DNA from: an uncultured Acidobacteriota bacterium
GTDB taxonomy: Bacteria > Acidobacteriota > Blastocatellia > RBC074
DNA: 64,000 nucleotides
NCBI GenBank assembly: GCA_963796275.1
Contig: CAWCKY010000006.1
Span: 704,001 to 768,000 of the forward strand
Reading direction: 5' to 3'
The notes under the pieces were generated by a model. The model worked only from the letters and a program-made list of their open reading frames with translations, ran no database searches and was not told the DNA's origin. Below are positions 1 to 64,000 of this stretch, one piece after another. Positions within the stretch are counted from its first letter, which is position 1; each line of letters begins with the position of its first letter. The position numbers and the translations under genes were made by a program.

Positions 1-330
1 CGCATTGTGGGCATTCAACGCGTTGGGAAATTTGGTGAAGAGCAGCGGCGATTTGGGCGGTTCGTTGCCTCCCTCGGTCGCGTGTTCCTGGTAGTTTCGT
101 CCAATTGCAATGACCTTACCCGGATAGACCGCCGGCAGATATTCCACAGCATCCAGCGCGAACGCCGATTTCGATGTGATGTTTTTCGCCGCGTGGAGCG
201 CCGGCGATCCCGCTCTGATCAGCGAAAGCATGTCGGGGGCTATTTCGCTGATATCTACCAATACCTCACCTTTGATCAGGCCAAGACGAGTTCCTTCGAG
301 TGTTTTCGTTCTGAATTGTGCAAGTTTCAT
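1..330 (-). CDS. Fumarylacetoacetate hydrolase family protein (5' part; runs off window)
   Basis: Manual translation from ATG at 330: MKLAQFRTK...PGKVIAIGRNYQEHATEGG.EPPKSPLLFTKFPNAL, typical FAH motifs; AAGGA RBS upstream; absent from ORF track. Confidence 0.9.
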   Translation of the reverse strand, partial: MKLAQFRTKTLEGTRLGLIKGEVLVDISEIAPDMLSLIRAGSPALHAAKNITSKSAFALDAVEYLPAVYPGKVIAIGRNYQEHATEGGNEPPKSPLLFTKFPNALNAHNA

Positions 331-371
331 GAAATAGTCCTTGAGTTAATTGGTAATAGGAATTACGCGCG

Positions 372-1379
372 TTACGACTCAGCAGCCTCGAGTCTGCGCC
401 TTTGAAATTCATCGAATGTTACGGCGAGCACTATGACTGCGCCGATGACTATCTTTTGGACGAAGGGAGAAATCTGCAGGAGATTTCCGCCGTTCGCCAG
501 AACGCCCATGATCAATGAACCGATGATCGTGCCGACTACTGTACCCTGGCCGCCGCTCAAGCTGCCGCCGCCTATGACGACGGCGGCGATCACATTCAAT
601 TCATAGCCCTCACCCGCATTCGGCTGGCCGGTGACGGTTCGCGATGTTTCGATTGCCCCGGCGAGCCCGCTCAGCGTGCCGAGGATCAGGTAATAGAGTA
701 TCTGGTAGCGCGACACGCGGATGCCTGCGTAACGTGCGGCTTCAATATTGCTCCCCATCGCATAACAGTAGCGGCCGAGCTGGGTATTGCTGAGCGCGAA
801 ATGCACGATCAGCGCGAGCGCCAGGACGAGCAACAGAGGCAAAGGGATGAAACCCAGTAGATTGCGTTCGGCCAGGTATCCGGCTGCCGCCGGCAGACCG
901 GCTTCCGCCTGTCCATCGGAGATGTACAATGCCAAACCTCGATAAATCCCCATGGCACCGAGCGTCACAATGAATGCCGGTATTTTGAGCGCTGTAATTG
1001 CTGCTCCATTGAGAAAACCGCAAACGGTCCCGACAGCAAGGCAGACGAGAAATCCCACAATTACCGGCGCACCTCCAGTCATCGCTATTGCGCCGAGCAC
1101 GCCCGACAGCCCGACGATCGAGCCGACCGATAGATCGATCCCACCCGAGACCATCACCATGGTCATCCCCATCGCCATAATCGTGATCACTGCGGTCTGG
1201 CGCGCGATTGCCGCCAGATTGCCGGGTGTGAGGAACTTCGGATCGTTGCCGAGTACGGCAAACTCACAGAGGGGGATGAGCGCACAAAGTGCGATTAAAC
1301 TGATGAAAGGGAGGAAGCGTTTAGCCCAATCACTCAGTTTCCAGTTGCCGGCTTCCAGTTTCCAGTTTTCGGTTTTCAG
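372..1379 (-). CDS. Sugar ABC transporter permease (RbsC-like); start uncertain
   Basis: GGIDLSVGS and YELNVIAAVVIGG motifs. The frame stays open upstream of the track start (KRFLPFISLIAL...FLTPGNLAAIARQTAV) to a CTG near 1379 after AGGAAG. Confidence 0.85.
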   Translation of the reverse strand: MKTENWKLEAGNWKLSDWAKRFLPFISLIALCALIPLCEFAVLGNDPKFLTPGNLAAIARQTAVITIMAMGMTMVMVSGGIDLSVGSIVGLSGVLGAIAMTGGAPVIVGFLVCLAVGTVCGFLNGAAITALKIPAFIVTLGAMGIYRGLALYISDGQAEAGLPAAAGYLAERNLLGFIPLPLLLVLALALIVHFALSNTQLGRYCYAMGSNIEAARYAGIRVSRYQILYYLILGTLSGLAGAIETSRTVTGQPNAGEGYELNVIAAVVIGGGSLSGGQGTVVGTIIGSLIMGVLANGGNLLQISPFVQKIVIGAVIVLAVTFDEFQRRRLEAAES

Positions 1380-1530
1380 TGTTTTCTTCCTAGTTGCGGC
1401 TCGCTACTCACTTTGAGTAGGGTTTTTTTCAATACAGTTCTGCTGGCCACGCGGCAGCAAAACAGTATTTCAAATATCGGTATTCAAGATGAACGACCCG
1501 AGGGTTTCCAGTTCCCGGTTCCAGCTGGTA
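1335..1530. repeat. Degenerate heptamer tandem repeats (CAGTTTC/CAGTTTT type)
   Basis: cagtttccagttgccggcttccagtttccagttttcggttttcagt at 1335-1380 and a similar run near 1503-1530. Confidence 0.7.
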
Positions 1531-1561
1531 GATCATGGTGCATCAAAAGGCAAACGGGAAA

Positions 1562-3064
1562 CTATTCTTCAACGGCGGCATATTTCAAAATTTCTTCCTG
1601 TGTCGTTTTCTTAGCATCGAGTTCTGCCACCAAATGGCCCCGGCGCATTACCAGGATGCGATCGGCCATTCCTATCAGTTCGGGCAAATCGGAAGAGACT
1701 ATAACTATCGCCGCGCCCGCTTCGGCGAGTTCATTGATCTCGCGATATATCTCCGATCTCGCCGCCACATCGACTCCACGGGTCGGCTCATCGAGCAGGA
1801 AGACCTGCGAATTGGCGAAGAGCCAGCGCGCGAGCAACGATTTCTGCTGATTACCCCCGCTCAGGCGGCCAACGATCTTCGCCGGCGACGCAGGCCTGAT
1901 GCCCAGCTTCCGAATATATTCGCCGGCGGCTCTGGTTTCGAGCTTGTGTTGTAACCGGCCGCCTCTGATCAGCGCGCGCACGTTGGCGAGCGTGATGTTG
2001 GTTGAGAGTGGAAGGTTCAGGCAAAGCCCGGTGCGCTTCCGGTCTTCAGTCAACAGGCTCAGTCCGCTCTTGACGGAGACGTTAGGCCGGGCGAGCTCGA
2101 TTTTTTTCCCGTTGATCTCGATATCGCCGGTCGCCGCGCTGTGGGCGCCGAAGATGGCCTCGGCGACCTCGGTGCGTCCCGCACCCGCCAAACCCGCGAT
2201 GCCGAGGACTTCGCCGCCACGCGCTTCGAAGCTGACATTCTCAAATTTCGGCGGGCGGGAGAGGTTCCGTATGCGCAATTTCACCTCGCCGGGCTGCGCC
2301 TTGCGGGGAGGGAATATCTCTTTCAATGCTCGACCCGCCATATGCCGAATCGTCTCATCGGTCGATATCTCGCCCCACCCGCCGACATAGACTACACGGC
2401 CATCGCGCAGGATCATCAAACGATCGGCAATACTATTGAGCTCTTCCAGTCGATGCGAGATGTATATGATCGCGAGGCCGCGCGCTTTCAGACCGCGGAT
2501 CAGCCGGAAGAGCTCTTCGACTTCGTGTGAGGTGAGTGACGAGGTGGGCTCGTCCATGACTATCACTCGGCGCGCTTCCACGACGGCGCGCGTGATTTCG
2601 ACTAGCTGGCGGTCGGCCGCGCTCAGGCGCCCGAGCCGCGTTCGCGGATTGATATTAAAACCGTAATCGTCGAGCAGTACCTGCGCGCGGGCGTTGAGCT
2701 CACCGCGATTGATATAACCGATCGGTGCGAGCTTGAGCGGCTCGCGTCCCAGAAAGATGTTTTCGGCAACGGTGAGATGTGGAGCGAGCGACAATTCCTG
2801 ATAGATCATCGCAATGCCGGCCGCGAGGGCATCGGCGGGGCGAGCGAAATTCACGGGGTTGCCTTCGATCACTATCTCGCCGGCATCGGGGTGATGGACG
2901 CCGGATAGGATTTTCATGAGCGTGGATTTTCCCGCACCGTTTTCACCAACTAGCGCTATGACTTCGCCCGTACGCGCCGACAGGTCGACATCGGCAAGTA
3001 CAGTGTTGCCGGCAAATGATTTGGTGATGCCGCGCATTTCCAGCGCAGGACTACTGGTGCTCAT
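1562..3064 (-). CDS. Sugar ABC transporter ATP-binding protein (RbsA-like, two ABC domains)
   Basis: [32 protein letters not shown]. Confidence 0.95.
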
Positions 3065-3078
3065 GTCGAAAGGTCAGA

Positions 3079-3245
3079 GGAAAAACAAAAAGGCAAAAAA
3101 AACAAAATATAGAAAGGAAAGTATGAAACAAAGCCGATGCTGCCGGGCTTTTTGCCTTTTCTGCTCCCGGTTGCTCATTGTCCCGTTTGTTCCGTCGCCC
3201 GGTTTCCCCGATTATCCCCGATGCCCGTTGCCCAGTTTTTCCCCT
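3079..3245. repeat. Purine-rich arm / pyrimidine-rich arm module of ~9-nt degenerate repeats
   Basis: aaaaacaaaaaggcaaaaa... followed by ttttgccttttctgctccc...tgtcccgtt...tgcccgttgccc. Confidence 0.6.
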
Positions 3246-3302
3246 TATTTAAGTGAGGATTGTGCAAATAAAAGGTCAATTGAATCAACATAATCGCACC
3301 TG

Positions 3303-3454
3303 AGCGCCAGAGGCGCGGGATGTTTATAGTTTTCGATCACGCAAATCTCGCAAGCTCCGGAGGAGCGATATCTGAATGTTTATATGTCGCTCCTCCGCCG
3401 GAGCTTGTGACGAATCTTGTCATCAAAGCTATAAACATCAGACTCCTCGGGAGC
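3303..3454. repeat. REP/MITE-like nested inverted repeat element (family A)
   Basis: gatgtttatag (3319)/ctataaacatc (3429); caagctccgg (3351)/ccggagcttg (3398); ggaggagcga/tcgctcctcc; related copy starts at 58304. Confidence 0.8.
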
Positions 3455-3499
3455 CGATCAGAAACCATTGGCTACAATCAACTTTACTTTACACAGTCT

Positions 3500-4459
3500 T
3501 CATTTAAGTAATTGGAGAATTTCCGGCGTGTCCATATTCTCCTTGGTTAACAATTTCACCCCTGTGTCAATACGTTTTTGCGGTTCCTTACCGCTGAGTT
3601 TCTCGACCACAGTCTTCACGCCATCGTAACCCATCCTAAATGGATTTTGTAACACCAGGGAATCGATTGCGCCTTCCTTGACGTTGTTGACGAGATCGGG
3701 AGTGGCGTCGAAACCGACCAGCACGACCTTGCTGGCGAGGTTTCGTTGGCGGATAGCGCGAACTGCACCGACCGTCGATGATTCGTTGGAGGCGAACATC
3801 CCGTTGAGGTCGGGGTGAGCGGTCAGAATATCTTCAGCGGCCTGAAGCGATTTGGACGCGCTGGCCTCGCCGTAGAGGAATTGTGCGATCTGGATGCCGG
3901 GAAACTGTTCTTTGATCGTCGCTTCGAATCCCTCTTCGCGTTCATCTGTTGAGACCGAGCCTTTCTTGACCCCAAGGATTGCGACCTTGCCTTTGCCGCC
4001 GAGTTTCTCTCCCATGCGTTTGGCCGCTACCACGCCTCCTTCGCGGTTATCCGTCGATACATATGACAGGTAGTTCTCCGTCGAAATACCCGAGTCGAAG
4101 ATCGTCACGGGTATCCCTTCGCGTTGCGCCCGTTGGACCATCGGTACCAGGGAATCGCCGTGTGACGGGGCCAGAACGATACCGTCGACCTGCCGGTTGA
4201 TGGCGTCCTCGACGATATTGATCTGACCGGCTATGTCGGTCTCCGACGCTGCACCTTTCCAGTTGATTTCTACGTTGAGGTCCTGGCCCGCGGCGTCTGC
4301 CCCGGCTTTGACCGATAGCCAGAATGAATGCGAAACGCCTTTGGGGATGACGGCGATCACTTTTTGGGATTTGTTAGCTGCGTTTCGATTGCATGCGGTA
4401 ATGATCAGGAGGGCAAAGAGTGAAAGGGTAATCAGAATCGCGAGATTTCTCTTTTTCAT
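3500..4459 (-). CDS. Sugar ABC transporter substrate-binding lipoprotein (RbsB-like)
   Basis: Lipobox ITAC; [24 protein letters not shown]. Confidence 0.93.
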
Positions 4460-5625
4460 ACGAGGACAACTACTCCTTTGATGAAATCCGCACCGAAGCG
4501 GTCATTCGCGAAAACCTGCGGAACCTCCTCGAGCGTGCGGTAGCGGTGAGTGATAAGTCGGGAAACATCGATCCGTCCTGTGCTCAGTAGTTCGAGCGAT
4601 TTACGATAGGTGCTGGATCTGCCGTCTGCTTCAAACTTACCCGAGGCTCCTATCGGAGCGATGAGCGTCGGCTCCAAAAACTGCACATTATTGAGCACGC
4701 CCAGGTCAACGCCGTGATGGCCATGCCCGTAAAGGAGCACCGACGCCTGTTTGCGCAGCAGCCCCGGCATCTGTTTGAACAATTGAGCGATGCCCGCCGA
4801 TTCGATCAAATAATGTATCCGTTCGCCATGTGTCAGGTCATTCACGGCCTCGATCAGATCCGTAGTGGCCGGATCGATCACCGTCGCGCCGTATGCGGCG
4901 GCCAACTCGCGGCGTTTTACATTCGGTTCGGTCACTATGAGAAGTCCATCGAAGCCGATGACGTTGCGCAAATATTGAATGAAGAAAAGACCCGCAGGTC
5001 CGGCGCCGCAAATCAGGACCGAGCGGATAGGCCTTTCACCGTTGAACCGATAGCGGCCCGGCGTTTTCATCATCGTTTCGCTGGAATGGATGACGCAGCC
5101 GAGCGACTCGACCAGGGCGGCCCGGTCCGGCGGCAGATCGCTCTCGATCTTCACGGCATTGACTGCGGGGACGGCAATATAGTCCGCCAGCGCTCCCTGC
5201 AGGCCGGTGATGCCGTGCTCGGCGTAGTTAGCACATTGATGTGAGTCTCCGGTCAGGCAATATTCACACAACGCGCTTTCGCCGCGGCTCACGCAGCTCA
5301 ACCCCTGGTCCACTACGACGCTATCGCCGACCTGCAAATCCCCCACTCCGCTTCCCGTTTCAATAACTCTGCCGCAGAATTCGTGGCCGAGTATCTGCGG
5401 TTGTTCATCAAACGGAATCAGGCGGCCTCTCGCATCGCTATTGTAATTGGCGCGGCCTTCATATATGTGAAAGTCTGTGCCGCAGAAACCTACGCCTCCG
5501 ACCTTGAGCAGGACCTGGTGCGGTAACACTTGAGGTATGGGGATCTCGCGCAATTCCATCTTCTGCGGTGCAGTGACGGCCAATGCGCGCATTGACGACT
5601 TATGGTTTGATGTTCGGTCAGTCAT
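4456..5625 (-). CDS. Zinc-dependent alcohol/sugar dehydrogenase (MDR family)
   Basis: CGTD, GHE, four-Cys structural Zn loop, GAGPAG. Confidence 0.92.
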
Positions 5626-5650
5626 TTTGGCCTTCTTATAGCGGGAAATC

Positions 5651-5735
5651 AGTACCGCGAGCGGTAGCGACGAGATTCCACTAGTTGTTGATTGATGGAG
5701 AACTCGCTGCGATACCGATTGTATCGCCCTCCACC
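5651..5735. repeat. REP-like element (family B, taccgcgagcggtagcga), degenerate right arm
   Basis: agtaccgcgagcggtagcga at 5651; near-identical motif at 42242. Confidence 0.65.
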
Positions 5736-5736
5736 A

Positions 5737-6744
5737 TTAAATATCGAGTTCGCTCGCGTCCAGCCTGCCTTCTTTTTGCAATTGTCTGAACCGATCGATT
5801 GTCTCCCTGACACCGCGGGCCAGAGAGGTATGAGGCACGCCGCCGAGGGCTTTCACTATTGCCGCATCGTCGAGCTCCGAGGGTATCGCGAGCGGCGTAT
5901 CGATGAAGGTGATCGTTCCTTTCGCTGCCGGAATTATTTTTTCGATCTCTCTGACGACATCGGCCATGTGGACCGTCTCGCCGTGGGAATTGAAGACATG
6001 CGCGCCTGGCAAATCTGATTTCGCCGCCAGGATGAAAGCATCGGCGCAATCGGCGACATACAGGAAATCGGTTCTGCCTCCGAAACGGATGTGGAACGGC
6101 CGGCCCAGACAGGCGGCTTTCATCGCCTTGGTAGGGTCCGATGTCATTCCAGTGTCGCGCCCGACACCGTATACTGTCAAAGGGCGCAAGCCGACGCTGC
6201 TGATGCCATCGTCGAGGAAAAAGATGCGCGCGTTATCTTCGTTGCATCGTTTAAAAGCACCGTAATGCGTGTTCATTCCGCCGGCGTCGGTTTCAACCGC
6301 GGCGCGGCGTTGTTCCGGTTGCCCCGGTTGCTCCGGCTGACCCTCGGCGCCGAAGACAGCGGCTGAGCTGGCGTATACGACTTTGGTCACCTTTCCGCCG
6401 GATTTTTTCGCTGCTTCGAAGATGTTGATAGTTCCAACGACGTTGATCAGCGCCCCGAGCCGCGGGTCGGAGCGGCAGGCCGGGACCTGAAGCCCGGCGA
6501 GGTGAATGATTTTGGTGACGCGATGCCTTTCCACTGTTTGCGAGAGGAGGTTGGCATCGGTGATATCGCCTTCGATGAACACCGGACGCGCGATTTCGTC
6601 TTCGTCCATTATGAGCTGCAGACGCTGCGGGTCGGCGCTCCTGTCGAAAATTACAACGCCCGCGTCTTCAGCGAGCAATCTTTTTACTACCCAGGCGCCG
6701 ATAAAACCGTGCGCGCCGGTCACTAGATAGATCGGTTGAGACAT
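5737..6744 (-). CDS. NAD-dependent epimerase/dehydratase (extended SDR)
   Basis: TGAHGFIG, HLAG, YASSAAVFG, YGAFK; start moved to ATG 6744 (AAGG upstream). Confidence 0.9.
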   Translation of the reverse strand: MSQPIYLVTGAHGFIGAWVVKRLLAEDAGVVIFDRSADPQRLQLIMDEDEIARPVFIEGDITDANLLSQTVERHRVTKIIHLAGLQVPACRSDPRLGALINVVGTINIFEAAKKSGGKVTKVVYASSAAVFGAEGQPEQPGQPEQRRAAVETDAGGMNTHYGAFKRCNEDNARIFFLDDGISSVGLRPLTVYGVGRDTGMTSDPTKAMKAACLGRPFHIRFGGRTDFLYVADCADAFILAAKSDLPGAHVFNSHGETVHMADVVREIEKIIPAAKGTITFIDTPLAIPSELDDAAIVKALGGVPHTSLARGVRETIDRFRQLQKEGRLDASELDI

Positions 6745-6991
6745 CGATATCGCCTTATCAGTAAGATTGCGGTAAACCCGGATGCGGTCCTTGGGACGAC
6801 GAATAATAGCAAAGGTCAGGCGGAATTGGGAATGCTGCACATAGTCGATGCAGGTTTGCAGAACTGAAAAGTAATATGTTATTCATTGGTTGCCTCCAAT
6901 GGATAAATTGTCAGGGATCTGACTGGTTCTAGAATTTCTATCAGGAAAAATCGGCGACGGACCGAGTGTCCGTTGAATTTTGGAGAGGACA

Positions 6992-7855
6992 ATGCGATTT
7001 GACCGCTCGAATGCAGTTCTATTTTTTATACTTCTCTCTATCTTCGTCCATTACGGTTGTTCCAAGTCTTCCGGGACTTCCACCGCCACACTGCCAACTT
7101 CTACGCCGGAACCTCCATTGCCCGAAGTTGGCCCCATGATCAAACGGATCGCGACGCAGGACGGTTGTCGGGATTTCACCGCGGTCATGGTCATGACAAC
7201 TCTAAACGAAGACAGTAAAAAGGATCAGGTAGAATTCAAAATACAGCGTCAATATTCGGCCGATCGCGTATCGACGTTTCTTTCGGTGCTCGCCCCACAC
7301 GAGGAGATAGACAAGGCATTACTCGCATTTGAGCGGCCGGATCAGGCGACGCAGGCCTTCTCATATCTTCCCGGATTAAGGAAGCTCAGCAAGCTCAATT
7401 CGGAAAAACAGATCAGTTTTCACGGCGCTAAGGTCACAGTCCAGGAGCTGCTCGGAATGGAACTCGATCAGTACACGCATGGCACGGGCGAACGCATTAT
7501 GAAAGGAGAGGAGGCGTTAATAAAAGTCGAATTTAAAGAGAAACCATACCTTGGATTGGCATTCCCGCGCATCGTCGGCCATTTCCGTGAAAGAGACGAG
7601 CAACCAATAGGATTTGAACTTTACGATTTGCGCAATGAGTTACAGAAGAGAGTCGAAATCCAAGAGGTCAAGCTGATCGAAAATCGCCAGACGATCACAA
7701 AAGTTATGATCGATGACCTAAGCCAGAAGCTCAGGGTCCAACTTCAAACTTTGAAAATCGCATACGATCGCGGGCTTCCGGAAAGCCTTTTCACCGAGAA
7801 ACACCTGATAAATTTTATTAGCAATGCGGGTCGCAAACTCGACCAGGACAAATAG
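6992..7855 (+). CDS. Outer-membrane lipoprotein-sorting (LolA-like) lipoprotein
   Basis: Lipobox-like HYGC; YLPGLRKL and YDRGLPESLFT motifs; adjacent to MMPL gene; GGAGAGG RBS. Confidence 0.75.
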   Translation: MRFDRSNAVLFFILLSIFVHYGCSKSSGTSTATLPTSTPEPPLPEVGPMIKRIATQDGCRDFTAVMVMTTLNEDSKKDQVEFKIQRQYSADRVSTFLSVLAPHEEIDKALLAFERPDQATQAFSYLPGLRKLSKLNSEKQISFHGAKVTVQELLGMELDQYTHGTGERIMKGEEALIKVEFKEKPYLGLAFPRIVGHFRERDEQPIGFELYDLRNELQKRVEIQEVKLIENRQTITKVMIDDLSQKLRVQLQTLKIAYDRGLPESLFTEKHLINFISNAGRKLDQDK

Positions 7856-10216
7856 GTGAGTAAATATGTAGTTCGCCATCCTTATCTGATCATCGCCGCC
7901 GTGATTCTTCTCACCGTTTTTTTCGGCGTAGAATTGCGGCGCGGGATAGTTCTCAATGTCTCGCCGCTCGGGTTCGTAAGGCAGGGGAGCCAGGAGAGAG
8001 TTGATTTTGCGGAGGCGCGTAAAATTTTCGGACCTGATGATTACCTCGTCCTTGCGGTCGTGGCCGATGATATTTTCTCCCCCGAAAATCTCGCGAAATT
8101 GCGCGACCTTCACGGAAACGTGGCGCGCACGGGCGGGATCACAGAAGTGCTCAGCTTGATCAACGTCCCTTACGCGCGCAGCGTTAATGGAGTGGTGGAG
8201 GTAGACAAGCTCATCCCGCCGGTGGGAGCAAACGATAGGCTCGTGGCAGAGGCCCGCGCCGTCGCCACGACCGATCGTCTTTACTCAGGTAATATTGTCT
8301 CCGAGGATGGGCGCACCGCTGCCTTGAACATCCTGCTTAACCCTGATTTTCCGACTCACAAGCGCCACGAAATTACCGGGCAGATATACAGGCTCGCGCG
8401 CAATGCCGGGTTTGAGGCGGTCTATTTTGCCGGCGATCCATTTACGCAGTGGCGCTGCACCGAAGCGATAAAGAGCGACCTGCTGCTATTTTTCCCCCTC
8501 ACTCTCGCCTTCATTGCTCTGCTCCTCTGGCTCTGCTTCCGTTCGTTTGTGGCTGTCGTCCTGCCGCTCGGCACAATCGCCATCGGGCTCCTCTGGTTGA
8601 TGGGGTTGATGGCTCTACTGCAGGCGCACTTCACCGTACTCGCATTGATGCTACCCACCCTGATGCTGGCGATCGGCTGTTCATACATGATCCACGTCAT
8701 TAATCAGGTCGGTATTGTGGAAGCGAGGGCGAATGAACTGGGGAATGGAGGAGCTACGGAGGCAAAGGGACAAGGGGGCAAGGGGTCGCTCCCTCCTGCT
8801 ACGTCCAGAGTTGAAGAGGCGATGCGGTTTATCACGCTGCCGGTCGTCGTTTCGGCGCTGACGATCATCGCGGGATTTCTGTCGCTGGCATTCACTCATA
8901 TACCGTCGATCCGCACGACCGCCATTTTTGCCGCGATCGGTGCGGCGTTCACGATGCTTCTATCGTTGACCTTCATTCCGGCGGTGCTTGTTCTGCTGCC
9001 ACGCCGGGCGGCGGCATTTCGTGTCGGACTGACGGGTAATATGTGCAAGCTCCTGGGGGAGACGGGCCGGTGGGCCACATCACATCAAACCGTACTCTAC
9101 ATTGCGACGGTCATCATCATAATCGCCAGCGTCGTCGGGATGACGCGCATTAATATCGATATTGATTACTTCCATTTCTTCAAACCCGCCTCGGAGACGA
9201 GCGTCGGTCTGGCTCAGATCAATCAGCGGTTATCGGGCGCCGTGTCATTCGAAATAATTGTCGAGGGGCAGCGCGCGGACGCAATGGAAGACCCGAGGGT
9301 GCTCGGGCGTATCGCGGAACTACAATCATTCGCCGAAAGCCAGCGAGGCATTGACGGGCAGGGAATAGACCGCACGATTTCGATCGTCGACTTCGTCAGG
9401 CATCTCAACCGGGCGTTTCATGACAACGATCCTCAGCATTACGCGATACCCGCCGATCAGAAAGTGGTGGCGGAGTTGCTCTCGGACCGCGATCAAATGC
9501 GTGGATTTCTCTCCCCGGACGGCCGCACGGCGCGCATCCTCATCCGATCGAACCTGACTGGATCGCACGCGATGGCTTACGTTGTTGCTGAAATAGAGAG
9601 GCGCGGAAGAGAGCTGTTGCCCGACTGCCGCGTGCTGGCTACCGGAACCTTCGTCCTCTTGAACAGCACTTCGGATGAGATCGCCGGCGAACAGTTGCAG
9701 AGCGTAACGATCGCCCTCATCGCGATCTATATCGTGTTATCCATACTATTCAGCTCATTGCGTGTGGGGCTGACGGCGATCGTGCCGAACCTGATTCCGG
9801 TGCTCTTCTTTTTCGGTTTCATGGGTTGGCGCGGAATACCTTTGAATCTGACGACGAGCCTCGTCGCGAGCGTGGTGCTCGGATTGGCGGTGGACAACTC
9901 GGTGCAATTCATCGTGCGGTTTTGCCGCGTCCAGGCCGAATCTGCAACACTGCGCGATGCCATCATCCAGAGCATGCGTTTGTCCGGCCGGCCGATTATT
10001 TATGCCAATGTCGCGCTGGCGGCTGCCTTCACAATATTTGCTCTCTCAAATTTCGAGCCCATCAGCACCTTCGGTTTGCTCTCGGCGGTGACGATTATCG
10101 GGTGTCTGGTCGAGGATTTGGTGCTATTGCCGGCTCGCCTGACGTCGCCGATCTTCATGACTATAAAAAAAAGCAGAGCGGCGCGCGAAATGACACCTCA
10201 TCGAGAAACTCAGTAA
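7856..10216 (+). CDS. MMPL/RND family transporter
   Basis: Two repeated units, each with a soluble loop and several TM helices; LGLAVDNSVQF, SALTIIAGFLSL. Confidence 0.9.
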   Translation: MSKYVVRHPYLIIAAVILLTVFFGVELRRGIVLNVSPLGFVRQGSQERVDFAEARKIFGPDDYLVLAVVADDIFSPENLAKLRDLHGNVARTGGITEVLSLINVPYARSVNGVVEVDKLIPPVGANDRLVAEARAVATTDRLYSGNIVSEDGRTAALNILLNPDFPTHKRHEITGQIYRLARNAGFEAVYFAGDPFTQWRCTEAIKSDLLLFFPLTLAFIALLLWLCFRSFVAVVLPLGTIAIGLLWLMGLMALLQAHFTVLALMLPTLMLAIGCSYMIHVINQVGIVEARANELGNGGATEAKGQGGKGSLPPATSRVEEAMRFITLPVVVSALTIIAGFLSLAFTHIPSIRTTAIFAAIGAAFTMLLSLTFIPAVLVLLPRRAAAFRVGLTGNMCKLLGETGRWATSHQTVLYIATVIIIIASVVGMTRINIDIDYFHFFKPASETSVGLAQINQRLSGAVSFEIIVEGQRADAMEDPRVLGRIAELQSFAESQRGIDGQGIDRTISIVDFVRHLNRAFHDNDPQHYAIPADQKVVAELLSDRDQMRGFLSPDGRTARILIRSNLTGSHAMAYVVAEIERRGRELLPDCRVLATGTFVLLNSTSDEIAGEQLQSVTIALIAIYIVLSILFSSLRVGLTAIVPNLIPVLFFFGFMGWRGIPLNLTTSLVASVVLGLAVDNSVQFIVRFCRVQAESATLRDAIIQSMRLSGRPIIYANVALAAAFTIFALSNFEPISTFGLLSAVTIIGCLVEDLVLLPARLTSPIFMTIKKSRAAREMTPHRETQ

Positions 10217-10308
10217 TGGAAAACGGCTCGCCTGAAAGGCGGGGCGGGGAAAAACAGGGAAAAAAATAGCAATAGACTAAAGAAGATCTTTTATGCTTCT
10301 TTTATTAA

Positions 10309-11238
10309 TTATACCGTTTGTTTCCCATTAAAGTCGCTGACTTTATCAAATGTACGTACGACTTCAGCCATTTCGAATCTATTATTTATTTCGTGAGTGA
10401 CCTCCCACGCCTGACGATCGCGCAACAATGCCGATAACAGCATCGTGTGCAGGCCGTGGCCCGATCTGGAGGCTCGCACGTGGCCCAGAATCGGCATCCC
10501 GCACAGTGCCAAATCGCCGATGATATCCAGGATCTTGTGCCGCACAAATTCGTCAGCGAAACGCAGCGGCTCGCGATTCAAGACCCCGTCCCGCGTGAGA
10601 GCGATGGCGTTATCAAGCGAACCTCCGCGCGCCAGACCGTTCTGCTGCAATAACTCCACCTCTTCGACAAATCCGAAGGTCCGCGCCGGCGCCACCTCCG
10701 ATTGATAATTGCCGTTGATAAAAGCTATTTCGCGGCGCTGGAGCCCGATCAGCGGATGATTGAAATCGATCTCGCAGGTGATGCGGAATTCCTCGGCCGG
10801 CTCGATCGACATCCTGCGGTTCTTCTCACTCACTTCGACTCGTTTGAGAACCCGCAGGTATCCGCGCGGAGCCTCTAACTTAACGATTCCGGCACCTCTG
10901 ATTAACTCAACCCACCTCCGGCTGCTGCCATCGAGGATCGGTACTTCAAGAGAATCGACGTCGATTAGTGCATTATCTATGCCGCACCCCGAGAGCGCTG
11001 ACAGCAGATGCTCGACAGTCGAAATCATTACCCCCGATTTCATCAGCGTCGTGGCGTAGCTCACGTGCGCCACGTGCTCCGGTGCGGCGGGAATCTCGAA
11101 GTCGTTCAGATCGGTCCGGCGAAAAACGTATCCTGTGTATGCGGGCGCAGGCCTTACCGTGACTTTGACGGGAGAGTTTGAGTGAAGCCCAGTCCCGCTT
11201 GTACTGAAACTCTCGCCGATCGTGGTTTGCTTGCTCAA
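10309..11238 (-). CDS. lpxC: UDP-3-O-acyl-N-acetylglucosamine deacetylase
   Basis: GTGLHS, TVEHLLSAL, EVPILDGSS, ARTFGF, HKILDIIGDL. Confidence 0.97.
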   Translation of the reverse strand: MSKQTTIGESFSTSGTGLHSNSPVKVTVRPAPAYTGYVFRRTDLNDFEIPAAPEHVAHVSYATTLMKSGVMISTVEHLLSALSGCGIDNALIDVDSLEVPILDGSSRRWVELIRGAGIVKLEAPRGYLRVLKRVEVSEKNRRMSIEPAEEFRITCEIDFNHPLIGLQRREIAFINGNYQSEVAPARTFGFVEEVELLQQNGLARGGSLDNAIALTRDGVLNREPLRFADEFVRHKILDIIGDLALCGMPILGHVRASRSGHGLHTMLLSALLRDRQAWEVTHEINNRFEMAEVVRTFDKVSDFNGKQTV

Positions 11239-11347
11239 TCGATTGAACCTCTGAAAAAAATTATCAATAAGGCGTATCTAATTCCTTAATGACCAGGAAT
11301 TCCTTATGACCAGGGCTCAGGGCGTGGGGCTTACTGTTTATCTTATG

Positions 11348-11363
11348 TGCAATATCCGAGCCA
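11348..11363 (-). promoter_or_regulatory. Putative sigma-54 (-24/-12) promoter for lpxC
   Basis: Minus strand TGGCTCGGATATTGCA versus consensus TGGCACG-N4-TTGCW, 110 nt upstream of lpxC. Confidence 0.6.
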
Positions 11364-11472
11364 CCTCCCATTGAGACAATAAGTGCTTGTTACACAATGA
11401 TTATGATTATTGAGTTGCTAAGTGATGTGGTTCAGCGGCAACAAGGAGATCGGGGTATTGTTGCAAATCAGC

Positions 11473-11508
11473 AAAAATAGAGGCTGCGGATGGCGTCGAT
11501 CCGCAGCC
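11473..11508 (-). terminator. Intrinsic terminator after rpsU
   Basis: 10-bp stem ggctgcggat/atccgcagcc followed by tctattttt on minus strand. Confidence 0.7.
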
Positions 11509-11548
11509 GTGATTTGGGAAAAAATTGATTAAACGCAGGCGATTGTAA

Positions 11549-11746
11549 TCACTCAATCACTCGGCGGTATTTCTTGCGGTTGCGTTTACGTGCGAGCGCC
11601 GATTTGAGGCGGCGCTTTTCGCCAGGAGGAACATAGAAGGCGTGTCTCTTCACTTCGCGAATAATGTCTTCCTGTTGCACTTTACGCTTGAAGCGACGGA
11701 GAGCGCTTTCGAGCGTCTCGTTATCGCCAAGCTTGACTTCTGCCAC
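11549..11746 (-). CDS. rpsU: 30S ribosomal protein S21
   Basis: ESALRRFKRKV...Y.PPGEKRRLK. Confidence 0.97.
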   Translation of the reverse strand: MAEVKLGDNETLESALRRFKRKVQQEDIIREVKRHAFYVPPGEKRRLKSALARKRNRKKYRRVIE

Positions 11747-12022
11747 TCGGTAATCACCTGCCTTTCAATTACTGCAAAAGATATTCGCCTTGAGATGCTG
11801 ATGGGATTGGGATATGACGCCGTGAAGGGGTTGTCAGCAATCAAGAGAAGTACAAGAATAAACTTTCACCAGTGGTGGCTGCAAGTGGCGGGCGGGCTCC
11901 TTTCAAGTTTTTTTATTCAAGTGTAAATTTAGCGCTTCATTCAAGAAAAAGCGGCGAAGTGACTGGCGTGGAAAATTTCGCTGTGGGAAAACAATGAAGA
12001 GAAGTGGCGGCAGGAAAAATAG

Positions 12023-13291
12023 ATGAAGGTATTTGTCATCGGTTCGGGAGGACGCGAGCACGCGCTGGTGTGGGCGCTTCAACGCAGTCGGCAAGTGAAA
12101 CAGATTTATGCGGCGACAAGCAATGCGGGGGTGCAAAAACAGACGCTGCGAGCCGCTGTCGATCCGCAACAAACCGGCGCGTTCGCCGATTTCGCCGCGC
12201 GCGAAAAGATCGATCTCGTCGTCGTCGGTCCCGAACAGCCGCTCGTCGACGGCGTGGCTGATCTCTTATCAGACCGGGGAATAGCGGTGTTCGGGCCGTC
12301 CCGGGCAGCTTCCCGCCTGGAGGGCAGCAAAATATTCGCCAAAGAATTCATGTCGCGGCACGGCATACCGACGGCGCGATATCGCATCGTCGAGTCGCCG
12401 GAGGAAGGGCTTAAGACCATCAGCGACGGAACATTTCGGTTTCCCCTCGTGCTGAAGGCGGATGGGTTGGCGGCCGGCAAGGGCGTCATCATTGCCGAAG
12501 ATATAGAGCAGGCGCGGAGCGGGCTTCGGGAACTGCTGGTCGATCGTAAACTCGGCGATGCCGGCGCGCGCATCGTCATCGAAGAGCACCTGACGGGTCG
12601 CGAGCTCTCATATCTGGTCTTCAGCGACGGCGAGAGTTATGCTGCGATGCCGGTCGCGCAGGACCACAAACGGGCATTCGATGGGGATCGCGGCCCGAAT
12701 ACCGGAGGGATGGGGGCATTTTCGACTCCGCGCTTGCTCGATACCGGGCTCGAAATCCGCATCCGGCGCGAAATTGTCGAACCGACGCTGGGAGGCGCGC
12801 GAAGCTCGGGCTTCCCATTTCGCGGTGTGCTCTACTGCGGGCTGATGGTTACAGAAGATGGGCCGCGAGCGCTCGAATACAACGTGCGTTTCGGCGATCC
12901 GGAGACGCAGGCGATTTTGCGCAGGCTGGACGGCGATTTCGCCGAAATCGCCTGGAGCGTTGCGCGCGGAGAACTGCACCGCGTGAACCCGCGGTGGAGC
13001 GAGGAGTCGACGACCTGTGTGGTGATGGCTTCGGCGGGTTATCCCGGGGATTATCCGACAGGGAAGACCGTCACGGGGATCGATGATGCTGAAAAACTCG
13101 AAGGGGTCGTCGTCTTTCACGCGGGCACCAGGCTAACCGATACAGGCGCTGTCGAAACGGCCGGTGGGCGAGTGCTCGGCGTTACCGCGCGTGCGGCAAC
13201 GCTTGAACGGGCAACAGCACAAGTTTACGACGCCCTGAGTCGTATCCATTTCGATGGAATGTATTACAGGCGGGATATCGGAACAAAATAG
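12023..13291 (+). CDS. purD: Phosphoribosylamine-glycine ligase
   Basis: GSGGREHAL, VGPE, KADGLAAGKGV, QDHKR, GPNTGGMG, RFGDPE. Confidence 0.98.
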   Translation: MKVFVIGSGGREHALVWALQRSRQVKQIYAATSNAGVQKQTLRAAVDPQQTGAFADFAAREKIDLVVVGPEQPLVDGVADLLSDRGIAVFGPSRAASRLEGSKIFAKEFMSRHGIPTARYRIVESPEEGLKTISDGTFRFPLVLKADGLAAGKGVIIAEDIEQARSGLRELLVDRKLGDAGARIVIEEHLTGRELSYLVFSDGESYAAMPVAQDHKRAFDGDRGPNTGGMGAFSTPRLLDTGLEIRIRREIVEPTLGGARSSGFPFRGVLYCGLMVTEDGPRALEYNVRFGDPETQAILRRLDGDFAEIAWSVARGELHRVNPRWSEESTTCVVMASAGYPGDYPTGKTVTGIDDAEKLEGVVVFHAGTRLTDTGAVETAGGRVLGVTARAATLERATAQVYDALSRIHFDGMYYRRDIGTK

Positions 13292-13503
13292 TTTTTAGTT
13301 TAGTTTTGCTACGGAAGACTATTGGTATTACGGTCGACTGAAAAACTGAAAACTAAAAACTGAGAACTGAATTGCTCAGCCTCTTCGCCGCGTTAGCGGC
13401 GAAGAGGCTGAGCAGTTACTTTAGTTTTTAGTTTTTAGTTGAGGTCTTGATCGGTAACTAAAAACTAAAAACTAAAAACTAATAACTAATAACTAATAAC
13501 TGA
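13289..13503. repeat. Two inverted heptamer modules (TAGTTTT)n/(AAAACTR)n flanking a perfect 19-bp-stem palindrome
   Basis: tgctcagcctcttcgccgc-gtta-gcggcgaagaggctgagca at 13373-13414 between heptamer arrays. Confidence 0.9.
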
Positions 13504-13521
13504 TTCCTAAGGAGAAATGAT

Positions 13522-14322
13522 ATGGCAACAAAACAGGCGGATGCCTCAATGATAACGCCGTCCCAGCCCTTCCGAATGCCTACACCGCCGGCTTTCGCGA
13601 ACGTTTCGGAGGAGCGGCTGCACCGCAAGCAGCGGATGGCGGCTGCATTCCGCCTCTTCGCAAAATTCGGTTTCGATGAAGGGGTTGCCGGTCACATCAC
13701 TGCTCGGGACCCCGAAAAACCCGATCATTTCTGGGTCAATCCGTTCGGGATGGACTTCAGCCGGATCCGCGTCTCCGATCTCATTCTCGTAAATCACAAA
13801 GGCGAGGTCGTCGAAGGCGATTGTCCCGTCAATACGGCTGCCTTTGCCATCCACTCGTCGGTCCATGCGGCGCGGCCCGATTGTGTCGCAGCGGCTCACG
13901 CGCACTCCATGTACGGAAAAGCCTGGTCTGCGCTCGGACGGCTGCTCGAGCCGATAACGCAGGACGCCTGCGCTTTCTATGAAGATCACTCTGTCTTCCA
14001 CGATTATACGGGTGTCGTCTACGATCCGGCGGAGGGACGGCGTATCGCAGATGCGCTCGGAGGCGGCAAAGCCGTCATATTGCGAAATCACGGATTGCTG
14101 ACGGTCGGTAAATCCGTCGACGAAGCGGCGTGGTGGTTCATCACGATGGAGCGCAGTTGTCACGCGCAACTCCTCGTTGAGGCTGCCGGCGAGCCCCAGC
14201 TGATCAGCCACGAAAACGCCAAGCTCACGTCTTTGCAAGTGGGATCGACCATCGCCGGCTGGTTCCAATTCCAACCGCTCTGGGATCGAATTACAAAGGA
14301 GCAACCGGATTTGTTCGAGTGA
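13522..14322 (+). CDS. Class II aldolase/adducin family protein
   Basis: AGHITARDP, AFAIHS, AAHAHS, ILRNHG; AAGGAG RBS. Confidence 0.93.
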   Translation: MATKQADASMITPSQPFRMPTPPAFANVSEERLHRKQRMAAAFRLFAKFGFDEGVAGHITARDPEKPDHFWVNPFGMDFSRIRVSDLILVNHKGEVVEGDCPVNTAAFAIHSSVHAARPDCVAAAHAHSMYGKAWSALGRLLEPITQDACAFYEDHSVFHDYTGVVYDPAEGRRIADALGGGKAVILRNHGLLTVGKSVDEAAWWFITMERSCHAQLLVEAAGEPQLISHENAKLTSLQVGSTIAGWFQFQPLWDRITKEQPDLFE

Positions 14323-15192
14323 TCAGGCGGCTTCTTTTATGACCACATCGCCCCCCGCCGTCTTTTTCGGCCAATCGATGAGACGGATATTTTTGGCGAG
14401 GCCCAGTTTTTTCAGCACCCAGATGCCGTACCAGTTGATGTCGACCTCGTACCAGACCAGACCGTGGCGCGCCGCGGCCGGGTGCGCGTGATGGTTGTTA
14501 TGCCAGCCCTCGCCGAAGCTTATCAGCGCGACCCACCAGTTGTTGCGCGAATCGTCGCGCGTCTCAAATCGCCGGCTTCCCCAGTAATGAGCGGCCGAAT
14601 TGACGAACCATGTCGCGTGCCACATAAAGACGATCCGTACGAAGACGCCCCATAAAACGAAGCTCCAGCCGCCGATCAGTAATAAAATGGCGCCCAGCGC
14701 AACCACGGTCATGAAATGCCAGCGCGATAGCCAGATATAAAATCGATCTTTCGCCAGGTCTGTCACGTAGCGTGTGAGATGTTCGACTTCGCGATGCAGC
14801 GAATCACCGTTGAGCATCCAACCCATATGTGACCACCATAACCCGTCGCGCGGCGTATGCGGGTCGCCCTCCCGCTCCGTGTGCGCGTGATGAAGCCGGT
14901 GCATCGCAACCCAGGCGATCGGACCGCCCTGAAGTGAGAGCGTGCCACAGATCGCCAGAAAATATTCGAGCCATTTGGGAGTCTTCATACCTCGATGTGT
15001 CAGGAGTCTATGATAGCCGATGCCTATCCCCAGGCTTCCTCCGATCCACATTATGAAGATCGCTGTGGCCAGTGCCGTCCAACTGAAATTGAAAAGCGCG
15101 ATGACGGCACACGCGTGAAAGATGAACATGAAGATCATTGAAGACCAGTTGATCCCTCCACTGCGATGTTTAAAGGTATCTTCGTTTTGCAT
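14323..15192 (-). CDS. Delta-9 type membrane fatty acid desaturase
   Basis: His boxes HRLLTH, HRLHH, HNNHH; GEGWHNN. Confidence 0.95.
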
Positions 15193-15665
15193 TCTTCTCC
15201 TCAGGTAATGGTTTTCTGTCGGTTAGATCGGATAGCTTACCCCGGCAACTGAAAACCATTTTTTGTTTCGAGCGTTTCAAGCGCGCCACACGAGCGACAT
15301 GAGTTTTCTGAATTTAGACACTAATGCTCGGGATTTTTGCGATTTGAGCTGAATCTTAACAACCCCGTAAATCCTGTCTAAAGTTAATCGTTGATAATTT
15401 CGTCTTTAGTTCTTTCGAAATAGAGGGAGATAGAATCCTAACAGGCTATGGGAATTTTGTGTGTAATAGTTGTGTAATCTTTGTCATTGTGGATATCCAC
15501 AGACGAATGACGCGGTAACCCTGTAATCAAGCAGAAGGAAGACGCCTCACGCAGCTAAATTAAAGATGGGAAGATACGGATAAATCATTTGCCTCCGCAC
15601 TGTTATGGCTTCTAGTATAGGCGGGCCATCGCAGCGGACCGGTTAAGTCAATGTAATACTTTCTG

Positions 15666-16571
15666 GTGAATTCAGTGAAGGGACGCGAAAAGCAAAATAA
15701 AAAGTTTCAAAAATTACGTGATAAATACTTTTGTAACATATTACATGAATCTCACATTCACTCGATCAGAGGATTCGGAACGCTATCCATAGCTCTCAGC
15801 ATTATTCTATTCAGCACATTCATGTCTGGTTGTTGGAAATCGTCCGAGGCCAGGATTGAGAAGATAAAAAAAAATACCTCATCCCTGGCAAGTTCTGACG
15901 GTGATAGCGATGGGATTCCCGATGCGGCGGAGTTGCTCACATATGACGATCGCGCGAGTTTCCGGAGCTGGTTCACCAGCATCGCCGAAATGCAATTTTA
16001 CCAAGTGAGCGATGCATGGACCGAAGAACAGCGCGATTGCGCCGGTCTGGTAAGATTCGCCTGGCGCGAGGCATTACGGCGGCACGACAGGCTCTGGTTT
16101 CAGGCGATGGGTGAAGGTTATGAAGCTGTCGCGCCCGATGTGCGCGCTTACACGCTCGACCGCTGCCCGCTCGGCGAAAAACTATTTCGCATCGATTTCG
16201 GATCATATGCGGAGAACGATACGAGATTCTCCGAGTTCGCCGACGCTCGCACGCTGAAAAACCATAACACCGTATTTATCGGCCGTGATCCTCGGAGAGC
16301 GCAGACCGGTGATCTGCTCTTCTTTCATCAACCGTGGGTGCAGAAGTTCCCCTATCACGTCATGATCTATCTGGGGGCTGCGCGCCATGCATCTGAGGGC
16401 GCTACCGATTGGATCGTCTATCACACCGGTTCCTCAAACACGCCTGGAGACGAAGGGGAGGTGAAGAAGGTGAGACTTTCCGCGTTAAATCGCCATCCTG
16501 ACAAACGTTGGAGGCCGGTTGAAAAAAATCGCAACTTCCTGGGTATCTATCGCCTCAAGATTTTGGAGTGA
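15666..16571 (+). CDS. DUF1175 (YfaT-like) lipoprotein; start uncertain
   Basis: QRDCAGLVRFAWREAL, GDLLFF, HVMIY, YHTG, W.P...N.NFLG.YR; lipobox-like MSGC; precedes alpha-2-macroglobulin. Confidence 0.85.
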   Translation: MNSVKGREKQNKKFQKLRDKYFCNILHESHIHSIRGFGTLSIALSIILFSTFMSGCWKSSEARIEKIKKNTSSLASSDGDSDGIPDAAELLTYDDRASFRSWFTSIAEMQFYQVSDAWTEEQRDCAGLVRFAWREALRRHDRLWFQAMGEGYEAVAPDVRAYTLDRCPLGEKLFRIDFGSYAENDTRFSEFADARTLKNHNTVFIGRDPRRAQTGDLLFFHQPWVQKFPYHVMIYLGAARHASEGATDWIVYHTGSSNTPGDEGEVKKVRLSALNRHPDKRWRPVEKNRNFLGIYRLKILE

Positions 16572-16635
16572 ATAATGAACTGCAACTGTCTATTGCTCAA
16601 TTTCCAAGTGAGGCTTCGCAAGGAGGGAATCAAAC

Positions 16636-19600
16636 GTGTTTCAAACTAACTCTCATTTCCTCTCCCCCCGTTTTCTCCGTAGTTTGTCTTCTCTGATCGC
16701 GTATCTGCTCATCTTTGTGGCAACCGGCACTCTGGCGACAGTTCGGATGCGGGCGCAGGAGCAGCAACCCGCCCGAGCCGTCGCCTCGCCGCAGCCGGTC
16801 CCCGCTGTGAAGCCGCGATTCTCTCTCTGACCAACCGCACCTATTCATCTGATGAGAAGGCGCATCTTTACGTATCTTATCAGGGAATAAATTCTCTGGA
16901 TTTCCGCCTCTACCAGGTCAACGACCCGTTCAAGTTTTTCAGACAGCTCAATAATCCACATCAGATGGGCGAACAGGACCGGGAAGGCGTTGCCGCGATC
17001 GCGGCGGCGATAGATCGCGAACCATCGATGCTGGAGCGGGTGCGCTGGTTCAAGCGATCGGTTCACTCCACGGTCAAGAACTATTTCCGCAGCCAGCTCC
17101 GCACCGAAGCCCGGGTGGCCTTCAACGGCCGCTTCCGCTCCGGCGATTCGTTGCCGCTCGATTATGCCGAGTACGCCAGCTTGCCGTTTCTCAATCAGGA
17201 TCAACTTAGAGCGCGCTGGCGCCAGACGCTGCCCGATCTCGCGAATGAATACGACACCCGGGTAATAACGCTCGATCAACGCGAGCCGGGCGTTTATCTG
17301 GTCGAAGCGGTGAACGGCAATCTGCGGGCGTATACCCTTGCGGTCGTAACCGATCTGACGATGATCACCAAGACCTCCAAAGACGGCGAATTGATCGTTT
17401 TTGCGGTCGACCGCGAATCGGGAGTCCCGCGGAGAGGCGTCAAGGTGCAGGTCGTCAGAAATGCGAGGGTGCTCGCGCAAGGGTCGACCGATCGAGCCGG
17501 GCTTCTTCGCACTAGCATTCCCAAAGACTCGAAGCAATCGACTCCAGGGGTCCGGAATGATGACCGGAGAGGCACCGCCGGAACGGAAGATAATCTCATC
17601 ATGGCACGGGGCGAAGGCGGGTTCGCAATCTCCGACATCAGTCAATACTACTTCGGATGGAATGAAGATTACGAAGAGAGGTATTCACAGAATTCAGCAT
17701 ATTACATTTATACGGAGCGACCGATCTATCGCCCCGCGCAGAAAGTCTATTTCAAGGGCATAGTTCGGCGCATGGGAGAGGACGGTTATAAAAAATTCGA
17801 TGCGAGCGCCGTCGATGTCTCTATCACCGATCCGGAGGGAAATAAAATATTCGATGGAGAAATGCCGCTCACTCAGCGCGGCACTTTCAACGGCTCGATC
17901 GACATCGCCGCCGGGGCTCCCCTCGGAAGTTACGACATCGTTGTCAAAATCAATGCCGTAACGGTTGCGACCGGGAACTTCGCGGTAGCTGAATATAAAA
18001 AGCCGGAGTACAAGGTCAAAGTCTCGACACCTAAGCCCTATGTTCCGGTAGGGGAGAAGACCAAATTTACCATCGAGGCGAAGTACTTTTTCGGTGAACC
18101 GGTCAAGAATGCCGATGTGACTTACTACATCTATCGCTCACGTTATTACAACCGGTGGTGGAGCGACGGCGAAGATGACGGCATCGGCGCAAGCAACGAG
18201 ATGGATGAAGGGGACGGTGGAGATTACGGGTACGGCAACGATCTGGTGAATCAAGGGGAGGGCAGACTCGGAGCCGACGGCCGGATGGAGATCGAGTTCA
18301 AGGTACCACAATCGGATCCCGAATCCCGATGGGACTACGCCTATCGGCTGGAAGCTCAGGTGACCGATTCGGCGCGAAGAACGATCGATGGCAAAGCAAG
18401 TTTCGTTGGGACGCGCGGCAACATCGTCGCCAATGCCACCCTGGAAAAATATGTCTACAACCAGAACGACAACGCGCGGATCAAAATCAAGACGGCAGAT
18501 TATGAAGGTCGCCCCGTCAGGGCGAAAGTCACGCTCAAATTCGAATCGGTGAAGTACGAACAAAGGAATAAAGAAGCAAATAACTACGACTACGTACAGA
18601 TCAAAACGGCTCTATCTTCGGCAGACGTCACGACCAATACGGAGGGCGAAGCCGCTTACGACTACAAAGTGCCCGTCGTCGGTTCAATCTACATCAGCAC
18701 CATCGTCGATGAGGGTGGAAAGAAAATCTTTTCGAATAGCGATTTCATTTATGTCACCGACAGCAACAACGGGTGGGCGGATACGGCAGCGGTTAATTAC
18801 AACTCGGTCAAAATAATCACGGACAAGAAGAGCTACAGGATCGGCGAAAAGGCGCGCATGCTGGTGATGCTCCCGACAGACAAGGCTCACCTGCTCGTCA
18901 CCGCCGAGCTCGCGAAAGTGATGGAGGCCAGGCATATTTTTGCTGAAGGGCGTGCAGTCAGCTTCGATCTGGAGATCAAAGAGAGCTATTCGCCCAATTT
19001 TTACCTGAATATCGCCTACGTTAAGGACGGTGAGTTGCACGACCACAGTAAAAGCATCGTGGTCCCGGCGCGCGACAAGTTCTTGCAGATCGAGGTCCTG
19101 CCCGATAAGAAACAATATAAGCCGCGCGATCCGGCATCCTACACGATCATTGCCCGCAAAGCAGATGGGTCGCCCGCCCCGGGGGTAGAAGTGAGCCTGG
19201 GTGTCGTCGACGAGGCGATTTACAGCATACGCCAGGATACTTCGGGCGACATCCGCCGGGCATTTTACGGTACGCGCTATAACAACGTCTTGACGGGTTA
19301 CTCCAGCCAGTACAATTTCACCGGTTATTCTGGCAATAAGGCAATGGAACTTGCACAGAAAAAGCGGTCGTATCAGCTCGCCGATTTCAAGGATGATAGT
19401 CAGTATGCCGAACCGACAATCCGCAAGGATTTTAGGGACACGGCGTTCTGGCAGCCCGGGGCGGTGACCGGGGATGACGGGAAAGCCACGGTGAAGTTCA
19501 ACCTCCCGGATAATCTGACGACCTGGCGCGCGACCGCACGGGCCGTCAGCGCGGATTTGAAGGTGGGGTCGAAAGTAGACCTGGTGCTCTCGCGCAAAGA

Positions 19601-21533
19601 TTTAATCCTTCGCCTGGAGACTCCGCGCTTTATGACCGAAGGCGATGTCGTCACGATCTCCGGAATCGTACACAACTATCTCGATGCTGATAAATCCACG
19701 CAGATCGAATTGAATGTCACCGGCGCCAATCTGCTCGACCCCGCTCAACAGACGGTGACTATAACGAGACAGGGAGAGCACCGTATCGACTGGCGCGTCT
19801 CGGCTACCCAGGCCGGCGAAGTGAAATTGCTGGCGAAGGCGAAAACCAGCACCGAATCCGACGGCATCGAACTGCCGCTGGCGGTTGTACCCTCCGGATT
19901 GAAGCGGACTCTGGGGAGCGCGGCGGCGATTTCTAAGGAGGACGACGAACAGACTTTCTCGCTCGATCTCCCGGCCGATTCAAATACACAGGCGCGGACG
20001 CTGCGTATCGAGGCCGCGCCATCGATCGCCGGGTCGCTCTTCGGCGCACTCGATTACCTGACAGGATATCCTTACGGATGCACGGAGCAGACTATGTCGA
20101 GTTTCTTGCCGAACGTCATCGTCGCGCAGACATTGAAAGACGTGAAGTCGGCTTCGATCCGCGCGACCAACGATCTGCCGAAGAAAGTCCAACGAGGTCT
20201 CGAGCGGCTCTACGACTATCAGCATTCCGACGGAGGCTGGGGCTGGTGGAAGGATGACAAGACCGATCCGTTCATGACCGCATATGTTGTCGACGGACTG
20301 ATCATGGCTCGCCGGGCAGGTTTCCAGATCGAGGACTATCGCTTAAAAAACGCCCGCGAGAAGCTCAAACAAATGCTCGATGCGGGAAAATTGGAGGACG
20401 GTAAAGCGATCGATCCAGAATCGCGCGCTTATCTCGTCTACGCGTACGGCCTCAGCGGGGACGCGGATGCGCGCTATGTCAACCAACTGTTTGAGAAGCG
20501 CGGCGAGCTGCAGCCGTATGGCAGAGCGCTCCTTGCACTGTCGCTCAAGCTGCGAGGGGATCAAACCAGGGCGATGAAAGTCGTCGGCGAACTCGAGCGT
20601 TCCGCCAGTGCCACAATATTCGATGCGCACTGGGAATCGAAGAGGCGCCCGATGCTCGATTTCATGGAGGAGGCCGACGTCGAGGCGACGGCCCTTGCCA
20701 TCAAGGCCCTCGCAACGATCAATCCGGACAGCGATCTGCTGCCGAAGGCGGCGCGCTGGATGGTCGCCAATCGACGCAACGGTTATTACTGGGATTCGAC
20801 CAAGCACACGGCCTTTGCGATTTACGGTCTGACCGATTACGTCAAGGTGAGCAAGGAGCTGGCGGCGGACTACACGGTCGAGGTTTATCTCAACGACGAA
20901 CAGGTCCTCGCCAAACGGGTCACCGCTGCGGAAGCGGCGGGCGGGCAGACGTTCGTTTATGAGCGAAACGGCGCGGCATTGGGAGGTACGAACAGGCTTA
21001 AAGTCGTGAAGCGCGGGAAGGGCGTACTCTATGCCTCGTCGACGCTCGAGTACTACACCAGCGGCGACAACATCGCGGCGCAGTCAACGCCGAGCCTGAG
21101 CATGACGCGCGAGTATCTACGATTGGCGGTTGACGATGAAGCGGGAAAGTGGTCGATCGGGCCGCTCGAGGGACCATTGCGGTCGGGAGATTTGATCGTC
21201 GCGCGCTTGAAGATCAAGGGCGCGCGCGGTCAATACATTATGATCGAAGATCCGATTCCCGCCGGATGCGAGCAGGTCGAGCGGGTCAGCGGGATCGATC
21301 TCAACAATACCGACGACCGATGGTCTGACTGGTATAGCAGGCGCGAATTCCGCGATCAGCGGACGGTATTCTTCCTCGATTATTTCGACGGCGATACGAC
21401 TTTCCAGTATGCGATGCGCGTTCAGGTGCCGGGCGAATTCAAGGTGGCTCCGGCCCGCGCCGAGTTGATGTATCAGCCGGCGGTCCAGGCCAATACGGCT
21501 AATATGAAAATGAACATCTTGGATAAAAGATGA
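16636..21533 (+). CDS. Bacterial alpha-2-macroglobulin (YfaS-like), frameshifted near 16821-16830
   Basis: AGGAGG + GTG 16636 gives a signal peptide ending KPRFSL*; the main frame is open from the same spot (SLTNRTY...). YTERPIYRP, EYKKP, R.DFRDTAFW, LPDNLTTWR, thioester motif YGCTEQ. Confidence 0.92.
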
Positions 21534-21561
21534 ACTCCGGGAGGGGCCCACAGGTATACCT

Positions 21562-22380
21562 ATGATAAAAGATGTCTTTGCATCGATCTGGGCGGCGGCG
21601 CGCAAGATAATTACCAACTGGGGCGCATTATTAATTTCGTTTCTCCTCTATGCGGCCTTGCAAAGCGTGCTTTATCTGCTCATCACGACGCGCGAAGCGA
21701 CGCTGCTCCAAATATTATTGACTTTCGCTCTGCCGCTGGTCGCGCTCATCCTATTTTTCACACTTCAGGCGTTGGGGCTGAGTTATATACGAATCGGAGT
21801 CGGACCCGGGTACCTGCTGAAGCGCGCATTGAAGGACTGCTGGAAGCTGTTGTTAATGAGCGTTCCCCTGATATTGCTAGCTTGGCTGATCATTTACTCA
21901 ATCGGTACAACCGAAAACCGTCTATTGAATCAGATCTCCGACGCCGCCCAGGCATCGGGGAGGTGGAAGTTGACGGCACTCAACTGGGCTCGCATGTTCC
22001 TGCTCTATTTCGCGCTACCCCTGATCGCGATTCATCTATGGATATCGACACTGCACGAAGGTGTCGGCGCCGCCATCAAAAGCATCGGGCGCAGCGTCGC
22101 TCGCGCATTCTCGCCGCGATCAATGTTAATTTACCTGCTGGTCGTCGCAGTATTCGGTGCCATATCATATTTCCTGTTCTTCACCAAAACGCCGGTTGCC
22201 AATCAATGGGCGGAGTTGTGGTTGTTCGGCACGCGATTGGCCATGGCATTGGTATCCGTATTTCTGGGATGGCTGCTCACTCTGGGATCGCTGGCGGAGT
22301 TGACGGCCCATTGGGCAATGAGCGAATTGGAATCCGTGCCGCGAGCAGTAACCGGCGAGTCTTCAGCGTCGACCGAATAA
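21562..22380 (+). CDS. Multi-pass membrane protein of unknown function
   Basis: About six hydrophobic helices; stop overlaps next ATG (TAATG). Confidence 0.8.
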   Translation: MIKDVFASIWAAARKIITNWGALLISFLLYAALQSVLYLLITTREATLLQILLTFALPLVALILFFTLQALGLSYIRIGVGPGYLLKRALKDCWKLLLMSVPLILLAWLIIYSIGTTENRLLNQISDAAQASGRWKLTALNWARMFLLYFALPLIAIHLWISTLHEGVGAAIKSIGRSVARAFSPRSMLIYLLVVAVFGAISYFLFFTKTPVANQWAELWLFGTRLAMALVSVFLGWLLTLGSLAELTAHWAMSELESVPRAVTGESSASTE

Positions 22381-25121
22381 TGAAACGCGCGATAGGCATC
22401 AAGAAAATAAGTAATGAGCTCAAGGCGCCGGAGGCGCATCCCGCCAGGGGTATCTGCTGGGTTTATATCACAGGATATATCCTGGGCATTTTTCTTCTGT
22501 CATCGTGTGCGAAGCATGAACCTTCACCACCCACATTTTCACGCGATTCCGCGGGTGATAACGATGATTCGCTGCAAAAAGCCGCAACCGACGCACTCGG
22601 TGATCGGGAAGGCGCGGTAATCGTTATCGACCCGAACACCGGTCGATTGCATGCAGTCGTCAACCCACGCCTGGCTTTCGAACAAGCCTTTCCTCCCGGT
22701 TCGGCTATTAAGCCTTTTACGGCGCTCTCCGCCATGCGTGCCGGGTTAGTTGACCGCGGAACTGCCCACTTGTGCCGGACGCGCTATGAACGTGGAGGAT
22801 TTACGATCGTCTGCGCTCACCGGCGAAGCGCCTCGCCATTCGATCTGCCGCATGCCCTGGCATACTCCTGCAACGATTATTTCGCGCAGGTCGGCGAGCG
22901 CCTGAGCCAGGGCACGTTCAATGCGACGCTCAACCGTTTCGGCTTCGGCGCGCGCACCGGCGTGAGCGCCAACGAGGCGGCAGGCGTCCTGCCGCGCGGC
23001 GAATGGCATGTCGCCTCGGCGCTCGGCGAAAGCGAGAGCCTGTTAGTTACGCCGATCCAGTTGATGGCTGCTTACACCGCGCTCGTCAACGGCGGCCGCC
23101 TCTACCGCCCGCAGGTCAGAAACAGGCGGGATGTACTTCCATCGGCTCATCTGAACATCGTCCCGATACACCGCGCCGCACTGATCGAGGGAATGCGCGG
23201 CGCGGTGAAATACGGGACAGCTGGGACAGCCGGGCTCGGGAGATTGCCGTCATATGTTTTCGGCAAGACCGGGACCTCGACATCGAGCAACGGTTTCCGG
23301 ACACAGGGCTGGTTTGTCGGTTTTTTAGCTGATGGTGATTCAGCCGAAGCTCCGCGCGAAGATCAAATCAGGCTCGGCGTACTGGTTTTTCTCAAACGGG
23401 CGCACGGATCACAATGCGCAGAAGTGGCGGGAAAGATTTTCGATTACGGATTGCGGATTGACGGCTTGGGAGAAAAAGATGCGGGAAAGGGGAGTCGGGG
23501 CGATGAAATAAATTCGCCCAGTCGTGCGGTCGCTTCCAGTCCGCCATTCGCTATCCACCATCCTCAAACAGTAAGTGTTCGTTCGATCAGCGAGAAGCTC
23601 ACGCGCGAGCTGCCATTGGAGGAGTACCTCATTGGAGTGCTCGAAGCCGAATCCGGCGTGGAAGTCGAGCCCGAGGCTTTGAAAGCGCAGGCCGTCATCA
23701 GCCGGACTTTCGCGCTGAGGAATACCGGGCGACACGAGCGCGAAGGATACGATTTTTGCAGCACGACGCATTGTCAGCGCTTCGTCTACTCAAAAAAACA
23801 ATCGAACTCAGCGCGCCGTCGCGCCGTCGAAGAGACTATGGGTGAAGTCCTGCAGGATGGGATGGGCCAACTCGTCGACGCATACTTTCATGCTGCCTGC
23901 GGAGGTGTGACGGCGAATATCCGGGCATTGTGGGGCAGTCCCTCGCCTTCTTACCTGCGCGGCGTGCGCGATGATTTCTGCGCGACGATGCCGCATTATC
24001 GCTGGACACAGACTATTCCGGCCGCGCAGTTGGTTAAAGCGTTGAAGAGCGATGCGCGCACGGACATCGGACCGGAGATCAATGCGATTCTCGTCAGGAA
24101 ACGCGACGCGACGGGAAGGGCCGAGTTGCTCGCACTCGAGGGGGTGCGCCGCCGTCTTGTCAGTGGATGGGATTTCAAGATTATCGTCGGTCGCAGCCTG
24201 GGGTGGCAGATGATCAAGAGCTCTCGTTTTGATGTCTCGCGTTCAGGCGGAGACTTCGTCTTCCGCGGCAGCGGCTTCGGTCACGGTTTGGGTTTGTGCC
24301 AGGAAGGCGCCCACGCCATGGCGAGCCGCGGGATGAATTATCGGCAGATCCTCAAGCATTATTTTCCCGGCACACGGGGAATGCGCGACATGCGGAGCAG
24401 ACGAAGCATGCTGGACGGCAAAGACATGCGGGACACGATGAAATTGTTGGTGAGTTTCCCGGGTGGTCCCGTATCCGGGGATGCTGGAATAATCGACCGG
24501 AAATCGCAAAGGGGAAGTTGGAAACTGATAGCGAGCGAGAACTTTCGTGCGAGTTTCTCCCGTGAGGCAGATAGGCGATCGGTTGAAAATGTATTACGGC
24601 TGCTTGAAGCCGCGCGCACAGACCTGTTAAATCGGCTGCAAATGGCGTCGGTCCAATTGCAGGAATCGAAACCATTCGAGGTTGTGATTCACGAAACCAC
24701 GGCAGATTTCATCACCGCTACCGGTCAATCGGGACTGGCCGCCGGAGCGACGCGTGAAAGGCGAATCGAGTTGCAGCCCTTGACCATCCTAAGGAGGCGC
24801 GGCATTCTCGATTCGACCCTGCGTCATGAATTGGCGCACGCTGTCATTGAAGTATTGAGCGATGGCCGCGCGCCCCGCTGGTTGTCGGAAGGTTTGGCGA
24901 TCTACGTCGCGGGTGAAGGCGCAGCGATGTCGCGCATCGCCGAAAAACAGCGGCTAACGCGCGAGGAATTGGAACGGAAGCTATCGCGGCCCGCTCCGGC
25001 AAAGGTCATGCGCGAATTGTACGCGGCGGCATATCGCCAGGTCATAGCTATGATTCGGTCGGAGGGTGAAGATATCGTCTGGCGGCTCGTAGCTGAAGCG
25101 CGTAATTCGTCCCTGGTTTAA
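22380..25121 (+). CDS. Lipoprotein fusion: penicillin-binding transpeptidase + SpoIID/LytB + zincin-like peptidase domain
   Basis: LSSC lipobox; SAIK, SCN, KTGT; EALKAQAVISRT, CSTTHCQ, GFGHGLGLCQ.GA; HELAH...WLSEGLA; start placed at the coupled ATG 22380. Confidence 0.88.
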   Translation: MKRAIGIKKISNELKAPEAHPARGICWVYITGYILGIFLLSSCAKHEPSPPTFSRDSAGDNDDSLQKAATDALGDREGAVIVIDPNTGRLHAVVNPRLAFEQAFPPGSAIKPFTALSAMRAGLVDRGTAHLCRTRYERGGFTIVCAHRRSASPFDLPHALAYSCNDYFAQVGERLSQGTFNATLNRFGFGARTGVSANEAAGVLPRGEWHVASALGESESLLVTPIQLMAAYTALVNGGRLYRPQVRNRRDVLPSAHLNIVPIHRAALIEGMRGAVKYGTAGTAGLGRLPSYVFGKTGTSTSSNGFRTQGWFVGFLADGDSAEAPREDQIRLGVLVFLKRAHGSQCAEVAGKIFDYGLRIDGLGEKDAGKGSRGDEINSPSRAVASSPPFAIHHPQTVSVRSISEKLTRELPLEEYLIGVLEAESGVEVEPEALKAQAVISRTFALRNTGRHEREGYDFCSTTHCQRFVYSKKQSNSARRRAVEETMGEVLQDGMGQLVDAYFHAACGGVTANIRALWGSPSPSYLRGVRDDFCATMPHYRWTQTIPAAQLVKALKSDARTDIGPEINAILVRKRDATGRAELLALEGVRRRLVSGWDFKIIVGRSLGWQMIKSSRFDVSRSGGDFVFRGSGFGHGLGLCQEGAHAMASRGMNYRQILKHYFPGTRGMRDMRSRRSMLDGKDMRDTMKLLVSFPGGPVSGDAGIIDRKSQRGSWKLIASENFRASFSREADRRSVENVLRLLEAARTDLLNRLQMASVQLQESKPFEVVIHETTADFITATGQSGLAAGATRERRIELQPLTILRRRGILDSTLRHELAHAVIEVLSDGRAPRWLSEGLAIYVAGEGAAMSRIAEKQRLTREELERKLSRPAPAKVMRELYAAAYRQVIAMIRSEGEDIVWRLVAEARNSSLV

Positions 25122-25123
25122 GC

Positions 25124-25333
25124 ATGAATAATACGGATGACGAAGATGAGAATACGCAGACTACCATTAACACGACTGCATACCGCCCGCCCGAGGAGAT
25201 CGCCGCTGACGAGTTGCGCTGCGTGCAGTGCGGTGCTCCCGTGCCGAATATAGCGTGCGGACGGATCATGCCATGTCGATCGTGCGGGTTTCCCTATCCT
25301 TTGGGCGATTGCTCGGATTATGCGGAAAATTGA
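25124..25333 (+). CDS. Small Cys-rich zinc-ribbon-like protein
   Basis: CVQC...C...CRSC...C in 69 aa, 2 nt after previous stop. Confidence 0.6.
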   Translation: MNNTDDEDENTQTTINTTAYRPPEEIAADELRCVQCGAPVPNIACGRIMPCRSCGFPYPLGDCSDYAEN

Positions 25334-25443
25334 TCCTGCCTGAATTTGTTCTGAGAGATCAGCCAGCAGCGTTCAACAGCCATCAAAAAGCGACCTGATG
25401 CCTCCCGATAAGCTTGACTGAACAATCCTAGCTTTGAAATACA

Positions 25444-25473
25444 TTGACAATCCCACAGCAAGCCGTGTATAAA
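25444..25473 (+). promoter_or_regulatory. Putative sigma-70 promoter of leader + sulfate assimilation operon
   Basis: TTGACA-18 nt-TATAAA. Confidence 0.55.
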
Positions 25474-25509
25474 GACCCTCTTGTGTAGAAATGAGACGAT
25501 ACTTTCTTG

Positions 25510-25670
25510 AAAAGTACCGAACAAACATAAAAGAACAGATACTGAAGAACAGATACTGAAGACACGAACACATAATGACAAACTACACAAGATACGAATA
25601 CACGAGTAACGAATATAAGAATATAAGAAGTTACGAAAACAGAAGTAACGAATACAGAAGAAAGCAGGTA
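25510..25670. repeat. A-rich low-complexity tract of degenerate short repeats
   Basis: aagaacagatactg x2; recurrent acgaa/taacgaata units. Confidence 0.7.
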
Positions 25671-25674
25671 TAAA

Positions 25675-25821
25675 ATGTCACGATCAACGCGATCAGAAAG
25701 ACTAATGCTCTTACCTGATACAGGGCTTAGTAGACGGCCCGCAGAATTCTCTTTTAGTCTCACCTCGATTCTTTCCTGCCAAATCGCCTGCTCCTGTTGT
25801 TGCTGCTGTTGTTGTCGCTAG
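25675..25821 (+). CDS. Poly-cysteine leader peptide (putative attenuator)
   Basis: MSRSTRSERLMLLPDTGLSRRPAEFSFSLTSILSCQIACSCCCCCCCR*; 9 Cys, 7 consecutive with mixed TGT/TGC; AGGT upstream; alternative ATG 25705; precedes sulfite reductase. Confidence 0.85.
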   Translation: MSRSTRSERLMLLPDTGLSRRPAEFSFSLTSILSCQIACSCCCCCCCR

Positions 25822-25825
25822 CCTC

Positions 25826-25854
25826 TCGATTGCAGTTCATATTTCTGCAATCGA
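25826..25854 (+). promoter_or_regulatory. Hairpin directly after leader stop codon
   Basis: tcgattgcag-9 nt-ctgcaatcga, perfect 10-bp stem, no U-tract. Confidence 0.7.
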
Positions 25855-25979
25855 TCTCAATCCCAAAAAATTAACTAACTTAAGTTTGCCGGTTGAATTG
25901 TATTCGATCAGGTGAGCAGGTTCAGAATGCAGCCTTTAATTGGTTGCCGAATCGCGTATTCGCGTTTGCGGAGACGACT

Positions 25980-27566
25980 ATGAAAGAGAACAAGGTCGAA
26001 CGACTGAAAATTGAAAAAGACGGCCTCGACGTGTGGCAGGACATTGAGCGTTATGCGCAAACGGGATTCGACACGATCGATCCCGGCGACATGGATCGCT
26101 TCAAGTGGTATGGCCTTTATACCCAGCGACCCGTGGAAGACGGTCGCTTCATGATGCGCGTAAAGGTGCCCAATGGAATCATCAGCGCCGAGCAGCTCGC
26201 GACTATCGGCTGGCTTTCACAGGTTTATGGACATTCCACCGGAGATATCACGACGCGACAGGGAATTCAGATTCACCATCTGCGCATCGAAGATATTCCG
26301 CATGCCATCAACGAATTGAAGAAGGTCTCCCTAACCACGCAGGAGGCCTGCGGCGATGTCGTACGCAATGTCGTCGGGTGCCCGCTGGCGGGGATCGATG
26401 ACAATGAGATCATCGACGCCTCGCAACTGGTGGATCAGGTTGTAAAACAGTTCATCGACAACCGCGATTTTTCTAACCTGCCGCGCAAATTCAAAATTTC
26501 CATCACCGGCTGCACCCATCAATGCGCGCAACACGAGATCAACGACGTCGGCCTGGTCGCCGTCACCAATAATGATGGGGAGGTCGGGTTCGATCTCTGG
26601 GTCGGCGGCGGACTCGGCGCGAAGCCGTATCTGGCCAAACGTCTCGGGGTCTTCGTCTGGTACGACGAAGCGGTCGAGGTCATCACGCGCATCGTCGAAA
26701 TCTTCCGCGACCACGGTTACCGGGACGACCGGCGCAAGGCGCGTCTGAAGTTTCTGGTAGCCGATTGGGGCGTTGAAAAGTTCCGCGATGAGCTCGAATT
26801 ACGGTTGGGACGCAAGCTCGATGACGGTCCTCAAACAGATGTTCCTGAAATTCAAAAACGCGATCACACAGGCGTCTATGAACAGCGCCAGTATGGGCTG
26901 TATTACATCGGCGCGGCTGTGCTGCGCGGCCGGATTTCAGGCGAGCAGATGAGCGCGGTAGCGGGACTGGCTCGGCGTTATGCGAACGGGCGCATTAGAT
27001 TGACCAACGCACAGAATCTGATCGTGCTCGACGTGCCGGCGGAAAACATCGTTACGCTGAGCAACGAGCTGGCACTGCTCGGTCTCGATCCTTATGGCTC
27101 GCCATTTCGCCGCGGTACGGTCTCGTGCACGGGCCGCCAGTTCTGTAAGCTGGCCGTCGTCGAGACCAAAGAGCGCGCAGAGGAGATCATTCTTTACCTG
27201 GAGCAGACTAACCCGGATTTCAGCGATGACATCCGCATCAGCGTGACCGGCTGCGTCAATTCGTGTGCGCAGTATCAGATCGCCGATATCGGCCTGGTCG
27301 GGGTGAAAGGGCAGGAGAATGGGGCAGAAGTCGACTTTTTCCAGGTCCACCTCGGCGGGCATCTGGGGCAGGGAGCGGCGTTCGGGAGAAAAATCTCCAA
27401 ACGCGTCCGGGTCGAGGAGACCAAATTTTATATCGAGCGGGTTCTCCGCACTTACCGTTCGCAGCGGCGGGCGGGAGAACTGTTCTATCAGTTCATCGCG
27501 CGCCACGATGCGAGAGCATTGGAGATGATCGATGAGCTGGAGAGCGTAGAGATGGCCGCTGTATAA
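25980..27566 (+). CDS. sir: Ferredoxin-type sulfite reductase (siroheme, NirA/Sir family)
   Basis: KWYGLY, DITTRQ, CGDVVRN, LPRKFK, CTGRQFC, GCVNSC; GGAG RBS before ATG 25980; substrate inferred from cys context. Confidence 0.9.
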   Translation: MKENKVERLKIEKDGLDVWQDIERYAQTGFDTIDPGDMDRFKWYGLYTQRPVEDGRFMMRVKVPNGIISAEQLATIGWLSQVYGHSTGDITTRQGIQIHHLRIEDIPHAINELKKVSLTTQEACGDVVRNVVGCPLAGIDDNEIIDASQLVDQVVKQFIDNRDFSNLPRKFKISITGCTHQCAQHEINDVGLVAVTNNDGEVGFDLWVGGGLGAKPYLAKRLGVFVWYDEAVEVITRIVEIFRDHGYRDDRRKARLKFLVADWGVEKFRDELELRLGRKLDDGPQTDVPEIQKRDHTGVYEQRQYGLYYIGAAVLRGRISGEQMSAVAGLARRYANGRIRLTNAQNLIVLDVPAENIVTLSNELALLGLDPYGSPFRRGTVSCTGRQFCKLAVVETKERAEEIILYLEQTNPDFSDDIRISVTGCVNSCAQYQIADIGLVGVKGQENGAEVDFFQVHLGGHLGQGAAFGRKISKRVRVEETKFYIERVLRTYRSQRRAGELFYQFIARHDARALEMIDELESVEMAAV

Positions 27567-27692
27567 GTCTGAATTACAGCAGCCAATGTTCTTCGTGAGC
27601 GTTTTGTTTATGGCGATCATTGATGAGACATAGTTTGTAACCCTGCTTGTCACATCCGAAAACAAGCAGAAGAAGGAGGGAAAGATACTGAA

Positions 27693-28856
27693 ATGAGTTT
27701 AATTGATCCACACGGGGGGAAACTGATTGACCGGGAATTGCGCGGGGCAGAGCGCGAAGCGCTGCTGCGAGCATCGGTGAAAATGCCGAGTATTTCGGTC
27801 AACGCACGTGCTGAGGCCGACCTTGAGCTTATCGCATCCGGCGCGCTATCGCCGCTCGAAGGATTTATGGGCGAAGCGGATTACGTTTCGGTCAGAGACA
27901 ACCGGCATCTGGCGAACGGATTGGCCTGGACGATACCCGTCACCTTGTCGGCCACCGATGATGTGAGCGGAACCCTGCACACCGGCGATGATGTTGCTCT
28001 GCGCTCGCGCGATGGGCGATTGGTCGCCGTGCTGCATCTCGCCGAGATTTTCAAATATGACAAAGCGCTCGAAGCCCAGCAGGTGTACCGGACTACCGAA
28101 GAGAAGCATCCAGGCGTGAACGCGATTTATGGGCAGGGCGATTATCTGCTCGGAGGCCGCGTCAGTCTGATCGAAGCGCCGAACCGCCAGGAATTCGGGC
28201 CTTATCGTTTTTCGCCGCGGGAGTTGCGAGCGCTCTTCACCGAGCGGGGTTGGAAGAGCGTCGTCGCCTTTCAGACGCGCAACCCGGTGCATCGGGCGCA
28301 CGAATATATTCAGAAATGCGCGCTTGAGACCGTCGACGGGTTGCTGTTGCACCCCCTCGTGGGCGAGACGAAAGCCGATGATATCCCGGCGCCCGTTCGG
28401 ATGCGGGCATATGAAGTGATCATCGAGCATTACTACCCGGTCTCGCGTACTCAACTGGCCGTGCTGCCGGCTGCGATGCGCTATGCCGGGCCGCGTGAAG
28501 CCATCTTTCACGCGATCATCCGCCAGAACTATGGTTGCTCGCATTTCATCGTCGGGCGCGATCACGCGGGGGTGGGCAATTATTACGGAACATATGACGC
28601 GCAGCGAATCTTCGGCGATTTCGCACCGGGCGAGTTGAAAATCACCCCGATGTTTTTCGACAACACCTTCTTCTGCCGCAAATGCGATGGAATGGCTTCG
28701 GCCAAAACCTGCCCGCACGATCCGGACAATCACGTCAGTTTGAGCGGCACCAAAGTCCGCGAAATGCTGGCGCGCGGAGAAGTACCTCCGTCTGAATTCA
28801 CGAGGCCGGAAGTGGCATCGGTTTTGATCGACGCGCTGAAGGTCGTTGGAGTGTAG
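27693..28856 (+). CDS. sat: Sulfate adenylyltransferase
   Basis: PHGG, FQTRNPVHRAHEY, YAGPREA, GRDHAGVG, SGTKVR. Confidence 0.97.
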   Translation: MSLIDPHGGKLIDRELRGAEREALLRASVKMPSISVNARAEADLELIASGALSPLEGFMGEADYVSVRDNRHLANGLAWTIPVTLSATDDVSGTLHTGDDVALRSRDGRLVAVLHLAEIFKYDKALEAQQVYRTTEEKHPGVNAIYGQGDYLLGGRVSLIEAPNRQEFGPYRFSPRELRALFTERGWKSVVAFQTRNPVHRAHEYIQKCALETVDGLLLHPLVGETKADDIPAPVRMRAYEVIIEHYYPVSRTQLAVLPAAMRYAGPREAIFHAIIRQNYGCSHFIVGRDHAGVGNYYGTYDAQRIFGDFAPGELKITPMFFDNTFFCRKCDGMASAKTCPHDPDNHVSLSGTKVREMLARGEVPPSEFTRPEVASVLIDALKVVGV

Positions 28857-28948
28857 TCAGTTTACAGTTTACAGTTTTCAGTTCTTAGCTCTCAGATGCG
28901 AACTAAAAACTAAAAACTGCAAACTGAAAACTGCAAACTGAAAACCGA
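28857..28948. repeat. Inverted heptamer module (CAGTTTW)n/(AAACTGM)n
   Basis: cagtttacagtttacagttttcagttc ... aactaaaaactaaaaactgcaaactgaaaactgcaaactgaaaacc. Confidence 0.88.
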
Positions 28949-28952
28949 ATGG

Positions 28953-29024
28953 GGCGGTGTAGCCAAGTGGTAAGGCGAAGGTCTGCAAAACCTTTATTCG
29001 CCGGTTCGATTCCGGCCGCCGCCT
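28953..29024 (+). tRNA. tRNA-Cys(GCA), CCA not encoded
   Basis: Acceptor GGCGGTG/CGCCGCC, anticodon arm AAGGT-CTGCAAA-ACCTT, T-arm GCCGG-TTCGATT-CCGGC, U73 discriminator. Confidence 0.97.
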
Positions 29025-29051
29025 CTCATTAAGGAATTAAGGAAAGGATCA

Positions 29052-29618
29052 ATGTCAAAAGGTTTTACGCTTTGGTTTACCGGATTATCAGGGGCAGGGA
29101 AGACGACGCTGACAAATGCGATTTTGCCGCATCTGCTCGAGCGAGGCGTCAGGGCCGAAGTTCTTGACGGGGATGAGGTGCGCACCAACCTGAGCAAAGG
29201 GCTCGGGTTTTCCAAAGAAGATCGCGATACCAACATCCGGCGGATCGGTTACGTCGCCCGCTTGCTCTCCCGCAATGGCGTGGGGGTGATTGCGGCGGCA
29301 ATCTCGCCTTACCGCGAAATCCGCGACGAGGTGCGGCGTTCCATCCAGTCAGATGGCGCGGCTTTTGTCGAAATTTATGTCACTGCGTCGCTGGAGGCAT
29401 TGATAGAACGCGACGTGAAGGGGCTGTACAAGAAAGCTCTGGCGGGTGAGATAAAACAGTTCACCGGCGTAAGCGATCCTTACGAACAGCCGAACAATCC
29501 TGAGCTGGTCATCGAAAGCGATAAGGAGACAGTCGCCGAGAGCGCGACGAAGATCATCGTCACTCTCGAGAAGCTCGGGTTGCTGGCATCGAATCAGAAA
29601 TTGGGAGCGATGATATGA
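29052..29618 (+). CDS. cysC: Adenylyl-sulfate kinase
   Basis: [32 protein letters not shown]. Confidence 0.97.
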
Positions 29619-30427
29619 AACGGGGAAAGGTTTATCTGGTTGGCGCGGGGCCGGGCGATCCCGGTCTACTGACGCTCAAGGCGAGAGATCTTATCGCCGC
29701 AGCCGATTGCATCATCTACGACTATCTGGTCAACCCGAAGATTCTGGAACACGCGGGGCCGCGCGCGGAATTTATCTACGTCGGCAAACGCGGGGTGGAG
29801 AGCTCGTGGACGCAGGCTGAGATCAATCGCCTGCTGGTTGAAAAGGCCGGGGAGCATTCAGTAATCGTCCGGCTCAAAGGCGGCGATCCTTTCATTTTCG
29901 GGCGCGGCGGGGAGGAGGCGGAGATGCTGGTCGATTCGGGAGTGGAGTGGGAGGTCGTCCCGGGAGTGACTGCCGGATCATCGGTCGCCGCATACGCGGG
30001 GATACCCATCACGCATCGCGGGTTGAGCAGTTCGGTCGCTTTTGTGACGGGCCACGAAGACCCGGCGAAACCGCAATCGGCGATCCGGTGGGAGCATTTG
30101 GCTAACGGCGTCGATACGCTCGTCTTTTTTATGGGCGTGGCGCGCGCCCGGGAGATCGCGGAACGGCTCGTGGAACACGGCCGCAGTTCTGAAACGCCCG
30201 TCGCTGTAGTCCGCTGGGGAACTTACGATCACCAGGAGACTTACATAACCACGCTCGCAAACCTGGCGGACCTGACCGCCCGCGAGCAAGTCGCTTCGCC
30301 CGCGCTTATCGTGGTTGGAGATGTGGTTAAGCTTCATGAGAAGTTGCGGTGGTTTGAGGAACTGAAAGAGGTTCCGTTCGCTCATCGCAACTTCCCTAAT
30401 CCATTTTTGGAGGCGCTGGCGGGATAA
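29615..30427 (+). CDS. cobA: Uroporphyrinogen-III C-methyltransferase
   Basis: [36 protein letters not shown]. Confidence 0.96.
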
Positions 30428-30431
30428 GCGC

Positions 30432-30550
30432 ACACGGGGCACGGGGCACGGGGCACGGGGGCAAACGGGCGACAGGGAAGAATGACCGAGATCAAACGCG
30501 ATTTTTCGCCTGCCGTCTGAATATCTCCTGAGGCTTCTTCGCCCGGTCAC
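30432..30550. repeat. (CACGGGG)n-type repeat with degenerate inverted arm
   Basis: cacggggcacggggcacggggcacgggggc... then ttcgcctgccgtc and ttcgcccggtc. Confidence 0.65.
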
Positions 30551-30565
30551 AAAATCTGTAATCGA

Positions 30566-31216
30566 ATGCGCTACTACCCTATTTATCTCGACCTGAAAGA
30601 TCGCGCCGTCCTGGTAGTCGGTGGAGGGGCGATCGCTGAAAGCAAAGCGCAGCAACTTAACGAGGCGGGCGCGCGGGTTCGAGTTGTAAGTCCAACGCTT
30701 ACACCGCTGCTTTCCGGATGGGCGGCGCGCGGAGTGATCGAGCATGTTCCCGGCCGCTTCAAAGAGGATGATTTGAAAGATGTTTATCTTGTCATCAGTG
30801 CCGCGGATGATCAGGCGGTAAACGAAGAGGTGGCGCGACTCGCCGCGGAGCTTGGATTGTTGATAAACGTCGTCGATCAGCCCCCGTTGTGCAATTTCAT
30901 TACTCCGGCACTGGTGACGCGCGGCGATCTGCAGGTCAGCGTATCGACCGGAGGAGGCAGCCCATCGCTCGCGCAGCGCGTTAAGCGGGAAGTCGCCGCA
31001 TCGATCGGCGAAGAATACGGCGAGTTGCTCAAAATTGCCGCCGAGATGAGGGTTGATGCGAAACAACGAATACCGGATTTTGAGAGACGGCGCAAAGTTT
31101 TACACGAGTTTGTCGAATCAGAAGCGCTGGATCTGATCCGCGCGGGAAAATACGAAGAGGCTCGTGAGCTCGCGCGTTCGTTATTGGAAGCCAACGGCGT
31201 GCGGACGGTAAGGTAG
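30566..31216 (+). CDS. Precorrin-2 dehydrogenase/sirohydrochlorin ferrochelatase (CysG N-terminal/SirC-like)
   Basis: YYPIYLDL, VVGGG, NVVD...CNFITPA, STGGGSP. Confidence 0.92.
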   Translation: MRYYPIYLDLKDRAVLVVGGGAIAESKAQQLNEAGARVRVVSPTLTPLLSGWAARGVIEHVPGRFKEDDLKDVYLVISAADDQAVNEEVARLAAELGLLINVVDQPPLCNFITPALVTRGDLQVSVSTGGGSPSLAQRVKREVAASIGEEYGELLKIAAEMRVDAKQRIPDFERRRKVLHEFVESEALDLIRAGKYEEARELARSLLEANGVRTVR

Positions 31217-31286
31217 GTTGTCCAACGCGGAGAGCTTCCCTGAAGCAAATACATTAATCACGATATTTTCAGCGGAGGAGGAGAGA

Positions 31287-31991
31287 ATGATCGATAGCCT
31301 GGAAGAGCTGGCGGAAGTTGAAATAGACCAACTGGCGCAGCGTTTTGAATCGAGCAGCGTTGAAGAAATCCTCGAATGGGCGGTCGACCGATTCGCGCCG
31401 AGTCTGGTAATGACATCGAACTTCGGCGCCGAAGGCGTGGTCGTCATCGATAAGCTGGCGCGCGTCGCGCCGCACGTCCCCGTCATTTATCTTGAAACCG
31501 GGTTCCAGTTCGGCGAGACGGACCAGCTCAAAGAGAGAATTCGCGAACGCTACCGGATTAATATCGTCGAACAACGCGCGGAGTTGAGCGTCGTCGAACA
31601 AAACCGGCTCTATGGCAAGAAGCTTTACGAGCGCGATCCGGACCTGTGTTGTCGCATACGCAAGGTCGAACCGCTCAAGCAGGCGCTCAGTGGATACGAT
31701 GGCTGGATCGCGGCGCTGCGGCGGGATCAGTCGCCGTCGCGGGCGAACATCGGCGTGGTCGAATGGAACGCGCGCCATGGGCTGGTAAAAATCCATCCTC
31801 TTGCCGCCTGGACGCGCCGCGATGTATGGGATTACATAATGAGCAATAAACTGCCTTATCATCCGCTTTATGACGATGGTTATGCGAGCATCGGTTGCAA
31901 ACCCTGCACGCGCCGAGTGGTTGCCGGCGCGCATGAACGAAGCGGTCGGTGGGAGGGGCAGGGCAAGCTGGAGTGCGGTATTCATCTCTGA
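31287..31991 (+). CDS. cysH: APS/PAPS reductase, 4Fe-4S type
   Basis: CCRIRKVEPL, RRDQS..R, Y.SIGCKPCT, ECGIH; start at ATG 31287 after GGAGGAG. Confidence 0.95.
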   Translation: MIDSLEELAEVEIDQLAQRFESSSVEEILEWAVDRFAPSLVMTSNFGAEGVVVIDKLARVAPHVPVIYLETGFQFGETDQLKERIRERYRINIVEQRAELSVVEQNRLYGKKLYERDPDLCCRIRKVEPLKQALSGYDGWIAALRRDQSPSRANIGVVEWNARHGLVKIHPLAAWTRRDVWDYIMSNKLPYHPLYDDGYASIGCKPCTRRVVAGAHERSGRWEGQGKLECGIHL

Positions 31992-32005
31992 GATGCAAAA
32001 GTCTT

Positions 32006-32034
32006 TTGTCTTTTTATATTTGCCTGAATATAAT
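32006..32034 (+). promoter_or_regulatory. Putative sigma-70 promoter for sulfate transporter genes
   Basis: TTGTCT-17 nt-TATAAT. Confidence 0.55.
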
Positions 32035-32134
32035 GGTATGATACGGCTTCTCAGTTAAGCGGTCAGGAGAAGTCAAATTCGGAAAATATTCCACACTGAA
32101 GCAAGAACCAGGGAGCAGAAAATCTACAAAGGGC

Positions 32135-33178
32135 ATGGTGTCTCTCAATAACACTCATTGCCGAATGTATGCACAGAAAACACTGGCGCTAATCTTTGCG
32201 CTGGCCTTGATCTTTGTATTGTCGGCTTGCCGCCGCAAATCGGATGTAGCGAAGGAGGCCACGGTCACCGTTTACGGGTTTAGCGTGGTGAAAGAGCCGC
32301 TCGAGGGGGAAATCTTCCCGGCATACGAGAAGCTCTGGTTAGAAAAGACAGGACAGCAACTGACTTTCACTCCTTCCTATGCGGGATCCGAACTTGTGAC
32401 GAACCAGATCATCTCCGGGGTCGAAGCTGACGTGGCGATCCTCGCGATCGAGCGGAATGCCGATCGTCTGGTGGAAAGTCACGTGACGAATCACAACTGG
32501 CGCAGTCTGCCCTACGGAGGGATCGTCAATAAGACGCCGATGGTGATTCTCGTGCGGCAGGGCAATCCGAAACGCATCCGCGACTTCAGCGACCTCGCTA
32601 AGCCGGGTGTGAATTTGATACATTGCGATCCCATTTCATCAGGCGCCGGCCAATGGTCGCTGCTTGCCGTTTATGGATCGGAACTGATCAAGTCCGAGAA
32701 GCGGACCGGCAGGCGCGACAAGAAGAAGGCGTTCGAACTGCTGCAACAGGTCTGGAAAAATGTGATCACGCGGCCGCTCTCGGCGCGCGAAGCCCGGACG
32801 CAGTTTGAGAGGCGCGAAGGGGATGCTCTTATCACATACGAACTGGAGGCGTTGCAACTCCTCGAAAAGAACTTGGGAGATGTAATGATAGTTCCGCCTG
32901 CTACGATCTTCAGTGAGCATCCGGTGGTGATCATCGACGACCATATGCCGGCGGCCAAATTCGCCATTGTCGAATTGTTTGTACGTTACCTTTGGGAGAG
33001 ACCGGCGCAGGAGGCTTGGGTGAAGTCGAGATTCCGGTCGGTGACCGATGAGAGTCTGAATGCCAAATTTGCCAAGATTGAGATGCCATTTTATGTGAAA
33101 GACCTGGGCGGGTGGGAACACGCATATCCGGAGATCGTGGATGGCGTGTGGAAGCGGGATATCCAGAAAGAGAAGTAA
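32135..33178 (+). CDS. sbp: Sulfate ABC transporter substrate-binding lipoprotein
   Basis: LSAC lipobox; VRQGNPKRIRDFSDL, PISSGAG, GDALITYE.E. Confidence 0.88.
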   Translation: MVSLNNTHCRMYAQKTLALIFALALIFVLSACRRKSDVAKEATVTVYGFSVVKEPLEGEIFPAYEKLWLEKTGQQLTFTPSYAGSELVTNQIISGVEADVAILAIERNADRLVESHVTNHNWRSLPYGGIVNKTPMVILVRQGNPKRIRDFSDLAKPGVNLIHCDPISSGAGQWSLLAVYGSELIKSEKRTGRRDKKKAFELLQQVWKNVITRPLSAREARTQFERREGDALITYELEALQLLEKNLGDVMIVPPATIFSEHPVVIIDDHMPAAKFAIVELFVRYLWERPAQEAWVKSRFRSVTDESLNAKFAKIEMPFYVKDLGGWEHAYPEIVDGVWKRDIQKEK

Positions 33179-33187
33179 ATTGCGCTT

Positions 33188-34018
33188 ATGAGTAGTAAGG
33201 TAATGACTCCGCCGGGGGTTGGTGTCGACCTGGCCCGTCCTCTGGGAATCAGCTTCATTATTGCGGCGATGATGCCGCTCGTCATCTTGCCGCTCGCCTC
33301 GATCTTCATCTTCGGTTTCAGTAAGGGGCCGGCACACTTCTTCGAGGCGTTGATGGCGCCGGCGGCGCTCTCGTCGCTCCGGTTGAGCCTGCTGACGAGC
33401 AGCATCGCGACGGTCTGTAACGTGATCTTCGGGTTGATCGCGGCTTACGTCATGAGCAGGCATGATTTTAGAGGCAGTTCGGCATTGATGATCATCATCA
33501 GCCTGCCGACAGCGATACCGACGGCGGTTGCGGGGTTCGCTCTCCTTTTATTATGGGGTCGTAGTGGATTGCTCGGACAGTTCCTCGAACATACCGACTA
33601 CCATATTATGTTTACGACCTCGGCTATCATTCTGGCCAATATCTTCGTGACCTTCCCTCTGGCTTTCGGGGTGATCAAGCCGGTGCTCGATAATCTCGAT
33701 ACGACATACGAATATGCGGCGGAGACGATGGGCGCATCGCGCTGGCAGACGTTTCGTTTTGTGGTTCTGCCGAGCCTGCGCGGCGCAATCTATACGGGCG
33801 CGTTGCTGACCTTCGCGCGGTCGATCGGAGAGTTCGGATCGACGATTATGGTGAGCGGCAATCTGGCGATGAAAACGCAGACCGCGCCGCTTTATATCTA
33901 CTCGAAATTCAATGAAGGCGATGTCGAAAGCGCGAATGCGATCGCGGCAGTGCTCGCCATTATTTCGTTAGCCATATTTTCACTGATTATTTTTTCGCGT
34001 AAGAGACTGGAAAAATGA
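33188..34018 (+). CDS. cysT: Sulfate ABC transporter permease
   Basis: LPTAIPTAVAG, FVTFP, AAETMGAS, FARSIGEFGS..MVSGN. Confidence 0.85.
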   Translation: MSSKVMTPPGVGVDLARPLGISFIIAAMMPLVILPLASIFIFGFSKGPAHFFEALMAPAALSSLRLSLLTSSIATVCNVIFGLIAAYVMSRHDFRGSSALMIIISLPTAIPTAVAGFALLLLWGRSGLLGQFLEHTDYHIMFTTSAIILANIFVTFPLAFGVIKPVLDNLDTTYEYAAETMGASRWQTFRFVVLPSLRGAIYTGALLTFARSIGEFGSTIMVSGNLAMKTQTAPLYIYSKFNEGDVESANAIAAVLAIISLAIFSLIIFSRKRLEK

Positions 34019-34020
34019 TT

Positions 34021-34108
34021 GACCACAGAACAATACGAACTGAAACACATAAAGCGCAAAAGGAGCAATTTGCGTTTGTTGTCGCACTATTTGTGATTTT
34101 TGTGGTGA
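34021..34108. repeat. Purine/pyrimidine inverted module (accacag...tttgtggt)
   Basis: accacagaacaa...cacataaagcgcaaa / tttgcgtttg...tttgtgatttttgtggt. Confidence 0.55.
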
Positions 34109-34133
34109 GTTATTCCCACAGAGGAGGAACGAG

Positions 34134-35312
34134 ATGGCGAGAGAAATGGTAGCTCCCTTACACGAAACTCATGCCTCTATCGATCCCAAAGCCGGAAAGC
34201 GCGAAGCACTGCGAGTTGTCGGCTTGAGCAAATGGTTCGGTTCTGAAAGAGTCCTCGACGATGTGAGTTTTTCCATAGCCGAGGGCGGCAGCCTGGTCCT
34301 GCTGGGACATTCGGGAAGCGGAAAAAGCACGACCCTGCGCATCATCGCCGGTTTGATCGAACCTGACGCGGGAGAGGTCTATTTGCACGGAAGACATATC
34401 GAGCATCTCCGTGCGCGCGAGCGCAATATGGGTATTATCTTCCAGAACTATGCGCTCTTTCCGCGCATGACGGTGGAGGAGAATATCGGCTTCGGATTGC
34501 GCATTCGTGGCATGAACAAAGAAAAACGAAAAGTGATAGTCGATGAATTGTTGGGGATGACGGGGTTGTACGAGCAACGAGACAAGTACCCGGCGCAGCT
34601 CTCCGGAGGCCAGCAGCAGCGCGTGGCGATCGCTCGTGCGCTGGCCTACAAGCCCGAGCTGCTCCTCTTCGATGAATCGTTCAGCGCCCTCGACCCGCAC
34701 ACCCGAGTCAGCCTGCGACGCGAAATAAGGGCCTTGCTGCGGAGACTGCGCGTGCCCTCTCTTTTCATTACCCACGACCAGGAAGAGGCGATGGAACTGG
34801 GCGATGAAATAGCCATCCTTAACGGCGGGCGATTGGAGCAGATCGGCGCTCCCGATGAGGTCTACAACAGCCCGCAGACCGAATTCGTCGCTACTTTCCT
34901 CGGAACTGCGAATGTCGTCGAGGGGAGCTGGCGCGATGGTTTGATCGCGCTTGACTGCAATCGGGTCCTCTCTCCGCCCAGGCCCGCGCCGCCGAAGGTG
35001 TCGGAGAGAGTCAAAATCGTCTTTCGGCCCGAGGACATCACGCTTGGCCCGCCGACCGGCCTCGTCGAAACCCCTTATCATCTGGGCGGCGGCGAAGTGA
35101 TCGATGTATCCTTCACGGGCGCATCGGAGAACGTTATGATTCGATTGCTGCCCAAAGGCGAGAAAGAACTATCGCCGAATGCCGTCTCCGACAAGAAATG
35201 CGACTTTGTCATCAAAGTATTACGGACGAAGTGGGATTCCCGGAAATTGAAGCTCGCCCCGGGCGAGGTGGTTTCGGTCGGTCTCAAGTCGTATAAGATC
35301 TTAAGGGGCTGA
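34134..35312 (+). CDS. cysA: Sulfate ABC transporter ATP-binding protein
   Basis: GHSGSGKS, FQNYALF, LSGGQQQR, THDQEEA; operon context. Confidence 0.88.
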   Translation: MAREMVAPLHETHASIDPKAGKREALRVVGLSKWFGSERVLDDVSFSIAEGGSLVLLGHSGSGKSTTLRIIAGLIEPDAGEVYLHGRHIEHLRARERNMGIIFQNYALFPRMTVEENIGFGLRIRGMNKEKRKVIVDELLGMTGLYEQRDKYPAQLSGGQQQRVAIARALAYKPELLLFDESFSALDPHTRVSLRREIRALLRRLRVPSLFITHDQEEAMELGDEIAILNGGRLEQIGAPDEVYNSPQTEFVATFLGTANVVEGSWRDGLIALDCNRVLSPPRPAPPKVSERVKIVFRPEDITLGPPTGLVETPYHLGGGEVIDVSFTGASENVMIRLLPKGEKELSPNAVSDKKCDFVIKVLRTKWDSRKLKLAPGEVVSVGLKSYKILRG

Positions 35313-35332
35313 TACTGGATTCGCCCTTTTGG

Positions 35333-35422
35333 GGTAGCAAAAAGCAAAAAGGGCAAAAGAAGGGGACAAAAAGGGCAAAAATCATGCTTGTCCTTTTTGT
35401 CCCTTTTTGTCTTTTTCGCTTA
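35333..35422. repeat. Inverted ~9-10-mer module (GGGCAAAAA)n/(TTTTTGTCC)n
   Basis: gcaaaaagcaaaaagggcaaaagaaggggacaaaaagggcaaaaa / ttgtcctttttgtccctttttgtc. Confidence 0.8.
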
Positions 35423-35448
35423 CATAGTTAAAATCAACACGCACAAAA

Positions 35449-35874
35449 ATGAATCAGACTAACGTAAATCTAAAACTCGATTACACCATACTTTGTGAAG
35501 ACGTGCGCGTTGAGGCGGCGAACCATCTGAGCCTTATGGGGGTGACACATCAAATCGTCGTACCGCAATTACCCATAACGCTGATTAAGTTTGCAGTAGT
35601 CAACCACTGGCATGGCGAGGGGCAATATTTAAGCGAGGTTCGTATTCTGACACCCGATTATTCGCAGCCCGTTGCTGTATCACAACCGTCCAGCTTTGTC
35701 GTGCCGCCCGATGGGTACGCCGACAACGTCACGATCTTCGTAAACACAAGTTTCTTTCAACCCGGCAATTACATCGTGCAGACTCTGATCAACTCGTCTC
35801 TGTTTGCCGAGCGCGTCTTGCCGGTTATGCTCATCGACCAACAACCGGTCAATCAGAGTGAGCGAGTCCACTGA
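35449..35874 (+). CDS. Conserved hypothetical protein (DUF6941-like beta-sandwich)
   Basis: ILCEDVR.E....SLMG and F.QPGNY pattern. Confidence 0.7.
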   Translation: MNQTNVNLKLDYTILCEDVRVEAANHLSLMGVTHQIVVPQLPITLIKFAVVNHWHGEGQYLSEVRILTPDYSQPVAVSQPSSFVVPPDGYADNVTIFVNTSFFQPGNYIVQTLINSSLFAERVLPVMLIDQQPVNQSERVH

Positions 35875-35899
35875 ATTTTTTATATCGGCAGGAGATTGA

Positions 35900-37903
35900 A
35901 TGTCAGAAAAAATCGATAACCTTGCAATCAATACAATCCGCACGCTCGCAATGGATGGCGTCCAGAAGGCGAATTCCGGTCACCCTGGTATGCCTATGGG
36001 GATGGCGCCGGCCGCCTACGTGCTTTGGACCAAGTTCCTACGGCATAACCCGAAAAATCCCCGGTGGGCGAATCGCGATCGCTTCGTGCTTTCCGCGGGT
36101 CACGGCTCGATGCTTCTATACAGCCTGCTGTTTCTGACCGGATATGAGGACTATCCGCTCGATCAATTGAAGCAGTTCCGCCAATATGGAAGTTTAACCC
36201 CGGGCCATCCGGAGTCCGAGCTCTCGCAGGCGATCGAAACCACCACCGGCCCGCTCGGACAGGGTTTCGCCAATGGCGTCGGAATGGCCATAGGAGCCGA
36301 ATATCTCGCATCTTATTTCAATCGCCCGGGCCATAATCTCTTTGATTATTATATTTACGCAATCGTCTCAGACGGAGACCTGATGGAGGGAGTGGCATCG
36401 GAGGCCGCGTCAATGGCCGGTCATTTGAAACTCGGTCGCTTAATCTACCTCTACGACGACAACCATATATCGATCGATGGGACCACGGAATTCGCTTTCA
36501 CGGAAGACAGGGCCAAACGGTTTGAAGCTTACAATTGGCACGTGCAGACGGTGAGCGATGGCAACGATCTGGCCGCCATCGAAAAGGCCATCCGCAACGC
36601 GCAGGCTGATCCTCGCCCTTCTATCATTTGCGTTAGAACCATCATCGGCTACGGCAGTCCGAACAAAGCGGGCACGGCAAAAGCGCACGGCGAGCCGCTC
36701 GGCGTCGAGGAGGTGAAGCTGAGCAAGCAAAACTTAGGCTGGCCGTACGAAGAGCCGTTCTACGTGCCTGAAGAATCATTGAAGAAATTCCGCCAGGCGA
36801 TCGATCGCGGCGCGCAACTGGAAAGTGAATGGAACGCGAGGTTCGAAGCCTATGCGAAAGAGCATCTCGAACTGGCCGCATCCTGGCGCGCGTGGTACGG
36901 CGGCCATTTGCCCGAGGGATGGCAATCCAAGATGCCGGTTTTCCCGACAGATAAGCCTATGGCGACGCGCGAGGCGTCAGGTAAGGCGCTCAACGCCTTC
37001 GCCAATGCGCTGCCGATGCTCATCGGCGGTTCGGCAGATTTGCGCCCATCCAACAATACGTTCCTCGAAGGAATGGGAGAATTCCAGCCGGGCAATTACT
37101 CGGGTCGCAATTTCCATTTCGGCGTGCGCGAACACGCGATGGGATCGGTCATGAACGGAATCGCGCTGACCAGACCCCTGATTCCATTCGGCGGCACTTT
37201 CCTGGTCTTCTATGACTATATGCGCCCGCCGGTGCGGCTGGCCTCTATGATGGGTATTCAGGTAATCTATGTTTACACACATGACAGCATAGGACTCGGT
37301 GAGGACGGCCCGACGCATCAACCGGTCGAGCATCTGATGGGACTGCGGGCCGTGCCGAATCTGACGCTGATCCGTCCGGCTGATGCGAATGAGACTGCGG
37401 TAGCGTGGCGCGTGGCGCTGGAGAATAGCCATGGACCCACCGCGCTCGCTTTGACCCGGCAGAAGCTCCCGGTATTCGACCGCACGAAATATGCTTCCGC
37501 AGAGGGATTGGCCAGAGGCGCTTACATCTTGAGCGAATCGCCGGGGGGTAGGTTGGATGCGATCCTCATCGCCACGGGTTCCGAGGTGTCAGTGGCCATC
37601 GAAGCGCAAGATAAGCTTGCGGCGCAGGGCATAAACGCCCGCGTGGTGAGCATGCCTAGCTGGGAGTTATTCGATAAACAACCGCGCTCTTATCGCGATG
37701 AGGTGCTGCCGTCCCGTATAAAAGCGCGCCTTGCGATTGAGGCGGGCGTGACGCTCGGTTGGAGTAAATATGTCGGCGAAACGGGTGAGGTGATCGGGCT
37801 CGATCGGTATGGAGCTTCATCGCCATATCAGGTAGCGATGGAGAAATTGGGGTTTACGGCGGAGAATGCGGTCGTGCGTGTGAAAGCGATGATTGGAAAA
37901 TAG
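35900..37903 (+). CDS. tkt: Transketolase
   Basis: [47 protein letters not shown]. Confidence 0.98.
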
Positions 37904-37999
37904 GGCCCTGATCATTGTTCTTGCCACCGGAGATTATATGTAAGACGGAAAATCATTTCCTGTCTTACACTCTAGTGGCAGAGACGGAAGAGGAGTTTG

Positions 38000-39346
38000 A
38001 TGGCAACAGCAGCTAATCGTTTACCTCCCGGTCCGAGACCGCTTCTCCCCACCTCGAATATCATCGCTATGCGCCGCGACCGTTGTGGGTTTTTGACCAG
38101 GCTCGCGCGCGAATATGGAGATCTGGTCTATTTTAAACTCGGACAGCAGCCTGTTTTTCTGCTCAACCATCCCGACTACATTCGAGACGTACTCGTCACG
38201 CACAATAAAAATTTCATGAAGGGCGAGGGGCTTCAGCGGGCAAAACGGCTGCTGGGAGAAGGTTTGTTGACGAGCGAGGGAGAGTTTCATCTGCGCCAGC
38301 GCCGGTTATCGCAGCCAGCTTTCCACCGGCAACAGATCGCCGGGTACGCCGCGACGATGGTCGATTACGCTGAGCGGATGCGCGACGGCTGGAAAGAGGG
38401 AGAGACGGTCGAGATGTCCCGCGAGATGATGCGTCTGACGCTCGCGATCGCGGGCAAGACTCTCTTCGATGCCGATGTTGAGTCCGAGGCCGATGAAATA
38501 GGCGATGCGTTGAGCCGGGCGATGGCATTATTCAATAATCTGACGGTGCCGTTCTCACATTTGCTCGAAAAGTTGCCTCTGCCTGCAGTGCGCCGGTTTC
38601 ATAAAGCCAGGGAGCGGCTCGATGCCACCATCTATCGAATGATAGATGAGCGGCGCAGAAGCGGCGATGCCGGGGGTGATCTGCTCTCCATTTTGATACA
38701 AGCGCGCGACGAGGAAGGTGACGGAACAGGGATGACCGATGAGCAATTGCGCGACGAGATGATGACCATTTTCCTGGCGGGTCACGAAACGACGGCCAAC
38801 GCTCTCACGTGGACGTGGTATCTGTTATCGCAAAACCCCGATATCGAAGCCAAGTTGCACCGTGAGGTTGATGATGTGTTACGGGGACGTTTGCCGATCG
38901 CTGATGACTATCCGAATTTGAGTTACACCGAAATGGTCTTCGCCGAGTCGATGCGATTGTACCCGCCCGCATGGATCATCGGACGCCGGGCGCTCAATGA
39001 TTATCAGATCGGTGATTATTTCATTCCGGCACGTTCGATTCTGCTGATGAGCCAGTACCTGATGCATCGCAATGAGAAGTACTTCGCCGATCCGCTGAAA
39101 TTCGATCCCGAAAGATGGAGACCGGAAGCTAGAGAGTCGCGTCCCAAATTCTCATACTTTCCTTTCGGCGGCGGCCCGCGCCTCTGCATCGGCGAACACT
39201 TCGCCTGGATGGAAGGAGTGCTGGTGATAGCGACTGTGGCGCGGCGATGGAAGTTGAGGCTTATGCAAGGGCATCCGGTGGAGCCGCAACCGATTGTGAC
39301 ACTCCGGCCGAAGTACGGGATGAAGATGATCGTTGGGCGGCGGTGA
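38000..39346 (+). CDS. Cytochrome P450
   Basis: [24 protein letters not shown]. Confidence 0.97.
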
Positions 39347-39526
39347 GCGTAGGTAAACGGGTGACTGCCTTGACTCATGTTCCAACTGCTTTTGCGGCGA
39401 TTGAACTTAGCCCAGCCTTTAGTCGTGCTGTTTAAGCACGCTCCTCGTATCACTCCATTGGCATCACGAAAGGCAGCGATCTGGCAGATGGTTTTTGAAA
39501 AATATATCCAATCACGGACTGCGGCC

Positions 39527-39687
<161 letters not shown>

Positions 39688-39861
39688 TTTGGAAGTTGCA
39701 TTAATTTTTCAACCACCCATAAAGGCTGGAAGCGCGCACGAAACGAGTCGATTAGCCGTAACGACGGTTGAATACCAATTACTCAACCGTCGCTAACGCT
39801 ACTGGAACTGCCTTATATCGCCTCCCCGGCCTTCAAACCTCGTCATTACCCAAACTTTAGT

Positions 39862-39921
39862 GCGAAATCAGCCCACGGAGTGGGCTTTATTCTGTCGCCC
39901 GCGTTCGCGGGCTGATTTCGT
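39862..39921. repeat. REP-like inverted pair
   Basis: cgaaatcagcccacggagtgggc ... gcccgcgttcgcgggctgatttcg. Confidence 0.75.
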
Positions 39922-40027
39922 GCAAAGATTTGGCTAATTACAAGGCCTTGAAAGCGCGCCATGAAAGGCCGGGCAAAGTTCAATCGCCGCTGATTGAATG
40001 GCATTGTCATGTTATGTAGGTGTATAT

Positions 40028-42199
40028 CTATGGCTTCATCGCCACATCCATCTTCAGCACACCCACCAGAAATCCCCACCGATCGGCAATCTCTTCAATG
40101 ATCTTCGACGTCGGTTTACCCGCGCCGTGCCCCGCTTTGGTCTCGATCCGGATCAACACCGGAGCCGGCCCCGCTTGCGCAGCTTGCAGGGTCGCTGCGA
40201 ATTTGAAGCTGTGCGCCGGAACTACCCGATCGTCGTGGTCGGCCGTCGTAATGAACGTCGCCGGATACTTCATTCCCGGTTTGATGTTATGCAGAGGCGA
40301 ATAGGCATACAGGGCCTTGAACTCCCCGGGATTATCCGATGAGCCGTAATCGGACACCCAGGCCCAGCCGATGGTGAATTTTTGGAAACGCAGCATATCC
40401 ATCACGCCGACTTGAGGGAGAGCTGCACCGAACAGATCGGGCCGTTGCGTTATCGAAGCGCCGACGAGCAGGCCGCCGTTGCTGCCGCCGCCGATGGCCA
40501 GTTTCGGCGTCGACGTGTATTTATTTGCGATCAACCATTCGGCCGCCGCTATGAAGTCATCGAAGACGTTCTGCTTCTTCGATTTCGTTCCCGCCAGATG
40601 CCATTCTTCCCCGTATTCGCCGCCGCCGCGCAGGTTGGGTTGCGCGAAAACGCCGCCCATCTCCATCCAGACAAGATTCGCGATTGAGAATGCCGGAGTC
40701 AGCGAAACGCTGAATCCTCCGTAGCCGTATAGATAGGTAGGATTGTTCCCATCGAGTTTCAGCCCCTTCTTGTGCGTGATGAACATCGGCACGCGCGTGC
40801 CGTCCTTGCTCTTGTAAAAGACCTGCTTCGTCTCGTAATCGTTCGGTTTAAAGTCGACTTTCGGTTGGCGATAAATGGTGCTCTTGCCTGTCTTCAGATC
40901 GTAGCGATAGACAGTCGCCGGAGCGGTGAAGCCGGTGAACGCATAGAATGTCTCCGCGTCTTTGCGTTTGCCGCCGAACCCGGCGGCCGTGCCGATGCCT
41001 GGCAACTCCACTTCGCGTACGAACTTTCCTTTCAGGTCGAAAAGCTTGATTTGTGTGCGCGCGTCTTTCAAATACGAGGCGATGAAATGATCGCCGACCA
41101 GGCTGACGCCTTCGAGAGTCTCGCGCGCCTGTGGGATGAGCTCTTTCCAGTTCTTGCGGTCAGGATTGAGCGTATCGATGGCGATGACGCGGCCGCGCGT
41201 GGCATCGAGATCCGTGCGGAACCAGAAGAGCGGGCCGTCATTTCCTATGAAGGTGTATGCCGCTTCGAGTTCTGAAATCAGTTCAACTACCTGGGCGTCG
41301 CTCTTCTGCAGGTCTTTGTAAAATATTCGATTCTTAGGGTCGGTGCCCTGCCAGACGTTGACGATCAGATAGGCCCCATCCTCGGTGACATCGCCGATGA
41401 ATCCCCACTCTTTTTGGTCTTTGCGCTCATAGATCAGTACATCTTCGGACTGAGGAGTGCCCAGGCGATGGTAATAAAGTTTCTGGAAATAGTTAACATC
41501 TTCCAGCTTGGTCTTTTCGTTCGGCTCATCGTAGCGGCTGTAGAAGAATCCCTTGCCGTCCTTCGTCCAGGAAGCGCCGGAAAATTTCACCCACTTGAGA
41601 TGATCGGTTAGGTCCTTGCCGGTTGCGATATCGCGGACTTTCCAATCCGTCCAATCCGAGCCTGAAGTGGAAAGACCGTATGCCAGGTGACGGCCATCGT
41701 GACTGACGGCCAGGCTGGACAATGCGACGGTGCCGTCTTTCGTCAGCGTGTTCGGATCGAAAAGAACGCGCGGCTGATCATTGAGTGATTCAATCGTGTA
41801 CATTACGCTCTGGTTTTGCAGGCCGTCGTTTTTGAAATAGAAATAACGCCCGCCTTCTTTGAACGGAGTGCTGTACTTTTCGTAGTTCCAGAGTTTTGTC
41901 AATCGCTCTTCGATCTTGGCTCGCTCGGGAATCTTCTCCAGAAAACCGAACGTCAACTTGTTCTCGGCATCGATCCACGCGCGCGATTCATCCGAATCGG
42001 GGTTTTCGAGCCATCTGTATGGATCGGAGATCTTCGTCCCGTGGTAGTTGTCGATCTGATCCACTTTCCTTGGTTTCGGGTAATCAAAAGATTCTTCCAT
42101 TTGGTTCTTGCTTTGCGATGATACGGCGTGGTTTGTATAAACGAGCGACGCGATGCTTATGGCGGCGATGAGCGCGAGAAAGAATTTGAAGTTTTGCAT
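40028..42199 (-). CDS. Secreted prolyl oligopeptidase (S9A)
   Basis: Signal peptide from ATG 42199; DPYRWLE, GGSNGGLL, DDRV, AGHG triad. Confidence 0.96.
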   Translation of the reverse strand: MQNFKFFLALIAAISIASLVYTNHAVSSQSKNQMEESFDYPKPRKVDQIDNYHGTKISDPYRWLENPDSDESRAWIDAENKLTFGFLEKIPERAKIEERLTKLWNYEKYSTPFKEGGRYFYFKNDGLQNQSVMYTIESLNDQPRVLFDPNTLTKDGTVALSSLAVSHDGRHLAYGLSTSGSDWTDWKVRDIATGKDLTDHLKWVKFSGASWTKDGKGFFYSRYDEPNEKTKLEDVNYFQKLYYHRLGTPQSEDVLIYERKDQKEWGFIGDVTEDGAYLIVNVWQGTDPKNRIFYKDLQKSDAQVVELISELEAAYTFIGNDGPLFWFRTDLDATRGRVIAIDTLNPDRKNWKELIPQARETLEGVSLVGDHFIASYLKDARTQIKLFDLKGKFVREVELPGIGTAAGFGGKRKDAETFYAFTGFTAPATVYRYDLKTGKSTIYRQPKVDFKPNDYETKQVFYKSKDGTRVPMFITHKKGLKLDGNNPTYLYGYGGFSVSLTPAFSIANLVWMEMGGVFAQPNLRGGGEYGEEWHLAGTKSKKQNVFDDFIAAAEWLIANKYTSTPKLAIGGGSNGGLLVGASITQRPDLFGAALPQVGVMDMLRFQKFTIGWAWVSDYGSSDNPGEFKALYAYSPLHNIKPGMKYPATFITTADHDDRVVPAHSFKFAATLQAAQAGPAPVLIRIETKAGHGAGKPTSKIIEEIADRWGFLVGVLKMDVAMKP

Positions 42200-42241
42200 C
42201 GATTTTCCTAATCTCAATGTTGGGGAATACGCGACAATCAT

Positions 42242-42308
42242 TACCGCGGGCGGTAGCGAGAGAAGCTTATTTATAGAAGCTCGTTCGCTACCGCTCGCGC
42301 GATACTGT
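42242..42308. repeat. REP-like element (family B)
   Basis: cgcgggcggtagcga / tcgctaccgctcgcg inverted pair. Confidence 0.75.
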
Positions 42309-42309
42309 T

Positions 42310-42735
42310 TTAAACAAGTTTCGCAGTTAGTTTGATCTCTACGCCGGCGAGGGCTTTTGAGACGGGGCAATTCTTCTTGGCTGTCTCCGCCAATTCCTGA
42401 AACTTCGCCGCATCGATGCCAGGTACCGATGCGTCTGTATCGAGATCTATAGCCGTAATGGCGAATCCGCTATCCTTTTTGAGCAGATGGACTTTGGCTG
42501 AAGTTCTTATGCTCTTCGGTTCGAACCCTGAACTGCTGAGCGTCGCTGCAAATGCCATTGAAAAACATCCAGCGTGTGCAGCGCCGATCAGCTCTTCGGG
42601 ATTGGTCCCGACGCCATCTTCGAATCGTGAAGCGAAAGAAAATTGTCCTTCGAATGCGCCGCTGCCAAGCGACATTTTTCCTTTTCCCGCTTGAAGATTG
42701 CCTTCCCAGATTGCTTTTGCTGTACGAACTGCCAT
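42310..42735 (-). CDS. osmC: OsmC family peroxiredoxin
   Basis: GTNPEELIGAAHAGCFSM, CPVSKAL. Confidence 0.96.
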   Translation of the reverse strand: MAVRTAKAIWEGNLQAGKGKMSLGSGAFEGQFSFASRFEDGVGTNPEELIGAAHAGCFSMAFAATLSSSGFEPKSIRTSAKVHLLKKDSGFAITAIDLDTDASVPGIDAAKFQELAETAKKNCPVSKALAGVEIKLTAKLV

Positions 42736-42862
42736 TTCTCCCTCCAGTTGTTGAATTTTCTAGTTGATTTTTTTATCTAAAATCAAAGCTTAGCATAGGG
42801 ACGCGATCTATGTCTTTCACGAGTTGTTGCTCACATCATTCGAACGTGGCACTATGCGGATA

Positions 42863-43018
42863 AGGTAGTTGGTCGGTAGTCGGTAGTTGGTTGTCAGTGA
42901 AAGGTAGTCGGTAGTCGGGTGCCGGCTGTTGTTTCGCAAATTGGACGTAATAATTACACAACTAAACTATTCAAAACCGGCAACCGGCAACCGGCAACTG
43001 ACCGAATACCGCCAACCG
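42863..43018. repeat. Inverted heptamer module (GGTAGTC)n/(CAACCGG)n
   Basis: ggtagttggtcggtagtcggtagttgg ... accggcaaccggcaaccggcaactga. Confidence 0.8.
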
Positions 43019-43038
43019 TTTAAGAGGAGCAATCAATT

Positions 43039-45447
43039 TTGAATTTTGAGATATGGTTTCAAAATATTCACCCTGAAATACCCGTATTATCAGCCACATC
43101 CGTCCTGGGTTTAGTGGCCGAAGGCGGGACGGTCCCGTTCATTGCGCGGTATCGCAAGGAACAGACGGGTAACCTCGACGAAGTCGCAATCCAAAATGTT
43201 ATCGATGCCGACGAGCGATGGAATGAGATAATCAAGCGCCAATCGTTCATCCTGGAGGAGATCGAGCGGCAAGGAAAACTCACCCAAGAGTTGAAAGATA
43301 AGATACAGAGCACCTTCAATCTCGAGCAGCTCGAAGACCTATACCTACCATACAAGCAAAAACGCAAAACGAAGGCCACAATCGCGAAAGAAGCGGGGCT
43401 CGAACCGCTGGCCGTTTGGATCTGGGATTGCGGTCACGGCGCGCAGTCTGCCGAGCCAGGCCAGACACTCGAATCCTATGCCGGGCAATTCCTTAATGAA
43501 GAGAAGGGAATCAAATATCCATCCGCGGCGATTCAAGGCGCGCAGGACATCCTCACTGAGCGTTTGAGTGAAATCGCAGAATTGCGTGAGACGGTGCGCC
43601 GCCTGATCTTCGAGCGCGGAGCAGTGAAGACCGTAAAAGCCGAAAAGGCCAAACCGAACAGCAAGTTCGAACGCTACTTCGAATATCACGAAGCTATCCA
43701 GTCGCTACTCCAACCGCAGAACTCACATCGTTACCTGGCAATGCGGCGCGGCTGGATGGAAGAGGAATTGACGCTCACTCTGGGCGCCGCACCTGAAGAT
43801 GCCGAGTTTGACGAGATATTGCTCAGGGCTTTTGAGAATGCCGCCTGCACCGTCTCCGATTCGCCGGGCGCGGACGTATTGCTCAAGTCAGCGAAGCTTG
43901 CCTTAAAGGCCTATGTCGCGCCGAGCATCGAGACGGAAGCGCATCGCTCACTCAAAGACATAGCTGATGAGGCTGCGATCAAAGTCTTTGCAGAAAACGT
44001 CAGAAAATTGCTGCTCGCCGCGCCGTTCGGATCGAAAGCCGTGCTCGGCGTAGATCCGGGGATACGCACTGGATGCAAACTCGCCATCGTCGACGACTCA
44101 GGGAAGTATCTCGCGAGCAATGTGATCTTTCTGCAGAGCAAGCATGAACAGGAGCAGGCGAAGAGCCTTTTAACCAATATTATGGGCACCAATTCAATTC
44201 GCGCGATCGCGGTGGGCAACGGCACGGCTGGGCGCGAGACTGAGAGCTTCATCAGAGAATCTTTGAAGGAGTTGAACCAGCCGCCCCCGGTAGTGATGGT
44301 TAACGAATCGGGAGCGAGCATATACAGCGCGAGCGAGGTTGCGCGCGAGGAGTTTCCCGACCTCGATCTGACCGTACGCGGAGCCATCTCGATAGCGCGG
44401 CGATTGCAGGATCCGCTGGCCGAGCTCGTCAAAGTCGATCCAAAGAGCATTGGCGTCGGACAGTATCAACACGACGTCAACCAATCTGCGCTGAAGAAGA
44501 GCCTGGACCTGGTGGTCGATTCCTGCGTCAACTCGGTCGGCGTGAACCTCAATACTGCGTCGTATCATCTGCTGGCGCGGGTATCGGGAATTGGACCTGC
44601 GCTGGCGAAAAAGATCGTCGACCATCGCGCGGTGAACGGCCTGTTCCGTTCGCGCGATCAACTGCTCGAGATACCGCGGTTCAGCAAAAAGACGTTCGAG
44701 CAGGCCGCGGGCTTCTTGCGCATACAGGGCGGCGACCAACCTCTCGATAATACCGGGGTTCATCCGGAGCGCTATCCGATGCTGGAGAAATTGGCGAGCG
44801 AGAGCGGCAAGAGCGTCTCAGATTTGCTCGGCCAGGGCGTCGAATTTGTAAAGCAGGCGCAGTCATTGCGGGAAGAGTTAGGCGGATATACTTTTGAAGA
44901 CATAGTCAAAGAACTCGAGAAGCCGGGGCGCGACCCGCGCGAGGAGTTCGCGTCTTTCGCGTACCGTGAAGACATTCACGAGATATCCGATCTGATACCC
45001 GGGATGGTCTGTCCGGGCATTGTAACTAACGTGACGAATTTCGGGGCCTTCGTCGATATCGGCGTGCATCAGGACGGGCTGGTTCACATCTCACAATTGA
45101 GCAACCGGTTCGTCAAAGACCCACGAGAGGTCGTCAGCCCAGGCGACCGCGTCAAAGTGAAGATACTCGAAATAAACCTGGAGAAAAATCAGATCGCCCT
45201 CTCGATGAAGACTGATGAACAGAGGGCGAGGCGTGAAGAAAAAAATGCCGGCGCACAGGTAGATACTCAAGAGGCGCCTCGCGATCGGAGAGACCGGGAG
45301 AAGAAAGATCCTGGCCAAAGTCGGGGCAAACCGGGCAAACAGGGCAAACGTGATAATCAGGACCAGCAGAAGCGCGGCCCATCGAAAGGTGCTTTCAATA
45401 ACCCGTTCGCCTCACTTGCCGACTGGCGCGATAAAGACAGGTCCTGA
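43039..45447 (+). CDS. tex: Tex family RNA-binding transcription accessory protein
   Basis: TVPFIARYRKE, EDLYLPYK, DPGIRTGCK, GNGTAGRET, KSIGVGQYQHD, C-terminal S1. Confidence 0.96.
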   Translation: MNFEIWFQNIHPEIPVLSATSVLGLVAEGGTVPFIARYRKEQTGNLDEVAIQNVIDADERWNEIIKRQSFILEEIERQGKLTQELKDKIQSTFNLEQLEDLYLPYKQKRKTKATIAKEAGLEPLAVWIWDCGHGAQSAEPGQTLESYAGQFLNEEKGIKYPSAAIQGAQDILTERLSEIAELRETVRRLIFERGAVKTVKAEKAKPNSKFERYFEYHEAIQSLLQPQNSHRYLAMRRGWMEEELTLTLGAAPEDAEFDEILLRAFENAACTVSDSPGADVLLKSAKLALKAYVAPSIETEAHRSLKDIADEAAIKVFAENVRKLLLAAPFGSKAVLGVDPGIRTGCKLAIVDDSGKYLASNVIFLQSKHEQEQAKSLLTNIMGTNSIRAIAVGNGTAGRETESFIRESLKELNQPPPVVMVNESGASIYSASEVAREEFPDLDLTVRGAISIARRLQDPLAELVKVDPKSIGVGQYQHDVNQSALKKSLDLVVDSCVNSVGVNLNTASYHLLARVSGIGPALAKKIVDHRAVNGLFRSRDQLLEIPRFSKKTFEQAAGFLRIQGGDQPLDNTGVHPERYPMLEKLASESGKSVSDLLGQGVEFVKQAQSLREELGGYTFEDIVKELEKPGRDPREEFASFAYREDIHEISDLIPGMVCPGIVTNVTNFGAFVDIGVHQDGLVHISQLSNRFVKDPREVVSPGDRVKVKILEINLEKNQIALSMKTDEQRARREEKNAGAQVDTQEAPRDRRDREKKDPGQSRGKPGKQGKRDNQDQQKRGPSKGAFNNPFASLADWRDKDRS

Positions 45448-45462
45448 CCGAAAGTTTGTGAT

Positions 45463-45939
45463 ATGGGTGAAGTATTATCGCTCGAACGAATGATCTCTCA
45501 GAGAGAACGATTGCGCACGCAAGATCGCAAGGTGGTCTTTACCAATGGCTGCTTCGACCTGATCCATTTGGGCCACGTTCGTATGTTGACCGAAGCCAAG
45601 AGCCTTGGCGATGTCTTGATTGTCGCAATCAATAGCGACCGATCGGTACGCGAGCTGAAGGGCCCTAACCGGCCGATATTGAATGAGCATGAGCGCGCCG
45701 AGTTATTGGCCGCATTGGCCTGCGTGGATTACGTCATTATTTTCGATGACCTGTTGCCGCGGGAAACTATCATGGCAATCCAGCCGGATGTCCTGGTCAA
45801 GGGCGGAGATTATACTCCAGACACGATCGTGGGACGTGATGAGGTCGAAGCCATAGGTGGCGTTGTCAAAAGCCTTTCATACGTCGGGGGATTCTCCACG
45901 ACCGATTTGATTGAACGAATTAAAAAAGTTCATCGTTGA
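45463..45939 (+). CDS. rfaE2: D-glycero-beta-D-manno-heptose 1-phosphate adenylyltransferase
   Basis: [35 protein letters not shown]. Confidence 0.93.
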
Positions 45940-45953
45940 ATTTTGATAGTTGA

Positions 45954-47180
45954 TCAACTATCAACTATTTTTCTTACCCCGCTCAACAACCGCTCGATCT
46001 CCTCGTCCGTCGTATAACAGACGCAGCCGGCGCGGACCAGGCCCTGTTCGGTTTTGCCCAATCTTTCAGCCACCGATTGCGCGTAAAAATCACCGTGGGA
46101 CGCGAAGATGCCGCGTTCAGCGAGACTGCGCGCCACATCGATCGATGGGATGTCTCCGACGATGAACGAAACAGTCGGCGTGCGCGGTGAATCCGGATCG
46201 GGTCCGAAGACGGTTACTCCATCGATCGATTGCAGCCCATCCCATAATTTCCTGAACAATTGATCGCCGCGCACGTGCAATCCCGCGAAGGCGTTGCGCA
46301 ATTTATCGCGGAGCGTTGCTCCCTCAGCCAGCGAAGCGAGGAATTTTACCGCTGCCGCCGCGCCGACTATGCCCTCGTGAACTTGCGTGCCGGTCTCCAG
46401 ATGTTCCGGCGGTTCGTTGGGCGCCGGCTGCAGTTTCGGAACGTCGAGCGATTGCAACAGGTCGTGGCGGCCGTAGAGAATGCCGATGTGCGGACCGTAG
46501 AATTTGTAAGCTGAACAGGCGAGCAGATCGCATTCGAACGCGCCCACATCGATGAGTGCGTGCGGCGCATAATGCACGGCGTCAACGAAGACGAGAGCGC
46601 CGGCATCATGAGCCAGACGGGCGGCCCGTTGAACTTCGTTGATCGTTCCGAGCACGTTCGATGCCGCGCCGATGGCCAGAACCTTGGTTTTGCGGTTGAT
46701 CGCCGATTCGAGGTCATCCCAGTTGAGCTGGCCGGTCTCCGTCAGCATTCTTACAGTTCGAACGGTTAACCCTCGATCCTTCGCGAGCTCGCGCCAGGTG
46801 TCAACGTTGGCGTGGTGATCGAGTTCGGTGACGACGATCTCGTCGCCCGGATGGAATCTCCGGCCCAATGTCCGTGAGAGATGAAAAGTGATCGTCGTCA
46901 TATTCGCGCCAAATGAGATTTCGTTCGACGCACAGTTGAAAAAATCGGCGAACGTCCTGCGCGCATCATCCAGTAGCCAATCAGTCTCGGCGCTGGTTGG
47001 ATATGCCCAGTGTGTATTCGCGTTGTGGTTGATCAGATAATCGCTGACCGATTCCACGACCGCCCGCGGGACTTGTGTGCCGCCCGGACCATCAAAGTAG
47101 GCAACGGGAAAACCCTCATGTTTGCGCGCGAGGGCAGGAAAGTGCGATCGGATTTCAGATGTTGAAATGATTGAGGTCAT
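45954..47180 (-). CDS. Cysteine desulfurase-like class V PLP enzyme
   Basis: DGPGGTQVP, DHHANV, DAVH, SAYKFYGPH; SHGDFYA where canonical enzymes have the catalytic Cys. Confidence 0.9.
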   Translation of the reverse strand: MTSIISTSEIRSHFPALARKHEGFPVAYFDGPGGTQVPRAVVESVSDYLINHNANTHWAYPTSAETDWLLDDARRTFADFFNCASNEISFGANMTTITFHLSRTLGRRFHPGDEIVVTELDHHANVDTWRELAKDRGLTVRTVRMLTETGQLNWDDLESAINRKTKVLAIGAASNVLGTINEVQRAARLAHDAGALVFVDAVHYAPHALIDVGAFECDLLACSAYKFYGPHIGILYGRHDLLQSLDVPKLQPAPNEPPEHLETGTQVHEGIVGAAAAVKFLASLAEGATLRDKLRNAFAGLHVRGDQLFRKLWDGLQSIDGVTVFGPDPDSPRTPTVSFIVGDIPSIDVARSLAERGIFASHGDFYAQSVAERLGKTEQGLVRAGCVCYTTDEEIERLLSGVRKIVDS

Positions 47181-47266
47181 GATAATTGATAATTGAGAAA
47201 GTTGATTAGCGAACAACTGCTATTTTAATCAGCGCAATTATCAATTATCAATTATCAATTATCAAT
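47181..47266. repeat. Inverted heptamer module (GATAATT)n/(CAATTAT)n overlapping larA stop
   Basis: gataattgataattg ... caattatcaattatcaattatcaattatcaatt. Confidence 0.85.
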
Positions 47267-48526
47267 TACCCAGATAAGGTATAGTCATTGGCCCTTCGGG
47301 CAAGACGGCGATCGGTGAATCCTTATCAATTCTATTCAACTCGCCGGATAAGAAAGACGCAATATCGCCGATCGGTTCAAGATGCGCGCGGTGGATCTGT
47401 TCGGGCGGAATATCGCTGAACAGTCCGACGCGGGCTTTCAATCGAATCATAGCCAGAAGTTGCGCTTCCCACTGGTCATACATTGAAAATCCCGGCGCGA
47501 GAATCGTATCGAGAATCGCCTGTGGTGAGTCGTGATCGAAGAGAAGCTTCCGGAAATTTCCGTGATCTGGAAACCCATCATTGCACTTCGAAGCCGCAAC
47601 GATCAAACCGCCGTGTTCGATTATCTGCGCGGCAGCTGACATTCCCTTGACTGCCTGATAAAGATTTTGATCGAGCGGGTAACCGCTGTTCGTCGTGATG
47701 ACGATCGGGAAAGACTCGGGGCAGGGAATCATTACTGTCGATTTGGAGAACTCGCATCCCTGCTTGTGCGCGGACATCACCTCGCCGCAGAAATAGCCGG
47801 TGATCTGGCGCTGCCGGTTGAGAGTGACGTTGATGCAGAAGTCCAATGGGAGCAAGGAACCATTCGCGCGAATCTGCTCCTGTGTGGGATTCTCTTCGAG
47901 CACACCCCAGGTGCTCCGCGGATGGCCGATTACCTCGGCGCGGTGGTAATGCATTATCGCATCGATATCGGCGATAGCCGGGAAGATGCCTTTATAGCCG
48001 CCCGAAAATCCGGCCATGAAATGCGGTTCGATGAAACCGAGCGCGATGCGCTTGCTGGCTTCGACGTATTCTTTATTCATGAAAACGTCATGGCCGTCAG
48101 CTGTCTTTCCCGCGAATTTGAGCGTCGCCGGGTCGTGCGAGTCGTGATTGACGACGCGGAAGCGCGAAAAAATCTCCTGGCCCACCATCGCCGCCAGCTC
48201 ATCCGCCGTATTGACGCGATGTGAGCCGGTGCCGTTGATGATGACGAAGTTTTCGGCGGGCACGTGCGGCAACTCGGCGAACAACCAGGGCAACAATCGG
48301 TCGGACGGCAGCGGGCGCGTGATATCGGGGATAACTATGGCGACTCGATCGGTCGCGCCGATTAATTCGCGCAGCGGTTTGGAATCGATGGGAGCGCGCA
48401 CGGCGCGGCGGAAGGTCTCCGCTTCATCGGGGATCCCGGAATGAAACGCGGCGCGAGGATGGTCACGTTGTTTGACGGGATATCGATTGCTAGTCCGTCT
48501 TTACCGTATTGTAGATGGGTGTGCAT
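47262..48526 (-). CDS. larA: Nickel-pincer lactate racemase family protein, frameshifted near 48434
   Basis: ATG 48526 gives MHTHLQYGKDGL...FIPG, then one base is missing before PDEAETFRRAVRAP; DITRP, GTGSHR, PHFMAGFSGGYK, DQNLYQAVKG. Confidence 0.9.
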
Positions 48527-48553
48527 GGTTTTTTAGAAATTCTTATTCTCTCT

Positions 48554-49849
48554 TCACGAAGCCTCAGTATTTTGATCCAGCGAGCCGTATCGGCGCAATT
48601 GCGGTGAGAGCCGGGCCACTAATGCGACGACGATCAAAGTCCCGAATCCGCCGCTAACTACCGAAAAGACCGTGCCAAAGAAGTATGCAATCGTCCCCGA
48701 TTCAAACCGCCCCAACTCGTTGGAGGCGCTGATGAACATTCCGTTGACCGCTGAAACACGACCGCGCATCTCATCGGGAGTCAAGATAGTCACGAGCGTT
48801 TGGCGCACGACGACGCTGATGTTATCGAATGCGCCGGTCATGAACAACATGACTAGCGATAGCCAGAAGTTGCGCGATAGCCCGAAGATGATCGTCGCAA
48901 CGCCGAATCCTGCGACCGCAAATAACAGCGATCTGCCTGCTTTTTTGAGCGGTGGCAGATGCGTAGTTATGATGGCCGTCGTGACCGCTCCCAGCGAAGG
49001 TGCGGCCTGCAACCAGCCCAATCCTGTCGGTCCCACCTGTAGTATGTCTCTGGCATACACCGGCAAGAGGGCCACGGCGCCGCCGAAAAGAACGGCAAAC
49101 ATATCGAGCATCATCGCTGCCAGCAGGATACTCGTTTGACGGACGTACCCGAATCCAGCGAGGAGCGATTGCAGGTTTCTGCTGCCGGGTTTCGCTGTAG
49201 CGGAGGGCTCCGCGACATAAGGCCGCTTCGTCATGCGGGCGAGCATCGCTAGATAGAAGAGTCCCGCCAATCCGGCGCTGATATATACCAGAGTTGTTCC
49301 TTTCATCAATGCGATCAATGCGCCGCCGAGCGCGGGACCGATCATTGCGCTGAGCTCAAAACCGCTGACCGACCATCTGACTGCGTTGCCGAATATCGGA
49401 GGAGGCACGAGTTGCGGCATGAGCGATGATCTGGCGGGACCCTGAAAAGAGCGTGCCACACCGTTCAGAAACAGAAAGGTATAGATGAGCAGGACGTTGC
49501 CGCCCCGGAACGAGAGCGAAGCGAGACCGAAAGAGCTGATGGCTGCCAGGGTTGTTGCCGCCATGAGAACTTTACGGCGGTCGAAGCGATCGGCTATCTG
49601 GCCGGCAAAAAGCGCCAGTCCGATTATCGGGATCACCTGGACGAGCCCGACCATTCCCAGAGCCATCGCTGAAGATGTCTTTTCGTAAAGCTGCCAACCG
49701 ACGCCGACCGTCTGCATCTGCACGCCCAGCACAGAGACCAGATGACCCGCGAGGAGCCGCCGAAAATCTCGCACGCGTAATGCGGCATATGCGTCGTGTT
49801 TTGTGATGGATCGTTCAGTGGGTTCGCTGGCGGAATTGACAGAAGACAT
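48554..49849 (-). CDS. MFS transporter (DHA3/EntS-like)
   Basis: GQIADRFDRR, LDMFAVLFGG, MRGRVSAVN; multiple TM helices; start could be 49903. Confidence 0.92.
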   Translation of the reverse strand: MSSVNSASEPTERSITKHDAYAALRVRDFRRLLAGHLVSVLGVQMQTVGVGWQLYEKTSSAMALGMVGLVQVIPIIGLALFAGQIADRFDRRKVLMAATTLAAISSFGLASLSFRGGNVLLIYTFLFLNGVARSFQGPARSSLMPQLVPPPIFGNAVRWSVSGFELSAMIGPALGGALIALMKGTTLVYISAGLAGLFYLAMLARMTKRPYVAEPSATAKPGSRNLQSLLAGFGYVRQTSILLAAMMLDMFAVLFGGAVALLPVYARDILQVGPTGLGWLQAAPSLGAVTTAIITTHLPPLKKAGRSLLFAVAGFGVATIIFGLSRNFWLSLVMLFMTGAFDNISVVVRQTLVTILTPDEMRGRVSAVNGMFISASNELGRFESGTIAYFFGTVFSVVSGGFGTLIVVALVARLSPQLRRYGSLDQNTEAS

Positions 49850-49874
49850 TGCGATAGTTTGGTGAAATGCGAAA

Positions 49875-49896
49875 GGGCGACCGATCGCGGTCGCCC
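49875..49896 (-). terminator. GC hairpin downstream of tRNA-Leu
   Basis: gggcgaccg-atcg-cggtcgccc with short T run on minus strand. Confidence 0.55.
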
Positions 49897-49911
49897 CATT
49901 CATTTATTCGA

Positions 49912-49995
49912 TGCGGATGAGAGGACTCGAACCTCCACAGAATTGCTTCTATAGCGTCCTGAGCGCTACGCGTCTACCAGTTCCGCCACATCCGC
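49912..49995 (-). tRNA. tRNA-Leu(CAG), CCA not encoded
   Basis: GCGGATG/CATCCGC acceptor, TAGCG-CTCAGGA-CGCTA anticodon arm, long variable arm, GGTTCGAGTCC. Confidence 0.96.
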
Positions 49996-50008
49996 GTTGA
50001 CGAAAAGC

Positions 50009-50037
50009 ATACTACAGAGTGGATGAGAGGGTGTCAA
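50009..50037 (-). promoter_or_regulatory. Sigma-70 promoter of tRNA-Leu
   Basis: TTGACA-17 nt-TAGTAT just upstream of the tRNA. Confidence 0.75.
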
Positions 50038-50120
50038 GTTTATGTCCCGGAAGCGCGGGTCTGCTTGAGTCATCGGGCACTTCTCGAAGACCTGGAGGCC
50101 ACTCCGGACGGCCGCTGGTG

Positions 50121-50206
50121 AATAGTTTTCAGGTTTCAGTTCTTAGTTTTCAGTTTCAGTTTGATGATCTCGATCAGCAACTGAAAACTAAAAACTGAAA
50201 ACTATT
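50121..50206. repeat. Inverted heptamer module (CAGTTTT)n/(AAAACTG)n
   Basis: aatagttttcaggtttcagttcttagttttcag ... aactgaaaactaaaaactgaaaactatt; spacer resembles that near 13440. Confidence 0.88.
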
Positions 50207-50267
50207 TTTGAGGGCATATGCGAACCACGTGCCTCGAAAAATGCCGGTTTGCCATAATACCGATGGG

Positions 50268-50846
50268 TCAAGTTCCCCGGACTTGTAACCCCAACTCCTC
50301 TTGAATCTCACGAAGCGAGGCGATCACAAAAGCGCAATGTTCGTCGAAGCTCACGCCCAGTTCTTCGGCGCCGCTCCAGAGGTCGTTGCGGTTGACGGTG
50401 CGAGCGAACGCTTTGTCCTTTATTCGTTTTTTGACGGACGAGACTTCTAGCGTATCGAAGCTCTTATCGGGCCTGACCAGCGCGCACGCGACCAGGAATC
50501 CGCAGAGTTCATCGGTGGCGAAGATGGCATGCTCCATCAGGCTCTCGCGGTTGACCCCCGTGTAATCGGCATGCGAGAGGATCGCCCTGATTACATCACC
50601 CGGATAATTACGTTCGCGTAATACTTCAGAGCCCAGTTGCGGATGGCGCTCATCCGGATAACGCTCGTAGTCGAAGTCGTGCAGCATACCGACCAGCCCC
50701 CATCTCTCTTCGTCCTCGCCATATTTGCGAGCGTAGGCGCGCATCGCATATTCGACGGCGCGCGCATGTTTACGCAGGCTCTCGCCGGCCGTCCATTCGC
50801 ACAACAGTGCCCAGGCCTCTTCACGTGTTGGTATTCTCTCGGACAT
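50268..50846 (-). CDS. HD-domain (HDIG-like) metal-dependent phosphohydrolase
   Basis: SLRKH, LHDFDYE, AILSH, DELCG, KDKAFAR. Confidence 0.92.
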   Translation of the reverse strand: MSERIPTREEAWALLCEWTAGESLRKHARAVEYAMRAYARKYGEDEERWGLVGMLHDFDYERYPDERHPQLGSEVLRERNYPGDVIRAILSHADYTGVNRESLMEHAIFATDELCGFLVACALVRPDKSFDTLEVSSVKKRIKDKAFARTVNRNDLWSGAEELGVSFDEHCAFVIASLREIQEELGLQVRGT

Positions 50847-50856
50847 GGATATAATT

Positions 50857-50932
50857 CACCACAAATAACGCGAAAAGACAAAAGACACAAAGTAAAGAAG
50901 TTTTTGTGTCCTTTGTCTTTCTTCGTCTGTGA
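50857..50932. repeat. Purine/pyrimidine inverted module
   Basis: aaaagacaaaagacacaaag / tttgtgtcctttgtctttc. Confidence 0.7.
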
Positions 50933-50945
50933 TTTGATTGTCTAG

Positions 50946-51359
50946 TTACTTTTTCGCGGCTCTGCGTGCTTTGAGCTCATCCCTCGTAATTTCACCGTCA
51001 TTGTTGGCGTCTATTTTGACGAATTGTTTCGGTTTCCCTTTCCACTCCTCGCGCGAAATTTTCCCATCATTATTCGCGTCCATCTCTTTCATTCTATTCT
51101 GTCGCGCGGCCAGCTCATCGCCTGTGAGACTGCTGTCACCGTTCGCGTCGAGCTTGTCGAAAGCCTGAGGCTTGCCTTTCCACTCTTCTCGTGAAATTTG
51201 ACCGTCGTTGTTTGTGTCCATTCGCTTCATTGCGCCGCCCTTGCCATTCTGCCCTCTTCCGCCCTTCCTGCTTGTACTCGTATTTGTATCCTGAGCAAAT
51301 GATAGACCTGTTACAATTAGTGTGAATAAACAAACGGCAAAAAACGATAATCGTGTCAT
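50946..51359 (-). CDS. Secreted EF-hand repeat protein
   Basis: Signal peptide; four D.N.DG.I...E-like loops. Confidence 0.9.
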   Translation of the reverse strand: MTRLSFFAVCLFTLIVTGLSFAQDTNTSTSRKGGRGQNGKGGAMKRMDTNNDGQISREEWKGKPQAFDKLDANGDSSLTGDELAARQNRMKEMDANNDGKISREEWKGKPKQFVKIDANNDGEITRDELKARRAAKK

Positions 51360-51466
51360 TTAAATTTTCCCCTTCTTGAGTAAAAGTTTTAATATTGTGA
51401 CGGAGCGATCTTCTACTTGGCACAAATAAGAGGAGAGGGTCCGGCAGAAAGTCGGAAAAAATATCG

Positions 51467-52399
51467 GTGGTAATAAATATAAATGGAAAATCATCCGGCT
51501 TCGCTATAGAAGCACAGGACTTATTGAAAAAGTATGAAGATCTGGCCGCCGTTAATGGAGTCAGTTTCAGCGTTCGAAACGGCGAAGCATTCGGCTTGCT
51601 GGGGCCGAATGGGGCTGGGAAATCGACCATTATGCGGATGATCTATTGCCGTACGCCACTCACATCGGGCACGCTGCGGGTGGTGGGGTTCGACGTGGCG
51701 CAAGGGCCGCGTTCGATAAAAGAGAGGGTGGGAGTCGTACCGCAGGAGAACAATCTCGACCCCGATCTCAGCGTACGCGATAACCTGCTCGTTTATGCGA
51801 GGTTTTTCCGCATCCCCAGAAAGATTGCCGAACAACGCGCCGATGAGTTGATGGAGTTCATCGAGCTCAATGACAAACGCGACGCCCGGATCGAATCGTT
51901 ATCCGGGGGTATGAAAAGGCGACTGATGATCGGGCGCGCGTTGATAAACGATCCCTCCCTTCTGATCCTCGACGAACCTACGACCGGTCTCGATCCGCAC
52001 GTGCGGCTCGCCATCTGGGATAAACTGCGCGAGCTTCGCGATCAGGGGCTGACTGTCCTGCTTTCGACGCATTATATGGACGAGGCGGAAAAGCTTTGTG
52101 ATCGTCTGTTGATTATCGATCAGGGGCAAATCCTCGTCAGCGGCACGCCGCGGGAATTGATCGAACGTCACGCTCTACATTTCGCGCTCGAGGCTCGTGG
52201 TTGTAACGGCAGAGTGTTAAAATCTTCTCTCCCACAGATCATCGCCGAACGGCGCGGATCGACCCATTTTTATTTCGCCTCCTCGCCAGAACAGCTCGCG
52301 TCCCTCATGCGCGATTATGAGGATTGTGAGGCGTTTCTGCGCCCATCGAACCTCGAGGATGTTTTCTTACGATTAACTGATCGTGACCATTTGACCTGA
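51467..52399 (+). CDS. ABC exporter ATP-binding protein (NodI/DrrA-like)
   Basis: GPNGAGKS, VPQENNLD, LSGGMKRRL, DEPTTGLD, HYMDEAEKLCD. Confidence 0.93.
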   Translation: MVININGKSSGFAIEAQDLLKKYEDLAAVNGVSFSVRNGEAFGLLGPNGAGKSTIMRMIYCRTPLTSGTLRVVGFDVAQGPRSIKERVGVVPQENNLDPDLSVRDNLLVYARFFRIPRKIAEQRADELMEFIELNDKRDARIESLSGGMKRRLMIGRALINDPSLLILDEPTTGLDPHVRLAIWDKLRELRDQGLTVLLSTHYMDEAEKLCDRLLIIDQGQILVSGTPRELIERHALHFALEARGCNGRVLKSSLPQIIAERRGSTHFYFASSPEQLASLMRDYEDCEAFLRPSNLEDVFLRLTDRDHLT

Positions 52400-52405
52400 A
52401 TAATT

Positions 52406-53794
52406 ATGATAAACGAAATTGAACACAATGAGTTGCAGGACTTTGAATATGAGATGAGACGCGATTGGGACGATCGCGCGCGGAGGAATGCCAAGTGGTT
52501 TATCAATACGTTCAAGCTTGAACAATCGGAGGCGGAATTCGATGAGACCGGGCGGCGCGATGTCGCAAGGGCGGTCCTGGACAAGCTCGACCAGATGGCG
52601 CCGAAACGCGATCCGAAGGAGTTGCGCTTCCTCGAGATCGGATGCGGCATCGGGCGGATGACCAAGTTTCTCGCCCATGCTTTCGGCGAGGTCTACGCCA
52701 CCGATGTCTCGCCCGAGATGATCGAACGGGCGCGGCAGCGTCTGACGGGGCTGCCGAATGTTCGCCTCTACGCCACAAACGGCGTCGATCTGACTGACCT
52801 TCCCGATGACTATTTCGATATAGTTTTTTCGGTCCGCGTCTTTCAACACGTTCCGAGTGCAGCGGTCATCCGCGCCAACCTCGACCACGCCTATCGCAAA
52901 CTCAAGCCGGGCGGGGTGCTGCGTTTTCAGACGAACAGCATCACGACATTCGACTTCGGAGAAATTGAAAAAGATACCTGGACGGGCGCGTCGTTCCCGG
53001 AATACGAGTTGCGTCGATTCGCCGCCGAAAACGCCGCTCATCTCATCAGCATCCTCGATGCCGGTAGCCAATATTGCTGGACGATGGTGCGGAAACCGTC
53101 CGGCCATTCCGGCAGCTACTCGCTCGCGCCACCCAAGATCGTCTGGTACGGGCGCGCCGATGATCCGCGGATCAAAAAGATCCCGACCATCGGCGATCGC
53201 GCGCACTTGACATTGATCGTCTCGGGGTTGGCCTGCGATGAGATCGACATCAATCATTTGAGCGTCGAGATCGGGGGCGAAGAGGTATTACCACAGTATG
53301 TCGGCCCTCTCCGAAAAAATTACCGCGATGCGCTTGCTTCCCAGTTTGGCGCGGCGGTCGATGAACTGACGCAGGTCAACCAGCACATCCCGACAGGCCA
53401 GATGAGCGGCACCGCCGGTGTTCAATTGCGTGTGATCAGCGGATCTGTCTCCGACCCAATCGACATCGAGTTTCACGATCCGGAACCGGTCCCACCCAGG
53501 ATCACCTCGATCTGCAATGCGTGCGATGATGGCGTCGATGTTTGCACACACGGGCCCAAGTCGGCGGTCAAAATTTTCGTTGAAGGATTGGATTTGACGG
53601 CCGACCGCGGCAATGTGCGGGTCACGTTCGGCGATCGAGTGGTGCGGCCGAGCTATGTCGGCCCCGTGCCAGCCCAACGTTTTTACCTTGTCGACGCGCA
53701 GCTTCCTTCCGATATCAAGCCTGGCCGTTTGGAGGTAAAGGTCTATTTCGGCAATCTCGCCTCAGTGGGCGTCCCGCTGGAAATTAGGCAGTAG
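52406..53794 (+). CDS. Class I SAM methyltransferase with two C-terminal Ig/IPT-like repeats
   Basis: LEIGCGIGR, DVSPEM, VFQH, LKPGG; repeated V.P.YVGP...V...P motif. Confidence 0.85.
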   Translation: MINEIEHNELQDFEYEMRRDWDDRARRNAKWFINTFKLEQSEAEFDETGRRDVARAVLDKLDQMAPKRDPKELRFLEIGCGIGRMTKFLAHAFGEVYATDVSPEMIERARQRLTGLPNVRLYATNGVDLTDLPDDYFDIVFSVRVFQHVPSAAVIRANLDHAYRKLKPGGVLRFQTNSITTFDFGEIEKDTWTGASFPEYELRRFAAENAAHLISILDAGSQYCWTMVRKPSGHSGSYSLAPPKIVWYGRADDPRIKKIPTIGDRAHLTLIVSGLACDEIDINHLSVEIGGEEVLPQYVGPLRKNYRDALASQFGAAVDELTQVNQHIPTGQMSGTAGVQLRVISGSVSDPIDIEFHDPEPVPPRITSICNACDDGVDVCTHGPKSAVKIFVEGLDLTADRGNVRVTFGDRVVRPSYVGPVPAQRFYLVDAQLPSDIKPGRLEVKVYFGNLASVGVPLEIRQ

Positions 53795-53802
53795 GCGGTA
53801 AG

Positions 53803-53890
53803 AAGTTTTCAGTTTTCAGATTACAGATTCCAGATCACCCTCCACTAAAAACTAAAAATTAAAAACTGAAAACTGAAAACTGAAAACTAA
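53803..53890. repeat. Inverted heptamer module
   Basis: gttttcagttttcagattacagattccag ... actaaaaactaaaaattaaaaactgaaaactgaaaactgaaaact. Confidence 0.88.
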
Positions 53891-53894
53891 TCTG

Positions 53895-54671
53895 ATGCTC
53901 GCATTGGCCAACATCAATTTCGGTGATCTTACACGTGTCTGGCAGCGGAACTACGATGTCTTCATTCGTCTCTGGCGGACCGAAGTGATCGCGCCGCTGT
54001 TCGAACCGGTCTTTTCCGTGATTGGTTTCGGCTGGGGGGTAGGTTCGCTCGTCGCGGGGAAGGTGATGGGCATGCCTTATTTGACCTTCGTCGGCGCAGG
54101 ATTGCTGGCCTTCACGGCATTGCTGAGAGCTTTATTCGAATGCACCTACGGCTCATATTTTCGTATGGTCTATCAATCGACATTCGATGCCGTATTGTGT
54201 ACACCGGTCGAGGTGGAAAGCCTGGCTATGGGCGAGATCGTTTCGGGCGCGTCGAAAGCCCTGTTTAGCGGCTTATTCGTGTTAGTGGTGCTGATAGCTG
54301 TCGGCGCAGTTCAATCGCCTTATGGGATCTTGATTCCCATTATTTTGGGAATCGGCGCTTTGTGGGTCGCGGCCTTATCTCTGCTCGTAACCTCGAGAAT
54401 TCGCGACATCGATTACTTCAATTTCTACATGGCCTTCTTCTTTTCCTATCTCTGGATCTCCGGCGCCTACTTTCCGCTCGAGAGTCTGCCAAAGTTCGTT
54501 CAGCTGATTGCCTGGCTGGTGCCCATGACGAGCACGGTCGACATACTTCGACGGTTGATGATCGGGAACATCGAATGGCCGATACTCTTCGAATTGCTCT
54601 ACGTTATTTTGGCTTTTCTGGTGACAGCCGAATTCGCCTTACGGAGTCTGCGAAGGCGGTTGGTCAGTTGA
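53895..54671 (+). CDS. ABC-2 permease (NodJ-like)
   Basis: VWQRN, EP, YLTFVGAGL, TFDAVL.TP, SGAYFPLESLP. Confidence 0.92.
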   Translation: MLALANINFGDLTRVWQRNYDVFIRLWRTEVIAPLFEPVFSVIGFGWGVGSLVAGKVMGMPYLTFVGAGLLAFTALLRALFECTYGSYFRMVYQSTFDAVLCTPVEVESLAMGEIVSGASKALFSGLFVLVVLIAVGAVQSPYGILIPIILGIGALWVAALSLLVTSRIRDIDYFNFYMAFFFSYLWISGAYFPLESLPKFVQLIAWLVPMTSTVDILRRLMIGNIEWPILFELLYVILAFLVTAEFALRSLRRRLVS

Positions 54672-54705
54672 ATGCTCGAGATACCAAGCCAGTGCAGAAC
54701 ATTGT

Positions 54706-54778
54706 TCATTTTAGATTTTAGATTGGTTGAACGGCATTTCTTCAATGACAAATCTAAAAATCTAGAATCTAAAATGAA
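54706..54778. repeat. Inverted heptamer module (TTTTAGA)n/(TCTAAAA)n overlapping TPR gene end
   Basis: ttcattttagattttagatt ... aatctaaaaatctagaatctaaaatgaa. Confidence 0.8.
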
Positions 54779-55701
54779 TAATGCCCGGGCTCTTTTCCCT
54801 GATACTTTGGATACGCTGCTCGAGTTCTTCCCGCACCGTGGGATCGATTTTTGTCGAGGTATTGAAATCTCGCTCGGCCATATCATGCTTGCCGAGCCTT
54901 AAATATGTCAGGCCACGGTTCCCATAAGCTAAAGCCATTTTCGGGTCAAGCTCGATTGCACGGTTGAATTCGACGATTGCGGGTTCCAACTCATTTTTGT
55001 CGAAATAGATCAATCCGACACCGTAATAGCCGGATGCCGTTCGAGGTTCGAGCGCGATAACTCTTTTGAAGTCGCTTATGGCGCCTTCGTGCTCTCCCAT
55101 CTTTCGCCGCGCCAGCCCACGATTGTAATAGGTTATTGCAAGGCTCGGTTCGATTTTGATGGCCTGATCGAAATCGGCCACGGCTCGATCGAATTTCCGC
55201 ACTTCCATGTAATAACTGCCGCGATTGTTAAACGCATCCACAAATTGCGAGTTTAGCGCTATTGCGCGGTCGAAATCATTCTTCGCAGTGTCCGCGTCTT
55301 TCAACCTGAGCCGGGATATGCCGCGATAGTTGTACGCTTCGGCCAGTCGCGGGTTGATCTTTAGTGCGGCCGTGCAATCTTCGATGGCGGCTTCAAAATC
55401 TTGCTGTAAATAATGGAGCAATCCGCGAAATGCATAAGCCGCGGAAGTGAAAGGATCGATGACCTTGATCTCTTCGCTACTCGGTGCGAGCGGATTGACG
55501 CCCGGTTTTTTCGTATTCCATGGTTGTGAGCTTAGACCGATCGCCCTGGTCAGATCGGAGGTCGCTCCATCGAGATCGCCCTTAAGATAGCGTTCATGTG
55601 CGCGACCGAAATATTCCGGGGCGGTACGCCGGGATCTGCGCTTCAATGTGAATGGCGAGGCTGAGGATAAGTAGAATCGTAAGGATAATGATTCTCCGCA
55701 T
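54762..55701 (-). CDS. Secreted TPR-repeat protein, apparent 1-nt insertion near 55629
   Basis: GGAG + ATG 55701 gives MRRIIILTILLILSLAIHIEAQIP (signal peptide), one base out of frame with the TPR body (AY.NRG repeats). Confidence 0.85.
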
Positions 55702-56006
55702 AATGCTTCTCCGTTGCTACTCATATCTACTTATTTTTACGTTAGAACGTTCACAATATTTGTAGTAAAGATGCGCGGAATGGGCCGGCCGAGACAACAT
55801 TTTTTCGCTCAGATCAAAAATTCGCGATTAATTATTATGGCGTGGATGTGTTTGTTCGGTTATGAGATAGAACGATCACAAAAGCGGGCAGTCGTTTTGC
55901 GATTTTGAAGCAACGAGCGCTGCGATCAAGACGAGAGTATCTGAAATCACAATTTGTCTACACACTCACAGCACCGACAGTCGAAACATACAAGTAGATG
56001 AATAAA

Positions 56007-57720
56007 TTATTCTTGCGCGCGTTCGATCAGTGGATTTCCCCCGTCTTTCTCCTCGGTCCCGTCTTTCCCGCCCAGCCAATTCACCTTAATTGAGGGTCTT
56101 CCGGTCACTTCCGGCGATTCCCGCCGCCCAATCAGATCTTGCCGGCCGAAGGCCAGATTTATCGCTTCCGTCAGACCGGCGTGAAAGAAAAATACCCCGC
56201 GGATGGTACCCGGCAAACCTCGAAAAACGAATTCGGCTCCGGGAGGCGGGGATGGTTCCAGTTGTTTCAACTCCATCAGGAATCTATGGGTATGCTCGCT
56301 GGTCCATTGCCATGCGCGCAGGTTATGGAACAGACCAAGGCTGAAGAGCAGGACTAAAAACAACTTGGCGCCCTCTCGTATCCTGGCATTGTCGATCCCG
56401 GCAAGTAACAGGGCGATGAAGATAGCCGCGCCAACGGAACTCAGATAGAGGACTCGTGAATTGGTCAGGCCCGAGTCTACTAAAAGCATGAAATGAACCG
56501 GGAGAGCGGCAAGTGCGATCCAGGATAGGCTGAACCAGATCACTCTCTGACCCCCCTGATTCGACGTCTTTGGCTTTCCTCCCAGTGCAACCATCAGGAG
56601 AACAGCGGCCGTCAGCGAAGCCAGAATGATAGGGACGGCGGACTGTGGCTGAAGCCAGTTGTAACCGAGTATCAGTTGAGCGGGGGCCCGAACGAACAAG
56701 CCTTCAAATGTCCCGAGACCGATGCCTAAGGCCGCAGATTGCCCATTCGAATCCTGATATCCACCGATTCCTCCCAGTACAGCCAACCGATAGCCGAAGA
56801 CCATAGCCGTGAGCACGAAAAACCCGATCGCCGGTTTGATTCGCCGATCCGGCAACACGAAGAGTTCGAGTGGAATCAGCAGTAACGGAAGCGCATATGC
56901 GCTCTCTTTGGAGAGCAGCGCGAGCGTGAAGAGGGCTAACGCGCCGAGATAAAATGCGATACGCCTGGACTTCCGAAATTTTATGTAGAGAACGATCGCC
57001 CATATCGTTAGCGGCGTGGCCAGCAGGTCGAATCTGGCCGCTATCCAAACCACGGATTCCGGATGGATCGGGAGGATAGAGAAGATGAGCGAGGCCGTGG
57101 CGGATGTTTCCAGATCGAGTCCCAGATTCTTACAAAAGAAATAGATACCCGAGGACAGCCGAAAGGTGAAGCAGGAGATTCACCATATGATATGCGGGCG
57201 GCCAGTGATGCCAGAGGCGGTAATCGAAAAATAGACTGGCAAATCCGAGCGGGCGTAGGAAGAGCCCATCCTGCCCCTGAGTCAGCAGACCCCATACGGT
57301 ATCCAGAAGAGGCCGGCGGGCGACGAACAGATGAGCGAAATCATCGCTCACAAAATAGAACGAAAGGGCAATAGCATAAATGGCGCCGCAGATAGCAGGC
57401 GCAATCAGCAACTCATACCGAGTGCACCATGCTCCAGGTCGCTCCGGTTGAGTCGATCTGTCGGCTCGCCCGTAACGCACGATTACAACCAGGAAGAACA
57501 GGGAAGAAACTATTTGAATGACATTCAGACGTGCTTTGGGGGTTTGTGCGAGAAAGAACAGGGACGTGCAAATTACTGAAGCTAATCCGGCAATCCCGAT
57601 CGAAAATTTCCCTACACTTCCTCTCCACCATGATGTAGATAGTCGATGTGAATAAACGTAGTTTGGCAATGGGAATATCCAAAATTATAACCAGCATAAG
57701 TATATGAAAATCAGGCCGGC
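56007..57720 (-). pseudogene. GT-C/TMTC-like integral membrane glycosyltransferase, disrupted
   Basis: SDDF, RPLG, YH.VNLLLH, then an extra G near 57149 before HPESVVWIAARFD; in-frame TAA near 57687 and no clear 5' end. Confidence 0.75.
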
Positions 57721-57830
57721 TCAATATACCTCAATCGATCACCTTCAGCCAGCTTGGAGTGAGTACTCCCGTTTGGGATTCCCCATCGGGCGGCGCTACT
57801 CCGACCGACCGATGGCCCCGGAGCATTCGA

Positions 57831-58005
57831 TCATTCGTGCCTTATAGCGTCTACCGGATCTACTTTGGTTGCGCGGCAGGCGGGAATGAAGCAGGCCACT
57901 GCGGAGACCACGCCGAGCAGTATAGCCACGCCCAGATATGAGATGGTGTCGGCAGCGGTCACATCGAACAATTCCAACTGACTGCTCATCAGGCGCGCCA
58001 CGCTG
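57831..58005 (-). pseudogene. 3' remnant of MacB/FtsX-type ABC permease
   Basis: LFDVTAAD...VSAVACFIPA.RATKVDP..AIRHE C-terminal signature only. Confidence 0.8.
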
Positions 58006-58022
58006 GGATAGATACCGATAGT

Positions 58023-58214
58023 CCTGAGCTTCAACATCGCCTGAATTACAAAACTCATCTCCGCCATTTACAAAAATTCCTGGTGGGAGAAGCGAAAGAG
58101 CTATCAGATGAGAAACAGGATATCGCCAAACTTCTTGGAATCAGCCGCCAAACCCTGTTTCAGTGGGAGAATGAGTGGGAAAGTGAAAACAAAAAGAGTG
58201 AGGATGAATCTTGA
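58023..58214 (+). pseudogene. 3' remnant of Fis-type HTH regulator
   Basis: Manual translation PELQHRLNYK...DIAKLLGISRQTLFQWENEW...*; no start codon. Confidence 0.65.
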
Positions 58215-58276
58215 ACTTATCGGGTTTTGATGTTGTAGTGTATGACAAGTTCATATTCGATTTTGCTGACCCAGGC

Positions 58277-58551
58277 CGGATTTTGTGGGTTAGGCATCTG
58301 GGAAGCGCCAGCGGCGCGGAATATTTATAGTTTTAGCAAGAAATAGCTCTCAATCTCCGCGAGGAGCGGCATCTGTGCGTGCATGCGCCGCTCGTCGAAG
58401 CTGAGACAACTTTCTATAAACGAGCATCTATAGACATTAGACATTCCCCCTGCTGGGCGATGGCATTGAATTAAGGCCACCAATAAACCCTTCCGGGGTG
58501 GTAGGCCTTAATTCAAAGCGATTACCCGCCGGAGCATAGCTACAAAATCCG
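58277..58551. repeat. Composite REP/MITE-like region (family A copy plus a 13-bp-stem hairpin)
   Basis: agcgccagcggcgcggaatatttatag...gaggagcggcat...gccgctc...ctataaac resembles 3303-3454; ttgaattaaggcc (58466)/ggccttaattcaa (58504). Confidence 0.7.
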
Positions 58552-58599
58552 TGGGATAGCGGTCTTCAAATTTTTCTCAACTCATCATAGGAGGCGCCT

Positions 58600-60231
<1,632 letters not shown>

Positions 60232-60241
60232 AAATCCCCAA

Positions 60242-60912
60242 TCATTTTACATTTGTCATTTTAGATTTGTAATTTTACATTGGAAGAACGTACCAGAAAT
60301 TATCTTTTATTGGGCGAGCTGTCTTTAGAGAAGAAATCGAAGCAGGAGGCACCGGATCTCACGATCTGGGCAATATGAAGTGAGAATGCAACTCATTTTA
60401 CATTTGTCATTTTAGATTTGTAATTTTACATTGGAAGAACGCACCAGAAATTATCTTTTATTGGCACGAGCTGTCTTTAGAGAAGAGATAAATATTCGGC
60501 AGAGTTCTCTATTCTCTTCAAGTATACTTTTCAGCAATTTTTCATTGATCATATGGCTGCGCTCGATAATGCGAAGCCAGATAAATGTTTCATTTAACTC
60601 CTTCAGAACAATTCCGAGCTTATGGATAAAGTCGGAGTGACTTTCAGCGCCTCTCGCTTCCCCATAATTCGAAGCAGGAGAGGTACCCGATCTCACTATC
60701 TGCCCGGCAATGTGTTTTCCTGCAATTGTTTTGGGTAGACTGGCTGAAAGTTTTAGAGTGCGGACAGCGAAATTGATTAGCCGCTCTTCGAGAGCGTCGG
60801 CTTTGGTCATTCGTTCAATTTCCATTTTCTATAACTGTGGTAGGTGATAATGGGCTGGGTGGCATATTCTTCAATCTCAAATGATATATTACAAATGTAA
60901 AATGATAAATGT
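60242..60912 (-). mobile_element. Putative heptamer-repeat-flanked four-helix-bundle cassette plus tandem deleted copy
   Basis: Left arms (tcatttt acatttg tcatttt agatttg taatttt) at 60242 and 60393; inverted right arm acaaatgtaaaatga at 60891; mobility is inferred. Confidence 0.55.
60451..60825 (-). CDS. Four helix bundle protein (23S rRNA IVS protein/Avd-like fold family)
   Basis: LEERLINFA, QIVRSGTS...NYGEA..AES..DFIHKLGIVLKELNET..WL; start may be ATG 60810. Confidence 0.93.
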   Translation of the reverse strand: MEIERMTKADALEERLINFAVRTLKLSASLPKTIAGKHIAGQIVRSGTSPASNYGEARGAESHSDFIHKLGIVLKELNETFIWLRIIERSHMINEKLLKSILEENRELCRIFISSLKTARANKR

Positions 60913-62890
60913 TTCTGTTTTTAGCCTACTTCTCGCCGTTTCGATAACAACGGTGGCGCAGACAGCGGAGCGTGATATTGCAGAGTGGGTGATCCGCCAG
61001 GGCGGTGGTGTGATTCTCGCTGGCGACCGCGGGTCCATTCGAGATGTCGAGCAGCTGCCCGCCGGCGAAGTACGTATCACCGGCATCGACTTGGTTGGGA
61101 CGCTGATGGTGCCCGAGGATCTGGGAAAGATCGGCGGGCTCACCAATCTGAAGGAGCTTTACCTGCCGGGGCCCATATGGAATCCGGGAGCGGGCAGCCG
61201 CCTCGATGCAAACGAGCAATTGAAGCTCCTGGCCGGGTTGAAAAACCTCGAAAAGCTTCACTTCAGCCTTCATTTCCTGACCAACGTCAATGTGCAGGAT
61301 AAAGGGTTGGCTCACCTCACCGTGTTGGCGCAATTGCGAGAGCTGCGTTGCGCGCAATGCCGGATATCGAAGCTCAGCCTGGCGCCGCTGGCGAAATTGG
61401 AGTCGCTCGATCTTAGCCTCACCCCATTCACCGACGAGGGGATGAGGGGGCTGGGAGAATTGAAGGAGTTGCGGCGGCTCAACCTGCGCGACACGCTGGT
61501 GACTGACGATGGACTCAAGTACCTGAGCGGCCTCACGAAGCTGGAAGAGCTGGATCTCGGCGGACTGAAGCTCACTGATGCGGGATTGGCGCATCTGGCA
61601 GGTCTAACCGCGATGCGAAAGCTGAATCTGCTCAGCGCGGTGATCACGGATGTATCGGCGAATGCGTTGGCGGGTATGGTGCATTTGCGAGAGCTGAACC
61701 TTTATCGAAGCCGGCTCACGAATGCGGGCCTGGCGAAGCTCGGAACCCTGAAGGAGCTGACTAGCCTTGATCTGCGCTACAGCCGGGTGACCGGCACCGG
61801 GGTAGACACATTTCGATCTGCAGTACCGAACTGCAAGGTCAATTTCGTGAACTCGCGCATGGCCACGACGAGGAGCGCGGCGACGGACCGCCCAACGGGC
61901 ACAAGCGAAGCGGCCATTGCTGCCTGGGTGAAGTCCCTCGGAGGAAGCGTTGAGCTTTCCGGCGGACAATTGCGGGCTGTTTCTCTGTCAACGACTGGCA
62001 TCAGCGATGCCGATCTCTCATATCTCGGATCAGCCCCCAGGCTCGAGAAACTCGATCTCGAAGCGACGGAGATCGGCGATCTGGGGTTGAATGCGCTCAA
62101 GGGGCTGGCTGGCCTGAAAGTATTGAACCTCAGCAACACGACAGTATCCGACAACGGGCTGGAGAGCCTGGCCAGTCTCCAGCTGCTTCAAGAGCTGCGG
62201 CTAGCAGGCACTCTCGTTCGCGGACCCGGATTGGCCAACCTGAAGGGACTGTCCGCGCTCGTCAAGATAGATCTCACGGGAGCGCCCATCGGAAACGAAG
62301 GACTTAGGCAGATCGCCGAGATCTCAAACATCGAGCATTTAATGCTGAGTTCGACTGATATAAGCAATGACGGTTTGAAGCATCTCAGCAAGCTCGCGCA
62401 CCTAGAGACACTCGACCTGGATAGCACGGACACGAGCAACGAGGGATTGCAGTATCTGGGAGCGATTACAGGATTGAAGGAGCTTTCGCTCAACTTTGTA
62501 AGGGTTACCGACAAGGGGCTCGATCATCTGCGGCCGCTCGCAAACCTGGAACGGCTGGAACTGTTTCGCACCCGCACGAGCGGCGCCGGGGCAGCAGTCA
62601 TCGCATCGCTCAAGAATCTCACCAGTATTAATCTGGACTACACTTCGGTAAACGATCAGGCCCTGGAACTGCTTAAGGCTCTTCCTCGCCTGCAGGAATT
62701 GCGGCTTGATTCAACCGACATTACGGACGCCGGTGTCGCGGCTCTGCAGTCGATGAAGAATCTCAAGTCGCTCAATCTCTACCACACTATGATTTCGGAA
62801 AAGGGATACGAGCAGTTGAAAGCCGCTCTGCCTGCCTGCCGGATCATATTCGACCGCGATTCGTCGCAGTCGAACCGTAGAAAGAGTTAG
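60881..62890 (+). CDS. Secreted leucine-rich repeat protein (two LRR blocks)
   Basis: 24-aa L..L.L..T.VTD.GL..L repeats; two W....GG caps; signal-like N-terminus (start may be 60902). Confidence 0.9.
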
Positions 62891-63864
62891 TGATGGTCGC
62901 CATGAAACTGGTAAATAAGACAAAAAGTTTTGGCATCTTTTGCTATTTTTTGGCCGTGTTGCCCCTTTTGACAATGTTTCCCATTTTGCCGCGTTCGCTT
63001 CCATCGACATTTAAACAAAACACTCACAAGAGCACGGACTGGGTCACTGAAGCGGGGGGCACGGTCACGCGTGACCGGATGGGACGCATCACCGGCGTAG
63101 ATCTGCGATCCAGCTGGGTTACCGATTCGGACCTGTTTCAGCTCGTCGATCTGCCTCATCTCACGCATCTCGATCTATCGTTAACGCGCATTACGGATCA
63201 TGGCATGCAGCAATTGAAGAACGCGCCGGGGATTGTGAATCTGAATCTCTACTATGCTGAGCAGATCACGGATGAAGGGCTGGCGGCGGTTAGAAGCTGG
63301 AAGAAGCTGAGGCGGCTGAATCTGCGCGGGACAAAGATCACCGACACGACGTTGGAGCACCTTGCAAATGTGACGACGCTCGAGTCCCTGGATGCCGGAT
63401 TCGCGCAGATTACCGACGTCGGATTGGATCGTCTCACCCCGCTCGTGAACCTCAAAGAGTTGGTGATTGGCGGCAACAAGCTCACGGACGCCGGTCTGCA
63501 ATCTTTGCGGCAATTTCCGGGATTGACCTCGCTGAGTCTCGGTGGATCACAGCGCACTGATTCGGGGCTGTGGTCGATCAGCCTGACCGAGTCGGGGCTG
63601 GATGCTGTCACCACGTTGAAGGAAATGCACGAGCTCAGGCTCGACGGGATGCCGGTATCGTCAAGATGGCTGGAGAAGCTGAAGTCCCTCGATAAGCTCG
63701 AGCGCCTGAGTGTGCAGGAATGCAAGCGATTGGGTGATGATGCCGCGCCGCTTCTGGCTTCCTGGCCGGCGCTGCGCATTCTGGATTTGAAGGGAACCGC
63801 CATGACGGAGAAGGGGCTGGGCGAGCTACGACGGGCGATGCCGAATGCGCGAATCTTTCATTGA
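62890..63864 (+). CDS. Leucine-rich repeat protein
   Basis: WVTEAGG cap and LRR repeats; start overlaps the previous stop; N-terminus overlaps a purine/pyrimidine repeat module. Confidence 0.9.
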
Positions 63865-64000
63865 TTTTTTCAGCGAATGAAATCCTCACCAGGCTCCAAC
63901 CCCTTCTGTGTAAAGAGCCGGAAATTTTGGGTTTAATCAGCCTGCGTTTCGTCACAGTCATTCCTGGCGAAGCAATTGCGACGGCTCGATCCTCAGAACG

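What the first reader, a model, noticed from the sequence alone, without database searches (positions are those of the whole stretch)
25675..25980. Unannotated poly-Cys leader peptide: candidate cysteine-sensing attenuator of the sulfate assimilation operon
Seen: a 48-codon ORF (below the track cutoff) ending C-Q-I-A-C-S-CCCCCCC-R-stop with mixed TGT/TGC codons. It lies between a TTGACA/TATAAA promoter candidate and sulfite reductase. A perfect 10-bp hairpin starts 4 nt after the stop, with no U-tract. The leader's 3' half is pyrimidine-rich with C>G, and cctgctc (25787-93) is complementary to gagcagg (25914-20). Established: runs of cognate codons in leaders drive ribosome-stalling attenuation (trp, his), and Cys-rich leaders are known in Actinobacteria. 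Inference: Cys-tRNA shortage stalls the ribosome and permits expression, by Rho-dependent or RBS-occlusion control rather than an intrinsic terminator. I know of no description for a sir-sat-cysC-cysH operon in this lineage.
Basis: partly seen in the sequence, partly recalled or inferred. Interest (0 to 1): 0.92.

Follow-up and report, generated by a model that had tools for sequence, protein, structure and literature searches.

The report
Terminator-less poly-cysteine leader before sulfite reductase
A tiny unannotated gene ending in seven cysteine codons sits in front of the sulfur-assimilation operon of this soil acidobacterium and of every close relative examined, so it is very probably a ribosome-based cysteine sensor, of a known kind but with an unusual read-out that lacks the usual transcription stop signal.

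Summary
A 48-codon ORF at 25675-25821 ends SCCCCCCCR-stop, a perfect 10-bp hairpin follows, and sir starts 158 nt later. It is not chance: about 0.0005 runs of 7 or more Cys codons are expected in this 9.46-Mb genome. The same kind of ORF (39-56 codons, all Cys in the last 15 codons, stop 0-1 codon after the run in 16 of 17) precedes the gene in 17 of 17 assessable Blastocatellia loci. No run of 4 or more occurs in 68 loci from other phyla. A promoter (TTGACA-N17/18-TGTAxAAA) is conserved upstream in 14 of 17.

The read-out is unresolved. No intrinsic terminator was found (0 of 17). A second leader class in the same family has one in 24 of 29 loci. I favour tna/cruR-like shielding of a C-rich Rho loading site, because a C>G tract abuts the Cys run in all 17. 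RBS occlusion, as in mycobacteria, is the close rival.

The same genome also holds a poly-Cys ORF overlapping a cysM-like start, a tRNA-Cys gene inside this operon, and a Cys-rich ORF with terminators before another tRNA-Cys gene.

This scan has found poly-Cys leaders on other DNA before, usually with terminators. Verdict: a new variant of a known kind.

The parts
25444..25473 (+). Candidate promoter: TTGACA (25444-25449), 18-nt spacer, TG-TATAAA (25466-25473)
   Evidence: Read. The same TTGACA-N17/18-(G)TGTAxAAA/TTT arrangement lies 97-231 nt before the small-ORF ATG in 14 of 17 leaders and aligns among the four closest. Function is inferred.
25531..25660 (+). A-rich, T-poor 5' UTR insert made of short tandem repeats. 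It is specific to this genome and lengthens the UTR to about 195 nt.
   Evidence: Tandem Repeats Finder rows 25531-25562, 25611-25629 and 25626-25660. Absent from L002, L111 and L112 in the alignment.
25660..25668 (+). Shine-Dalgarno-like GAAAGCAGG, 6 nt before the small-ORF ATG
   Evidence: Related purine motifs (GAAAGCAGG, GAAAGCTGG, AAGCGGG, AAAGAGG) precede the ATG in the leaders printed.
25675..25821 (+). Leader ORF, 48 codons plus stop; all 9 Cys lie in the last 15 codons
   Evidence: Its product and those of three relatives are absent from a 15-billion-protein collection. No NCBIfam match.
25735..25794 (+). C-rich, G-poor pyrimidine tract (C23 G9 T19 A9 in 60 nt) abutting the Cys run. 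It is the candidate Rho loading site and/or anti-SD; the anti-SD candidate TTTCCTGC is at 25772-25779.
   Evidence: Its C-G excess is in the top 1.2% of 60-nt windows of this genome. 16 of 17 leaders are in the top 2%. Profile. Consensus helix with the sir SD, including one compensatory pair.
25795..25815 (+). Seven consecutive Cys codons (5 TGT, 2 TGC): the proposed sensing codons
   Evidence: The runs of the 17 leaders hold 78 TGT and 27 TGC, against a TGT share of 0.32 in long ORFs of this genome.
25826..25854 (+). Perfect 10-bp hairpin with a 9-nt loop, 4 nt after the stop, no U tract
   Evidence: Present in the MFE and centroid folds. A hairpin at this place is kept in the four closest leaders, with one pair changed on both sides.
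25822..25979 (+). 158-nt untranslated, structured spacer without an intrinsic terminator
   Evidence: Terminator scans found none. The fold of 25740-26000 has z = -2.6.
25968..25982 (+). sir ribosome-binding site (GGAG at 25970-25973) and ATG (25980)
   Evidence: It pairs with 25747-25764 in the MFE and centroid structures.
25980..27566 (+). Assimilatory sulfite reductase (NIR_SIR plus ferredoxin-like half domains)
   Evidence: Pfam.
27693..28856 (+). ATP sulfurylase (sat)
   Evidence: Pfam.
28953..29025 (+). tRNA-Cys(GCA) embedded between sat and cysC
   Evidence: ARAGORN. No promoter-like or + strand terminator-like site in 27500-29700. Also present in the same-genus locus L031, but not in 6 kb downstream of sir in 8 other genomes.
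29052..34018 (+). Rest of the operon: APS kinase, uroporphyrinogen methylase, sirohaem synthase parts, PAPS reductase, sulfate-binding protein, permease
   Evidence: Pfam.

Best explanation
The 48-codon ORF is a translated leader that reads the supply of charged tRNA-Cys.

1. Transcription starts at the conserved promoter near 25480.
2. A ribosome loads at the GAAAGCAGG-ATG site and translates the ORF.
3. With ample Cys-tRNA, the ribosome runs through the seven Cys codons and leaves at the stop two codons later.
4. The C-rich, G-poor tract of the ORF and the C-rich stretch after the hairpin are then bare. Rho loads there, tracks along the 158-nt untranslated spacer, and stops RNA polymerase before or early in sir.
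5. With scarce Cys-tRNA, the lead ribosome stalls on the run at the very end of the ORF. It sits in the middle of that C-rich zone, with followers queued behind it. Rho cannot load or pass, so the polymerase reaches sir and the operon is made.

The layout is that of tnaC, speFL and cruR, where a stall at the end of the upstream ORF shields an adjacent or internal Rho site. The difference is that hungry codons cause the stall here, not a ligand in the exit tunnel.

What is shown: the ORF and all of its parts are conserved. What is inferred: translation, stalling, Rho action, and the direction of the response.

My odds: it is a Cys-sensing leader at all, about 0.85. Given that, the read-out is Rho shielding about 0.4, RBS occlusion about 0.35, and other routes about 0.25.
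For: Sensor:
- 17 of 17 assessable loci have a 39-56-codon ORF with 5-9 Cys in its last 15 codons. The stop follows the run by 0-1 codon in 16 of 17.
- 14 of the 15 family genomes that hold this sir ortholog were assessable, and all 14 have the ORF.
- No run of 4 or more occurs in 68 loci from other phyla.
- TGT/TGC choice varies while Cys is kept, and the rarer codon TGT is enriched.
- Promoter and SD are conserved.

Read-out:
- 0 of 17 spacers hold a hairpin plus U tract. 24 of 29 class-2 leaders of the same family do, so these bacteria do use intrinsic terminators.
- The C>G excess in the 60 nt before the run is in the top 2% of genome windows in 16 of 17 leaders. A second, weaker C>G stretch lies 40-80 nt after the start of the run, and there is none further down the spacer.
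- Spacers are long and variable, mostly 125-302 nt.
- A Rho gene is present.

Precedents: passages of the review PMC12360218 describe tnaC, speFL and cruR as stalled ribosomes shielding adjacent or intragenic Rut sites.
Against: There are no RNA or ribosome data: no RNA run holds this stretch.

The C>G excess of this window's own tract is the modest end of the range (C23 G9; top 1.2%).

The tract is translated in both states, so Rho loading needs sparse ribosome traffic.

Pyrimidine richness would equally suit an anti-SD, or could simply follow from a Ser/Pro/Leu/Thr-rich peptide.

The window's own fold pairs the sir SD and ATG with ORF codons 24-30. The consensus fold of the four closest leaders has an SD:anti-SD helix with one compensatory pair. 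Both favour the rival.

Confidence: 0.35

Rival explanations
1. Same sensor, translational read-out as in mycobacterial Ms5788A. The pyrimidine tract next to the Cys run is an anti-SD that pairs with the sir ribosome-binding site when ribosomes have left. Stalled and queued ribosomes cover it and free the site. Rho-dependent polarity in untranslated sir may follow, as described for toiL.
For: - The fold of 25740-26000 (MFE -74.4 kcal/mol, z -2.6, 1 of 200 shuffles as good) pairs 25747-25764 with 25969-25992 (SD and ATG) in both MFE and centroid.
- RNAalifold on the four closest leaders gives a 7-pair helix between T(T/C)TCC-T-(G/T)C and G(C/A)GGAGA. One pair changes on both sides (GC in 2 leaders, UA in 2).
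- My alifold runs close the tract or Cys run onto the initiation region in 3 of 4 subgroups.
- The 50 nt before the run is the best partner of the SD in 7 of 17 leaders.
- Precedents: Canestrari et al., 10.1101/834739 (abstract and sections 6, 9, 10 read); toiL, PMC12121999 (abstract).
Against: - Equilibrium folding with the stall footprint forced single-stranded raises SD accessibility by 0.15 or more in only 1 of 17 leaders. This holds for a lead ribosome, a disome and a trisome alike. Means are 0.40 versus 0.41-0.43; this window goes 0.32 to 0.32, 0.40 and 0.49. An earlier 30-nt scan responded in 1 of 7.
- In 10 of 17 leaders, this window included, other parts of the leader pair better with the SD.
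- The anti-SD lies 16-23 nt (closest group) or about 40-45 nt (second group) before the run, so it is mostly outside the lead ribosome's footprint.
- The subgroup of L008, L039 and L038 shows no convincing anti-SD.
- Cognate tract:RBS duplexes are no better than non-cognate ones (mean difference -0.15 kcal/mol). That test is blunt, because SD and anti-SD are shared by all.
Confidence: 0.3
2. Same sensor, another read-out. The stalled ribosome and the post-stop hairpin could change mRNA decay, as with RNase G at speF. Alternatively a non-canonical, U-tract-less terminator or a pause site in the spacer could be controlled by alternative folding.
For: - A hairpin 4-12 nt after the stop recurs in the leaders (by eye; kept with a compensatory pair).
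- The spacer is more structured than shuffles.
- The speF orf34 abstract reports codon-pausing-dependent RNase G sensitivity (PMC6386406).
Against: No alternative pairing of the Cys run with the spacer stands out from dinucleotide shuffles: z lies between -2.1 and +1.4 in 16 of 17, and is -3.4 in one. Nothing here tests decay.
Confidence: 0.15
3. The ORF is kept for its product, a small Cys-rich peptide (metal or sulfur binding, or a modified-peptide precursor), and does not regulate the operon.
For: Peptide motifs outside the Cys run are conserved with third-position variation (N-x-W-A-T/S-S-G-S-S-P in one group, L-P-D in the other). This looks like selection on the peptide.
Against: - The only constant partners are cysteine-pathway genes of different types: two unrelated sulfite reductase forms, a cysM-like gene, and tRNA-Cys.
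- No maturase or transporter lies nearby.
- No family match.
- The rest of the peptide is otherwise variable.
- The ORF sits in the 5' leader of the operon behind its only recognisable promoter.
Confidence: 0.08
4. Chance ORF on a TGT/TGC microsatellite.
For: Tandem Repeats Finder lists 25789-25814 as a 12-nt repeat.
Against: Expectation is 0.0005 per genome. It is conserved in frame, with start, stop and promoter, across 5 genera of this sir ortholog plus a sixth genus.
Confidence: 0.01

Closest known systems
Mycobacterial polycysteine short-ORF attenuators (Ms5788A, Rv2334A; the 'Cys ribulon'; Canestrari et al., bioRxiv 10.1101/834739 / Mol Microbiol 2020)
   Same: An unannotated short ORF with a C-terminal run of Cys codons is the first cistron of cysteine-pathway operons. 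Several such loci occur in one genome. There is no intrinsic terminator at the studied locus.
   Different: - The mycobacterial ORFs are leaderless, and the Cys codons themselves pair with the SD.
- Here a promoter lies 97-231 nt upstream and an SD precedes the ORF.
- The ORF is long (39-56 codons).
- The regulated start is mostly 125-302 nt away.
- SD pairing by the run or its flank is not consistently predicted.
- No sequence relationship is evident, so an independent origin in another phylum is likely.
Upstream-ORF-dependent Rho attenuators: tnaC-tnaAB and speFL-speF of E. coli/Salmonella, cruR-bfrG of Bordetella pertussis (review PMC12360218, passages read)
   Same: The ribosome is held at the very 3' end of the upstream ORF. 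A C-rich site lies adjacent to or inside the ORF. A long untranslated spacer precedes the first gene. There is no intrinsic terminator.
   Different: Those ribosomes are arrested by a nascent peptide plus a ligand (tryptophan, ornithine, copper). Here the proposed arrest is by hungry Cys codons. Rho dependence is not shown here.
Classical leader-peptide transcription attenuators (trp, his, leu, thr; uORFC-8-2 before cysS in Rhodobacterales, PMC8632094, passages read)
   Same: A run of codons for the end-product amino acid sits in a short leader ORF before the biosynthetic operon.
   Different: The defining terminator/antiterminator pair is missing (0 of 17). The same bacterial family does have that classical form before its other sulfite reductase type (24 of 29).
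Poly-Cys leaders found earlier by this scan (e1-4384111, e1-3949476, e1-5140316 in Acidobacteria; e1-4003073 in Synergistaceae without terminator)
   Same: A poly-Cys mini-ORF before sulfite reductase or cys genes, conserved among relatives.
   Different: The acidobacterial cases noted before carry an intrinsic terminator, like my class 2. This class is longer, ends at the Cys run, and has none.

Membership tests
Classical ribosome-mediated transcription attenuator (trp/his type) | Short leader ORF with a run of codons for the operon's end product | tested here: met
   Seven Cys codons in the window. There are 5-9 Cys in the last 15 codons in 17 of 17 leaders. Translation itself was not tested.
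Classical ribosome-mediated transcription attenuator (trp/his type) | Intrinsic terminator (GC-rich hairpin plus U tract) between the leader ORF and the first gene | tested here: not met
   0 of 17 spacers pass, against 24 of 29 class-2 leaders under the same scan. None found on the + strand of the window.
Classical ribosome-mediated transcription attenuator (trp/his type) | Antiterminator that competes with the terminator and is freed by the stalled ribosome | tested here: not met
   There is no terminator to compete with. In class 2, a segment of the ORF (GGAACCGG or similar, 7 nt or longer) copies the terminator's 3' arm in 14 of 29.
Mycobacterial polycysteine short-ORF translational attenuators | C-terminal polycysteine tract in an unannotated short ORF heading a cysteine-pathway operon | tested here: met
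Mycobacterial polycysteine short-ORF translational attenuators | Leaderless: transcription starts at the ORF's start codon | tested here: not met
   By sequence only. A conserved promoter lies 97-231 nt upstream in 14 of 17, and an SD-like motif precedes the ATG. No transcription start data.
Mycobacterial polycysteine short-ORF translational attenuators | Cys codons or their flank pair with the SD of the next gene, and the stalled ribosome breaks the pairing | tested here: inconclusive
   For. Against or null.
Upstream-ORF-dependent Rho attenuators (tnaC, speFL, cruR) | Ribosome arrest at the 3' end of the upstream ORF | not testable with these tools
   The sensing codons end 0-1 codon before the stop in 16 of 17. 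The arrest itself is inferred.
Upstream-ORF-dependent Rho attenuators (tnaC, speFL, cruR) | C-rich, G-poor Rho loading site adjacent to or inside the ORF | tested here: met
   Composition only. The C-G excess of the 60 nt before the run is in the top 2% of genome windows in 16 of 17. Profile.
Upstream-ORF-dependent Rho attenuators (tnaC, speFL, cruR) | Termination depends on Rho | not testable with these tools
   A Rho gene is present in the genome. There is no functional test.

The most novel reading that the evidence does not exclude
One bacterial family has wired a single sensor, a run of Cys codons read by the ribosome, to at least four different read-outs:

1. a terminator-less, probably Rho-shielding leader (this locus);
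2. a classical terminator/antiterminator leader;
3. an ORF that overlaps the start of a cysM-like gene in another frame;
4. a leader with terminators in front of a tRNA-Cys gene.

In this genus the sensed molecule's own gene, tRNA-Cys, also lies inside the regulated operon. The cell would then adjust the amount of tRNA-Cys, and with it the set point of the sensor, through the sensor itself.
Probability: 0.3. Interest if true: 0.75.

Novelty: new variant of a known kind. Interest (0 to 1): 0.55.

Why it matters
Regulation in Acidobacteria, among the most abundant soil bacteria, is almost unknown. A 2010 survey already noted that almost none of their predicted attenuators had an assigned function (PMC2965389, passage read).

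This locus shows that cysteine and sulfate assimilation in a whole Blastocatellia family is probably governed by ribosome-read Cys codons rather than by a CysB-type regulator or a riboswitch.

It also offers a natural comparison. The same sensor is coupled to an intrinsic terminator in one operon and to a terminator-less read-out in another, sometimes within one genome. This could show how amino-acid-sensing leaders change their output.

If the Rho model holds, it would be an example of hungry-codon stalling (rather than ligand-dependent arrest) shielding a Rho site. My searches found no such description for cysteine.

The embedded and separately attenuated tRNA-Cys genes raise the testable idea of feedback on the sensed tRNA.

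Tried and rejected
- **Rfam.** The permissive scan of 25100-26100 gave only two chance-level rows. A riboswitch or T-box is rejected.
- **RNA evidence.** No RNA holder was listed for 25400-26400. Transcription start and 3' ends remain unknown.
- **Whole-leader alignments.** Alignments of 7 and 9 leaders were too divergent for a consensus fold (-2.6 and -3.9 kcal/mol).
- **30-nt footprint scan.** SD accessibility responded in 1 of 7 leaders.
- **Lead, disome and trisome footprints.** 1 of 17 responded in each case.
- **Initiation region against the whole leader.** The best RNAduplex partner lay inside the ORF in 9 of 17 and in the spacer in 8. The wide interior loops that the method allows make this noisy.
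- **Cognate versus non-cognate tract:RBS duplexes.** Null result. The test is uninformative if SD and anti-SD are shared by all.
- **Cys run against the spacer.** No consistent partner beyond shuffles.
- **L190.** I set its sir start with a crude rule, and it is probably wrong: 142 nt, against about 260 nt from the match. Its rows should be disregarded.
- **L038.** The conserved N-terminal motif is in a different frame from the Cys run and there is no in-frame ATG. This is either an assembly error or a decayed copy. I still count it as carrying the run.
- **L040 (G056).** It has only 285 nt upstream and was not assessable.
- **Other families of the class.** No ORF with 4 or more Cys in 12 residues lies within 600 nt upstream of sir in 8 loci.
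- **Frameshifting at the cysM-like locus.** I considered +1 frameshifting at hungry Cys codons, because the cysM frame is +1 of the small ORF. I found no slippery re-pairing by inspection and did not pursue it.
- **Literature searches** that returned no description of such a leader in Acidobacteria:
  - 'polycysteine / attenuat / leader';
  - 'cysteine-rich / leader peptide / uORF / sulfate assimilation / ribosome stalling';
  - 'Acidobacteria / leader peptide / attenuation / cysteine / sulfite reductase';
  - 'Rho-dependent / uORF / ribosome stalling / leader peptide / rut'.
- **Supplements.** Supplementary tables of Canestrari et al. (lists of short ORFs in 41 species) could not be seen and may hold further comparisons.
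Full report
**What is there.**
The ORF at 25675-25821 (+) encodes MSRSTRSERLMLLPDTGLSRRPAEFSFSLTSILSCQIACSCCCCCCCR. The seven consecutive Cys codons (25795-25815) are TGT TGT TGC TGC TGT TGT TGT, followed by CGC and TAG. Four bases later comes a perfect 10-bp hairpin (25826-25835 with 25845-25854, 9-nt loop) with no U tract after it. sir starts at 25980, behind GGAG at 25970-25973.

Downstream, all on the + strand, lie these genes (Pfam):
- sulfite reductase;
- ATP sulfurylase;
- APS kinase;
- a uroporphyrinogen methylase;
- sirohaem synthase parts;
- PAPS reductase;
- a sulfate-binding protein;
- a permease.

A permissive Rfam scan of 25100-26100 found nothing credible. From base composition, 0.0005 runs of 7 or more Cys codons are expected in this 9.46-Mb genome. 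Three runs of 6 or more exist.

**Lineage.**
Record titles of the closest sir loci name Acidobacteriota, class Blastocatellia. One close contig is labelled Heliobacteriaceae, which I take to be a mislabel. The window is G000:C6:704001-768000.

**Conservation (class 1).**
Within the family, 15 of 87 genomes (5 of 17 genera) hold this sir ortholog at E <= 1e-100. Fourteen were assessable. All fourteen have, before sir, an ORF of 39-56 codons whose last 15 codons hold 5-9 Cys. The spacer between ORF and sir is 125-302 nt, apart from one doubtful value for L190 (see the caveat below). The stop follows the run by 0-1 codon in all but L038, where CCCCCMCCRCC precedes the stop.

Three further loci bring the count to 17 of 17: two metagenome contigs (L111, L112) and a locus in a sixth genus where a 429-aa NIR_SIR paralogue plus sat follows (L017). 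One of the 17 (L038) has the N-terminal motif out of frame.

Controls:
- None of 68 loci from Actinomycetota, Planctomycetota, Chloroflexota and other phyla has a run of 4 or more. Three have a run of exactly three.
- Among 78 metagenome loci (54 with at least 300 nt upstream), only the three Blastocatellia-like ones carry the ORF.
- Eight loci from other families of the class have none.

Other features:
- The run uses 78 TGT and 27 TGC, while long ORFs of this genome use TGT for 32% of Cys. Cys is kept while the codon drifts, and the wobble-read codon is favoured.
- Outside the run, one group shares N-x-W-A-T/S-S-G-S-S-P and the other L-P-D, both with third-position variation.
- A purine-rich SD-like motif precedes the ATG.
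- TTGACA-N17/18-(G)TGTAxAAA/TTT lies 97-231 nt upstream in 14 of 17. In this window the UTR is lengthened by tandem repeats.
- The peptide and three relatives are absent from a 15-billion-protein collection and match no NCBIfam model.

**Other poly-Cys ORFs in the family.**

*Class 2.* A 714-aa NIR_SIR paralogue, present in 54 of 87 family genomes but not in G000, is preceded in 29 of 29 assessable loci by an ORF of the form ...M-C(3-6)-...-N-R-x-P-...-stop. A GC-rich hairpin plus U tract follows in 24 of 29. In 14 of 29, a 7-8-nt piece of the ORF (GGAACCGG or similar) copies the terminator's 3' arm, which makes it a classical antiterminator. Genome G021 has both classes. This is the form this scan noted before in Acidobacteria.

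*Class 3.* The second long Cys run of G000 lies at the start of a PALP (cysM-like) gene, followed by a JAB protease and a ThiS-ThiF-rhodanese fusion. A roughly 20-codon ORF, M...C-Y-A...C(3-6)-stop, contains the cysM ATG and ends about 35 nt into cysM in another frame. It recurs in 22 of 28 relatives examined. In those relatives the CysM residues over the run alternate between V and A exactly as TGT/TGC drift would dictate.

*tRNA-Cys genes.* A tRNA-Cys(GCA) gene lies inside the operon at 28953-29025. It was first noted by another reader, e1-6372738. No promoter-like or + strand terminator-like site lies around it. It is shared by the same-genus locus L031 but absent from 6 kb downstream of sir in 8 other genomes. 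A second of the three tRNA-Cys genes is preceded by MMDRCCCCPCSCLC...RE-stop and two hairpin-plus-U-tract terminators. Similar ORFs ending ...DLRE precede a tRNA-Cys in 2 further loci of the 28 examined.

**Read-out of class 1.**

*No intrinsic terminator.* The same scan finds 0 of 17 in class 1 and 24 of 29 in class 2.

*For RBS occlusion.*
- The window's leader folds better than shuffles (z -2.6). Its SD and ATG pair with ORF codons 24-30 in both MFE and centroid.
- RNAalifold on the four closest leaders predicts an SD:anti-SD helix with one compensatory pair.
- My alifold runs close the tract onto the initiation region in 3 of 4 subgroups.
- The tract is the SD's best partner in 7 of 17.

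*Against or null.*
- Forcing stall footprints open changes SD accessibility by 0.15 or more in only 1 of 17, and in 1 of 7 in an earlier scan.
- Cognate and non-cognate duplexes do not differ.
- The Cys run has no consistent partner.
- The candidate anti-SD lies mostly outside the lead ribosome's footprint.

*For Rho.*
- A C>G excess covers the 60-70 nt before the run in all 17. It is in the top 2% of genome windows in 16 of 17, and this window is at 1.2%.
- A weaker excess lies after the hairpin, and there is none further down the spacer.
- The sensing codons sit at the extreme 3' end of an unusually long leader ORF.
- The spacer is long.
- Rho is encoded.
- The review passages on tnaC, speFL and cruR describe exactly this geometry, with a stalled ribosome at the ORF end shielding an adjacent or intragenic Rut site.

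I therefore rank Rho shielding slightly above RBS occlusion. The two can act together, as at toiL (abstract) and speF (abstract). None of this is tested by experiment.

**Comparison and novelty.**
Cys-codon leaders are known from two sources I could read:
- mycobacteria, where they are leaderless and the Cys codons pair with the SD (10.1101/834739: abstract and sections 6, 9, 10);
- cysS in Rhodobacterales, where there are two Cys codons and an intrinsic terminator (PMC8632094, passages).

My four literature searches found no description in Acidobacteria. This scan has met poly-Cys leaders repeatedly on other DNA.

The present class differs in these ways:
- it has a leadered transcript;
- the ORF is long;
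- the run is terminal;
- there is no terminator;
- a C-rich tract abuts the run;
- in this genus, a tRNA-Cys gene lies in the operon.

It fails the defining terminator test of the classical family and the leaderless test of the mycobacterial family. It works like both at the sensor end.

**Caveats.**
- Relatives are not independent, so the k-of-n counts overstate the support.
- All structure evidence is thermodynamic prediction with very little covariation.
- The start codon of sir in L190 is doubtful.

Noticed in passing
G000:C6:391737-392669 (-) and about 60 nt upstream; locus L225:2579-3514:-: A roughly 20-codon ORF (MNRVASSICYASTKCCCCCC-stop) contains the ATG of a cysM-like PALP gene and ends about 35 nt inside it in another frame. 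The operon continues with a JAB protease and a ThiS-ThiF-rhodanese fusion. The overlap is kept in 22 of 28 relatives, with V/A changes in CysM that match TGT/TGC drift. A stalled ribosome would sit on the cysM start region, so the sign and mechanism of control are unexplained.
   Followed up: partly
window 28953-29025 (+): A tRNA-Cys(GCA) gene lies between sat and cysC, inside the operon headed by the poly-Cys leader. It is flanked by 7-nt tandem repeats (28858-28883, 28901-28949), with no promoter-like or + strand terminator-like site nearby. It is shared with the same-genus locus L031 but not with 8 other genomes of the family.
   Followed up: partly
G000:C6:1418749-1419101 (+); locus L265: A second tRNA-Cys gene is preceded by a Cys-rich ORF (MMDRCCCCPCSCLCLGLQRIEPDSRE-stop) and two hairpin-plus-U-tract terminators. 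It is a candidate leader-peptide attenuator of a tRNA gene. Similar ORFs ending ...DLRE lie 83-84 nt before a tRNA-Cys in L277 and L278, so 3 of the 28 loci examined have one.
   Followed up: partly
L195-L224 (family genomes), e.g. L195:1325-1500: Class-2 leaders precede a 714-aa NIR_SIR paralogue: M-C(3-6)...N-R-x-P...stop, then a GCGCCCCGGTTCC...GGAGCCGGGGCGC hairpin with a U tract. The ORF segment GGAACCGG copies the terminator's 3' arm. The Cys-run ORF is present in 29 of 29 assessable loci, with a terminator in 24 of 29. This is the classical form noted earlier by the scan.
   Followed up: yes
window 25531-25660 and G000:C6:1418600-1418740: A-rich, T-poor stretches built of short tandem repeats lie just upstream of both Cys-rich leader ORFs of this genome. 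In the sir leader the stretch is an insertion relative to the closest relatives.
   Followed up: no
G013:C22:27121-27195 (+): In another genus, a tRNA-Cys gene lies on the same strand about 3.9 kb downstream of the start of the leader-controlled NIR_SIR-sat locus (L017). The tRNA-operon link may recur there.
   Followed up: no
window 21882-25121 (+): The gene upstream of the leader encodes a 1079-aa protein that joins a penicillin-binding transpeptidase domain to a SpoIID domain.
   Followed up: no
L037 (contig CAYWDW010000662.1): A contig whose sir (65% identity) and leader are near-identical to those of Blastocatellia MAGs is labelled 'uncultured Heliobacteriaceae'. This is probably a binning or labelling error.
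   Followed up: no

Follow-up and report, generated by a model that had tools for sequence, protein, structure and literature searches.

The tRNA-Cys(GCA) gene found between sat and cysC in the window (the whole 64,000-nucleotide stretch of DNA analysed here, from a soil acidobacterium) is held, with moderate confidence, to be a functional, accessory tRNA gene that forms part of a sulfate-assimilation polycistron (leader-sir-sat-tRNA-cysC-cobA-cysG-N-cysH). The tRNA read by the putative cysteine-sensing leader of this operon is probably made together with the pathway, and co-transcription of sat, the tRNA and cysC is suggested by stop-codon overlap and short spacers. The position of the gene is conserved among related genomes, and a second accessory tRNA-Cys gene of the same genome stands behind another Cys-rich leader and a terminator.

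Organization of the operon

The genes lie in the order poly-Cys leader, sir, sat, tRNA-Cys, cysC, cobA, cysG-N, cysH, and the features of the region are as follows.

25675..25821, + strand: poly-Cys leader ORF of 48 codons, with the end C-S-C7-R-stop (ORF list)
25826..25854, + strand: perfect 10-bp hairpin, 4 nt past the leader stop, without a U-tract (sequence and fold)
25893..27566, + strand: sir, ferredoxin-type sulfite/nitrite reductase (NCBIfam NF007125, 470.5 bits, under the cut-off of 594)
27693..28856, + strand: sat, sulfate adenylyltransferase (NCBIfam NF003166, 555 bits; cut-off 387)
28858..28940, + strand: inverted heptamer-array hairpin (fold), one copy of a dispersed repeat
28953..29024, + strand: accessory tRNA-Cys(GCA), discriminator U73 at 29024, CCA not encoded
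29025..29051, + strand: 27-nt tRNA-cysC spacer, carrying the purine-rich ribosome-binding stretch of cysC
29052..29618, + strand: cysC, adenylyl-sulfate kinase (NCBIfam NF002059, 265.7 bits; cut-off 244)
29615..30427, + strand: cobA, uroporphyrinogen-III C-methyltransferase of the siroheme branch (NCBIfam NF004790, 329.8 bits)
30566..31216, + strand: cysG-N, siroheme synthase N-terminal domain, precorrin-2 dehydrogenase/ferrochelatase (TIGR01470, 186.4 bits)
31218..31991, + strand: cysH, (P)APS reductase (NF002537, 263.7 bits)
32135..35312, + strand: sulfate ABC transporter genes for binding protein, permease and ATPase (profile matches)

The start codon of sir is uncertain, as the alignments of relatives begin only at about residue 18-30. 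cobA overlaps cysC by 4 nt. A sequence-only reading of this DNA had described the part downstream of the tRNA as cysC-cysH: both genes are there, with cobA and the cysG N-terminal domain lying between them. The same reading had placed the tRNA co-directionally between sat and cysC, 27 nt before the ATG, and ARAGORN, Rfam RF00005 and the coordinates all agree: the sat stop is separated from the tRNA by 96 nt, and the discriminator base at 29024 from the cysC ATG by 27 nt.

Promoters and terminators were sought by consensus scans of positions 25000-32200. No sigma-70-like site was listed on the + strand before 32006, in line with the earlier remark that the 96-nt spacer has no obvious promoter, and no terminator-like site was listed on the + strand between sat and cysC. 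The promoter scan used a strict sigma-70 consensus and missed a TTGACA/TATAAA pair upstream of the leader, which is the likely operon promoter; the scan is crude and the promoters of this phylum are poorly known. The promoter-like site at 32006-32034 lies upstream of the sulfate ABC transporter genes, which are possibly a separate unit.

Contigs from four metagenome runs were also inspected; these are DNA, and they show the junctions in environmental DNA only. A 203-nt contig of run X1, possibly the sample of origin, spans 28786-28988 with 0 differences, and one contig of run X3 links sat to the tRNA through a different spacer of 51 nt.

The 96-nt spacer had been taken for a heptamer repeat module. 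It is indeed built from heptamer units in a long inverted repeat, and the region 28840-29060 is predicted to fold at -68.3 kcal/mol (z = -3.67). The idea of a dedicated regulatory module was rejected, because the hairpin is one of 51 AGTTT-type heptamer hairpins (forward then reverse) dispersed in the genome of the window (G000), where control patterns gave 1 and 3 arrays, and because it is absent from G001 and G002, two genomes of the same genus. The window's tRNA copy has acquired a repeat insertion upstream.

Identity and copy number of the tRNA-Cys gene

ARAGORN called a tRNA-Cys with anticodon gca on the + strand at 28953-29025, and positions 28953-29024 matched the Rfam tRNA family (RF00005) with 69.5 bits (gathering score 29). 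The T at 29024 directly follows the 7-bp acceptor stem and is U73, an identity element for CysRS; the gene combines it with the GCA anticodon. In an alignment of 23 tRNA-Cys sequences (14 sat-linked and 9 housekeeping; 18 distinct), 99.7% of cells were paired and both-side changes were found in 7 of 20 pairs, a level reached by 0 of 500 shuffles. The housekeeping copy of G000 was trimmed one base out of place for this alignment, which added a column without consequence. The D, anticodon and T loops did not vary across the 23 sequences, and all 14 sat-linked copies kept the D loop, the GCA anticodon loop and U73 unchanged. Judged from this alignment, the operon tRNA-Cys is probably a functional tRNA whose cloverleaf is held by compensatory changes, and its conservation exceeds the needs of a mere RNase P site.

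The tRNA-Cys genes of G000, the number of which had been left to be counted, are three; other anticodons have one gene each, except CAT with two. The housekeeping tRNA-Cys, a near-invariant copy, lies at C7:294625-294699, and the window gene is an accessory paralog beside it and a third copy (copy B, below). The paralogs can be told apart at positions 6, 26/27 and 33 and in the T stem. One CysRS gene (cysS) is present.

Encoded CCA was found in 20 of the 47 tRNA genes of G000 and is missing from 27, so that CCA addition is routine in this genome. Among 19 sat-linked rows, 15 have TCCA after the acceptor stem; the window copy has lost its encoded CCA. A pseudogene reading based on this loss was rejected, given those 27 genes and the presence of RNase Z (353.7 bits). 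RNase P RNA is also encoded (277 bits). tRNA-dependent cysteine synthesis (SepRS/SepCysS) was dropped, since a search of G000, which is 94.7% complete, with the profile TIGR00470 gave 0 matches to SepRS (O-phosphoseryl-tRNA synthetase).

Conservation among relatives

Synteny, proposed earlier as a check, was scored in 37 genomes of the family (the window's own included), which has 87 genomes. A tRNA-Cys gene stands just after sat in 12 of the 26 family (Blastocatellia) genomes that have an orthologous sat. By loci, it lies no more than 200 nt after sat in 11/24 of the family, against 0/6 from other families; the addition of G035 gives the 12/26 genomes. Directly upstream of cysC, the tRNA was found in 9/30 loci, and in a wider collection in 8/80, all among the 8 closest CysC (3 of these 8 being duplicate loci already counted). 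All 16 tRNA-adjacent rows of the Sat tree fall inside one 24-row subclade (support 89/96), a pattern that fits one gain followed by several losses. The sat-tRNA linkage is kept across six genera. In every carrier the tRNA is flanked by the operon's own genes, which speaks against an integration scar left by a mobile element. The position is dispensable, as 12 of the 26 sat-bearing relatives have no tRNA there, with sat-cysC spacers as short as 25 nt.

The tRNA is co-directional and contiguous with its neighbouring cistrons, with little room for separate promoters. In G001 and G002, the TAG stop codon of sat is formed by tRNA positions 8-10 (overlap -10 nt); four further loci have sat-to-tRNA spacers of 7, 11, 14 and 18 nt, and in 15 loci the distance from the tRNA to cysC is 24-76 nt. 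Distances this short (7-18 nt ahead of the tRNA, 24-76 nt ahead of cysC) could hardly accommodate a promoter, and we infer that sat, the tRNA and cysC are co-transcribed. Several carriers have spacers of about 100-200 nt, and terminator-like modules were seen between sat and the tRNA in G033 and between the tRNA and cysC in G019.

The poly-Cys leader

A Cys-rich upstream ORF is conserved in relatives: in most related loci scanned, an ORF with 4-9 consecutive Cys codons at its C-terminal end precedes the first operon gene (sir or sat), and in the window this is the 48-codon leader with its run of seven. Hairpins similar to the 10-bp hairpin follow the leader stop in several relatives (judged by eye). 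A long-range pairing is also predicted, between the stretch before the Cys run and the start region of sir. As the operon-leader hairpin has no U-tract, the target of the leader may be translation of the first gene, which is also the mode described for mycobacteria; in that case only polarity would tie the tRNA to the leader. T-box and other riboswitch readings were dropped, because Rfam gave the tRNA family alone, both in the window (gathering scores) and in seven related loci (E up to 1).

Other accessory tRNA-Cys loci

Copy B of G000 lies in a second sulfate-uptake locus, in the order cysA, Rrf2/CymR-like regulator, sbp, cysT, cysW, Cys-rich leader, terminator, tRNA, TonB-dependent receptor. 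After the Cys-rich leader of this locus come a 12-bp hairpin and a T-run. An ortholog (79%) of this receptor follows the sat-linked tRNA in G029. In six further genomes, tRNA-Cys comes directly after a DUF1684 gene, and a Cys-rich leader ORF is found upstream of the pair in five of them. In G018 the edge of the locus truncates what is probably such an ORF too.

Some tRNA-Cys genes are preceded by an invariant 23-mer. A role as a tRNA-gating riboswitch was considered for this element, the main copy of which stands directly after a porin gene in most genomes and which occurs in tandem arrays; a small-RNA or terminator module seems the likelier reading.

Proposed mechanism

Transcription would proceed from the operon promoter through sat into the tRNA; a promoter inside the sat coding region may also drive the tRNA. 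RNase P would free the tRNA 5' end, and because the window copy has no encoded CCA, RNase Z would cleave the 3' end and the CCA-adding enzyme would complete the molecule. These cuts would also divide the mRNA in two, one piece with sir and sat and another with cysC to cysH that starts 27 nt before the cysC ATG. Such cutting of the mRNA had been predicted before, and with both RNase P RNA and RNase Z encoded in the genome, excision would sever the polycistron.

When charged tRNA-Cys is scarce, its output would rise along with sulfur assimilation, because the operon lies behind a leader ending in seven Cys codons. The putative physiological purpose is that the supply of the sensed tRNA would thereby be coupled to the pathway. 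The bigger acceptor pool would pull scarce cysteine into translation, a negative feedback on the leader. The loop would be at most partial, as a housekeeping tRNA-Cys is present. The sequence-only reading had the operon produce the tRNA that its leader senses: the gene does lie inside the operon, in a place kept in 12/26 genomes, but as it is accessory, one of three tRNA-Cys genes, the leader would sense a pool to which the operon is only one contributor.

Alternative explanations

The strongest rival, although an unlikely one, holds that the tRNA is punctuation only: it would be kept mainly as an RNase P/RNase Z cassette that separates sat from the cysC-cysH mRNA (for stability or stoichiometry), the released tRNA being a by-product and its Cys identity accidental. 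This would suit the location of the tRNA, which is always at a cistron boundary (sat/cysC, sat/TonB-dependent receptor, cysW/receptor, DUF1684/next gene), and the flanking hairpins, which could shield the new RNA ends: G000, G006 and G030 have heptamer hairpins on the upstream side, while G002, G020, G030 and L045 share a conserved CCAGG...CCTGG hairpin on the downstream side. One ancestral insertion could underlie all these contexts, in which case a single origin of the Cys identity would be enough. An acceptor/T-arm mimic would suffice for processing, yet the D loop, GCA loop and U73 are fixed in the 14 sat-linked copies, and tRNA-Cys alone has been multiplied, with the extra copies in sulfur loci. 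Excision in G001 and G002 would take away the sat stop codon, a consequence counted in favour of punctuation; the sat-cysC junction is managed without a tRNA by the 12 relatives that lack it there, with spacers down to 25 nt.

It is improbable that the tRNA gene is autonomous, with its own constitutive promoter in the sat 3' end or the spacer, hitch-hiking neutrally after duplication and with no link to the leader. The poorly known promoters and the crude scan speak for it, as do the repeated loss of the tRNA position, the spacers of about 100-200 nt in several carriers and the terminator-like hairpin before the tRNA in G033. Against it stand the stop-codon overlap and 7-18-nt spacers, which together make up 6 of 19 rows, and the cysC genes 24-76 nt behind the tRNA, a distance without room for a promoter of their own, so that transcription must cross the tRNA. 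Linkage over six genera and the other accessory copies behind Cys-rich leaders also argue against autonomy.

Equally improbable is a non-decoding role of the accessory tRNA-Cys, above all of those that lack U33. They would either act on the Cys sensor, as chargeable decoys or as tuners, or take part as cysteine donors or targets in a sulfur-stress-induced non-ribosomal process. G33 or C33 occurs in 7 accessory copies (G000 copy B, G018, G025, G027, G035, G030, G036) and in 0 of the listed housekeeping copies, the G030 copy also has the anticodon ACA, and the variants retain an intact cloverleaf and U73, but a normal loop with U33 is present in the window copy and in 16 of the 19 sat-linked rows, SepRS was not found in G000 (94.7% complete), no candidate transferase was identified, and the non-U33 copies may simply be decaying.

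A wider and doubtful extension of the polycistron reading is that the cysteine 'ribulon' of the Blastocatellia family would be self-referential. The accessory tRNA-Cys genes (sat-linked, cysTW-leader and DUF1684-linked) would be outputs of Cys-codon attenuators and would set the gain and hysteresis of the sulfur-starvation response, with non-U33 variants that are chargeable and decode poorly tuning the sensor rather than feeding translation.

Relation to known systems

Leader-peptide attenuation in the trp and his operons reads the charged cognate tRNA, and tRNA gene dosage shifts its set-point; his attenuation depends on the level of tRNA-His (hisR mutants). There, the tRNA is encoded elsewhere than in the operon under control, whereas here its gene lies inside, and the sensor would have its own ligand among its outputs. 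Textbooks present leader-peptide attenuators as sensors of charged tRNA, yet the tRNA is usually taken as a constant, set elsewhere in the genome. In the present case the gene for the cognate tRNA is part of the operon itself and has been kept there over several genera, with a second copy behind another Cys-rich leader. If co-expression holds, this would be a natural case of a cell that adjusts the level of the sensed tRNA along with the pathway, and would bear on attenuator thresholds and on the partition of scarce cysteine into translation. T-box riboswitches, the tRNA-sensing leaders of Gram-positive bacteria, tie amino-acid genes to the charging of a specific tRNA; unlike these, the window has no match to the T-box covariance model, and sensing here would be by the translating ribosome.

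A regulatory parallel is the mycobacterial 'Cys ribulon', for which the reading of charged tRNA-Cys by poly-Cys ORFs was shown experimentally (Canestrari et al., bioRxiv 10.1101/834739). As described there, short ORFs with Cys-codon runs precede cysteine and sulfur genes, and low charged tRNA-Cys leads to ribosome pausing that relieves attenuation (10.1101/834739). The window shares with these parts of the description a short ORF with a Cys-codon run before sulfur genes. The mycobacterial ORFs are described there as leaderless and as acting on the ribosome-binding site, whereas the ORF here is 48 codons long and carries its Cys run C-terminally. A tRNA-Cys gene within the controlled operon, as would be the case here, is not mentioned in the tRNA passages of that paper (10.1101/834739). 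Full-text and broader searches, with a coverage that stopped short of subscription journals, returned no literature precedent for a tRNA-Cys gene in a sulfate-assimilation operon.

In the tufB operon of enterobacteria (thrU-tyrU-glyT-thrT-tufB), tRNA genes and a protein gene share one transcription unit with one promoter, as stated in the part of the source used (PMC6134099). The present operon would resemble it in uniting tRNA and protein genes, where maturation of the tRNA necessarily cuts the mRNA. The tRNAs of the tufB operon lie ahead of a gene for a translation factor and are unconnected with any amino-acid pathway; here, there is only one tRNA, which lies between two biosynthetic cistrons, is cognate to the end product of the pathway and stands behind a leader that would read the same tRNA. 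In mitochondrial polycistrons, tRNAs between cistrons are RNase P/RNase Z processing signals, again from the part of the source used (PMC5474008). The tRNA of the window is likewise between cistrons, but mitochondrial punctuation is genome-wide and organellar, whereas this case concerns one biosynthetic operon of bacteria, with a single insertion that is specific to a clade. The locus offers a test bed for tRNA punctuation of bacterial mRNA, G001 and G002 being the two relatives in which excision would remove the stop codon of sat.

The tRNA-Cys gene within the sulfate assimilation operon

Two tRNAs were predicted in the window by ARAGORN, one of them a tRNA-Cys(GCA) on the + strand (28953-29025), and positions 28953-29024 matched the Rfam tRNA model (69.5 bits). 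The gene lies between sat and cysC, 96 nt from the sat stop and, counted from its discriminator, 27 nt from the cysC ATG, exactly where and as the sequence-only reading had described it. That reading of the operon also stood, except that cobA and cysG-N sit between cysC and cysH. The features are as follows:

25675-25821, upstream of the operon genes, leader ORF of 48 codons with a C-terminal Cys-Ser-Cys7-Arg-stop
25893-27566, + strand, ferredoxin-type sulfite/nitrite reductase (sir)
27693-28856, + strand, sat
28953-29024, + strand, tRNA-Cys (copy A)
29052-29618, + strand, cysC
29615-30427, + strand, cobA
30566-31216, + strand, siroheme synthase N-terminal domain (cysG-N)
31218-31991, + strand, cysH
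from 32135, + strand, sulfate ABC transporter

A likely promoter (TTGACA/TATAAA) was located near 25436-25465, and the stretch between promoter and leader ORF (25520-25670) is full of short direct repeats (14-nt and heptamer-like units). A consensus scan of the + strand gave no promoter-like or terminator-like site between sat and cysC, in agreement with the earlier remark that the 96-nt spacer has no obvious promoter.

The spacer had also been described as a heptamer repeat module. It does consist of heptamer units, forming a long inverted repeat without a U-tract, but is one copy of a dispersed repeat. In the whole genome to which the window belongs (G000), AGTTT-type heptamer arrays of at least 3 units were counted 103 times forward and 125 times in reverse (control patterns: 1 and 3 arrays), and 51 hairpins consisted of a forward array followed by a reverse array within 80 nt, including window 28858-28940. 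The spacer is absent altogether from two genomes of the same genus (G001 and G002), and one metagenome contig links sat to the tRNA via a different 51-nt stretch. Taken together, the genome-wide copies, the absence within the genus and the different metagenome spacer indicate that a dispersed repeat inserted here recently to give the hairpin; a purpose-built regulatory module was ruled out on these grounds. At the same spot, other heptamers were seen in relatives (GCGGATT-type in G006, GCCAAGA-type in G030), as were GAGATTC-type direct repeats in G004.

tRNA-Cys gene number

The G000 assembly (9.46 Mb, 7 contigs, 94.7% complete) contained 47 tRNA genes (ARAGORN), with single anticodons except CAT (two genes) and GCA (three genes). 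The operon tRNA is thus not the only tRNA-Cys that the leader could sense. The other two copies are:

C7:294625-294699, copy C, housekeeping type
C6:1419027-1419101 (L039:5028-5102, L039 being the extracted contig C6 locus), copy B, in a second sulfur locus

The sequence of copy C recurs across genera except in the T stem and variable loop. Copy A departs from it at position 6 and at 26/27, by one compensated pair of the T stem, and by TCTCA in place of TCCA; because of this last change copy A has no encoded CCA, which is not unusual in this genome (CCA is encoded in 20/47 tRNA genes of G000). Copy A is 93-99% identical to sat-linked copies of other genera and 92% to copy C of its own genome. 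G000 also carries the genes for RNase Z and RNase P RNA and a single CysRS gene.

Conservation among relatives

From a class sample of 61 genomes, 26 genomes of the window's own family (Blastocatellia) had an orthologous sat and a readable 3' flank. The position was kept in relatives: a co-directional tRNA-Cys followed sat within 200 nt in 12 of these 26, from six genera (G000, G001, G002, G004, G006, G019, G020, G027, G029, G030, G033 and G035; genus g3 is represented by the unpublished G004 alone), counts that apply to this sample of the family. In two (G013 and G025) a tRNA-Cys lay 1.3-2.1 kb downstream of sat, behind a DUF1684 gene; in 12 the place after sat had none, and neither had any of six sat loci from other families. 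In a wider collection, a tRNA-Cys stood directly upstream of cysC in 8/80 loci, exactly those with the 8 closest CysC (3 duplicate loci already counted), and was absent there from the other 72, which span many phyla.

A midpoint-rooted Sat tree was built from 36 rows. The 16 rows with an adjacent tRNA and the one with a far tRNA all fell into a single 24-row subclade (support 89/96), and the tRNA was missing from 6 basal family rows and 6 other-family rows. At least 7 state changes were needed, versus a shuffled mean of 12.8. With this rooting, a single gain and several later losses or displacements would account for the pattern. Within the genomes searched, the sat-embedded tRNA-Cys occurred only in a single subclade of a single acidobacterial family.

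An apparently working tRNA

When 14 sat-linked and 9 housekeeping tRNA-Cys copies were aligned, the D, anticodon and T loops were invariant and the stems carried the variation. An imposed cloverleaf paired in 99.7% of 359 cells, with changes on both sides in 7/20 pairs; 0/500 shuffles equalled the real alignment in pairing, double changes or covariation score, and controls with a slid cloverleaf paired at 27-58%. By this pattern of substitution, the sat-linked gene appears to be a working tRNA and no relic.

Punctuation of transcripts by tRNAs is known from organelles, and the tRNA could serve here as punctuation only, a reading that its boundary position and the flanking hairpins favour. Such a role is unlikely, as tRNA identity is fully conserved and only Cys is involved; for a mere RNase P substrate a conserved anticodon loop would be superfluous.

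U33 is near-universal in tRNAs. Seven accessory tRNA-Cys-like genes (G000 copy B and genes of G018, G025, G027, G030, G035 and G036; loci L039 for copy B, L175, L179, L180, L186, L148 and L042) carry G or C at this base (C33 in G036) with intact cloverleaf and U73, and that of G030 also has the anticodon ACA; neither G33 nor C33 occurred among the housekeeping tRNA-Cys copies listed. These seven would suit a non-decoding role for the accessory tRNA-Cys, which is nonetheless highly improbable, since the window copy has a normal loop.

Probable transcription across sat, tRNA and cysC

From the gene arrangement we infer that the tRNA is co-transcribed with the operon. In G001 (L129) and G002 (L126) the sat frame enters the tRNA and its TAG stop forms tRNA positions 8-10 (distance -10), so that a cut by RNase P at tRNA +1 would leave a stopless sat mRNA; the gap is 7-18 nt in four further loci. 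These overlaps and short spacers make an autonomous, constitutively expressed tRNA gene very doubtful. The discriminator is 24-76 nt from the cysC start in 15 loci; this can hardly accommodate a promoter, so cysC would have to be transcribed across the tRNA. Against simple read-through, terminator-like modules were found between sat and tRNA in G033 and between tRNA and cysC in G019; a promoter within the sat coding region may exist and also counts against it.

A hairpin with a CCAGG/CCTGG stem and a AGCGGTAGCG-like loop is conserved in the tRNA-to-cysC spacer of G002, G020, G030 and L045 (loci L010, L017, L018 and L045) and absent from that of the window. In G029, G027 and G035 the gene order is sat, tRNA-Cys, TonB-dependent receptor (1212-aa), cysC, cysH. 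The receptor (L041:3799-7437 in G029; also L042 and L148) has CarboxypepD_reg and OMP_b-brl_4 domains. Its place, after the sat-linked tRNA-Cys and ahead of cysC, makes this outer-membrane transporter an apparent member of the operon.

The leader and the proposed feedback

Most of the family loci scanned, tRNA carriers and non-carriers alike, had an ORF ending in 4-9 Cys codons ahead of the operon's first gene (sir or sat). In the window, a perfect 10-bp hairpin that has no U-tract begins 4 nt past the leader stop, and a C-rich stretch comes next; in the predicted fold, the segment immediately ahead of the Cys run pairs with the sir start region. In its U-tract-free hairpin and predicted pairing, the leader seems to resemble the mycobacterial translational poly-Cys mechanism (10.1101/834739) as much as transcription attenuation. 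Were its action limited to translation, polarity alone would couple the tRNA to the leader, and the link from leader to tRNA is the weakest in the feedback loop suggested earlier.

The gene, its identity, its conserved place and the processing enzymes are established, and the loop would run as follows. The tRNA would be made as part of the operon transcript, excised by RNase P and RNase Z, which would split the mRNA, and completed by CCA addition. Low charged tRNA-Cys would de-attenuate the operon and yield more tRNA-Cys acceptor. Through this larger pool the single CysRS would draw scarce cysteine further into translation, and the ribosome would pass the leader faster once cysteine returns, a negative feedback. 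tRNA gene dosage shifts the attenuator set-point in the his/hisR case. In mycobacteria, a tRNA-Cys-cleaving toxin causes stalling at Cys codons, and tRNA-Cys abundance governs stalling (PMC13096801).

Mixed tRNA-protein operons such as tufB (PMC6134099) and poly-Cys leaders (10.1101/834739) are already known. In the searchable literature, outside which most subscription journals lie, we met no description of an attenuator-controlled biosynthetic operon that contains the tRNA gene for the very amino acid being sensed, which would be the new element.

Second sulfur locus and DUF1684-linked copies

Copy B belongs to a second, seemingly independent arrangement of leader and tRNA-Cys:

L039:56-8839 (G000 C6:1414055-1422838), second sulfur-uptake locus
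L039:4651-4830, after cysW, Cys-rich leader ORF of 59 codons with a CCCCPCSCLC tract

The locus starts with a CysA-like ATPase, an Rrf2/CymR-like regulator, a sulfate-binding protein, cysT and cysW. Between the leader ORF and copy B lie a 12-bp hairpin with T-run (terminator) and then an invariant-motif module with a second terminator; copy B is followed by a 1227-aa TonB-dependent receptor, 79% identical to that after the G029 sat-linked tRNA.

In six genomes (G013, G025, G036, G018, G034 and G026; loci L179:1143-2267, L142 and L236-L239) a DUF1684 gene is followed by a tRNA-Cys within about 15-70 nt. Upstream, a similar Cys-rich ORF and the same terminator stem were found in G013, G025 and G036, and a poly-Cys ORF at ~0.9 kb in G034 and G026; in G018 the edge of the locus truncates a Cys-rich frame. 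In all, a leader is present in at least 5/6 genomes. In this family, accessory tRNA-Cys genes are repeatedly found in units with a Cys-codon leader at their head. The copy A, copy B and DUF1684 contexts may share one ancestor and hence not be independent events; retention of leader and tRNA-Cys after rearrangement argues for a Cys-specific logic.

An invariant 23-mer element

An invariant 23-mer was noted within a conserved ~40-nt block followed by a GC hairpin and T-run (G000 C3:1114451-1114473 and C6:1418926-1418948, the latter L039:4926-4948; related loci L195-L224, L021, L023 and L179). With 0-3 mismatches it occurred in 68/87 family genomes and 15/17 genera (control pattern: 1 match), and had no Rfam match. 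Its main copy follows a BBP2/OmpL-like porin gene, 10-40 nt past the stop codon; tandem arrays with a ~90-nt period occur in some genomes. The element has the appearance of a 3'-UTR small RNA or terminator module; extra copies adjoin sat or tRNA-Cys in G000, G033, G019 and G025.
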